Of a stretch of DNA of 64,000 nt, positions 1 through 64,000 are shown piece after piece. The stretch comes from Amoeboaphelidium protococcarum X5 (taxonomy: Eukaryota > Fungi > Aphelidiomycota): the NCBI GenBank assembly GCA_023515725.1, contig JALDTO010000162.1, positions 348,476 to 412,475 on the forward strand, read 5' to 3'. The notes beneath the pieces were generated by a model that was given only the letters and a program-made list of their open reading frames with translations, searched no databases and was not told where the DNA came from. A program made the position numbers and the translations under genes. Position 1 is the first letter of the stretch, and each line of letters starts with the position of its first letter.

Positions 1-2
1 CA

Positions 3-1022
3 ATATGCCGTACTCCGTCGCTGGCTTGTGAAGTTACTCTACAGCCACTGCGTCGTTATGAAGGACTGTTGGACGCGTCAATTATTTTCAGCGATATCCT
101 GGTAGTCCCTCAAGCCTTGGGTATGATTGTTGAGATGAAAGAGAAGGTTGGCCCTCAATTTCCATTCCCCCTCACTGATCCTAGTTAGTTTTTCAATGGA
201 ACTGAAATGGGAGATGTTGATCGTAGTTAGGTGATTAATCCAAAGGTTGATTGCAAGTCTGCGCTATCTTATGTCTATGAAGCTGTGACCACGACGCGTT
301 TAGCTATCAATGGTCAGGTGCCGCTATTTGGATTTTGTGGTGCACCATGGACTCTGTTAGCGTACATGGTTGAAGGCGGAGGATCGAAAATGTTCAATAA
401 GATCAAATCGTTCATCTTCACTTATCCTGAGGAGACGAAATAGATTCTGGATGTGATCACCTCGCTGTGTATCGAACACCTTGTTCTTTAAGCTGAAGCT
501 GGGGCTCAAGCCTTGCAAGTTTTTGACTCTTGGGCAGGTGAACTGAGTCATGAAGATTTCCTTATCTTCTCTTATCCGTACCTGCGTCGTATAGCGACTG
601 AAGTAAAGTCTAGAACTGGGGGAGTTCCTACTGTGGTTTTTGCTAAAGGAGCTCATTATGCCATTCCAGATCTTGTTCACACTGATTATGATGTTATTGG
701 GCTTGACTGGACTATGAATCCTCAGGAAGTTTAGAATAAAGTTTAGAAGGCTCAAGCTATAACAAGCATCAAAAAGAAATTTGTTTTGCAAGGTAATCTT
801 GATCCGTCACTTCTGTATGCTCCTCATGATGTTATCGTGGAGAGAACCACTGCAATGCTGCAAAATTTTCTCTTGTACTCCAATGTTGAAGTCAATCAAG
901 ATTTCGGTTATATTTGCAATCTTGGTCATGGTATACATCCTACAGTGCCTGTTGAGAATGTCAAAGTGTTTTTAGAAACTGTCAAAGATGTGACGTCAAA
1001 ACTTTTTGCTCAACAGTAATGA
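3..1022 (+). CDS. HEM12: Uroporphyrinogen decarboxylase (5' end outside window)
   Basis: One frame under TAR=Gln: [69 protein letters not shown]. Ends CAG TAA TGA (TGA at 1020-1022). Confidence 0.95.
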
Positions 1023-2100
1023 GTACAATGACGATGAGTTAAATACAGTTACTTGCCATATTACTTTGGATGTTTGCTATTGATTGAAGAGTTCAAAACA
1101 TTTTATTATACTTTAGAAACTCACATCTAATTACTTTATTTTTTCCAGTATAACATCAAATTGAATCAAGAGGCTCAAAGTTCTCAGGTAGAATATCATA
1201 GCGCTCGAGTACGCGTATCGCACCATTCAGTATATTGCGTCCAAGTTCCACGTTGCCTGAATGAGGACCGTGAATTTAAGGAGGGCGTCTGCCTTTCATT
1301 GCGACGCTTATACGAGTAACGCTTCTACCAAGAGGTACAATTTCAGCTCTGAACAAGCTAAGCAAGTACAAGAATTCGTTTGACGCTTTTGCCGCCATTT
1401 TTTTTATCCACTTTAGGACTGAAATTTCAATCGATAAAGCTTCGGGATTTGGCAAACCGATCACTTTCCAAAATGCTCTCTCTCAACTTAACATGCCACT
1501 GAATAACATGGATTTTCCGTTCAACCACTTCTCCAATGCCGAGAGAACGAGGTGGAATGTTAAGCATCGACAGTGGCATATGGAGCGACTACCCCGGAGA
1601 GCAATCAGTGATCATACCCGCGATATCCACAGTAACCAATACGATTTATTAAGACATAGTCGCTCCTGCTTCATTGGATACAGTGTTGTGCGATTTAATA
1701 AGCAGTAGTAAGCAGCTACCGATACTCACACATATGGATCCTTGCGTAAAGCAGGTAACTCTCCCGAAACAACGCCAATAAGATTGTTCGGCAGCACACA
1801 CTATCCTACATACACAGATAAGTAACGAATCTAATAATAATAATAACAAACTTAACGTATTAGCGTAAGAATGCGCAATAGCTTGATCAGTACTCCATCA
1901 TTCGTGATATTGTTGATATATGATACCAAAAGAGAAGTGAAGTAGAAGCTTTTCGATATGTAAGTGACTCATAAAAAGTGAAAATGCCAGATCATCGCAT
2001 CGCATAATTTTTTGTGTCGCTTTAATACAAATTTGAAATTCATATATTATAGAATGGATGATAGTGTATTGATCTCAATTGTTGCGCGCGTTCAAAATAG

Positions 2101-2205
2101 GTACTTTGATTGAATTAACTACAGTCTATTTCATCGGTTTGTCCGACAAACATTACTGTATATATCAGGCGCGCCTTTCGGCGCGGCAATTCCATTAAGG
2201 TCTGC
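2101..2205 (-). ncRNA. Candidate Fanzor omegaRNA (scaffold plus 3' guide)
   Basis: CGCGCC-GAAA-GGCGCG hairpin (2185-2170) over the last codons, then a TACAGT...ACTGTA stem enclosing GTTTG-TCGGA-CAAAC, ending at the putative element end. Confidence 0.55.
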
Positions 2206-4480
2206 TACCATGCATCGCGTAATGGCGGACTATTTGAGCCATACTCCTGTAAGCATTAACGTCCCGATCTACAAAGACGTCACATCCAGTGTTTTGGCAG
2301 TTTGGGCAAACTCCAAATCTTGATTGGACTCTTCGGTTAAAACGATCAGGACATTCGTACGATAGGATTTCTGGACCATCAGCTTTGATGCAGACAGTTT
2401 AAGCCCGGCGACGACCAGGCAGTATCTTCTTTGCCTTCTTGTGTCGGCACCTCATCACCACTTCATGCTCCCATTGAAGATCTGCATGACATAATGAGTG
2501 CTGCTTGCTAGTGTGGAACTCCGGCGTTATAACTACCAATGCCCGACGACTGAATTCAAACGCGAATTTTCTCACCGGAACAGGAGGATTACCACGCACG
2601 TGCTTCACACCAGCGTCACCAAGCGCAATTACCGGAGGCTTATCTGGAGGTGAAAACTTGCCATTAGATTTACGCAGTTCGCGTTTCCTCTTCTTTGCAG
2701 CTTTACCTCGGCGCCGATCGTTGATTTTAGGCACTGGTGGCTTTGGTCTGCCATACATCATGTTGATGACTTTACCAAACGCAGACTTGGTCGCGCAAAA
2801 TCGTCGGAATCTCCAATTACGATGGAATGATCTTGAGTAGAAGGCATAGACGTCCTCAAAATATCTGATGTAAACATCGAGATACTACTGGCAAGTGTTT
2901 GATTAGGCCATATCTTACTCCATCAGCGTGATTTCAGTTGGTTTGATATGCAACAGCTGGGCTTCAGACTCTGTAGTCAATGCAAGACGTTACCAGTATC
3001 CAGTAGATATGTGGCCCGTTTCTTTTAGCTCCTTCTTGGCTTCTTTTAGCGTAATTGCACCATCGACGTCCGCGTCGTCGCCCCACACCAGTACGTTCTT
3101 CTTACCAGGGTCAACGCCAATCAATCGAGAGCCATCTAATCTTTGTTGGAGATTCCGACAGTTTTCCAAAGCAAAAGCCCCAACAATTACTTGAGACACG
3201 TCAATGCTTCGTGCTTTTCTCTGCAGGTCTGAAGCTTCATTTGCATACGCTTTCCCACCTTAATCTGAAACAGACACGGAGCACGCAAAACCATCAGAGG
3301 TGATACTGACACTGACGTTTTTAGATTGAGCCATCCGCTGTTAAAGACCCAAAACTTTAAGCCTTAGGATACATTACCGTTGATCCTCCTCCTCTTTCGA
3401 CTCCTCCCCCAACTGATTGCCCAGGCGATACTGTTCAAATCCCCACTGGGCCAAAACTTTATTGTCAAAGCAGATGTGGCGCGGAACATCGGTACCAGTA
3501 GGGAAAATCTTGAATGATGGCAAGCCTAGCTCCTTGAGAGTTTAACGCTAATACATCAGATATTGGACCAAAACTTTCTAGCCCTCCTAATTCTGAAATG
3601 CATGGTGTGCTCTTGATGGCATGTATGTTTGATGGGTATCACGCTACTTCATCTTACCCGATTTCCATCGCTTGAAACCGATGAGTCCATGCAGCTGACT
3701 AGGAGATTATGCTTTTCTTTTACTGTATCTCCTTCTTGGAGCTCTGTCTTTAAAAGAAGTGGTGACAATATCCAATAAATGGTGACGATGCATTGAGACC
3801 AAGTGCCGAACTTCTTCAACTTATAACAATTGCAGCAACTCGTCCTTAATAGCAGCATCTTATTGCGCAATTGTCTCCTCATCTTCACCAGCATCGTAAT
3901 CAGGAGGCAAATGTATCTGAGTCGCGGGATTAATCTCCAAGTACTCGCCCCCAAAGTGTTCCATCGTGTTAACAGCTTCTTCAGTCAGCAAAGAGTTGAG
4001 CAGCTATAGAAACACGGTAAGCCTTCGGCCTTTTACATTAAAGGCCTCCATTTAAGCTTTAATCACCTTCTTCTAGTAGACCCATATAGTTTCAGTCAGA
4101 TGCCAGGTGATAGCTTAAATAATCTTACGCGCTTGAAACACGTACAGGTTAGGATTTGGACCAATCAGGCTTTCGTGCCTCAATCTCTATCGCACTTCAG
4201 GAGCGATTGTTTCAGCCAGTATTCGTGTGTGTTCATTGTCACGATGAAACGCAGAGTTGCAAAGATACTCCAGCATTGACGCGAAATACTGCTAATGAGA
4301 TAGCTCAGGTAGTGCCTTGCCGGCTTCATTCCATACATTAAGACTGAGATAGATCAGACGGGATGCAAAGGTGAGGTGCACTGAGCTCAGTCGAATCTGT
4401 GGTATCAATCTCTCTTTATCACCATCGCTAAGATTCAAGACAGTATTTAGTTTGCATTTACGTGTTACTTTCTTTGCCAT
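2165..4480 (-). CDS. Fanzor1-type (TnpB-derived) RNA-guided RuvC endonuclease, 771 aa
   Basis: Uninterrupted ORF under TAR=Gln. Motifs: FKIFP..RHICFD, ITSDGFACSV, RuvC-I LIGVDPG (D ~3110), FYSRSFHRNWRFRRF, IALGDA, RuvC-II VITPEFHTSKQHSLCH (E ~2520), CPNC zinc ribbon, RuvC-III VDRDVNA (D ~2262), terminal RP. Confidence 0.92.
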
Positions 4481-4542
4481 ATCTTCTTATCTATGAGAAG
4501 TTAGATAAGAAAGAGGAAGAAGAAATAGTGAACTGTCTGGCG

Positions 4543-4551
4543 CTTTTATAG
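4543..4551 (-). promoter_or_regulatory. TATA box upstream of Fanzor
   Basis: CTATAAAAG on the minus strand about 65 nt upstream of the ATG at 4480. Confidence 0.45.
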
Positions 4552-5135
4552 GCCTTTTCAACAAGTCAGTAATTGGAGTTTGCTAGCCGCTGTAAGAGCC
4601 GCTTTTAGTAACGATGAAATTGAATTTCATTACTTGGCACTGTTTGAAAATTTCTAAAGTCAAAAACTACATAATATATAGGAAAAGTATTCTTATTACT
4701 ATAATCCATCACTTGATTACTTAAATCTAAAATCGATGGCTTTGAAATTGGCACTTTCCATCACTGGAGAATGAAATAGAGAACTTTGCGGCATTATCTA
4801 AACAGACGTCACATAAGTTACTTATAATTGTTCAAATTACACGTATGCTTCGCATTACGAGTTCTAATACTATCTGTTGTAGGGAAGTATCGTGCTTAAA
4901 ACTTCGTCATTATTTTTTGTGCCCAAAACACTTTTCCGTGATCGGACATTTTACTGAAACGAACTGTAATGTAGAAATTTTCGTTGCCATGGTAACACAT
5001 ATGCATAGTTAACGATGGATATTTTTATACTTCTTTCACTCACTTCAACTGCACTCTGACAAGACATATTATTTTGTAATAAATCAAAACAACTTGAATT
5101 AATTTCATTCTTAATCTGTAAGGTATTCGAACAGA

Positions 5136-7943
5136 ATGGCTGTATTTCTCGCATCATTGCTGTAGTTGCTAATGACATGTGGCCTATCTGTACTTGGACA
5201 GTCAAACTTTGCTCCAATTGGTCAATTGCCGTACTATTCTGGCATTTACAATGCTGGTGCTATGAAGGACTTATCTGTGCACAATAACACAGTATACTTG
5301 GTGAGCTCTTTTAGCGCTTTGCTACGCTATCGACTGCCTGATGATCTTGCTCAGTCAAAAACTACATCGTTTGATTCACCTTTTTTTCTGTATGTATCTC
5401 AAAATCCGGTATCATCTGTAGTAATTCTATCGCCGTAGAGACTTAGTAATAATGTGACGGCCGAGCTTTATTGCATGACTACAGGCGGTAATTTTATCCA
5501 AGTACCTAATCAATGTCCATTAAGAAGTCCATTTTAGACATTTGGCCAGTTGCCGCCCCTCTCTCATCAGCTCACCGCGCTGGTTGGTTATGAGAAGAAT
5601 CCCGTGAAGATTTTGAACGAGTCCGCTGTGGTTGATACTATTCAGATTGATTTGGGTGTTAAGTCTCTAGGATTGCAAGATCAGTTTATGTATGCTGCCA
5701 CCGATAATGGAGCAGTGTTCATACGGCGCGACGACTCTTCGCCTAATCAGCTTGGTGGTTTGACTAATAGCATTAAAATGAGATGTCCATTAAACTATAC
5801 TCTGGACTCGGTCTCAGTCAGCTCTGTATTCTCAGTGTTTGCATGCTATTCTAGTTAGGAATATATGACGTACGTATTTGTGCAGAATATGACTAGTTTT
5901 CGCTTTGAATATACACCCTAACCAACTGATGGTGAATATGTCGCTAGGTTTCCTGTACGTAACATTGGTGTCGTGGCTCTGAATAACCAATTTTTGATAA
6001 TTGGGTAGAATGGGACAATTTATCGCTGCCGAAGTTCCACCTGCTTGAAAACTGGTTCGTATGATGATGGCGTTGAATTCGTTCTCTCCACCAAGACTTG
6101 TATTCCATACTTGAATGGAAGGAATGTTATTGCACATAGAGAGTACGCGTTGATCCCGTGTCTTAATGGCTCTGTAGTCGCATTTGATCCTAGTCTTATG
6201 AGAGTGGAAGCTCTTTTTAACGTGGGTGGCCCAGTTAATTAAGTTGGAGATATTGATGCCGTGAAGTTGGTTGTCTCTCGTATAACCTCTCCAGGATCGG
6301 TCGCGTTTAATAAAGATCTTTTATTCTACGGAGCAAGTAATGGTTCAACGTTCATTTTTAACATGCCCCAAGTAAATGCTCAGTAAGTGGCCAAGGTTGT
6401 GGATTATTCCAGGTGCAGTCAATCACAATTATCTTGTGGATTTGGTGGCGCGTAACTGAACTGTACACTGGCCAACTACCTCGACTATAATGTGTATAGT
6501 TTGAAAGTTGCCCCTTCTTCTTCTGCTTCAGACGTATCGAGCACTATTTCCCCTACAAGTACAATGTTGTTGTAGACACCAACTGCAACCGTTGTATATT
6601 CTGGCAAAGTTAGTCAAGGATCAGGATTTGTCAATGTCAACCGTAACTCTGACGCTGTGTCACTTTATTCCAGTAATAGCTCGATAGTGTATGGGGCATC
6701 TATCGGACCATTTTTGTTTCTGTTGGATAAGCTGTATGGAGTGGAGTCTAATGATAGCATAACAGGTAATAAAACATTCGATTATGTCAGTGGAGGAGTG
6801 ATCACCCGCATTAATGTCAACAACGCGTCGGACACCGCTTAATTGTCATTGAATAACTCTGGATTTGTGTTTATTGATAGTTTTTTATACCAGAATGATG
6901 GAAAGACTTATCTTGCTGCATTGGATATAACTGGCAACGCTTTATTCATGTAGCCTGGCAGTATGGATTTAGCTTTTCACTTTTAGATTGGTCATCTATC
7001 ACCGCAGTTGCTGATTGACGGGCGCAAGTAGATTGCTGCACTCACAAACTCTGCTATTTATTATTTTGGTCAATTCAATGTCAGCGGTGGATCTATTACA
7101 TCTGATAATTTCAGCAAGTATCGCGCAGGGTCTTTCATCACCGCACAGGTCCCAGGTCCCAACGTGAACAGTGAAGTGGCACCGTACAATCCTATAAATG
7201 GGCAGCCGTAATCAACATCATTCGGATTCATTTAAAGTTAGAGTAAACTGCTTTTGCTTTCTGAAGGAGTGTTGTATTTCATTCCAGACATCATTTAGTA
7301 GAGAACAATATCTGGAAATCTGGTAGCTACGCCTGTGCAGTTGCCGTTTAAAGTTATCAATTTCGTCAAAAGTGGAAGCACGTCTGACATCCTTGTATTG
7401 ACTTCGTCTGGTCCATACACTGTACCTGTATAGAATTTTGGGAATAATCAAGATGTTGACTCTACAATTTATACACCATTTTAACTTGCCACCAATGTGA
7501 CCGGCTTATTTCAGTATGATGGGCAACTGATCGCTCATGATGCTTCGAGCAATCAGGCTTTGGTAACTGCAAAAGATAAATCCAATATGAGTTTCTTGCT
7601 GAAATTCCAGAAAAATAATGGTAACTTTTAGATGAAAGGTTACGCTTCACTTGGCTACAAGTAAATTGATCCCACACTGCTACTTTTTACTAGTACGGCC
7701 GAAGTGGTGTGCTTTGACACTGAGTGTCTTCACTACAATGGTACATATGCTTAGTGGCAAGTTCAGCTGAGTCCCGGTAAGGTTTATAATACGTAATAAC
7801 TGACCACTCAATCCCAGTTAAATGACACAGTGATCGAATTGACAAAGTCTATGGTACGCTGGTTCAAATCTGGCGCGCAGTGTAGAATGTCCTACGATTT
7901 GAGCAACTTTATGTACATTGCTCTCACGCTGCTTTTTGTTTGA
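5136..7943 (+). CDS. Secreted or cell-surface protein, ~935 aa, beta-rich, hydrophobic C-terminal tail
   Basis: Track fragments at 5166, 5550, 6045 and 6657 share one frame. Signal-peptide-like MAVFLASLLQLLMTCGLSVLG, many N-x-S/T sites, C-terminus FMYIALTLLFV-TGA. Confidence 0.75.
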
Positions 7944-8079
7944 ACTATGATGGTGAAATAATAATGATTGTTATAGAATAAAGGGTAATTATATATGGAA
8001 AGTGTTTAATTTTGAATAAAAAATCACCAATTTATTATCAATTAACAACAATTATATACCATAAAATATAATAAAACAG

Positions 8080-10290
8080 TCACAAATCTTGTTCTAGTTC
8101 CTATTGTAGACGCTTCTTCTCCGCTTACAAAGTCTTGCTTTAGTCGGAGGCAAACGCGAATCCACCGAAAAACAATTGCAATACAGAATATAAAATGGTG
8201 AGTATCTTACTGGCCAAGTTATTCCAAGTACCAACGGGTATATTCGACAGACCGCCTGTGCTTGCCGCAAGAAGGAATATGGTGAATGCCAATTAAAGCC
8301 CAGAATCGAAGAACAGATCCATAAAAACCAGCTTGGTGTTTCTCAAAGTCTTGGTCGCAATTCCAATCAATGTCTGATAGTAGGCAAAGAAGCAGAAAGG
8401 CAGAATCAGCGGTGAATTAAATGTTACTGTTATCCACCCAGGCTGACGAAATTTTTAATTACAGAGACTGCCCACCAAGACGTAAACTTTAAATATTTCT
8501 TTGATCGATGTGATGAGGCCACAAATGAGAGCAAGTACAAAAAACAGTACAGGATTCGCCCTATTACCGGCCGGCGCTAGTGTCTCCATGGGAATATTGT
8601 CAACGTACACTGTGCAGTTTATTACACTCTGAGATGTGGAAGGAGGATTTCTAAGAGCGTCACTCAGACCAGCCGGTGCTGACTTGTTCCGATCAAAGAG
8701 CATACACAGTTTATTGCCACTCTGATCATTACAGACCATCCGAACTAACGGTTTAAACTGGCACTGCGATGGATCAGCAAAGTAATCACTGATACAATTG
8801 GCTGATTCAACATTCTGAGTCAGTTGAATTCGAGGGACAGTAGAACAGCTGGTGGAAGACACATTCTGAGGCAATGCAGAGACATAATCGCAAGTCTAAG
8901 GATCAATGAGGCAGCCATGATATTCGCAGTTCGAGCTGTAAGAGAACATCTAATGATAGTATTGTTTCCCACTGAGAAACTGAGATTATTAATTACTTTG
9001 ACCAGATTTCTATTGAGAACTATCAGGAAACATTTAAGTAATGTCACTGAAATAGTAATTGCTACTTTGGTCAGTCTGTAGGAAGGCTATTCTATTCATG
9101 AAATTTCCGCAAGTGTCAGAGCTCCAAGTGACCGACGGCTATCCTGAAAATGAGCCATCTTGCTGCCCATATCTCAATTTCTATTCTATAACTTCATACT
9201 GGAGCATTTAAGAGTAAAACTAGTTAATCGAGGACGAAATAAAGTTGATAGTACCATACCATGAATAGCATCCGACAAGCCCAGAGATAAAAGTGAGGAG
9301 TACATACATTCTACGATGTTTACGCGCTTTATCCAACTTCTTCTCAAATTCTTTTTAATTCAATGGTGGAGAAGAAGGACCTTGTGCCGGAGCACTAGGT
9401 GCTGGCATCTTATTAAAGTTTTGTCCCTTTGTGAGATTATCATCCACCTGTTACGACCGACTTGAACCCTGAATAGCATCCGCATAATTGGGAGGACTTT
9501 ATCCAAAATGATCGGAAGTAGCAAAACTATTTCGCATCATTGCAGGAGCAGATGGATTGACAGCGCCATTCACATTATCAGGCTATTGATTTAGATCTTG
9601 GCCTTGTGCGGTGGCAAAAGAGTGAGCAGTACTCATCCTGGCCTACATGGTCCCGGTCTTTTACTACTACATAGATTGAGGTCTCGACTGATATTAAAAT
9701 TATTGATATTATTCTTGAGAATTGCCATCACCATCATTCGATCTAACACCAGCTGGCTCTCTAATCAATCCGGCAGGATTATAAGGAGCTTGAGAGGGAA
9801 CAGGAGCGGACGGAATACCAGAATTAGTCCCAGAGGGCATGGAGCCAGACAAGGACTGTCTTGGCTGAGACATTGGTGTGACATTACCAAGGAGTATATT
9901 TTAAGGTAGTAATGATGAATCTTTTCTAGCCATGGAGCTCAGACTATCTCTTTGCTGTAGTTATCTCTACTAGAATAGCGCCTTCTTCTACAACTATTAG
10001 TGGAATAGTCCAGGTGAAGTTTCGTCTCCATCAGCAACGGCAGCACCACTGCTCTTTGAATCTCTACCGAAAGAGTAATCAGTCTGCAAGCCAACCATGG
10101 GAAGAATCGATGTCGAGGCCATAAAACTTGCCTGAGTATTGCCAAAATTGCCACCATGATCATCATGTTCGAATGTAACTTCCACAGCGCTCGCATCACC
10201 GCCATCATCATGATCATCGCGGAAGATATCCATTTAACTAACCTGGCTAGTCTTTTGCACCTGGTCGCTCAAATCCGCACTCAAGTTCAT
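8080..10290 (-). CDS. Multi-pass membrane protein, ~736 aa
   Basis: Single frame from ATG 10290 to TGA 8080. Pro/Gln-rich N-terminus, TM segment MYVLLTFISGLVGCYSW, Cys-rich loop, then several hydrophobic segments (SIKEIFKVYVLV, FNSPLILPFCFF). Confidence 0.8.
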
Positions 10291-10621
10291 ATTTATCGAA
10301 ACTGATATGAATATTTAGGCTAGCAGCAGCACAATATAATAAGATTTACGGTACTTATAGAGTGAGACGCACAACAACCACAATACAATGAGCGTGAAAC
10401 AATGGAGAGAAACGAGAGAGCAGTCGGTCAGTCAGTCACCATATGTGTAAACAAACGACGGTGGTCATTGTTTGTGTCAAGTCCATGAAGGCTGTTAGCT
10501 AGCCTCTTACTGTATCTGCAGTTTTCCCAAATTTTTTTTATTCCAAATAGTTAACTAATATTTGACGTGTAATTCTTAGTATTTTATTAGAAATATTCCA
10601 GAGTACCTTATTGTTTGAAGT

Positions 10622-12435
10622 ATGGATACGTAACAATAATAGCTGCGTAATAGACAGCCCAGCTCTGTCTACCGGCCTGAGGAGGCAAGCATGATAAGCG
10701 AAGTGAGTACTTACTTATTATGTCTTTATCAATATTATCTTTTCTAATTTTAATTATCGCCCTATACGAATAGTGTAGATTGGAAACACTGTAGATCCAC
10801 AGTATCAGACACTAAGCAAGAAGCAGTAGTAGGAACAGTTAATTCAGGAAGACAGTGCTGAACAGAAGCAACTGAAGAAGATGAAGCTGCAAGCTTTAAA
10901 GTCTCAGGTTGTTTAGCTTACAGCTCTGGTGTCTCTGGTGAATGGGTTACGTTTTCTATGTATGGTGCTGACCATAATGCAGCTTTTTCCTGGGTTTGGG
11001 AGGCAAGACATTATTTAATCTTACTTTGCTGGTGGAAATAACTTTCAGAGTGCACTGGGAGATTCTTCTGCTTCTTAGGGAACTGTGTTCTACTCTGACT
11101 GTGATGGTGTCGTACCTGAAACTTATCATCGTGTGTACACCGGATCTGATGGTATTTCGTACAATAAATCATATGTCTGGTTTAGTGTCGCGGCTGCTGT
11201 GCCCAAGTGCCAGTTGTCTGGGTGTCTCTTGGATTTGGAGAATATGACTTTAATTTCCAACGTCTCTTCTCCTTCTCCGTCATGTAAACTTCCTCAAGAT
11301 GCTCTGTATAAAAATAGTTACATGATGAAATGTATGCTGACTGGTGGGTATAGATCATCTTACGCATAAATGTTCAGTCTCTGCTTAGGTCCGAATGGAC
11401 AATCTGGTCAATAGCTCTTGAATGGGCAATTCTTCTCATAGCTGTGCTTGCAAAATACTAGCACTGCTCTATCTGAACAGAAAGAGGCATTTGTATTCAG
11501 GTCCTCGCGACTACTGTATTATATCCCATTTATTTAGCGATTTAGCTAATCTGCCGGTGTAATGAGCTCATCAATGATTTTGACTGATAGCAGTATATTC
11601 TCCGCCACACTGTACCAGCCTGGCTACTTTAATTAATGGTATAACAGCTATAACAACTTTGGATCTTACCTTCGAGCCAACCCGTAAGAAGCTCTGTTTC
11701 CTCTCTACCGCAGCGTGAGATACGCTGTGTATCCGTAAACTTGGGCGGGGAATATAAGTGATGTTTTTAAGACATCATTCTGGAATTTCATGGTCAGTGT
11801 GGATAGTCACGCTATCTAGTGCTAAACAATATCGCCATCTGGTAACTGGACTGATTACAAACCGCCTATTTCTTATGCTATTAACAGTTTTGGAGATGAT
11901 ACAATGTACACTAATTCTCTGACATCATTGAGAATTCTACTAGTGTCCTGCTTAGTTGTGTTTGCATCCAATGTGTTGTTGGAAGTGGTGAAAGTACTTA
12001 TTCTACTGTTTAGTTTATGCAGTAAAATGGCCAGAAATCCTAAGAGTATGATATTTGCTATTGATTCTCCAATGATGCTTTTGTTTTTGTTTGCTCCGTA
12101 TTATAGGACAATGTGTCTTTATGCAATGCAGGTATTATTATTATATTTGAAGAATCTTGTAACATGTATCGTTCATATATGATCCTACGCGTGTGTAGAA
12201 GAGGAATCCAAGGTATAGAACAGTGCCTGAATTCTTTGTTGTGCATTGCTTTGAGTTTTTTATGATCACAGCATCATATATTGTCTATGGTCCTTTAAGT
12301 GATTTAATTAAAGGCTATCTGGCTTTGTGTGTATCGACTATCGTGGTTAATTTCGCAACGATTTGTTGGCATTGTCTATAGGCGATGGAAGTTGACCGAT
12401 CAGTTATCAATAAGAAGCTCGTTGAATTATTTTGA
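10622..12435 (+). CDS. Multi-pass membrane protein, likely related to 8080-10290; introns 10703-10778 and 12132-12198
   Basis: Two GT..GTGTAG introns restore the frame. TM, Cys-rich loop, then LLEVVKVLILL and IDSPMMLLFLF; TGA at 12433-12435. Confidence 0.75.
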
Positions 12436-12738
12436 AATTTACTTGAATGTCCCCGATGAATATAATAATAGAAGAAGCTATTACTGAAAGATTGTGTCAG
12501 TCATAATTCTTTTACGTTGAGAGCGAAAAGGCCTATCACGTTACTGGATTGAGATGATTATAATGGATCCGTTAGAAGGAGAGGTAAAACTAAATAACAT
12601 CGTGCACTGAAAGGCTACAACACACGATTAATTTTAATTTAAGCTATATTGGCATTATTAACTATCCAATTTCCACAGAGTATTCTTTGCCTACATTTTA
12701 GACGATGAATGTTCCAATCATAAATTTTCATAAAATCA

Positions 12739-12826
12739 GTTTCACAAAATTGTGCGACTGAAACGAGGCTGAAACAGTGATTCGACTGAAATGGCAACTG
12801 GTCAATCAGCGACGGCCGATGAAACG
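12739..12826. promoter_or_regulatory. Cluster of TGAAAC motifs upstream of the ABCC gene
   Basis: TGAAAC at 12759, 12770, 12820 (+) and 12739-12744 (-), plus TGAAAT at 12787. Confidence 0.4.
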
Positions 12827-12964
12827 AAATCGATCAGTTTTGTTGCCAATTTGGGAAATCCATCTCTCATTCCTCTTCCATCACAGTGAACTAATTTTTA
12901 CTATTATCGACGATTACAAGCATCTCATAACGCAAATAATCTCTCAAGCTTATTGTGCAATTCA

Positions 12965-17242
<4,278 letters not shown>

Positions 17243-17349
17243 TTATGGTTGAAATGTTCTGAAGAATATGGTTGTACAAAGACAATGAGTGTTTCAATTT
17301 AAAAAAAAAGAGTATGAAATTCATTTAAATCCCATTTTATTATTTTAAT

Positions 17350-18748
17350 TCATATAACTTTCACCTCCTTACCCACTTGTATAAAGCTCTCAATAGAGGC
17401 ATCAATATCATCTTTAGTGTGAGATGCACTGAGCTAGACGCGTATCCTAGCCTTACCTTTAGGCACAACAGGATATGAGAATGGAATTACATAGATGCCA
17501 TGATTAGACAGCAATTTGTCAGCCATCTGGACCGTCTTTTGAGCATCATAAATCATCACCGGGCAGATGGGATGCAACTGAACATCTGAACCGCCCAACT
17601 GAAATCCAGCCTTCTTCAAAGAGTCTCTAAAGTGCTTCACTTGAGACATTAACTTTTAACGCAACTCTGCACCTTCATGACCAGTTACAACATCTAGAGC
17701 ACCCAATGCACTTCCTACGACAGCCGGAGCGAGAGAATTAGAAAACAGATACGGCCTAGCCTTCTATCTTAAAATGTCAACAACCTCCGGTAAAGATGAA
17801 GTGGTATATCCACCCATCGCACCACCCAGTGCCTTTCCAAGAGTACTATTAATGATGTGCACATCCGCATCCTCACCACCGCCAGTCTTCAAATTGAAAT
17901 ATTCTGCCGTACCGCGACCATTCTAACCATAGAAGCCTGTGGCATGACATTCATCAATAAATACCAAGGCTTTATACTTCTTGGCCAGTTGAACAATTTC
18001 AGGCAGAGGAGCAACGGTGCCGTCCATTGAGAATACTCCATCCGTGGCAATCAGCTTGACTCTACTACCATCCTGAGTGGCCTGCTGTAACTATCTCTCC
18101 AGATCCTGTACATCTCTATTCTTATAGCGATACCTTTTCGCTTTACACAAGCGTATGCCATCAATAATACTGGCATGGTTCAGCTCATCAGATAGTACCG
18201 CGTCATCAGAAGTCAGTATAGCTTCAAACAGGCCAGCATTCGCATCAAAGCAAGACGGGTATAGAATAGTGTCGCTAGTCCCATGGAATTAAGTCAGCTT
18301 CTACTCTAACTACTTATGAATAGTCTAAGTACCACATATGAATCTACACTTAGATAATGCATAAGAAGTCTAGATTCAGAGAGCTTTAACGTACCTCACT
18401 GATGACAGTCCTGCACCAAATTCATCCAAAGCCTGACGAGATTTTTCAATAACATGTCGATGATTACTCAGACCCACTACACACATAATAGAGCATTACG
18501 ATAACATATGCTCTTTATCATGTAAAATAATCCGAATAGTAAATATAAGTCTTACAGTAGTTGTTAGCGCACATGTTCAGAACGCGGCGTCCATCAACGT
18601 TAAAGTGAACATCACTTGAGGCATTGGACTATTGTTGAGCAAGTCTGACTCTGGCAGATTAAGGACTGGCAATAATTCTTTCACTCTTGTACAGCCCATC
18701 ACTCCTTAATTATTGCAATTACTTTCCCAAAATTTACTTTAAACTCAT
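17350..18748 (-). CDS. GCAT: 2-amino-3-ketobutyrate CoA ligase (glycine C-acetyltransferase), two introns
   Basis: [89 protein letters not shown]. Confidence 0.92.
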
Positions 18749-18882
18749 ATTATTGTCGTGATTTAACTACTGCAGTCTCAGCGATAATCGTTTATAAGAG
18801 CAACTACTGTAAAGAAGATTGGCGTGAGAAGATAAAAACAACTTTAATCAATTCTTTAACAATAAATGAGAAGAATATTCAT

Positions 18883-20238
18883 TCACCATTCCTATGATTT
18901 AGATTAAGTGTCAGTGAGTGAAGGTGCACCTTAAGAGCGTGATGCATTATCATCAATTTCAGGAGGAAGATGCACCTGCTCAATACACAGCTTTCGGCGA
19001 CGACACTTGAACAGGAACGTGTCATCTTTAGTCTTTGATGAATTGAGAGCACTGCTACTACCACTTCCAGCCAACTATCTACTGCTTCTCTTGGCCACCA
19101 GGTAGCTATTAGGCTCAGTAAGAGAGTTCAATTTAAACAACTTGCACAACCGAATCTGCCCATGGTACTCTTTTGCGAAATAGGATTAGTCTTCACCGCC
19201 ATACGCTGTTACATTGATAACACCATCCACCATATAATTGACGCGGTATAATAGAGATTATGTCCATTGTAAAGCATTAGATGAAAGAGTAATCATACAG
19301 ACTGCCGGATACTATCGAATTAAGGCTCTAAGTGATAGGAGAAATTGACAAAGACGCGTCAACTCCAAATCTTCACCAAATAATGGACTACCAAGACTAT
19401 TTAGTGCCAATCTGATAACTCTCTGCTCATTGATTAGATTTTAATCTTTATCCCTGTACATTGTCAAAAGATGCTATTCAATCTACTGAAATAATACATG
19501 ATATGGATCCTCATTTCTGCTTTGGCTACTAAACGGATCCAAGATTTATATCCTGTTGATATCCCCCACGTCATTCACAGTTGCCTTTTTAGAGAGATCA
19601 AACACTGCACAGTATTATGGCTGAGATGTGGCACTTTTAGCTTTTGGGCTATTGATCGAAATAGAATTGGCACCTGATCTTGCACCAATAGTCAAAGTCT
19701 TACCATTACCGGTGGTAGATGATCGCCCAATCTTGGTAAACGCTGATACTCTCGGACTGGACCCTTTCTGATGCTAATACTACTACTACTAATCATCACT
19801 ATCACTATTGATTTTGCATAGATTCTCATATCTCCAAGCTATTTTCATTTTACTGGGCACATTCTCTTTGCCACTTTGCTTCTATTACTATGAAGACAAT
19901 GACGCGACACTTTGAGAGGTACCACTATCCGATGAGTATATACCATAACACTCGGACACGACTTTATTACGCTAATCATCAGCACTGAGACAGCAATAAG
20001 AAGCATTAAATACCATCGCCTCATGATTATGCCCAACCAGTCCTTGCGATAGAAAATATCTCACCAGACAATGTGCAAATTGAGCATTATGAGTCTCATC
20101 TTCATGCACAGCAATCACACTGCCGACAGGTAGACCGCCTCCAAGCAGAGAATCCAAATCAGATATGCCGGTAGATGTCAGCAATAATTGATTAACAGGT
20201 GATAACTTTGTTCCACTAGGCAACTATGACCCGCTCAT
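18883..20238 (-). CDS. ELP4: Elongator complex subunit 4
   Basis: STGISDLDSLLGGGLPVGS, YFLSQGL, MKIAWRYENL, FKCRRRKLCIEQVHLPPE. Confidence 0.88.
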
Positions 20239-20422
20239 TACTTCTTAATTCAACTCTCTATAATCAATTGTAAGTAAATCTGAGTGATCAAAGGGAGAGA
20301 AGAATGAAAAGTCGAAAACGCTCCTTTTTATACAAGCGTTAAAAATTAGATGGCTACATTCAATTAAAATATATTATACACGTTTTCAAAATATAAGAAT
20401 ACGCTCTCCTTAATGTTAAAAT

Positions 20423-21256
20423 TCATTACTAAGCATAGTCAATAAAGTTGCCCGCTTAGTCCAATTACGCGTAATAAAGATCGTGATGCCTTTCAATTTG
20501 ATCCGCCGCCTTGTCGCCACTAACCATTATATGCCAGCCATGAGTTGCGACATTGAAATCACTGATTCAAATTAACTTCTCTTTCAAATTACTATCAACC
20601 GTGATTTGAAGAAAAAAGTCTTTGCAGTCAACAGTACAAAATTAGTTACCTACCAGTTCGATATATAATAATTTACTCATATTGACCAAGTTGATTATTT
20701 CATCGCGTACTTTTTACTGATAAGTACCGACACCATGAATCTAATTACGTCTTAGTTGCAGTATAAAACGATCACTAAAATACGCGCGTTACTTCTCTAT
20801 CGTCTCTCTAACTCTATTGATCTTGACATCGCAGGACAATAGCATATTGCACGACAAATCCATTTGTTTAATTAGTTCACCTTCAGAAACCATTGTCTTG
20901 ATCAATTCACCCAAATCATTCCAGGGGGGTTTCCCTAAACTTGAATAAGCAGAGGAACATAGAGCACCATTAGAAAGGCGGAGTACACCGTTTCTGAAAT
21001 ACTTTTGCGTAGTGAAACCCGAACCATTAGCTATAGATTATTCATCCTTCATAGACATAACCTTTGAGCGTAAAACTTGCTTTACAAATACTGACATTAC
21101 AACTTTATCTCCAGGGGCAGCCATATCAACTAATTAATTGACGAGTTCTTCATCTTCCAGTACAGATTCTAGATCCAGATCACCAAAATACACCAAGATT
21201 GGTTAAAATTTCCTCTACTGCTCAGAGTCAAGCTACAACTTATCAAAAAATGTCAT
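20423..21256 (-). pseudogene. LRR-like hypothetical protein with an internal TGA at 20567-20569
   Basis: ORF from ATG 21256 with MDLSCNML, LQLRRNQI, IELVGNQF..DCKDFF, then KLI-TGA-ISD...GW...HHDLYY continuing to TGA at 20423. Confidence 0.55.
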
Positions 21257-21500
21257 TTATAATAGCGATATAACGAGACATCAAGCAATTGAGTCTAATC
21301 AGATGTTATCCAAATCTCTATAAAAGTTTAAGCAAAATTTATAGAGAGCGACTTTTAAACAGCGTGTCAAGTCGTCGTCGTTGTTCTCAGTCAGCAGACT
21401 TTTAACGAGAACACGCTGAAATTTTCCGTTTTATTCAGTTGACGAGAGATTCATTTCTGCCGTGGAATTTGATAGCTGCTATAGTTCATCTTTAATAGCT

Positions 21501-22175
21501 ATGATTCCAAACTCTTTAATGATGGCTGCTCGTGGCAGTTCGATTGTAAGTATATTTAGTGAGAATAAGAAAACCATCAGATATTGAGTTGAGTGTAGCT
21601 GGTTGAATTGAAGAATGGAGAGACGTATAATGGAACTCTAGACTCTACCGACTCGTGGATGAATGTAATATTAAAAGACGCCATTTGCACTTCAGCAGTA
21701 ACAATAATATTTTACTTACTTTTGAGTATGAATTAATACGCAATAATCATGCGTGAGAGTCTGTGTGAGTAGGATGGTGATCAATTTTGGAAGTTGGATG
21801 AGATTATAATCAGAGGAACGTCTGTGAAATATATCCGTGTTGGAGACGAGGTAAGGTTGTAGTGTTGTTTGCAGAAACAGTGATGAATAATCAATTACTA
21901 TAACGCTCTTTCGCTCATTAAACTGACGCGGCAACTTGTTTGGGTGAAATGTTTGTTCGTGTTATCCGAGTTGGTTGTGCGTGTGTGTTTAGAGTTGAGT
22001 AATGCGAGCGAGTGCTGTATGGTGTTACGTGTAGATTGTTGATAAGGCGAGAGATTTTTAGAAACGCGTTCAAGCTGGTAATTTTGTTAGAGGACGGGGA
22101 CGTGGTGGACGTGGCTAGTCAACAACTGGATAGAGGCGAGGTGGCAGAGGCGCACATAACAGTAATAATTAATGA
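21501..22175 (+). CDS. LSM4: U6 snRNA-associated Sm-like protein LSm4, three introns
   Basis: [60 protein letters not shown]/ followed by an RGG tail. Introns about 21546-21598, 21698-21772, 21851-22034. Confidence 0.93.
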
Positions 22176-22569
22176 ATATAGCTTCATTTTGCCTTTACTT
22201 GTCGTTTCTATCCATGAAAATTTTATCTAGGTGTTGTCAGAGCACGCTTTGAAATAACACCGTAAGCTGCCATGATGCCAATTAGAACTTGTACTGACTC
22301 ACTTTTTTATTTCGACAACACCTTTATTTATTGTTACATTGAGATAAGCAAGTTGATTATTCTGCCATTCGATAGAAGCATACATTCTTTACAGTATTTT
22401 TGAGTCGACGTAGATCACATCGTCTCGATCAGTGTCGATGGTTCTGTTTCTGTTTCTCCTCTCGCCATTGATCGCGTTTGACTCTTCCTCTTAGTTCATA
22501 AGCTGATATTCAAGTTGATCATCTACTTGTTGGATAATCAATACATACGTCCGTATATAATATCTCAGT

Positions 22570-24171
22570 ATGACTAGCGATAAGTTGCATTAGGTGTTTG
22601 ATACTATACTCATCCTGGATTTTGGATCGTAGTACTCTCATTTGATTACGCGAAGAGTGAGAGAGTTGGGTGTGTATTGTGAATTTGCTGCATGCACTTA
22701 GAAGGTGTCTGAATTGGATTTTAAGCCTGCTGGTATAATTCTGTCAGGTGGCCCGTACTCTGTCTATGATCCTGAGGCGCCGCATGTTGATCCTTCCATA
22801 TGGGAGTTGGGAGTTCCCATTCTTGGTATATGCTATGGTTTGTAGGAGATTGCGTGGCATTTGGGCGGTAAAGTCGCAGCGTGTTAGCATCGCGAATATG
22901 GACACGCGACTGTTAATCTGGTGGTGGATCATTAATGTCCGCTATTAGATGGATTCACCGATAATGTGCTGAAGGTTTGGATGAGCCACGGGGATTAGTT
23001 GAGTGAACTGCCGGCTGGATTCCAGACTGTTGCACACACTTTGACATCTCCAATGACAGCAGTGTATTCGCAGCAGAAATAGATTTATGGCATTCAGTTT
23101 CACCCAGAGGTGACACATACTCCGCGAGGTGTTGATCTATTGCGCAATTTCGTCATTGGAGTGTGCAAAGTCAAAGCCGATTGGTCTATGGGCTCATTCA
23201 TTGATAAGGAGATTGAGAGGATCCGCGCCATCGTGGGCAATGAGGCTCAAGTCATCGGTGCTGTGAGTGGTGGTGTGGATTCTACTGTGGCTGCAGCACT
23301 GATGAAGCAGGCTATCGGTGATAGATTTCATGCCATCCTGGTGGATAATGGATTGATGCGATTGAATGAGGCGCAGTTGGTGAAATCACTCCTTGGTGAT
23401 AAGTTGGGCATTAATTTGAATGTAGTGAATGCTAGTAGTCGGTTCCTGGGGCTACTAAAAGGGGTCACTGATCCAGAGTAGAAGCGAAAGATTATTGGCA
23501 ATACTTTTATTCATGTCTTTGAAGAGGAGGCTGAGAGATTAACCAAGGAGGCATCGCTCGCCACGGAAAAGGGCGGATAGTATGAGTATCTACTACAGGG
23601 AACGCTGTATCCTGATGTGATTGAGTCTATATCTTTCAAAGGGCCAAGTGCAACCATCAAGACGCATCACAATGTTGGCGGTCTGCTGGCTGATATGAAG
23701 TTGAAGCTGATCGAGCCGTTGAGGGAGTTGTTCAAGGATGAGGTTCGCCAGTTGGGTCAAGTTCTGGGCATTGACAAGGATCTGGTGTGGAGACATCCGT
23801 TCCCTGGACCAGCTCTGGCCATCCGAATTCTGGGTGAAGTTAATGAGTAGTAGTTGGAAATTTTGCGCCAGGTCGATGATATCTACATCACAGAGTTGAA
23901 GTCGGCTGGCCTTTATCAGAAGATTGCTCAAGCATTTGCCGTACTCCTGCCTGTCAAAAGTGTCGGTGTGATGGGCGACTCACGTACTTATGAGCAAGTG
24001 GTTGCCCTGCGTGCTGTGGAAAGCGTAGACTTTATGACTGCCGACTGGTTCGAGATGCCGTACGACTTTCTAAAGCGCGTCTCTGGTCGCATAATCAATG
24101 AAGTGAAGGGAGTGAACCGTGTCGTCTACGATGTCAGCAGCAAGCCTCCAGCAACCATTGAATGGGAATGA
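22570..24171 (+). CDS. GUA1: GMP synthase (glutamine-hydrolysing)
   Basis: ILDFGSQYSHLI (Gln=TAG), [66 protein letters not shown]. Confidence 0.97.
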
Positions 24172-24341
24172 TTAGCTTTAATTAAATCTTTCATAATTTC
24201 TGTAAATTCTAGAATTTTAATGTTTGGTTCTTGCGTAGTTGGACGCCGTAGATATCTACAGTATTCTCCTTTTCCGGCTCTTTTCCTGATTAGTCGCCCA
24301 CTCTTTCAGTCGTCAAATATTCACCACCTATTTTAGATAAG

Positions 24342-25298
24342 ATGGAAAAGATTTTGGAAAAGGTGAACGTTTTGTTTGATGAGGGAAATTATTATGAAGC
24401 TCACTAGCAGTATAGAACTGTGTATAATAGATTGAAGCGGTAGAAGAAGTGGTAGGATGCGCTACAACTGACCAGTGATGGAGCGATACGTTTACTGGAT
24501 GTCGGTCAGATTGGTAGTGGAGCTGACTTGGCCGACCTGTACGTGAAAACACTTAACGATGCCAAAGTGAAAGTGTGTGCTTTGTATATTGATACCGCGG
24601 CATCGATTATGGATGCTTACACCAAGTGCTTGAGATTGAGCAGTAAGTAGAGTGATAGTGACAAGTTGGGATGCGATGAGTTTATGCGCTAGATGATCAA
24701 GTGGAGTGCCAGCTAGAACGACGTCCTTATTAATGGAGATGCTTTACTATATCACTTGTATGGTGAGATGCTATATAATGAATAAGAATATTAAAGAGCG
24801 ATCCAGTAGTTGGTTTACGGAAATGAATAAAGCTGTGCTCTGTTGGCCAAGATTGCGTCAAATGCCTCAGATTAGTATTCCACCGCTCTATAGATACTCC
24901 TGACTATGCTCTCTAATGGCAATTAATTGATGGCAGAATTATACTGGAAGTAACTGACAATAACCGCCGATATTTCCAAGAATGCGAAAGTTATTCAAGA
25001 TAAAGGATTGTCGGTGAATGTATATGGCGATGCTGATTTCTGTCTCAACTACGGAGAAATGCTCTTAATTGCGATAAAGTACAATGTTGTTAACATATTT
25101 AAGCTGTTGGATGTAAAGTACCCGTAAGTTGAAGGCGTAATTAAGGATTACAAGCAGATAAAGAGTAAGATTGGATAGCTGTACTTTGGTATCACTCCTG
25201 CTCCAACCGGTCCATAATAAGGAGGATTGAACATTGGCGCTTTATTGAATTCGCTCATGCAATAGCCACCATAATAGCAGTAACAACTGCGTCAATGA
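24342..25298 (+). CDS. GET4: GET4 (guided entry of tail-anchored proteins) homolog
   Basis: EGNYYEAHQQYRTVYNR, GQIGSGADLA, IKWS, KIGQLYFGI; Gln-rich tail of mixed TAA/TAG/CAA/CAG. Confidence 0.85.
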
Positions 25299-25537
25299 CT
25301 TTATGGTATATAAAAATTCAGTCTATCCTAATTACTACGTTTTTGCACCATTCGGCTTGAGTAAGGTTGTCCAAATTGGCGTATCTAGCGGTATGTAGGG
25401 GAACGCACAACGTACGCAAAAACTTTGAGATTGAACACTTTAACTAGCAAAATCCTTAGCTATTTTTAAATACTTGTTCGAAAATTATTTTTTAAGTGGG
25501 TGTGCGTACTTTAAATTGAAAGCTAGTTACGCAAGTG

Positions 25538-25862
25538 CTGTGCGAGGAAAGGACTGCGGTTTTGTCCCAACACTTTATGTATTGAGTGTTCGGTTGCTAA
25601 ATATGGTCCAACTAATATGAAACTTTGAGTATCCAAATAGATTTGAATGTTTATATAGAACTAGTCTAGATGTGCTCTTAATCAACTGTTTCATACACTC
25701 AACTGAAAGTGGGACAAATGTCCCACATCGCGTTTGGCCAACTGGGACAAATGTCCCACATTTTTGAGTGGAACTTTTTACACTCAGAATATTGTTCAAC
25801 AATAATAATTCTTTAAGCAGGCTATTGTAATATATGTGATTTAACAGAATTGGTCAACAAGT
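25538..25862. repeat. Direct repeat copy A with paired TGGGACA-AA-TGTCCCA palindromes
   Basis: About 230 bp nearly identical to 32927-33156, with weaker similarity to about 25862. Confidence 0.9.
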
Positions 25863-27286
25863 GATTTTAATCTGCTGTACAATTTCTAAGTAAGAATGGA
25901 AGGTTGATCCTCTCTGCTTCAATCTCAATCTGATTCAAAAAGGAAATAGTTCAAGTGTTGTTTTCAAAGATATATCTTAAAGTATCCTCATTATTACGTT
26001 AATCCTCAGTTATTCAACAAGTGCTACTGTTCAGGCTCAACGAATCTTCTTCAACGTTGCTAAGTAGAAGAGAAGAGTTGGTGTCACCATCTGACGATTC
26101 CAGCGTCGTTGGATGATCAGTATGCACAGCTTAATGCTCATTACAGAACGCCTGATTACACTACATGCATTCAGCAATTTTCTCACCATTACACTGATGG
26201 CATCTGGATAAATTCTCAATGAAGATAGGCTTAGGAGCAACGACAGTAGGTAATGCTTCTTTCAAATGGTCCATTTAGAAACAAGAGGCATGATTACGTT
26301 TTGCAACAGCTATCACATTGCTAGCGTAGGAGACGCGGTTGAATTCTGCGTCCATGCACATGGTGAGCGCCCGTTAGTATAACGAACTCTCCAAGAGTTC
26401 AGCTGTTACCAAATTACCAGGCTTAACCGCTACAGCACGATTAAACTACTCCTCGGTAGAGTTAGGTAATTCCGAAAGAGCATGAAGCACTGCGATTGCT
26501 AGAAATGCACGTTGCGGATCTTCGGCATAGCAGAAAGTAGACCACTTTGGTAGCTTGGCATATATATTTTAAGCGTTCTTTGAGTAACAGGACGCCATCC
26601 AATTGACTACGTAGCATTATCCAAACCAACCTTGACGGAATCTGGCCACCTCAGTGTAGCCCTCTTCAGACGCAACTAAGTTCTCCAATACGCGGCAGTC
26701 GGCTTCAAGCTGCGGCAAGTTCCACGCGCCAGTTGCCTTGTATAGCCTTGAGACCAGATCGGCTGCCACCTCCGGTGCATACATAGTCAGGAATACACAG
26801 CACAACAAGCCAATTTCTTGCTAGTAATGAGGTAGGCATAGTGCTCTCAATACAGATGCGACAACCCCTTGAACGAGTTACCAACTTTCACTCGTCAAAC
26901 CTCCCAGCAATCTATTTACGTCTTTCCACAATAACTCATCCCAAGAACCGATGAACTAAGGTGATGCGATTGCTGACTTGAGCTCACTTCTTGTAAGCAC
27001 GGGAGGTAGCTGACTCAGCACCATTTCTATCTCCCATATGGCGTCTGGCAGATTGGAGGCGTCCGGCAAGTATACCGCAATGTTGGCACTGACTGTCATC
27101 ACTGATTAATATAAATTTACCATTTGACCATGCTTTGGCTACAGTGCATTTCCACCACTGGATACCATCTACCCAGTATAGCTTACATTCTCTTGCAGTT
27201 TTGGCCTTACATGATCACTTTGCCCATCATTGGAAGTTGGGAGCGCGTCATTAGATGGCAGCTTTTCAGCACTTCCCAGTTATGCA

Positions 27287-27440
27287 TGTGAAGGTTGGTG
27301 TTCCAGAGCTTCGGTTGTCGGTTCAGGGGTCACTGATCCGAGTGGCTTAGGTTGAAGTGTGAAAAATATTTTCATCTCAATTGAGAATAAAGTCAGTATT
27401 ATCGAAAGATATAATTTACCTTTTTGGTTTCATCTTAACA
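27287..27440 (+). repeat. 5' LTR
   Basis: TGTGAAGG...CTTAACA, identical to 31992-32145. Confidence 0.97.
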
Positions 27441-27453
27441 TTTATTCTCACCA

Positions 27454-28452
27454 ATGGTAATGTCTGATACGGATACTATGCGCGTATTGTTCAATGGCTC
27501 CAATTTCCGCTCTTGGTTGCGGTACGTTATGATGCTACTGCGTAAAGAAGAGTGTGATGCAGCAGTGGAGAGGGAATTCTACAAGAAAATTTAGAATTTA
27601 CCATCACTGTCTCATCTGTATCTTAAAGAGTTAGAACTCGCCGAAGTGAAGTAAAAACGCCAATCTCGTGTGGCTAAGCTGCAGAATTAACTCCTGATCA
27701 TGAACAGTAAAGCCGTTGGGATTATCCAATCAACTGTGAAGGAGGATCTGAAGATCCACATCTCTAGTTAGAAGTTTGCTTATAAATGTATCAAAGTCAT
27801 CAAAAATCTGTTTAATCAAAAGTCAATTGAGAACATTAACTTACTCAACGCTAAAATTAACAATCTGCAGTTTGATACGGTTAGTGCTATAACATTTGTT
27901 CTCAAGATGGAGGATCTGCAGAGAGATCTGAGAGAGTGCGGCGACAAGAGTATAACCTCAGAATCTTTGGCTCTGAAGTGTTTAAACAAGCTGCCAAAGT
28001 AGAGATATGGCGAGTTAGTGAAATCCGTGAGGACTTATTATGCCTTAAATACGAAGAAGAGACTGACCTGTAAGAGATTGAAGAAGCTGTTAACGAATTT
28101 TGAGGTGAGCGAACAACAGGACAAGGAGTCAAGTGAGAGAGGTGAAGAAGCTGTTGCGACTTAATCGGTCGAAGTAGTTAATTCTGTACCTCATTCAGTT
28201 CAAAGTGACTTGGTCGCGATGTTCAGCAAAGGATTGGGTGAACTAACTGGCAGTATCAAAGCATTAATGACGCGTGATGGAAAGTCAGGTGAAAAGAGAT
28301 CTCGCAAGGATAATGAGGTGTTCTGCTCTAACTGTAAGAGATATGGCAATCATGTAGAAGATGAGTGCTGGAATTTAGAGAAGAACAAAGCGAGGCGCCC
28401 ATCCTGGTTTGACAGTATCCGCGGTAGAGATAAACGCGTCAAGCAAGAATGA
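27454..28452 (+). CDS. gag: Copia gag
   Basis: FNGSNFRSW N-terminal motif, zinc knuckle CSNCKRYGNHVEDEC, ends GAA TGA. Confidence 0.88.
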
Positions 28453-31400
28453 CTTGCGAGTGGTACAAATATACAGGTTTCTAATCCTATTATCTTATCT
28501 TCTTTGATGGAGAATACTTCCTAAATTGTTCCAGGCATGTCTAACCGAGATATCATGATCAGTGATGGTGGAGCGACTGCATGTGTTGTGAATAGGAAGG
28601 ATTGGTTGTAAGACTTCGAACCATATGAAGCGTTTTGTAGTACAGCTGATGATGGTTAGAAGATACTCATAACTGGTAAAGGAAAGTTGGTTCGCTCTCT
28701 ATTTTATGATGGTGTCCCTCATCATATGGAGATAGAAAACGTGTTTTACTCTCCTAACTTTGGCTATAATCTGTTTCCTGTCTCACTGCTTGATCTCGAA
28801 GGGTATGAGATATCGTATGGAGACAGAAAGGTCAAGATTAAAAAGAATGGTAAACCTGTTGGATCTGGATTCCTCACTCCAAGCAGGCTGTATGTCATAG
28901 ACTGTCAAGTGTCTAAGAGCGAATCTGTCTCAACAGCTGCTCTCAAGCTAAATAACGTGTCCCCCAAGCTCTCTGCACTGGATCTTCATTGTAAATTTGG
29001 TCACAAAGGTTTCAAAACTTTAGAGAAGATGCACAGAGATGGGCATTTTGAAGACATAGCCGTAGCTGAAAATGCTTTTAAGAATAAGAATCTTAGTTGG
29101 CGTGATTGTCCTGACTGCTTGCAAACGAAGATGACAAGGTAGTCCTTTAGAGCTTCTAATGTGACAAAATTGCGCTCTAATCGTCTGTTAGGATTACTGC
29201 ATATGGATTTGATCACCGATATTAAGCCGTAATCTATTCATCATGAAAAGTATATTCTGACTGTGGTAGATGACTTCAGTGGTTGTATTTGGACTATACC
29301 GCTGAAGTCCAAGAACGAAACGTTCTCTGCGTTCTAATAGTTGCACACAAGAATATGTTTGGAGACCAATGAACGCGTTAACACGATTCGTTCCGATAGA
29401 GGTGGAGAATTTATCTCTAATGAGTTCAAGGAATGGTGCCTCTCTTAAGGTATATTACTGGATCTGGTACCGAGAAAAACACCCCAGTTGAATGGTGTAG
29501 CTGAAAGAGCCAACAGAACTGTTGTTGAAGGTACTAAAGTTCTATTGCATTCCAGTAAAATATCTGGTAATCTATGGCCGTATGCTCTGCGTGCTTTTAC
29601 GCATGTACACAATCGTTGCTAATCTAATGGGAGGAATTATGCCGGTCAGACTAAGCAAAGTCCTTATGAGGTGTATTATGGCAGTAGTCCTCCGCTGGAA
29701 AGAATTCATCGCTTTGGTTGCGCAGTTACATACTATGTTCCCAAGGCATCTCGCTTGTCTTAGATTAAGTTTGGCAAAGTGACTGAAGATGGATATTTTA
29801 TCGGCTATAAACCGTCGAGTTACAGTATATTGACGGCAGATAGACGTAAGATCATTGATGTTCCCATTGGGGAAGTTGAATTCTACGAGAATCAAGTTCC
29901 AATGTCCAGTTCTGATAAATGTAATTAGCCATCGTTTGGTTGTGAGTAAATGGAGTAGTCCCTGTCTGAGGATATGTCTGACGATTGTCTGGAGTCGGAG
30001 AGTGGTGTCGTGCAAACAAGGAGATAGTAAGCACCTACTCTGGGACGTAAAGTCCAAACAAGGAGTAACACTAGATCATCTCTGGCGCGTACAACTCTTC
30101 CGATTTAAACAAGGACACTTCAGCCTTCAGAACAGGAGAGTGAATAGGTGCAAAGTGTTCAGTAGACTGAATTGTTAAGTGTCACTAGTGATAGTGAAAG
30201 TGTAAAGTCCAATGTCTGTAGTGACAGTGAAAGTAGTCACAGTGCTGATGAGGCGGATGAAGAATGGCCATTACCTGAATCACTTGCTGAGCTTCATTCA
30301 TTATTACTTAATCTTCTCATAAATGATAAAGTCAAAGAGTTTGATAAGTATGTATTGTTGGTTGATCCTCTTATTCCATCTACACCAAAGAGTGTTGAAG
30401 AGGCGCGTAAAAGTAAGTAGTGGCCGTAATGGAAAGAGTCATTACTCTCTGAACTTCGGAGCTTAATCAAGAATGAGACGTGGGAAGTCGTTGGTGAGTT
30501 ACCAGTGGGTCGGAAGTTGTTGCCCTGTAAGTGGGTGTTTAAGATAAAATTGAACAGTGATGGTTCATTGGAGAGGTACAAGAGTAGATTGGTTGTGAAA
30601 GGATTTAAGTAAGTGAGTGGTGTTGATTACAACGAAACCTTCGCTCCTGTGGCTAAAATCAGCACGATCAGGTTGCTGATGGCTATTGCAGCTAAGTATG
30701 ATCTTGAAATAAAGCAGATGGATTTTAGCACCGCGTTTTTAAATGGAGATTTGGATGAAGAAATTTATATGGCTGGACCTTCTCATACTGAGTTTGAATG
30801 TAAGATATTAAAGTTGAAGAAGAGTATGTATGGTCTTAAGTAAGCCCCAAGGTGCTGGAATAATAAGATCGACTAATTTCTGCGTATCAATCTCGGATTT
30901 ACGAGATGTTCAGCTGACAATTGTGTGTACGTTAAAGGTGAAGGTGAAAAGCTGTTCATAATTGCTTTGTATGTCGATGACATTATGTTTATCACAAAGG
31001 ACCAACAGTAGCTATGTGAGGTGCAGAACTTATTGTAGGAAGCGTTCGATATGAGAGACTTGGGTGACCTTGAGTTCATTGTTGGCATAAGAGTTCGTAG
31101 AGATAGAGTGAACAAAACGATTACTCTCGACTAAACTGCTTATTGTGATAGAATATTGAAGAAGTTTGATATGGATAAAAGTACACCTGTGAGTTTGCCC
31201 ATGGTTGAAAGACCTGAATTTGATGTCGACTTTGAACAGCCTGATGTGTATCGATCTGTAGTCGGAAGTTTAATGTATTTACTAGTAGCTACGCGACCTG
31301 ACATCGCATTTGCTGTAAGTGAACTTTCACGTGCTGTAAGTCGGCCCAGTTAAAGACACTGGCAAGCTGCTAAACGCGTCCTGCGCTACTTGAGAGGTAC

Positions 31401-31980
31401 TATAGATATGGGATTGGTATACAATGGTCATAATGATCTGACTCCGTTTGTCTACGTTGATGCAGATTATGCGAACGATAAAGATACGCGTCGTTCTCAA
31501 ACTGGTTATGCTTTGTTGATGGCTGGTGCTGCCGTCAGTTGGAAGTCTAAGTTATAACCTAAAGTCTCACTCAGTTCAACCGAAGCAGAGTATTATGCTT
31601 GTACATTTGCTAGTCAAGAAGTTGCATGGGTCAGAGAACTGTTGAAAGAAATTGGATTTGATTTTAGTAACGAATAGGTAGAATTGTTGGGCTATCCCAG
31701 TTTGGTCGATATCACCTAAACTAATCCTAAAGAGAAAGCAACTGTCATGCTGGAGGATAATCAAGCGTGTATTGCCTTAAGTAAAAATCCTGAAAGCTTT
31801 AGTCGCACAAAGCACATTGAAGTGCGATTCCACTTCATACGCGAGATGGTTGAACGTGGTATTATCAAGTTAGTGTATTGTAAAACTGGAGCTCAAGCTG
31901 CTGACATTCTTACAAAGCCGATGACTGTCGCCAAGGCTTTTGTTCAGCATGTTTGTCGTTTTGGTCTTAAAAGCTCTTGA
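28453..31980 (+). CDS. pol: Copia pol (protease, integrase, RT, RNase H), in frame with gag
   Basis: ISDGGAT, HCKFGH..CPDC, LHMDL, VDDFS, RSDRGGEF, PQLNGVAER, KWVFKIK, DYNETFAPV, QMDFSTAFLNG, LYVDD, VDADY, EDNQAC, RTKHIEVRFH. Confidence 0.95.
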
Positions 31981-31991
31981 ACAGGAGAGTG

Positions 31992-32145
31992 TGTGAAGGT
32001 TGGTGTTCCAGAGCTTCGGTTGTCGGTTCAGGGGTCACTGATCCGAGTGGCTTAGGTTGAAGTGTGAAAAATATTTTCATCTCAATTGAGAATAAAGTCA
32101 GTATTATCGAAAGATATAATTTACCTTTTTGGTTTCATCTTAACA
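31992..32145 (+). repeat. 3' LTR
   Basis: Identical to the 5' LTR; preceded by the purine tract GAACAGGAGAGTG (31979-31991). Confidence 0.97.
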
Positions 32146-32926
32146 ATGCATTCTGCGAATCTGACTTACTGTCTTCACTGTCTTTTAGACTATTTGCATG
32201 ATGAGATTCTAATGATGCGTGGTACTTAACGGGGAGAGTGGTCTTCTGGGGATCCTAAGAGGCTTTGACTTGGTGCTCCAGCCGTTTGAATGATTCCATA
32301 GCAAAGTCCTTAATTGGCGTGTCCAACTTCAACCTGCGAACGAATGGGTAAACAAACTCTATCCCAATGTCAGATGGTGATGCCACTTTGTGCAACTTCA
32401 GTGCTGCTTAGTACTGTTCACTTGCCTTCCATCTTTGCAGCTACTTTCGTGCTGCTTCATCATTGGTCCAGTTAGAGCCTGCTGATGGAAGCTTCTTCCA
32501 CAATTTTGGCAGATTGACCAATCCTTCTGCTGTTGTCTGCAACTGAATATGGTTTAGATATTATGAAATCAGTCGTACATCTTCCTCTGATGCCTCTTCC
32601 AGAGCAAATTGATCAGTGGTGCTTTAGCCGGTCATGGTCAGTCAAATAGCGTTTTATACTAAGAGAAGACTAGAATTGCCCAAGTTGTGAAACAAATTGT
32701 CCGCTGGTAGCTCGTGAGGTATGGTTGGTAATTGACGATTCAGCACTGGGGCTCTTTTGTTCGACAGTTGCTGGATTTGGTGCCCGCATGCAAATTGGAG
32801 TTTTTGTGGGAAAATTTGAGTGCTCTGAATATTTGAATGTCGACCATTACTTTGCATGGCATGGTATGAGTTAGATGCTGGTAAAAATATCGTGCTTGCT
32901 GATGCTTTTTTGAGTCGCCCTTTACA

Positions 32927-33432
32927 CTGTGCGAGGAAGGGACTACGGTTTTGTCCCAACACTTTATGTATTGAGTGTTCGGTTGCTAAATATGGTCCAA
33001 CTAATATGAAACTTTGAGTATCCAAATAGATTTGAATGTTTATATAGAACTAGTCTAGATGTGCTTTTAATCAACTGTTTCATACACTCAATTGAAAGTG
33101 GGACAAATGTCCCACATCGCGTTTGGCCAACTGGGACATTTGTCCCACATTTTTGAAAGGGACTTTTGAGTACTAAATTTGACTCAACCGCAGTAGTATA
33201 CTTTAAGCAGGCTATTTAAATACTATTGGACATACCAACAAGTAGATATGTGCTCTTAATCAACTGTTTCATACACTCAACTGAAAGTGGGACAAATGTC
33301 CCACATCGCGTTTGGCCAACTGGGACAAATGTCCCACATTTTTGAAAGGGACTTTTGAGTACTAAATTTGACTCAACCGCAGTAGTATACTTTAAGCAGG
33401 CTATTTAAATACTATTGGACATACCAACAAGT
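32927..33432. repeat. Direct repeat copy B plus a ~189-bp tandem partial duplicate (B')
   Basis: 32927-33243 matches copy A; 33243-33432 repeats 33056-33243. Confidence 0.9.
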
Positions 33433-33727
33433 AATTAGTTGCTCTTTATATCTGTTTAAGACAGGCTCTGCTTGATGAAGATCATAAAAAAGCTCTATGC
33501 TGTCATACAGACTAAATAATAGGTGGCACGCAACTCTTTGTTGTAAAACAAAATAACGCAATCCACCACCGTATAATATATTCAAACTTATTTACGATTG
33601 ATATGTCACAACTTGGCGAATCAACCAGCAGACATAGTCGACGTATTAATGTAAGACTCTAACATCCAACCATCATTTTTGGGGAAACACTATACCAAAA
33701 AGCCTCGAACTGACACCATCTTCTAGT

Positions 33728-35647
33728 TCATTCTATTTACAGAAGAGATGTGCATAATCTGTAATAAATAATTACATAGTGCCAAGAACCTAGCAAATAG
33801 ACTTCAATTAAACATAAGTACAGTGATGTTGCAAGGCGCTTATTGTTGTCTTGAAGTATTAGCTATGAATTATCTACTACAGAAAAAGCGCTACTTTCTC
33901 GGGAGAGTCGCGATAATGATAGGCAAGCGATGAAGCCATCTCGCACTGTTATTCAAAGGGCAAATGCTCACATAACGAACCCACACACTCTTGTAGTAGG
34001 TCCATTTGGTAATGCTCGGACAAATCGGAATTCAAGTTCATAAGACAGTGATAAACCACTTAACTTCCACCCAACAGCATGTTATTTCGTGCAGCTCGAG
34101 TTCCAATTTAAAAAAATAATCATCAATGTCTTCATCTTCATTTCTGATAGCACTATCAAGTAAATTATCCATGATTCTATAATCGATAGATGAAGATTTT
34201 AATGCTTTAGCAAATACGCGAGAGGCAGACTCCAACTCCAGTGGACCGCAGATACGGACTACAGTCTACAAAAAGATCCATAGATTGTCTGGCTCAATGT
34301 GTTTCTCAACGGTGGCAAGAAGCTTCTACTGATAGCTCGCCTTGTGACCAAACATATGGTAGATTAATCTGGAAGGCGCCTGATACTCTTCAATATGGCA
34401 GAATCGAATGATTTTATACAGTAACAAACAAAATTCTGAATCATCTGGTTTATCATAAGCCTCGGCCATCAGAATATAGTATAGATTGCATGAAGAATCC
34501 AACTACTACCAATGCGCAAGAAAGGCCAATATTAATGCAGCTCTTTCACCATTCAGAGTAAACTTTCGGGCAAATTTAAACAGAGCGCCACAAAGTTATG
34601 AGGCCGATGATGATGGTAGATTGTCTATAATATACTCGGACAGTTAGACACGCACACTCTTGTCAAATTACTCTGAATCATCCACAGAAATATCAATTCC
34701 TAGTCGTCTCTCAACGTCAAAATTATAACAGTCATCAGACATTAAGTACTCATACGCAGACTGACTTTAATCACCAGTAGACAGCAGAGGGTGTACTCCA
34801 TCACAATCCAACAATATTCGCACAAACTTTATGATTTCTTCATTCAAAACAGGTCTAACATCGTAATCAAGCTATATTAAATCTAAAATACTTCCGCGTA
34901 AGTCATCCCCGGCGTCATGCATATGTTATTGCCCAGTATGAATAAGAAATTGGAATAGAAAGCGACTGAGATCAGACTCTGACATTCTAGTACCAAAGAA
35001 CCTTTCAAACTGCACAAGCATCCTCTGACAATAATACCAATAATCAAGATCGAAGTATAATTAATGGCAATTGTGTCTAGATAGCATCTCAAATATCTGT
35101 ATATCTGTAATCCAAAACTTTCCAACGAGGACTTTACACAGATACTCTTATCTTACGCCCATCCATAAATAACTGCGAATACATTTTTACATACGCCTTA
35201 TCTGACATGCACAATATTTCATCATCAACAGCATCTTGATAGTAATAAGTCGATTTTACACGACTGAGCACTTCATCTCCCAAATGGTCTACAATAAGCT
35301 TACCCAGTTAGCGAAACAGCTTCGAACACTTGGCAAAGTCATTAGATTAATATTGCTTGAACAGCCTTGCAAAAGCTTTACTTTGAGTTCCCTGAGGAGA
35401 AAGGAAAGTACATGAACTCTTTAGCAACTATTATGCCCAGATACGCGTGCTTCCAGATTCGCAGCATAGTCAAGCAGGGACCATAGTATGAAAAGTATAC
35501 TCTTCGGATAAAGTATCGTGTCTTTCTGGACTGGATGAACTTCTGTACATCCCTGCAGGCGAGACTCAGTTCAAGCAAATCAACCGCGGAGAGGCACTAC
35601 GCAAAGATTGTGTCGGGCAATAACGCGAGTTACAGCAAGCCATCCAT
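33728..35647 (-). pseudogene. F-box-like protein, frameshifted paralog 1
   Basis: MDGLLQLALLPDTIFAQCLSAVDLLELSLACRDV and VYFSYYGPCLTMLRIWKHAYLG. Similarity to the neighbouring paralog changes frame near 35350-35400, 35100 and 34045. Confidence 0.65.
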
Positions 35648-35893
35648 CAATACAGTAGTATAACTAATAAAAATTCAACAATTAAGCAAGCGAAAAGTTG
35701 CCCCATATGACGAGGCTTCAGGCATTATGAATTCAATGCTTCATTCAATAATCAAATCTAAAAAGCCACGTCGCGATAAGCTGAAACAGGCAGTTTTACA
35801 TTAGCGGCTATTACTATTACTCCTTCGATACACAAGCATTGACGATCATAAATCTACTATATTACGCATCATTAACACTATCTTCAAAAGAGT

Positions 35894-38435
35894 TCATAGA
35901 TAATCATAGTAATGTGCTTCGGAATAGTGAGAGCCATAGGGACAGAAGTATTCATTTTCAAGTTCGCGCCTTCGCTTCAGTTGCTTCTAGATCATCTCTT
36001 AATAAAGTGGATCATTCTTCAGCTCTAGCTCTAAAGTTCGAGCATCAGACAAAAGTTTAACCACTTGATCAGCCATCTTCTTTGGTATAAACTTACCTCT
36101 TAATAAGTCAACTGCACCATTGAAAGAACCTACCAACATTTCCAATAATTTCGGTCGCGTCTCCAAAGATTTTGATTACACATACGCTTTGCAATTCGAC
36201 ATCAGAGTTGTAAATTCTGCTTTAAGTAAAGCATCTTATTCAAAATGCATATTAAGTACAATTTTGATATAGTAGCTAAGTATCGGACTGCTCTTCATGA
36301 AAATCTCGTCTTAAAACACAGACATGAATAAAGCAGCATCAGCCCCGAACGCCTTGATAGTGCCTTCGATAACTTTGCAGATCAGTTCGTCAATCACTTC
36401 AGATCTTCTTGATAAAAAATTACCCCCATAAGTATTCCAGATTAAACTCTGATTACTGCACTCCAGCAGCTTATTATATGTCATGGACGCATTGCCACAT
36501 ATGGTGTTCACCAGTTCATGAAGCCTCCTTAGAAGAGGATCCTTTTGAGAGTTATCAATACCAAGTTTGTGGCAAAGTTCTGGGCCAGCTGCTTGACAGA
36601 CTTAGGCCATCTACTCCTCCGTGCAAATTGTTTGAAGTTTCTCCCATGCCTTATCATGTCTAACGTTATTACTTTAAAAGCACTTCAACAACTAAGCAAT
36701 TGATCTAGGATGATCTTTAAACTGTTGTGCTACCACTGACGACAACTCTGCTTACTAATCCGTTTATAACGGCTCACAAAACTTGACTGACTGAGCTAGG
36801 TATTCCATGCTAAAGTCTTGAAGCCGTTTGTGATCCAAATTAATAAGTAACAGCCGTAATGTATCAGCGCCTCCAAGCAGATTACAATACTTTCGCAGGT
36901 TCTGCTCCAAGTTTTGCTGAGCACCCTCGATATCGTACGAGAAATCCTATTCCATAACGTCAGTCCAGAGAAACGATACTGGTATTGGATAAACTCTTAT
37001 AGACGATTTACAACAAAGATAACGCGTCCTACTACTCTAAAGGACCGCACAGCTTGATAGAAACTTCAATTAAATCCCAGTAAGCGCCACTAATGATGTG
37101 TTACTTGACCATGGAGTAAACTTTCTTTTAATAATCAGTCTTCTAGCCCAACATAACATATATAAAATTGTCTTCTAGCTTGTATTTTGTCCATTTGCAG
37201 TAGCGAATTAGCTTATAAAGGAGTAAAGCAAAATCAGATTCATCAGACTTCTCTATAGCTTCTCTCATCAACGTCATATAGATATTATCCGGATCCAACA
37301 ACTTGTTACAATGACCCAAAATTGCGAGTATAACAGCGGCTCTTTCTCCATTTATCGGGTGCTTTCTAGCGTAAGCAGACAAGGACTGTGTCAACTGATC
37401 ATAACAGTTCTTTGACAAATGCTACTCTACAGGATAGCGGAGACAGATGCGCGGATTACTATCATGCTCCTATATATCCATATCTCACACATTATCAATA
37501 TCTCTATACTGAGTTTCATATCCATAATATCCAAAAAATAATAATCTAGAATAGGCAGATTTGTAGACGCGATCCTTCTAATACTCTCTTAATACACCAT
37601 CATCCACTTTCAATACATTATTTACTTTCTACAACATCGCATCACCAACAAAAGTTTAAAAGTCATACTTCAGGCTGGCCAAATATTTCAAACCAGTATC
37701 AAAATATTCATCATCTTCTAGACCAACACCTGAAGATATTTGATACAAGAACTCCTTAATTGCGCTAGGTGGCATTCTAAACTGAAAAAACTATTCCAAT
37801 TTGGCACCAAGTTCACTCACATTATATGCCTCCCAATGCCGACTAAACAGAAAGAAGTGACAGAAATTACACAGAACACGGTAGAAATTACCATAATTGA
37901 GCACTTTCCAGCGAGGTTAGGTGGCGGATTTGATCTTCTAATGGCAAGCGAGTCTGTAAAAGTCATCTACCGCGTTAGCATATACATCATCACAATTGCA
38001 TAATATATCATCGTGCACCTCTTCTTCATAGGTGGAATCCCTTGCAATTTCGAGATTCATTCTATCTCCTAAATAAGATATAAGCAGTTGGACAGTGTCT
38101 ATATACAACTAAGACCATTAAGACGAGTCGCTATAAGCATCCTCTTTCAGCCATAAAACAAGGTTCTGACTTTCGCGAAGTTCAGATGTTAGCAAGAATC
38201 TTAAATCATCAGCAGATTAGAAGCCAAGATAGGGATGCTTAGGGATGCGTATCATTGTCAGAACAGGTCCATAGTGTGAGAAGTATAAATTCTTGATAGC
38301 TGCTCTAAAAACATTAGATCGAATCAGACTTTATATAGTCTGACACGATAGACCTAACTGCAATAAGTCCCGAGGCCGAATATAATGGAGAAGAGTAGCG
38401 TCTCCCAGCAGTAGCAATTGCTTCAGATTTTGCAC
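35894..38435 (-). pseudogene. F-box-like protein, paralog 2 (one frame break near 36990, start uncertain)
   Basis: LLLLGDATLLHYIRPRDLLQLGLSCQTI, LYFSHYGPVLTMIRIPKHPYLG, PRWKVL, NGERAAVILAIL, CGPLE, shared with paralog 1. Confidence 0.6.
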
Positions 38436-38642
38436 GATTCTCTTGTAAAATTGACGGTATAGACTTGAGTATTGCCGATGAAGAGAATCAAGTACTCTGA
38501 TCTGTAACGATGATGGCTATTTATATACGTCAGATCATACCTTTCAAAACGTTCGTGAAGTACATATGTAATCCACACTATGAAGTAGAATGAGCAACTC
38601 TAATATAAAATACAACATTTAAATGCAAAAATTCATATAAAA

Positions 38643-39836
38643 TCAGTTTCCATCATTATTTAAAGCATCTTTGGACGCGGAAACTTTGATCGAGGTGAGT
38701 GGCAACACTGGAGATGATTTATGAAAGAGCTTTGAGCTTTTACTCCCAGAGACATCACCGTTACCGCCAGCACTGTTGATATTTCCACTCTTATGCTTAG
38801 CACCACCATTTGACGCAAAGATTTTGAGATACATACCGGCAAAGACAGCGACTGCACCCAGCAACTGGCCGCTGGTGAACGAATGCTTAAATATAATACA
38901 ACTAAGGAAGAGACCAAAAAACTAGCGCGTAGTCATCACAGTGCTATACAGGAACGCGCCATACTTCTTGATGATATAGTAGATCAACAACTGTCCTAAT
39001 GTGGAAGATAGCGACAAGACCAGCATGTCTGACAAAATCGCAGGATGTCTCTTTATGAACACCACCGCCTCCAAAACTCTATCGAATGAACCAAATGCCA
39101 AAGCAAATACACTGAGAAGGGCAGAGAACATATTCACGTATAGCATCTGATTATGTGTGCTCATTTTGTAATTCTTAAATAATCTCTCCTACGTGGTAGA
39201 CGTGAGTCCATCACAAAGCAAATACACAGATATTAACAGCAGCCCTATAGGCGAGTCATTGGAGGACTTTATAGCACTGGACGTATAGTCTCCAGATACC
39301 AAAAACATAAAACATCCGGCAGTTATAAGTAATGCCACTAGGTACTCTCTATTCGTATATTTTTTGCCATACCACAAGCGACCAACCACCAACACGGGTA
39401 CAATTTTACCGCATTTACCCAATGTCTAAGTGGGAAAACTAATATATTTCAAAGCTTCATACTAACACATTGTGGCCATAAAATTAGATATAGAAACCAG
39501 ACCATAGTACGCTAAGGGAGCAACAGGAGTAATAGATTTCAAGAAACGTTTGAAGAAGGCAGATGATGAGTTGTGCTCCTTCTACAGCAGCATTGAATAC
39601 TATTACGAGACACGGCTATCCTTGACAGCGGTTGTAAACAAAATAAACACAGAAACTATAATAGACACGAGTCTATTAGCCAGTACCAGCACAGGCGTGT
39701 ATTTAAACATCTCCTTTCCCTCTCCATACGCTGTGGTCATAATCTTCTCCTAAATGACCCCATACACCAAGAAGAATAGAAGCAGTCCCGCCACTGAGAA
39801 CACCAATTGAGCCTTGTCACCAAATGTATTCTTCAT
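38643..39836 (-). CDS. SLC35B-family nucleotide-sugar/PAPS transporter (UAA family)
   Basis: YGVIQEKIMTTAYG, CQYEALKYISFPTQTLGKCGK, DGLTSTTQERLF, QMLYVN, GQLLIY, MTTRQ. Confidence 0.9.
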
Positions 39837-40136
39837 ACTAATTATTACAGCTTATAAATCAATTAAAATGAGGGATACTAAGGCGCTATTGGCGATGAAT
39901 AAAATAGGTAAGTTAGCAATGAATCGTTATTGAAGAGAGAGAGAGAGGAATGTGCTCAGGGGAATTGCAGAGACAAGCGTAACGCGTCCACTTACTCACT
40001 CAAAAGAGAGAGAGAGAGAGCGACTCAGTTCATTCAACATCGAATACTCACAAGTTCGTAAAAGGAAATACTGTTAAGAGTGGCGTGAAACCGACGCGGT
40101 GATCACTAGAGTAATCATAGTCTATTATCAAATTGA

Positions 40137-41094
40137 TCAATTAAAGTTCAACTACCGTAGATAGTCCTGAATCAGATTTCGAGTTTGAGAATTAAGAATA
40201 TCAGCAGCCTTGTACGTCTACAAATACTCAAAGCACTGCTTCACCGTCTCTTCAGTAATCTTGTAGCTGAGCATTGACAACACCTGGATAATGTTCTTAA
40301 TTTTAGCAATCACTAAACGTTCCATAACAGTTGGCGACCTCTGTGGAATGTTGGTATACAGCAAATCTGGGTTCTATTCGACATCTTCAAGATTAAGACT
40401 TTCCACATGTGGACAGATAAACACGTTGCCATTAACGCCGAGAACGACATCAATATCACATTCTCCGGTGTCATTATCAGTGTGCCGTAAATTCTTCAGC
40501 TAAATGAAATGCTGCTTTGACCGCTCAATCAGCGCAGAAGACACCTACAACATGGTGCCATTCTTCAGCTTCCCATACTTGAGACTGCGCGTGTGAAGTG
40601 AAACGGCTCCGTCGTGAAACAGTTGCTGCACTTCAGCTACGATCAGGTCGCCCTCACTGAAGAAAGATCTCATCTGCAGTTCATCACTTTCCAGCCGTCT
40701 TCTCTGCGCGCCACCTGGCAAAGTCACGGATGATAGGAGAAGAATCGCATCCTACTTGGCATTAATGTCCACGCGCCATTTCTTTGATCCAACATCCTTA
40801 ATTCTTCCCACCACCACATCACCGATCTGTGGCGTGAATCGCTGGTTAATTGGCACCACTGAGACCAGTTTATTGACGCGTTGAATCTGTCCAGCCAGTG
40901 ACGAGAATACGGTTGACGCAGAAGAAGACGATTATAGATCCAGTTCTGATTGCCCGACATAAGTACCATGGCCACGCATAAACTACGGATCATCCGTAAT
41001 TAATTCGGCAACTCCAACAACTACATTAAAATTTTGTTAACTCAATACCAATTATAACATAAATTAAAATTTTGATCCCACCTTGTCCGTCCAT
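40137..41094 (-). CDS. RRP4: Exosome subunit RRP4/EXOSC2, one 5' intron
   Basis: [67 protein letters not shown]. Confidence 0.93.
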
Positions 41095-41212
41095 ATCAAA
41101 TAGATTCTTGTAATGGCTATCACCTTTTTCACTTCTCTTGATAGGTGGATTTTGCAAAAATAGAAAAATCACTCTGAATCTAATTCTTTCAAGTATATCA
41201 ACATAGAATATC

Positions 41213-42178
41213 ATGACTGCAGGTGAAAGTCAAGTGCATCCAAATATTTTTCAGGATGGTAACGATCCGAGTGTGTACTGGTTTAGAGAGACTACCGCGT
41301 TATGGCCTGGACAGTAGATGTCTTTGAAATTGGCTGATGGCTGCAAAATTCTGCACCATGAAAAGTCTCTGTACCAGGATGTGTTAGCCTTTAAGTCCTC
41401 CGATTATGGCAATGTTCTAGTGCTGGATGGTGTCATTTAGTGTACTGAACGCGATGAGTTTTCGTATCAGGAGATGATTGCCCACCTCCCTCTGCATGCT
41501 CATCCTAAACTCGACAGTGAAGGTATCGACGTGTTGGTCATTGGTGGTGGTGATGGTGGTGTGTTGAGAGAAGTGGTCAAGCACCGTCAAGTCAGAACCG
41601 TCACGTTGTGTGAAATTGATGAAGCTGTGCCGCGTGTATCTAAGCTCTACTTGCCCGAGATGGCTAAAGGCTTTGATCACTCCAAGGTTAAAGTGCATAT
41701 CGGAGATGGATTTGAATTCTTGTAGAATTATAAGAACGCGTTCGATGTCATTATCACTGATAGTAGTGATCCATGTGGTCCTGCAGAGTGTCTCTTTGAA
41801 GATGGCTTCTTTGTGCTGTTGAAGGAGTCCCTACGCGAAGGTGGCATTCTGTGCTCGCAGGGAGAGTGTCAATGGTTGCACCTGGACATTATCAAGTCTG
41901 TTCTGGGCAAGTTGAGAAATCTCTTCCCTCAAGTAGAGTATGTTCAGACGTGTATTCCAACTTATCCATGCGGATAGATTGGATTCTTTATGGCCGCTAA
42001 ATTCCCTGCTGATGTGCATGATATCAAGAAGGTGGTTAATGGTAAGAGATGTGATGGCTAATCCACTCACTCAGCCATGACGCGTAAAGATTGCGACAAT
42101 CTCAAGTATTACAACTATGATATTCACCAAGCAGCTTTTGTACTGCCATCATTTACCAAAAATTACTTGAAAAATTGA
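41213..42178 (+). CDS. SPE3: Spermidine synthase
   Basis: [66 protein letters not shown]. Confidence 0.96.
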
Positions 42179-42225
42179 ATAATACTAAATATAGAAAGGA
42201 TTATTTTGATTACTTATTAAAACAT

Positions 42226-42756
42226 TCACTCCATCATTGAATCTGCAGTTCTTATGTCTAATAGTGTCTGTGATTTCTGCTTTAATTATCGTATTCTTTA
42301 GAGGCATTGCTCACGTTCCTTTATTATAGACTGCAGTTTCTGTGCAAATTAAACTTCAGTCTACGCTTACCGCAGCGAATTAAGCAAAAGTAAAATGTCA
42401 TGTAAGGTCTAATGCAATCGCTGAGTCAACTCTTACGCATTATGAACATCGACTGCAGCAGATTCCAAACTCTGATAGTAAAGCTACCGCTATTAATCAA
42501 ACAAATCATTCAAAGCGGACTTTACTTCAGAGTATCTTCGATAATTCAGATCTGCGTTATTCCTCTAATCTGGTTAAACATCAACATCATCAGAGAAAAC
42601 TTCAAAGGGCCTCAGAGTTTGTACATCTCCAGGTATAGGCGGAGTTTAGTACAACACCTACGTTTTACCATCGGAGGATTCCTACTATACCCGCAATAAT
42701 TTGTGCGGTGGATGTGGAAATTTAGACACTATAACTCGCGGAGTATTACCTGACAT
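42226..42756 (-). CDS. MED7: Mediator subunit MED7-like
   Basis: VSKFPHPP, PPIP, LLLNSLRQAQ and a coiled-coil C-terminus. Confidence 0.6.
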
Positions 42757-42951
42757 TATTTCCGCGGCTTGTTTACTATGGACGATAAAGTGCACGATTT
42801 TGCTTTAGAGACGGAAATTAAAGTGGAATTTTGTGGAATTGTTTCAATTCCTCAATGGGCTTCCAGCGAAGATACAATATAATTATCGAAACGATCATTT
42901 GTCATTAACCATCTCTAATAGGATATATCAGACTTTTTCTGAAAATAAAAT

Positions 42952-44565
42952 ATGAGTTTAAAGAGGGCGTTCTAGAGCGGAAGCGAGAAGGAGGCGATAA
43001 TGTGGGTGCGAATGTGCAGCGATGTCAATACCAAAGATGATCATGATTTCACTCCGCTCATGTATGCGGTCAAGTATTAGTTCAAAGAGGTGATACAACT
43101 GCTGCTTGAGAGATAAGCGGACGTTTCCGTTCAGAATATTGCCGGTGATACCGCTCTACGTAAGAATCTAAATCTACTTTTTATCTGAATTATATCAAAG
43201 TTCTCCTACAGTATATAAAGTTTGTGTGTAGATTTGGCCTGTCAGAACGCTGATATTGAGTTGGCCAAGATAATATTGGACGTCCCAGATCAGGTGGCGG
43301 TGTTGAATATAGCGAATGATCATGGTAATACTGCGCTTCATTACGCTTGCTTTAGAAATGACGTGAAATTAGTTGAGCTGCTTATCAAATAGTATGGTGC
43401 ACTGATTGGATCTGTAAATAAATATGGCAAGATCCCGCTAGACTTTGCCCGACCATCATTAAAAAGCCAGCTGAAGGATATTTTGATGCAATCGGTGGAG
43501 AATCCAATACAGACGGACCCAATAGTGCTCAAGTCACGATAGCATGAAGAGGTGGAACTATTTGCCAAAGCTAAACACATAGCCAAGACGAAGCGTTAGT
43601 TCTTTGACATTAATGCCAGCGCTGTGATCTGGGGCGAGTTGGTTTGGATGACCGATAGAACTGAGATGTGTCTCGCCAAAGTTAATGGAGTTCCCTGTAT
43701 TGTGAAAAGGATCAACGACTTGATTGTGGCTCAGAGATTCTTTAATCCCTCTAGCTTAAAAGATAACGTCCTGGTAAAGTCTAATGATTTCAATGGCGCC
43801 ATTGAATTGCTAAAGCTGCGAATCGATGTCCTCTAGAAGCTGAGTCATATATCTTTGAGAACTATTATCGGTGCTTGTCTTGATTAAACCCAATTAATTG
43901 CCGTTGCTTACGAGAATGTGTATACTCCCGTTTAGTAGAATCAAATCGATATGGAAGATCAGTTAACTGGCACCATCGAGACACTTGATGACTTGATCCA
44001 TAGTCCTGATGCTGAGTTGAGCAGCAATCAAGTACTTCGCTGGCTTCATGATATCAGTCAGGCAATGCAGTTCTTGCATGATAATGGAAGTCATCATTTG
44101 AGTTTGATGCCACGCAATATTGTTGTAGTGAATGGAGGTAACAATCTTTAGCTGATTGATTACGGATTGTATAACACTATCTTGGGACAGTACGGCGATG
44201 GAAATAGTGTAATCTTGGATCCATAGTATGTTGCGCCTGAGCTATTATAAAGTGGGCGGCTGTGTGAGAACTCATAATCAACTGCAGATTTTACTATAGC
44301 TGCACACAAGGCGGATATTTACAGTTTTGGTATGTTAATCTATGAACTTGTCACACGATAGTCACCATTTGAAGAGTGTTAGTGGTGCTCTATGCAATTG
44401 GGACTGTAAGTGGTTTTAAATTAAGCGAGGCCGTCAGTTCCCGATTACTTTCCTCCACATTTGAAGAAATTGATGGAGTTGTGCTAGTAGACTTTGCCTC
44501 AGTAACGCCCTAATTTTGCTGATGTTTCTAAAGTGCTTCAAAAGATTATTGATCTTGAAAAATGA
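42952..44565 (+). CDS. ILK: Integrin-linked kinase homolog (ankyrin repeats plus pseudokinase); intron 43160-43231
   Basis: DDHDFTPL, GDTALHLA, NDHGNTALHYACF, GALIGSVNKYGKIPLD; no HRD (HLSLMPRN); YVAPE, ADIFSFG..ELVTRQSPF, HLKKLMELC..RPNF. Confidence 0.82.
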
Positions 44566-44691
44566 TTGTAATTCAGTAAATACACTTGGTAGTAAATGTC
44601 AATTTAACTTTCGAAATATGACATTCAAAAGTCACGCTATCGTCAATCTCTTCTGACTGACTCTCTTCAACAAAGAATCGATTGTAAATTT

Positions 44692-44988
44692 ATGACAAGT
44701 CGAAATAACAACAATACTATACATTCGCATTCCCCCGTGGATCCGAATCCGCCTATAATAACTCAGAATGGCCAACAAGTGCCTGTTACTTTAACTAAAG
44801 AGTCTGTGCAGAAAATACTGATGGCCAATTCTAAATTGATACAACTATGTGTGCAATTATAGAATGATCCGTCCCCTCAGAATTAACAAGATCTCGTAAT
44901 TGTACAAGCCAAGCTGTAATAGAATCTCAAGTTTTTGGCGTCTCTGGTTGATTTAAATAGTGTAAATAACAATTAAAGGGAGCCATGA
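44692..44988 (+). CDS. Small SSXT/SS18 N-terminal domain protein
   Basis: TKESVQKILMANSKLIQLCVQLQN...QAKLQQNLKFLASLVD. Confidence 0.75.
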
Positions 44989-45231
44989 TCTTTTCAATAA
45001 CAACTATATTGTAGAGCCTCATATTGTAGTTTCTTCTGGCTGATGTCATTTTGATGATATCGGCGTTTCTTGTTTCTCTCTCTTACTCTCACTCTCGTCA
45101 ATGAGCGCGTCGTAACGTTCTGACTTTTCATCGTCGTTTATTCCTTTTTGCAATTCATCTCATTCTGTTCCGTCTGTAACATTCATATTGATTCTCTTGT
45201 AGTAGTATTGTATCGTGTTCATGCTGAAAAT

Positions 45232-45972
45232 ATGAAAGCATCAATCTTATTTCTACTATCGCTGTTTTGCCTCCTCTCTGCTGCCTATGGACCTGTTATA
45301 GTGTATCTAAAGTCCCCTGTGGATTTGGATTTGGGTGTTCGGTACTATTAAACTCTAGATTCTTCATTGATTTCCGGTGCTGTCCAGGAGTAGTTCTGTA
45401 CCTAATAAAAAGATAGCTCTATTCCTTATAAACTATCTGTACTTGTGCTAGATGATGGATTTGATGCCGTCAATCTTATTAATGGTCACTTTGATCAGCA
45501 GTCGGCCGTTAAAAGATTAGTATCTGATTACGATTAGTCCAAGTCCAGCCTTGCTATTGGTTAGATTGATACATTTGTATCACCTCAGAGCTTGGTGTAG
45601 GATTTAATTCAAGAACTGTAATAGAGTTGTCCATTGATTAGTAGCAGTTAGATTATCAACATTGAGGAGTCTTCTTCGATTTAAGAGATTCTGGATGACA
45701 ACAACAGTCACCATCTAATTATCATGGCCCCAAAGATTCTCTCTGGAAATAGCTAAAGAAATTTGTACTTGTAAAAGAGATAGATTAATGAGCCGTCGAC
45801 TAACTCTACACAGAAATTTTTTAGTTAGAATTAGCTCTTTAGTCCTGCGATTCTGATGGGAATAACATCTGCTGTATGGGCGATAGGCATTACGGTGTTG
45901 GGCGTTAGTTGGTTGTTGTCTATCCAGACTCCTACGAGATTTGACATTCCGACAAAGTAGAAAAAGTAGTGA
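45232..45972 (+). CDS. V-ATPase accessory Ac45/Voa1-like type I membrane protein
   Basis: Signal peptide MKASILFLLSLFCLLSAAYG, C-terminal TM followed by SIQTPTRFD and a lysine-rich tail. Confidence 0.6.
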
Positions 45973-46055
45973 CTTAATTGCGCCCCTTTTAGTAGGACAT
46001 CTGAATAATATATACAGTGTATTAAACTCATGATATTGCACAATTTTTACTTCAA

Positions 46056-47605
46056 TCAATCGCTCAGCAAATTTTTAATACTTGGGAGTGTGACCTTGGG
46101 GTGGCCTTGACTAACATCAGTTTACTCTCGCGAGCCATCAGCTTAGATTGGATTCAGTAACATTGACCGCAAAGTCTTATCAGACTCTTACTCATCGGCA
46201 ACGGTAGTGCCAGATAAAGAATGCACTGCAGATGGTAAAGAGGAGTTGGGCTAAGATTAATTCAGTGGAGGTAATAGAACAGGACGAGGATGTGTGACTT
46301 CATTTATCTTTCGCAGAGAGTCAGAGCCTTGGCTGGCCATAAATCCGCTGATGCTCTGATCATTGGTACCTTATCTGATCTACTGCTGTCGCATTAGAGG
46401 ACTTACAGAGAGATCAGACCTAGGAGATGCTGCAGAGAAATGCATTAGAAGATGTGCAGATTCGTTAGCCAAGCCTTTCTTCATCTCACCAAGCTATCTC
46501 GGTCCGTCAGACACCTATTCGTGTACACTGTTAATCGGACGATATGGTGACTAAGGAGAGCGAGAGGACGGATTATAAGCAGGGTGAGCTTATGGTCGAA
46601 CCTGAGCATTAGACTGAGGATGTGCAGTTTGGAGGACTGGGGGATATGTTTGCCGCAAGCGCTGGTATTATTATTATTATTATTATACAGGATATGGTTA
46701 AAACTTGACATCTTGCTGCATTCTTTGAGGACCTCGTGGCAGCTGATGCATGTTAGTAGTAGACGACATAGTGTTGTTAGGATACCTATTAACACTTATC
46801 TACTGCTATGGACTTGGCGTTAATCTAACCGCTTAGCCAAACTAATTGCTGTTGGGTCTCGTCACCTGCGTGACATATACAGCGGACGTTCTGCGAGGCT
46901 ATTGTCTCTAATAACCAGCATACTAATTTTAGAAATCTTGGACAGCTTGTAGGTTTTTCAACCGTTTAGAATTGCCAGCACTATCAACCTACGCTTCACC
47001 TCTTCCCTCTGCAATCAGAATCTGGTTCCACGCGTCAGTTATCACACCGCTCGTGATCAGATCTTCGTTACCATCCACGATCTCTATCACTTTAGCCCAT
47101 AGCTTGACACGCTCTTGCTTCAGCTTGGTGACCTTTTTAATTATACGGCAATATCTTTCACGATTTGGAAGGATAGAAAATTCTTTAAGCTCGTTCAGCA
47201 CTTGGCCACAATTATATAGGCGATAAGCTACACAAATGATAAGTCAACAGATCGACGATATTAAATGAGATAATGATAATATAGAAACAAAGTTACCTTA
47301 AGCGCGAGATATGTCCCAGTGAGTCTTGAAGTAGTCTTCGATACTCATATCCTTCTCACGGTACAGCTTCTTGTCAATGATATCGTGAATGGCTTGGACT
47401 GTTTCTTGAAAACACTACTACTTGCTACCGCCGCTTATTATAACATCGCCCGTTGCTTTATCGCTCTACACACACTTCACAAGATCAATCAATCAAATCA
47501 ATGTGTGTGAGATGAAACAATGGGGGAAACCGCACAACTTACCATTGTTTCAGAGTTGCAATCGCTTGGACTTATTAAGTTGTCGGATTAACCAGAGTGA
47601 CTCAT
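46056..47605 (-). CDS. Putative transcription factor, two introns
   Basis: FQETVQAIHDIIDKKLYR..SIEDYFKTHWDISRAQ/AYR..LPNRERYCR..LWAKV, Gln/Ser/Pro-rich tail, terminal VTLPSIKNLL. Confidence 0.7.
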
Positions 47606-48207
47606 ATTATTAAATTAAAGTTGGCAGTTATTATTACAAAATATGATACATATAATAATTTGAACGCTGATTTAAAGTTGAATAAAATAATGGTGGTACT
47701 GGAGAGAGTTGGTGGACAATGTGAGTAATCTTGCCCAAGACTTCAATCAAGTACAAGAGCGATTGTAACTATGGCTGGCCAGTGAGCACGCCGTTAGGCT
47801 TGTGCTAAATCACGAATCAATTTATAATTGGCAAAACACAAACATTCGTGATAAGCTGTGGACAGCTTGTGATATATACGTGTAATTAGAAGTATCACAT
47901 GTGTTCTAGTCTAGTGGCCATGATAAAGTGATAATGAATTTATGATAAATGCAAATTCACCCGCTCACTAACATTTACCGATATCTTACCATACACCCAA
48001 ATTATACATCAAGCGTTTGTTTGTGGAGACACTCCAGCACGTGCCAGACACGCCTTAGTTACCGTTCACTTTAACTCTGCTTGTTTAGTTCTTTAGAAAA
48101 GTGCTTGATTAACGCCCATTTATTACGCGTTTCGAGCTCTAATAATAGTCGTCTTTTTCTATTCGCTCTCACCAGTCAAAATCACCCCCATATTTTGTAT
48201 TGAAGAC

Positions 48208-49446
48208 ATGTTGGCGTCCGCCAGAGTTGTTATTTTTGGCGGCAATGGCTATATTGGTAGGCTTAAATTCATCTACTGCAGACGCATTAAATTTACGTGC
48301 TGTAGGCTAACATTTGATTCGATAATTGTTGAACTCTAGTAGTATTAGGTACAAGATTGCAATTGCGTCACGTTCAGAAATCAAGAGCACTGGTCAAGAT
48401 GGAAATTCATCCCCCATTGAGCACATTAAATGCGATATCACGTAATATGATCAAGTCTAAGATGCATTAAAAGAATGCGATGTCGCTGTCAATTTAGTCG
48501 GTATCATGGAATAGACTGGCGACAGTAATAGCTTTAGTGCTGTCTAACGCGATGGACCATTGAATGTTACGAAAGCACTTGTTATTCGTAATGCATAGAG
48601 AGTTGGCAAGTTTGTTCATGTGAGTGCCATTGGCGCAGATTTGAATGGTCCCACGCCATATACAGTGACAAAAGCTCTCGGTGAATCGGCTATTATTGAC
48701 GCTTGTCGTGAAAGTTAGAATTTGTGTTCGATCATTGTGCGACCCGGATTGGTCATTGGACCTAATGATAGCTTTCTGAACAGATTTGCCAAACTGACTG
48801 CCCTATTTCCTGTATTTCCAATCTTTGGCAGCGGGAAATCTTTATACTGTAATTATTTGCCTTTTTTAATATTAATAATCATTTTAATACGAGGTCGTGG
48901 TGAATTCAAGCGTGTAGAGCCCATATACGTGGAAGATTTGTGTAAAGTGATCAAGAATTCAATTGAGCACCAAACAGCTCCCGGTGATTATGCCCTGGTT
49001 GAAGTAGGTGGCTCTCAAGGTATTTAAATTTCGCGTTATTGTATACGATATTTATTACTCTAATTCATAGCATGGGTGTAGTGTACACTTTCAAAGATTT
49101 AATAAGTAGAACTACTCGTTGGTGGGGAATGAAATCTGGGTCCCTGCTGAGATCTCTGATGCCTCCATTCTTTCTTCATGTGCCTGTTGCTGTAGCACTG
49201 ATCCAAGCACGTATCTTTGAGCTTATCACTCCGTACAATAGTTCACTTCGCATCACTACAGATTAGGTCAAAATGCTGTAGTTGGACAATAAGGTTCATG
49301 GAAGCACATAGAGTGAAGCCGTTAAAGTTGCTGTGATTGAGCATTCTGAGGGTGTCGATTCCTCGACTGTTAAGGAATCTATATCGAAAGATGTTGCATT
49401 TAAATCTGTAGACGATTTATACTCTGCTGGTAAATGGAAAGTTTGA
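48208..49446 (+). CDS. NDUFA9-like NAD(P)-binding SDR protein, with introns
   Basis: VVIFGGNGYIG, VNLVGI, FVHVSAIGAD, YTVTKALGE, IVRPGLVIGPNDSFLNRF, PIYVEDL, ITTDQV. Confidence 0.85.
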
Positions 49447-49591
49447 TTTTAAAGACTTTATCTATTTCATTCATCGGTCCAGTTTACTCTTTATTGCTCT
49501 TGACTTAAAATGTATGGGGAGTTTCATGTTCAGACTTTGGATTCTCTTGGTGTCCCTTTTACTCATCTATCACCAAAACAAGATTAAAGGC

Positions 49592-52500
49592 TCAAGGATG
49601 CAAGATCTTTTTCATACCATTGCAAACTTATTCAGTATTCGGCCTGGAATTAGGATCTTGGCTCCAACAAGATTAAACCAAGTTTAGATATTCCACTATC
49701 GCTTGACTCTCAGGCTAAATAGGATTCGGCGGACGTAACCCAGAGAGAACGTTTTCAATAACAGCATCAGCAGGTAATCCGTACCATGGCTCTTACCTGG
49801 TTATCAGCTCATTAAACAAAATGCCGGCCGCATAAATATCTTACGCGTAAATCAAGTGAGGATTATTGCGAAAAAACTCTTTGTAATCCTGAAGCAGCTC
49901 AGGTGCACTGTACCTTAAAGTACGCCCAGTCACAGAATTCCATTGCATACCTTGCACGATCTAAGTCTAATCGACAACCTTGCAAACACCAAAGTCAGTG
50001 AGGCACACGCGCATTACATCGCTATTAGATCCCAGCGACGAATTTTAATTTTCAATATAAACTAGAAAATTGGCAGCCTTAATATCACAATGAGCGACGC
50101 CATTGACGTGAACAAGATTGATAGCGGAGGCAACGTCCAAAGCAAACGAGAAGACTTAATCCACAGTTAAACTCTTCAACTAATCATGTATCCAGCCCTA
50201 CAGGGATCCCATTTCATAGTACTTCATGATAATAACTTTGGCTTCATTGTCATAGCCGAATATTTTAGCAATGAACTCGCTGTGATTAAACTACCACAAT
50301 AGAGCCACCTCTTACAGAAAAGTATCTTGGAGTACATCAGCTCCGAATCGCTTTGCAACACCGCGTCTAATATCGGAGAAGGAGAGAGGATGCCCAGATG
50401 GGAACTGTAAAACGTCAACAACACTAATAGCTCCCTGACCACCAGCTTGCAGAACTTTGTTATCAACGCGCCTAAAGTTGGCTCCCTCACGCATTTATAT
50501 ATATGCCGGGACGGATATTGCCTAGAAAGTATTCACAACAGTGGTGGCATTCATAGTGTTGATAGAAGATTGATTGATATTATAAACAGAAGACTAACCC
50601 ATTAAATCTGTAGTCTACGACATCTTCATCGCAAACATTAGCTTTTTTGACTTTTAACGTCTTCTTCGTACAATGCAAAACGCCATTATTAGGGCAATAA
50701 CGATCAACGACGCCAAGACGCCAAAAATAATAGGAAGAAGATCCTGCATCACATCTCTTGCTAATCTCGTATCAAAAGCAGGGTCAATCATTGACGAAGA
50801 TGAAATCTACCAGCTGATCCCACCTTAGCTTCTCATATTCTAAGAGAAGAATATCGACCCTTATTGCATTTAGGCTCGAGTACTAGACGGAACTACAGAC
50901 GCCAAATAGGATGAACATACTCCACCTGAAGAGCATTCAGTATTCGATGGTAGTACAGTTACATTAGAAGCTAAACTTGATGCAGATAGCACTTCCGATT
51001 ATAAAGGCCCGAACGAAGCAGTGTTAGAAAACGAGGCAGACTGCAATGTTTAAACTCCTAAACTACCAGCTTGTGCAGTGAACGCAGATGATTCGACTTC
51101 AGTTATTTTAGAACTTGTCAGCAAACTTCCAGTAGTAGTCTCAATACCAGTAGAACTAAATGGCATCGTGGTAGTCGTCGTAGGAGTTGTGGAAGTAGTC
51201 GTCGTGGTAGTCGTCGACACCTAAATTGAAGCAGGGCAATAGCCCGATCTTGTCCCAGTACTCACTTTAGCCACCAACGCTTATAAAGGTCCATACCGAG
51301 TCACATTGTGACATACACTGCCATCAGTATCTACCAAAACCAAATTCTACGACGTAAATCGACCCGTAACAAACATGTCATTCTTGCTATTGAATTAAAT
51401 AGATGAAAGCCTGTCATCTCCAGCACCTTAAACTCGCTGCTAGTTCACGTATGTACCATTAGAGTAAAAGGTGAGAATCACAGAGTCATAACCTCCAGAT
51501 GATTGAACAGTAGTGAGTATCTATCCAGCGATTCCATAAACAGGCACATTGGTGCCATTAGTCCACGCAGTCACTGAAAGCATATAATTACCTTAACTGA
51601 CGTCGTGAAACGAAAATCTTGTGAACCCCGCAGCTTCAGTCTGTCCGTACATTTAGACGGTCCACTAATGAGCTCCAGCGGAATTGAACTTGGAAGCAAA
51701 CGAGGAGTCTCCCATTCCATACTGTAGCACTTTCGCGACATTGCCATCCGCTTAACGAATGACACTTTGCGCAGTGATGAATCCAGTTAACCATAAGTTA
51801 TCTTCGCCATCAAAAGATACCACTAAATCATCGCAAACACCACCAGCATTAGCTTCCACAGTGATAGGCCACACATAAGATCCCGAATTAGAGTATACAA
51901 TAACAAAACACGCTTGATTGATAGGCGGAATAAAAGAGTTCACTTTAGCACGTGCGGCATCATAGACCGTCAAATTGGATGAAGCAGACAATCGACCAGA
52001 TATGGCAACGCGACTAGAGCTCTTACTCCATGCAACAGAAAACGGACTGGATACGCCCATCTGCTATGCAAACCATAGTAAAGAGCCATTAGAGTCAAAC
52101 TTTGCCACGAAAGAGCTCAATGTCTCCGTAAAGTTCATCAGATTGTACGTGACATTAAATGCATCAACGATACTAGTGCCATTGGACTCTGTAGATCCGG
52201 CAACCCAAATCTGGCCGTTGGGTGACATGTCCACACTCCAAAAACTGTCATACAGTAGACCATTTAATCTGGCAAACCACGTTATACTTCCTTAGCTATC
52301 AAGAAGCAAAAGAAAACCGTCGGCCTTTAGAGCTTATCCCGAATTGGCTAACTCTAATACCATATCATTTTTCATGTTATAAGCTCTTAAAGGGCGTGAC
52401 ATCGTCAATCCAACAACGGCGAAGTGGCCTTATCCGTCAGTGGCAGCTTGGTTTATATCATCATAAGACCCACCGGCAAATCTTATGTACCAGTTGAGAG

Positions 52501-52762
52501 TGCCATTTTGATAAAAATTCGCAGCATAACCATCAAAAGAGGCATCTTTGGTGTAAGAGTATGCGGGGATCACGTCACTGCTAGCGTCAAAGATAGACAT
52601 ATTTACAGATCTAGCCACGCCAACAGCAAGTACAGTGCCACTTTAGTCATCCACCGTCAATTACTTTGCATTTTCATAATCGTCACCGCCAATCTGTGCC
52701 ACCCATTCAACGTAGTTACCCAACACTACACGCGAGAGAGCCAAATACCAAAACAATAACAT
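49592..52762 (-). CDS. Receptor-like protein kinase, ~1056 aa (signal peptide, beta-propeller-like ectodomain, S/T stalk, TM, TKL-type kinase)
   Basis: W..IGG..D / F..Y.NG..W repeats, poly-Thr stalk, TM LLPIIFGVLASLIVIALIMAF, then AGGQGAI, VAK, FLQEV, HCDIKAAN, LTDFG, YSAPE, CWSQDPNSRP. Confidence 0.9.
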
Positions 52763-53154
52763 TACCACTTGAGTTCAATTACCTTCTTATATTAAACTAT
52801 CGATCAATCTGTTAGGAGAAAAGAAAGAGCAAATTCAAGCAAGTAGTCTATATTTAAAGGCGCAATAATATCTATCTCAATGCTGAAAAAAGTCGTTATG
52901 ATTAAAAGTCTCGGCGACGACGTGCTATTTTTAGAGTGTATGCAGCGAAAACCTTGAGATGACGTAGAATCTAGTATATACACAGTCAAATTAGGCGCGT
53001 TTATATATAAAAAGGTTAAATATTTATAAAGAGGATAAGAGTAGTCGCTAGGCCAATTGCCGGGCATCGTTAATTTCAATGGCAATCAGTGTCTCCTCTC
53101 ATTTGTTTCGAGTGTTTCACAGTTCTCAACAGCAGCGGAAAACACCGAAACAAA

Positions 53155-55032
53155 ATGAATCGATATGACGGAAACGGCTATTATTATGATCACGATGATG
53201 ATTATGATGCTGAAGAGGAGACAAGGATGGTGCCATACTCTCAAGAGTGGAGGGTAATTCTGAGGCGGTAGGATTCTTAGTAAGCGGTGCTGATAAATTA
53301 AGAGAGCCATGAGATTTCCGTTGTCCGCTAAACACAAACTGCAAACAATTAACTGCTACCAGCTGTCGATAGTCATTCGTAATTCTGCTCGCTATGTGGA
53401 CAGAGCTTGCCTTAAAGTAGTGGAAATCACTAGGTGCAAGATTTTGTGGATAGGAACTATTTTCAGCTTCTATCCGCTGCGTATTAGTAATAATCTAACA
53501 TTCCACCATTGCACTTGTTCCCAGATAATAGGCGCAGTTCCCGTTAGAATGCAGATGGCTAGAATCAGCATGTTCCATACTCTGCACTTAATTAAGGTTA
53601 TTACAGTCGATTCTTCAAGGAGATTGAGCGACTTGGGCGAGGCTCTGGCGGATCAGTATATTTGTGCCAGCATATTTTGGATAATGTCCTACTTGGCAAT
53701 TATGTTGTGAAGAAGATTGCTGTAGGTGATAACCACAAATGGCTAGAGAGAATGTTGCGAGAGGTTCTTATACTGGAAAGAGCAAAACACCCGAATGTGA
53801 TTGAGTATAAGCACTGCTGGCTGGAGGAGCATAAAATGTCTTCGTTTGGACCATCAGTTCCGTGCTTGTTCGTCTTGATGGAGCTCGCTAATGGTGGAAA
53901 TTTGGAGAGTTACCTATTGTCCCACATTAGGGAAGGTAGTGATTTGGTTCATGGTTCTTAGAGGCCTCGGCGATCTTCCTAAAAGCTGCCGACTTATATG
54001 CGTTATGAACACATTTGGTCCTTCTTTCTAGACATTTGTTCAGGCCTTGCTCATTTGCATAGCTAAGGCGTTCTCCATAGAGATTTAAAGCCGCAGAATC
54101 TATTGTTAAAGTTTAATAACACTTAAAGTAGAAACGAGCTGCCGCGTGTGTTAATATCAGATTTTGGAGAGTGTGAGAGTTTATTTTAATCCTTTTGTCC
54201 AGCGTCGTATTAGCAGTCAGATCATATCTAGCGTACAGGATAGACTGGTACTATTGAATTTAGTGCGCCAGAGCTCCTTAAAACGGACGATCAAGGTCGC
54301 TTCTACGTTGAATATTCTCCCGCGTGTGATATATGGTCTCTTGGAATGGTATTGTGTTTCATGGTCTATGGACGGCTCCCGTATAACAACATTGACGATT
54401 TCGATCAGCTAAAGCGGGAGATGTTGGATGTTAGAGGCACTGGCAAGGTATTAAAATTGCCACAAAATCGCTCTGATGTTCCTCTTGAACTTATTGAGTT
54501 GATGCGAAAGTTGCTATCTATTAATCCAGGTGGGCGACCTACTGCATTTGATTTAGTCATCGGGTATTCGCAGTTCAGAAGCTATGTATATAAGACTGGT
54601 AATCGGAGGCGGCTAGAGAGTGGAGCAGAGAATGACGCATCATTTAAATAAGATTCTATCTCAGAATCGGAGATTGTAGTTCCTCAACTAAAAAAGGCGC
54701 CAGTGTAACGGGCTGTAAAGTCTCGGTCAGTATCGCGTCGAGGCTTTGTGCGTGCTTTATCGAGTCTCTCAATGATCTCCTTGCTTGCTTATACTTTATA
54801 GATTTGTCACCTAGGCTCTTCATGGTGCTGGATTTTGGTTCTCGTACTGTTTGTATAAACACTTATTAATTCTCCGAAATTGGTGATATTACTGAATATC
54901 ATAATTATCTGCACACTGTAAACTCTTACATACGCGGGAGTTTGCAAGAAAACCGAGCATTAGATATATTTTGTCGCTTTTATTGGAGTTTTATCGTCTG
55001 CTATCTACTGCGTACATTATAAATTTATTTGA
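53155..55032 (+). CDS. IKS1: IKS1-family Ser/Thr kinase with C-terminal hydrophobic segments
   Basis: CSLCG, DRNYFQLL, NQGYYSRFFKE..LGRG, CQHILD..LG.Y..KKIAVGDN..WL, FGPSVPCLF, HRDLKPQN, ISDFGE, TGTIEFSAPE. Confidence 0.88.
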
Positions 55033-55436
55033 CTAATTGTATATCATTCTCAACCCGTTTAGTAATGAAATACTCATTGCATTGTGCTCGATTGTGATAG
55101 GACATTGGTAATAATCAAAATAATAATATACTTCTATTGCGCCCGTTAACTTTTTGTTTCACCTTTGTCAGTATCGCGTCTGTCGCACGCGCGTACATTG
55201 TTTCGTTTGTTTCAGCTTTTCTGCATTGTTTGACCGCCGGGGAGTTAGTTCTCTGTAGCTCAAACAACACCATCCTCTCACAGCTCAATTGAGTTAGTAT
55301 CTCCTACTACCTTTGGCTCATTCTATCGCTACAAGTTTCCTTTATTGAATTTGACTCATTTAGGCCCTTAAGAAGCGGATTGATACCGTCATAAATTTAG
55401 AGAAATTGAAAGGATTAAAAGCAAACAATCTGACGT

Positions 55437-57107
55437 ATGATGATGCCTGTAGATGGAATATCTCATTGCGCTAATAACAGCGCTTTCGCTGCTGCTGAGG
55501 AGATCACCACGATATTTGTGATTGGATTCCCAGAGGATTTGTAGGAGCGAGAGTTTTAGAATCTATTCACCTTTGCGCCCGGGTATGAAGCAGCGACTCT
55601 GAAGTATCCGTAGCCTTAGAGCGACGATTGTGGTAGCAGGAAACAAATTATAGGATTCGCCAAGTTTGCCACAAGGGAAGAGGCTCTGAATGCTCGGAAT
55701 ATTTTAAATGGTAAGAAGATTGATAGCGAGCGTGGACATGTCCTGAAGTCCGAGATGGCGAAGAAGAATCTGCATACCAAGCGTGCTCAGAACTACCATG
55801 AATTGTCTGGCTATTCATCTAGTTATCCTGGGAAGCCTGGATATTTTTAAAATGGACACCTGGGCTATCATAACCATCACCATAATCATCACCAATTTAG
55901 TGGAAGTCATCATTAGTCTACTGCCCATCAGACTCACCATTAGTCGCATCTTCTAAATCACAATCACAACCATGTTTAGTAAAATTCTCTGGATTGTTCC
56001 AATAATGCAGTAGATGTTCATTATTAAGATCGTGGTCGATATGATGCTAATGCCTTCTTCAACTAGGATCATAGTTTACTTTTAAGAAATTTTGATGAAC
56101 TAGACTACAATACTCCACTGGATTTTGGCCTGGATTTTCTCTATCTGAATGATGGTGAAGATATGAGTATCAGCGATAAGACTGGGAAGCAGTAGGATTA
56201 GCATATGATACCAACATCCACTGCGTAGCCAATGGAGATCCCGAATGCTAGTAGTACGCATAATGATATCGTTTCTCCTTTGAGTAATGATCTCATGCTG
56301 GATAGCAGTCAGAATCAGAGAATTAGAAAGTTCAATTGTTTTAGTGGTATTGATCCTCTGTCAAGAAGCTGCATATCAGATGTGATTCATGATGAAGTGC
56401 TATCACCATCTTCTATGCAGTACTAATTGCATCCTCTATTCACTGCTGGTCCATTGTCGCCATCATACGGTCTGCAAAGTAGCGTTACCGCCGGCGCGCC
56501 TTTAAGCGGTCAGTCTTCGACTTCTAGTGGAGATTCAGGCAGTTGTACTCCTCCTAGTAACTTTGGTATCGACTCTGGAAGTCATAGCTGTGCCCAGAGT
56601 TCTAACTGGTCATAGCTTCTTGGTGCCTCGTTTCCGCCTGTCTTGTCGCCCACTATCATATGCAGAGGATTATCCTAATACCAATCTTTTGATTAGACAG
56701 TTACCTCTCATAGTGATGACCAAGTCTATGGGGATGTAAACTCTTATTAATCTCAACCTCTAATGAATGGCCCAGATACTGTAGTCGGCAAATAATCAAA
56801 GATATTATGCGTCAGGAATATTCCACACGGTACTGAACTGAAAGATTTGGTTGATCTGTTTTCGGCGTTCGATGGCTTCAAAGATTTAAATTGCCGAACT
56901 AAAAGTGGCAACATAATGAGATGCTTGATTGACTTTGAGACTGTTGAATGCGCAGCTTCTGCCATGCAATCTCTGCAATCTGGCTCTAATCAAAATTCAT
57001 TTTAAGGTAATATCAATGTAAATTGGTGAAGATTTCAATTATTTAATATCAAGTGTAATGTAGGAAGTTTGAAAATCGAGTTTCAAGGATTTTCTCAGAA
57101 ACCTTGA
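55437..57107 (+). CDS. Two-RRM RNA-binding protein (Scw1/Whi3/RBPMS-like); probable intron 57007-57063
   Basis: TTIFVIGFPEDLQEREFQNLFTF, KQIIGFAKF, LKSEMAKKNLH; His/Gln-rich linker; second RRM ending GSLKIEF. Confidence 0.85.
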
Positions 57108-57377
57108 GTGTTATTTCCCTTACAATTTTGGTGATGATTTAATGATGATGATGATAATGGTGGTTAAGCAATGCATTTAGTGATTTACAAAATAAGGCTG
57201 CAATTTGTATTTCTATATCACTTTTACTTTCAAAAGACCACAACATGGCGTGTGTTATAACGACTTATTGACTGTTTCAGCTGAGACGCGTTAAAGCTTG
57301 CGACAATTCGCCTTCGCAGTCTCTCATTAAACTCTCCTACATTGAGCCCCTATAACGGTGTATGATCTAGCTTAATC

Positions 57378-58752
57378 ATGTACTAAAATTAGTCGTCTTA
57401 AGTGCAATTAAATTCTGAGAATAATGATCAAGCGCAGAATCTTCATGCGTAATGTCAGAGTAAATAATCTAATAAGGCGACATGCCATCAAAGTCTCCCG
57501 TTCTAGGGAAAGGAGGCGTACTGTGCTCAATTTTCTAGCTTTACCGAGCTGGAAGGGGATGATGATGATGATGAATCTGCAGAGTAGTTACACTGTTTCA
57601 ACTACAGGACTGAAGAGCAGGAGGAAGAGGAAGATGTATTCGGCATTGGAGCATTCATTGAGAACTTTATCACTGAAGAGGATTTGGCAAGAGCTAGAGA
57701 AAAGCTTGATCCAAGCGATGTCAAAGATGGTACAAACATGATAGACAAGTATCTAGCTGACCTGTAGAAGTTTTAAATTCACGAATGGGATCTCTCTGAC
57801 AATGCCATCTAAATTCAACTAGCTGTAGATTTCGATCTTATCGGTGCTGGAAGTGTTGCATTAGATGCAGCTGGAGCGCGCGTTATTGTTTCAATTCAAA
57901 TCGTTGGCGGGGGAGAGCAGCGTTTGACACTTGCCTTCTCCCAAATTGAAGATTTACGCGTCAAGTCTCTGTCTGATTCCGATTAATCTATTTTATGTTG
58001 GAGACTACCAGACTTTGTTCACTCACTCTAAATATAATGTTTGAATGGTAAGTGTTGTTATCTGCGTTATGGATGTGAATCAAGATTATATGGTGGTCGT
58101 GTAGAGAGTGATTTGAAAGAGTGTTACTAAATCATGAAGAATGGAAGTAGTGCTGATTTGGATATCCTAGTAAATGGTTCTAATTACGATCCAATAGACC
58201 TTTTAACAGACAATGTCAAAGATTAAGAAGATATTGACGAAGATAGTCTTTTAAAGTATTCTCTTACCGTGGCATATAAATAATAAGATTTAATCAAAAT
58301 TTGTAGGACAAGGCTTAGCGAGCTTGATGTAGAACTCGAAGAACGGATCGACAGTCTTAGATAGGAATATGCTCTCAGAAAATAGAAGCTGATTGATGAA
58401 GCTGATCTGATAAAGTCGTAAAAGGTACGTTTATCGCTCAAAATGTAATGAATTCGTTCATGCTATTATATGTAGATTACACTTCTAGAACGGTAAGAAA
58501 GTGGCGATAAGTCTTCAGCTAATGATGTTGAGACCAATATCTGCAAATTATGCTTCGATAACACTGAGGAAATAAGTAAGCACAATTAGACATGACTTTA
58601 AAATTTTTAAAATGTTTTTATGTGTAGGATTAATACCGTGCAATCATAAACTTTGCATAAAATGTCACTCAAAGTTCCAAGAAATGGACATTTTATATTG
58701 TCCCTGGGACAGAACTCTGATCAGTGAGATGAAGAAAGATCAGAAGAAATGA
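57378..58752 (+). CDS. RING-finger protein, two 3' introns
   Basis: Acidic N-terminus; CKLCFD..PCNHKLCIKC..CPWDR; TGA at 58750-58752. Confidence 0.75.
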
Positions 58753-58832
58753 AATTGATTGGGGTTTTTGTACTTTTCTCTTTAGCATTTCAATCGAATC
58801 AATCACCATAAGACGCTATAAATTCACACAAT

Positions 58833-59228
58833 ATGAGCGAGTAAAGCACTGTAATTTTAGGTGTACCTGTATCAGGCAGAAACTGGAAAGACAACAAGAT
58901 ATGTGTAAAGGCATCCTTGCGAACATAGTCCAGGAGTGTACATGATAGATTTAATGATAGGAAAGCCCGTGATAACGCGTAAAAATTGATCAAATTGAGA
59001 GAGGCCGAGTTGAAGGCGGAGACTGAGTAGTAGAAGCAGCGTGTTAAAGAGTTGAGGCATGAGAGAGCTGAGCGTCAGAAGGAAAATGAGAAGAAGGCTG
59101 AGTAATTTCAGGTGATTACAAATGTCCGCAAGCTCAAGAGGCTCAAGAAGAAGCAGATGCGCGGTATTGTGAAGAAGAACGCGTCTGATTTCCTGAAGCC
59201 TAAAGTATACGGCAAGTTGGATGATTGA
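58833..59228 (+). CDS. CGR1: Cgr1/CCDC86-like rRNA-processing protein
   Basis: GVPVSGRNWK, charged coil, ENEKKAEQFQVITNVRKLKRLKKKQMR. Confidence 0.82.
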
Positions 59229-59438
59229 AAATTTTTATTGATAGTCTGATATGGTGAATACATTCATTAATGACAGTGAGTATCGAACAATATTTTTTGT
59301 ATTTGATTTTGGGGATAATTGATGCTTTATAAGGTCGTTTTGTAACAGAAATAGGGAGGACATATCAATCAGTAGATGAAATCACTCTAAATTCTTCTAA
59401 AATATTGTCTTCAGTACATTAATACAATTAAAAGCGAA

Positions 59439-60818
59439 TCAGAACAGAATTTCATATTTCTTGACCCGGGTGTTAACTCTAACACCTTTGTAGATATCCT
59501 ATTTCCCAGTGCCATCGACAGACAGCCTCTTCATACCCAACTAGGACATAAGATGCCTCTGAACATGGAACGATACTCTAACGAGTCCAAATAGGTTGAT
59601 TTTAGCTTACGAGTCCTTATCACCACCTGGCATCTAAAGCTTAGCCTAGAGTTAACAAACATCCTTAAGAGACAATTTAGGAATGGTCCATTTTATGCAC
59701 TAAGACAATAATGCCTGATAGTATTCTCCTAAAGTCCCTTAAATGGACAGAATTTCTACGTCTGATGATAGTTCAATTGACATTTCAATATTTTAAATAT
59801 TCTGCAAATAATCAGATTTCAATTTTGCGGTAACTGTGAGTAATCCATTTTTGCCAGAAAATGATATAGACGGAGTTATGGTGAGAGGGATCTAATTTTA
59901 ATTTCTCAGTGGTACTGTATAATCCAGCAGCTCACACTATCCATCCGGCGGTATGAACGAGAGAACTCTAGACTCTGAAAACTACTTCAACCGAACACAC
60001 TAATGAACGTGCGAGGCATCTATATCTATCAGATGAGAATTTTTCAGTTCTAATTAAACTTCAGGCATTCCACTCAATCGCGACTTGCATAAAACGGTGC
60101 CATCAATCTAACCAATAACTTTACCACATACTGTAGAGATTGAGACAGTCTCAATGATATCCAGATATATCTACTCTTGGCTGTATGACGCCTTCTGTCT
60201 CCACGGCAGCTAACTTTCACCGATATGAGAGAGCCTCTGTTAGTATATCTAAGAATTACTACGCAGTGTTGATAATAAAATATCAAGTTCATGATCTTTA
60301 TCACACACGACTACATTCTTAAGTACCGCTGCCTCTGTGCATTCTACGCGACCACTGACATCAATCATCTCCTAAAGCAGCAGATATATTTAACATTTAA
60401 ATTTATGATCTTACATAATAGCCTAACCAAGTGACTAGCCCGATAAAGATGATGGAACATATTAAGACACTATAAAAGTCACACGTTCCAGAAATTCAGA
60501 GATTGAGATAGCTTCATCGTAATTTTAACTCAAAGTCACCCACACAGTATCGCTATAAACACGGTAAACCAAATAGTATTAATCAAGCGGGTTGGGCGTA
60601 ATACTGAGCATCGATAAATCACAAATGTCTGTAGTTGATTGCAAATTCATAGCTTCAAAAATGATAATCTCCATGTCTCTTTCAATTTACAGAGACTTTT
60701 CCCATTACGAACTTAACAACAGCTATCTACATTCTATATCAATAAGTTGATACTATTTAAAGAATTGTAACTTTAGTAAAACATACCCAGATATAGAGTA
60801 AAGTAGCAGAGCATACAT
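59439..60818 (-). CDS. Adaptor complex medium (mu) subunit, AP-3-like; intron near 60373-60414
   Basis: LPWR, IYLDIIETV, CKSRLSGMPEV, HQCVR, VLSFIPPDG, C-terminal YKGVR. Confidence 0.82.
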
Positions 60819-61233
60819 TCTACACATTAAAATCGCGTACAGTGTTAGGCTCAGAACGACAAGAAGAAGAACGAAACATCGATTGACGATCTGTCGGTAA
60901 AGCGGCTGAGACGCCCATTGAAGTCGTCTAAGAGTACCAAGAATCAAAAGCTAAACTATCTATTTACGCGAATGAGAAGTTTCAGGCTGCTACTTTATCT
61001 CATCAGCCCTATGATTGAAATTTGTCCGTACCATAGACAATGTAAGGTAGATTAGAAAGTTCCAAACTTACATTCCTAAAAGTGAAAGTCTGTTTAATAA
61101 TGATCTCAAAATATTCGTACTAATAAGCGCTCATAGTCAGGTAATTTAGGCAGAGTAGAACTCCGTTCATGGTCGCCCGAAAATGTGACAATGCCAAATT
61201 AACATTTCACAAACTCACTTATAAAACAGTATA

Positions 61234-62115
61234 TCATTGCCGAAATGGTTGATGAAGAGCTTGATATAAACGCCGTCGTTTCAATTTACCAAAGCCAACA
61301 CATAATCCAAGTTCTTCTTCAGTAGCGTTAACAAGAGCTTCAAACGAGCCAAATCGAGCCATAAGTGTCAGCACATCATTCTTGTTCAGCCCCTTGACAC
61401 TTGTAAGTACATTATGTAAATGTTCACCCTCCTTGACGCGTCCCTTCAATACCTCTGGCGATTTTTTATAGAGTGTAGAGTAAGACGATATAATTTACGC
61501 CGCCTCTTCGAACGACCAGCTCAGCATCAACGTGTGATTAGACACTATACTCAGTTTCGTCATCTCCCGAAGCACACTGGTACAATCGTCAATATCCACA
61601 AGTAAAATCAGGACTCTTAATTAAAAGCTATTCGGAGGAATCTGTTTGACTCGTTCATAGACATACGATGGATGCAGTCGGTGATACTTGCAACTAAGAA
61701 ACAGAATACCAGTTGTAGCATTAGGAACATAATCAGTCAACATCATTTAGTCGAAAGCGAACGGAACTGTCAAGGCTTTTATCAGCGGATTGCCCTTCTA
61801 CCTGGGATTAATCTGTACAGTCTATCGCTACTACAACTGTTACTGCTACTACTAATTCTATCGAATTTAACTTTATTATTATGTCTGTTATGATTTATCC
61901 GCATTAGAGCGCGAATTATTCGCAGATTCAAGCTGATCAGGACGTTCCGAAGTGACCAATCTCATAGATGATGATGATGAAGCAGCGTCTAATGAATGAG
62001 ATACATCAGTGGATGCAGCAGGACCTTTATCTATACTTCTTTAATTCAAAACACGCGAAGAAGATTACTAGTTCTATCGCGAATCAACTTCCTCTGCATT
62101 GGGGATTCGAAACAT
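61234..62115 (-). CDS. ERCC1: ERCC1/Rad10 excision repair protein
   Basis: INPRQKGNPL, LFLSCKYHRLHPSY, LLVD, LSWSFEEAA, HhH region LTSVKGLNKND...GFGKLK. Confidence 0.93.
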
Positions 62116-62466
62116 TGATCTAATTGGGATAATTCTAAGAAGTATCTTACGAGTAATATAAGTGATGATCACAAAACAGAGTAGTAGGAGAACAGTGACA
62201 AAGAGCAAACGAGAAAGTTCAAACGCGCTCTGGTCAGTTCGCTCTCAATTCGGCGCTGTTGAATTTGAATTTATTCGTCTGTCGTCGCGTCTCTTGTATC
62301 CTCTCTTTCGTATTAGCAGAGAGCTTTACTACATCGAGTCTATACTATTGTAGATTCTCTATAGTTTTGGTCATTCTGTATATAATTATTAAGTCGCCAT
62401 ATAAGCCGTTTTTTAGTTATCTGTTCTATTTGAGTATTGTATAAAATAAACTTTGAGTGAGTTTGA

Positions 62467-64000
62467 ATGAGTTTTAATATTGACTATAGAGCGTTGATCA
62501 AGTCACTTGGTGTCGAGAAGTAGTTGTCCATTACTGACAAGTGCAAGGTTGCGACCGATTTGAAAGAGCTTGTGGAGTCATAGGGTGGTACAAGTGGTAG
62601 TAGTAGTCAGTCAAGTAGTAGTGGTGGTGGTTCTGTAGCAAGCTCTGTGGCTATAGACTGGATGTAATTTCTTACTGCGTATGTGCCTATTTGCAGTCAG
62701 CTTCTTGTGCAGAGTGATGGCGATTTGTACGTTCCTGTCGAGTATACGAGCGATTCTGTTAGTCATAGACTGCGCATTACTTTGATAGAAATTTTGTAGC
62801 GCGTTCCTTATGGAATCTTGCTGCAGACGCATTCAGCTCATTATTAACAGTAGTAACTTTTGCTGTAGTAATAGTAATAGTAACAGCCAGCTTCGGATTA
62901 AGCGGGCAGCGTGTCCAATTCTACTGGTAATGCTTTGGAAGATTTGAAGTCCGTGGTTAGTGACGTAATGAAGGAGGTTATTGGTGTTCTTGAGCTTGAT
63001 AATGAAGAAGTTGGGCAGGTGTGTTTGAGGATAATTATTGAGTTGCATAAGTGTTTCCGTAATTCTGTTATGCCGTAGGATCAATAGTAGCCGTAATAGC
63101 AGTTTATGCTTGAAGACTGGATCGATCCGTTCTTTTAGTTTGTCAAGGATATGTTGGGCAACTTTTAGTCTTTTGTTGAGGAATATATCGACTAGGTGGA
63201 AGAAGGTGAATAGGCTACTTAGTCTCACTCTGGAAGTTAAAGTTCTTTGGATGAGCACGGTGCTGAGGCTAAGAAGACGTATGTTCTGGGTAAGAAGTCT
63301 TTCAAGTTGTTGTCAGAGTGTCCTATCATATTGGTGCTGTTGATACAAATTTATAAGAAATCTGTTGCATCTGGTATTCCATCCATGGTTCCCTTGATCA
63401 TATCCGCGATTAGTACCAGAAGCTAGCAGTAATCCTAATACACTAGCATTGAGCATTTGACTGCTTGTCTGTAGGCTGGCACTTTGAGCGAATTGAAGTT
63501 GGGGCCGTGTCCGGTGTTGAAAAGATCAGCTGCTTTTGCTGATTTCATTAGTAGTTAGGTGAAGATTATGTCGTTCCTTGCATATATAATTCGTGGATTC
63601 AGTGTTCTTTTGAAGCCTTCTTAGCAGGTTATTGCTGATGGTGTGATGTCTCTGCTCCTGGACTGTCCTCCAGAATGTAGCAGTGCGCGTAAGGAGCTGC
63701 TTGTCGCTGCCAGACATATTTTGAGCACTGATTTTCGTGCTAGCTTTGTCTAGTACGTTGACATGCTGTTGATTGAAGATGTTCTGGTGGGTACGTCCAT
63801 TACCACTCGGGAGAGTTTAAGACCTTTAGCTTACTCCACTCTTGCCGATCTGATTCATCATGTGCGCGCCGAGCTATCTCGAGAGTAGATTAGACGCACG
63901 GTGGAGCTCTATCTGGCCAACATGCACGACTTGTCTCTTGGGGCTAGTATTCAGACAATGTGTGCCAAGCTTTTGCTCAATCTTATTGATGTTATAAATG
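62467..64000 (+). CDS. TRA1: TRA1/TRRAP N-terminal HEAT region (runs off window)
   Basis: [67 protein letters not shown]. Confidence 0.93.

Follow-up and report, generated by a model that had tools for sequence, protein, structure and literature searches.

The question raised by this locus is whether a reading frame that is fragmented under the standard genetic code encodes an RNA-guided nuclease of the Fanzor1 family and, if so, what kind of element carries it and how that element comes to sit where it does. The window is the whole 64-kb stretch of Amoeboaphelidium protococcarum DNA that was analyzed; the element and all of its features lie on the minus strand. Coding is dense across the window when TAR is read as glutamine (table 6) and nearly absent under the standard code. 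With the table 6 translation, positions 4480 to 2165 form a single ATG-to-TGA frame of 771 codons, and the preliminary description of an intronless 771-aa ORF with about 23 TAR codons can be made precise, the count being exactly 23 (14 TAA and 9 TAG). Under the standard code the longest stop-free piece of the same frame is 161 aa, or 119 aa counted from its ATG. We read TAR as Gln because 7 of these 23 codons are CAR in a diverged subfamily of the element (L012, see below), three TAR/CAR swaps separate a host uroporphyrinogen decarboxylase (UROD) gene from its homeolog, the public record of the 771-aa protein is translated with TAR as Gln, and the reassignment was already known for A. protococcarum (PMC5304391).

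Pfam and PDB-sequence searches with the stop-free pieces returned no match, nor did single-sequence searches with the full protein against PDB sequences, Pfam and NCBIfam, including its TnpB models. Homologs were reached by searching cluster representatives with 198 aa from a sister copy, which led to a 771-aa protein whose cluster includes the window's own product in NCBI nr (P0037); this database record was used for the full-length analyses, the stop-free pieces being searched separately. A profile built from 21 homologs aligned its three acidic motifs with those of PpFz1 (3e-17), SpuFz1 (7e-16) and GtFz1 (3e-12), which were its only matches below an E-value of 0.003. When an AlphaFold model of the protein (pLDDT 78, pTM 0.76) was searched with Foldseek, all seven matches with E-values of 0.001 or less were Fanzor1, the best being SpuFz1 (3e-14; Z 18.1 over 542 residues, rmsd 4.8), while Fanzor2 scored 0.05. 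Structural Z scores were 14–18 over ~480–550 residues for Fanzor1 chains, 9.5 for Fanzor2 and 9.1 for TnpB, and the whole-chain WED-REC-RuvC-TNB fold is nearer to Fanzor1 than to Fanzor2, TnpB or Cas12. The preliminary description had called the protein a Fanzor1 nuclease and proposed a profile search and structure prediction against SpuFz1 and TnpB; both ranked Fanzor1 top, with strong matches solely to Fanzor1 structures, and the profile and modeled structure support its identification as a Fanzor1 with an intact frame. In keeping with this, the gene uses the host code, is flanked by host genes and lies in a eukaryotic DNA transposon within a eukaryotic genome. Bacterial contamination and a Fanzor2/IS607 element were ruled out by the host code, the terminal inverted repeats (TIRs) and TA duplication described below, the Fanzor1 fold and the absence of a recombinase gene. 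Viral structure models are only as near to the protein as the others (12–14% identity), so we see no close viral donor, and scans of metagenome and viral contigs gave one weak match each (21–22%). On one metagenome contig, read with the standard code, a 28% identical Fanzor1 is followed, 87 nt after its stop, by a weakly similar end, TACAG...CTGTA (L081:3226-3341; E-value 0.35).

All three RuvC acidic residues and the ITSDG motif (aa 393) named in the preliminary description could be located in the 771-aa product. Asp457 of RuvC-I (GVDPG, aa 455; 3110–3112) aligns with the DPN/DPG motif of SpuFz1, PpFz1 and GtFz1, and Asp740 of RuvC-III (DRDVNA, aa 738; 2261–2263) with the catalytic motifs of the same proteins; Glu654 of RuvC-II (TPEFHTSK, aa 652; 2519–2521) has the rearranged position directly upstream of the zinc finger that marks the D-E-D triad of Fanzor1, seven residues before the first ligand, H661. 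The motif of Bao and Jurka, D-X(125,275)-[TS][TS]-XX-zinc finger-X(5,50)-RD with a conserved Gly and Glu, is also present with fitting spacing (D457, T657-S658, R739-D740, and G621 in ALGD), and the three acidic residues are conserved across four sister families. The helix previously written as FY..R..RF exists as a motif that reads FYSRSFHRNWRFRRF, but the literal pattern has no match. A basic insertion noted earlier, RRRGKAAKKRKRELRK, is found at aa 589–604 (2669–2716); in the clade alignment this stretch is common to the clade and falls at about the position of the PpFz1 RuvC insertion, and it may be a nuclear localization signal or a nucleic-acid contact. As for the zinc ribbon, the ligand region and the extra Cys/His residues are indeed there, but its predicted ligands are H661-x2-C664 and C725-x2-C728 (HxxC/CxxC) instead of the four Cys of the canonical C4 ribbon, and PF07282 finds no match. 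As sister family B has a C4 finger and passes the PF07282 cut-off, the finger here looks like a variant rather than a lost domain. An insertion in the zinc-ribbon (TNB) domain (2351–2449) adds C678, H680, C697 and C710. Nine homologs, the most distant at 23% identity, retain all three Cys, and seven of these also retain H680; we regard the insertion as a candidate second metal site.

Was this gene hidden by its genetic code, as had been proposed? That explanation fails because the exact protein, along with near-identical copies, sits in NCBI nr among the hypothetical proteins, and nr proteins were the source for the main surveys, by Saito et al. and by Yoon et al. The companion claim, that the protein had been overlooked, holds up better, and it is probably unreported as a Fanzor. 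Among the entries listed in Saito's table there are two A. occidentale proteins and none of A. protococcarum, the accessible parts of Yoon's supplementary files contain no A. protococcarum protein, and a literature search found no main text linking Fanzor with Amoeboaphelidium. The first filter of the Yoon survey was the PF07282 profile, and the likelier reason for the escape would be the absent match to PF07282 and to the NCBIfam TnpB models, the PF07282 miss being probably caused by the His-for-Cys change and the Cys/His-rich insertion.

The gene is carried by a non-autonomous DNA transposon of the Tc1/mariner type (2845 bp; 2122–4966) in which Fanzor1 is the sole gene. A search of its own genome identified at least 11 copies including that of the window, the ten others being 98–100% identical, with identical ends and unrelated flanks; the full copies share the boundary bases AT-TA-CAGT ... 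ACTG-TA (4970 to 2120 in the window). The TIRs are 25 bp long and imperfect: the left (4942–4966) reads CAGT-n3-TTTCA-n6-TGTCCGA and is near-identical to the ends of Tc1 (DDE_3) elements of the same genome, and the right (2122–2146) doubles as the 3' side of stem 2 in the predicted omegaRNA. A TA target-site duplication is present at both ends of all full copies, the right duplicate lying at 2120–2121. For one copy of the diverged subfamily in a second strain (L076), the corresponding site in the window's genome lacks the element and has just one ATTA, so the duplication consists of TA, and AT is part of the target. Empty sites were not found for the window copy, where the homeolog has unrelated DNA in the gap, or for copy L077. 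The preliminary description had mentioned neither these ends and copies nor the ATTA target and omegaRNA fold discussed below.

The whole 771-codon frame is kept in eight copies (that of the window and seven others), shortened in two and disrupted by an internal duplication in one, and an additional 97% copy has a 512-bp insertion. The L012 subfamily (86% identical) encodes an intact 772-aa protein and has at least five full-length copies in a second strain; the element itself is seen in contigs of both strains. Between the subfamilies dS is 0.42 and dN 0.068 (dN/dS 0.16, with 0.14–0.19 in both halves), and among the youngest copies dN/dS is about 1, i.e., near-neutral drift. That the element is active or very recently active is the best explanation of these data, and since recent mobility is coupled with purifying selection, activity of the Fanzor1 is, as judged from sequence, likely as well. 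One copy in the other strain (L073:1537-1550 and 4364-4370) is bounded by a 7-bp direct repeat, TATTGTC, with its left TIR joined via a 3-nt microhomology and without the TA-CAGT end; the join, a single case, resembles one made by repair or template switching. A truncated Fanzor copy is followed by frames that, by eye, resemble the Gag and protease of a Ty3/gypsy-type retrotransposon (L063:4945-6801).

The 5' internal region (4481–4941), presumably promoter and UTR, is too short for a transposase, and a transposase hidden in it was ruled out, its 460 bp having no similarity to Tc1 or pogo interiors. Compared with Tc1 elements encoding a DD34E transposase, the TIRs are identical at 24 of 28 bases (L061) and 22 of 26 (L058). 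No intact cognate transposase was found in the 3 of 17 DDE_3 loci that were read, these three being Tc1 elements with matching TIRs that are frameshifted or partial. A 1.24-kb Tc1 element with a DDE_3 match and related but distinct TIRs (G000 C162:108574-109816) is a candidate transposase source.

The genes to either side of the element in the window are conserved, but the slot between them varies: L069, homeologous to both outer flanks, has an unrelated frame of 685 codons there. The neighboring region at 1393–2037 (a 235-codon frame at 1274–1981) has an 86% copy on another contig (L018/L070). At 3–1022 lies the UROD-like gene, recognized from its motifs, which is 92% identical to its homeolog, consistent with a hybrid genome.

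The target motif 5'-ATTA (4967–4970), whose TA is the left target-site duplicate, is strikingly regular. AT precedes the left TA in 18 of 19 independent insertions, compared with 10% of the TA sites in the window, and was already present at the empty site of the sister copy, while the right flank starts with AT in 0 of 17 cases. An insertion common to the two strains follows AT in one of them and GT in the other, consistent with a later mutation. Five Tc1 ends have similar TIRs but lack an intact Fanzor gene, and none of these was preceded by AT. Because this one-sided AT mirrors the SPu-1 element, where CA precedes TA and the TAM (target-adjacent motif) of SpuFz1 is CATA (PMC3627910, PMC10432273), ATTA is predicted, by analogy, to be the TAM of the aphelid protein.

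The element ends only 45 nt past the stop codon, and its last 81 nt form two stem-loops (fold z -4.4) that we predict to be the omegaRNA scaffold. Stem-loop 1 (2169–2187), inside the last ORF codons, has 7 bp with one bulged C and a GNRA loop; in stem-loop 2 (2120–2160) an internal UACAGU pairs with a terminal ACUGUA around an inner hairpin, closed by the right TA. The adjoining right flank (2100–2119), which differs in every copy, would be the guide of the window copy, its position set by analogy with SpuFz1 and its length of ~15–20 nt taken from known Fanzor1 systems. Both sides of a pair have changed across the sister families in three of the seven pairs of stem 1 and in 6 of 13 overall, and in an alignment of the four families 96% of cells pair, a level never reached by shuffles, with slid controls at 18–57%; as there are four families only and the structure was drawn from the same sequences, this covariation is support for the scaffold and not proof of it. 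The partners in stem 2 change together, from UACAGU/ACUGUA in family A, that of the window copy, to UACUGU/ACAGUA in B, UACAAGG/CCUUGUA in C and UACAA/UUGUA in D. Pairing in stem 1 is kept while the encoded peptide varies (RAERRA, RAGRRT, RVVGRT, RAVGRI), ruling out that this hairpin is conserved for protein reasons alone; the TGGAAT upstream of it may be protein-driven (Trp-Asn). Rfam had no family matching the fold, and a tRNA search found none.

The sister families differ in the elements that carry them. In family B the Fanzor1 is 43% identical and the element, of 4.56 kb, looks autonomous, with an intact 391-aa pogo-like DDE_1 transposase and the ends ATTA-CTGT ... ACAG-TA (L078:2264-6819, L079 and L071 in the second strain; G000 C207/C249), and has the same omegaRNA fold. 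Family C (41% identical) is a 3.3-kb unit known from two copies only (L072:1665-4940 and L080:2166-5440), with a strong 5' hairpin and no TIR detected, possibly a Helitron2-like transposon, and family D is known from one locus. A genome scan with the omegaRNA fold model matched 33 places, of which five lack a Fanzor protein match in the vicinity (G000 C264:1907126, C98:638201, C264:101998, C200:106528 and C235:152197); these are candidate stand-alone "ghost" scaffolds. At L060:4133-5026 a Tc1 end identical to L061 over 33 bp is followed by a decayed Tc1 N-terminus and then by a family-B Fanzor 3' remnant with the omegaRNA fold, either a chimera or two adjacent remnants.

The architecture of the element repeats that of the prototype SPu-1 of Spizellomyces punctatus and of the mariner-borne Fanzor1 elements of Bao and Jurka. 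SPu-1, too, is a single-ORF element with TIRs (~30 bp), a TA duplication, many recent copies and no transposase inside, and its left TA is likewise preceded by a conserved dinucleotide, CA in SPu-1 and AT in the aphelid (PMC3627910). Its SpuFz1 likewise takes its omegaRNA from the right TIR, with an SL1 and SL2 scaffold of the kind predicted from sequence for the aphelid element; in both SpuFz1 and PpFz1 the omegaRNA consists of a 7-bp SL1, one SL2 and then the guide (PMC11423790), and the 3' TA of the duplication belongs to the Fanzor1 scaffold (PMC13565253). SpuFz1 differs in length (633 aa against 771 aa, at 13–15% identity) and in its TAM, CATA as opposed to the predicted ATTA, while the aphelid element is set apart by the 45 nt from stop to end, an SL1 in the coding frame, imperfect TIRs, the HxxC/CxxC finger, the Cys/His insertion and the TAR = Gln code. 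The fold and the triad recur in PpFz1 (Parasitella) and GtFz1 (Guillardia) (profile E-values above; PMC11423790, PMC10432273). The omegaRNA of PpFz1 is 75 nt long, its TAM is ATN, and its RuvC insertion, a 100-aa cyclophilin-binding domain, lies roughly where the aphelid protein has the short basic helix; the TNB insertion also differs. The GtFz1 omegaRNA overlaps C-terminal codons, as predicted here. Fanzor1 is similarly carried by PUl-1, PUl-4 and PGv-1 (PMC3627910), Tc1/mariner elements of both autonomous and non-autonomous kinds that have TA duplications and share their TIRs with true mariners, whereas the aphelid has four sister families (41–43% identical) in one species, in Tc1-ended, pogo-encoding and apparently TIR-less elements. 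What is novel is the clade itself, with its predicted ATTA TAM and variant zinc domain, and the presence in one species of families whose scaffold can be seen to co-vary with the transposon end.

We consider it quite probable that the protein is a working omegaRNA-guided nuclease in a non-autonomous Tc1/mariner-type transposon. A transcript running through the ORF end and the right TIR into the flank would yield a ~70-nt scaffold with a 15–20-nt guide, as for SpuFz1 and PpFz1, and the Fanzor1 bound to it would cut DNA reading ATTA plus the flank, a sequence intact solely at an empty site, whether left by precise excision or on an element-free allele. Repair from a filled copy would then restore or spread the insertion (homing), so that insertions behind ATTA would be retained, with transposition supplied in trans by a Tc1-like DD34E transposase acting on matching TIRs. 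Tc1 excision often leaves footprints, and since the predicted guide would not cut these, restorative homing would be limited. The protein could also be a catalytically weak or dead passenger that the transposon retains, whether as neutral cargo or for RNA-guided binding, as its first zinc ligand being His rather than Cys, its large insertions and the dN/dS of about 1 among the youngest copies might suggest. Near-neutral drift in young copies is, however, normal for transposons, and the acidic triad kept in four sister families, the dN/dS of 0.14–0.19 in both halves between subfamilies and the covariation of the scaffold make such a passenger very improbable.

What produced the ATTA bias is less clear-cut, and that it arose from retention by homing strikes us as an evenly balanced proposition. 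Its main competitor, to which we give appreciable but lesser credence, is that the transposase sets the bias, with unequal TIRs orienting an intrinsic preference to which the Fanzor TAM has adapted. The bias of 18 of 19 holds even in copies 99–100% alike, which is much to demand of post-insertion selection alone, and in prokaryotic IS elements TAM and target preference co-evolve. Yet family B, whose ends differ and whose pogo-like transposase is unrelated, is also found behind ATTA, as judged from its insertion flanks, and Tc1 ends with nearly the same TIR that lack an intact Fanzor gene have AT in none of five cases. The pattern is moreover one-sided (0 of 17 right flanks), and Tc1/mariner target preferences are usually palindromic. 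A further alternative has the Fanzor helping to choose or make the insertions, by marking or opening ATTA sites into which the element is copied by repair, with little need of a transposase. One-sided ATTA in two transposon classes, the lack of an intact cognate transposase among the Tc1 elements read and the repair-like junction of L073 in the other strain, with its 7-bp duplication via a 3-nt TIR microhomology, would all agree with this. Against it, every other copy ends in the clean TA-CAGT...ACTG-TA expected of a DDE transposase, each guide matches its own flank alone and would leave new sites untargeted, family B retains its own transposase, and the negative result for a cognate covers few DDE_3 loci; we think this alternative quite unlikely. 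Scarcely less unlikely is the broader proposal that Fanzor sets the location of its elements, one lineage having moved among Tc1-ended, pogo and TIR-less elements, re-pairing its omegaRNA and keeping the one-sided ATTA while directing insertion or copying by break repair.

These proteins form a divergent and apparently unreported Fanzor1 clade (13–15% identity to the solved ones), of a kind that screens based on the zinc ribbon miss despite presence in nr. Scaffold, guide boundary and TAM can be predicted from natural copies, which makes the system ready for a standard assay, and its host, an algal parasite, is a culturable eukaryote with a live burst of copies, insertions that differ between strains and sister families in different transposon types. 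It is thus a good system in which to study the role of Fanzor in eukaryotic cut-and-paste transposons, in particular the homing of empty sites, and the way in which an omegaRNA adapts when its gene changes transposon.
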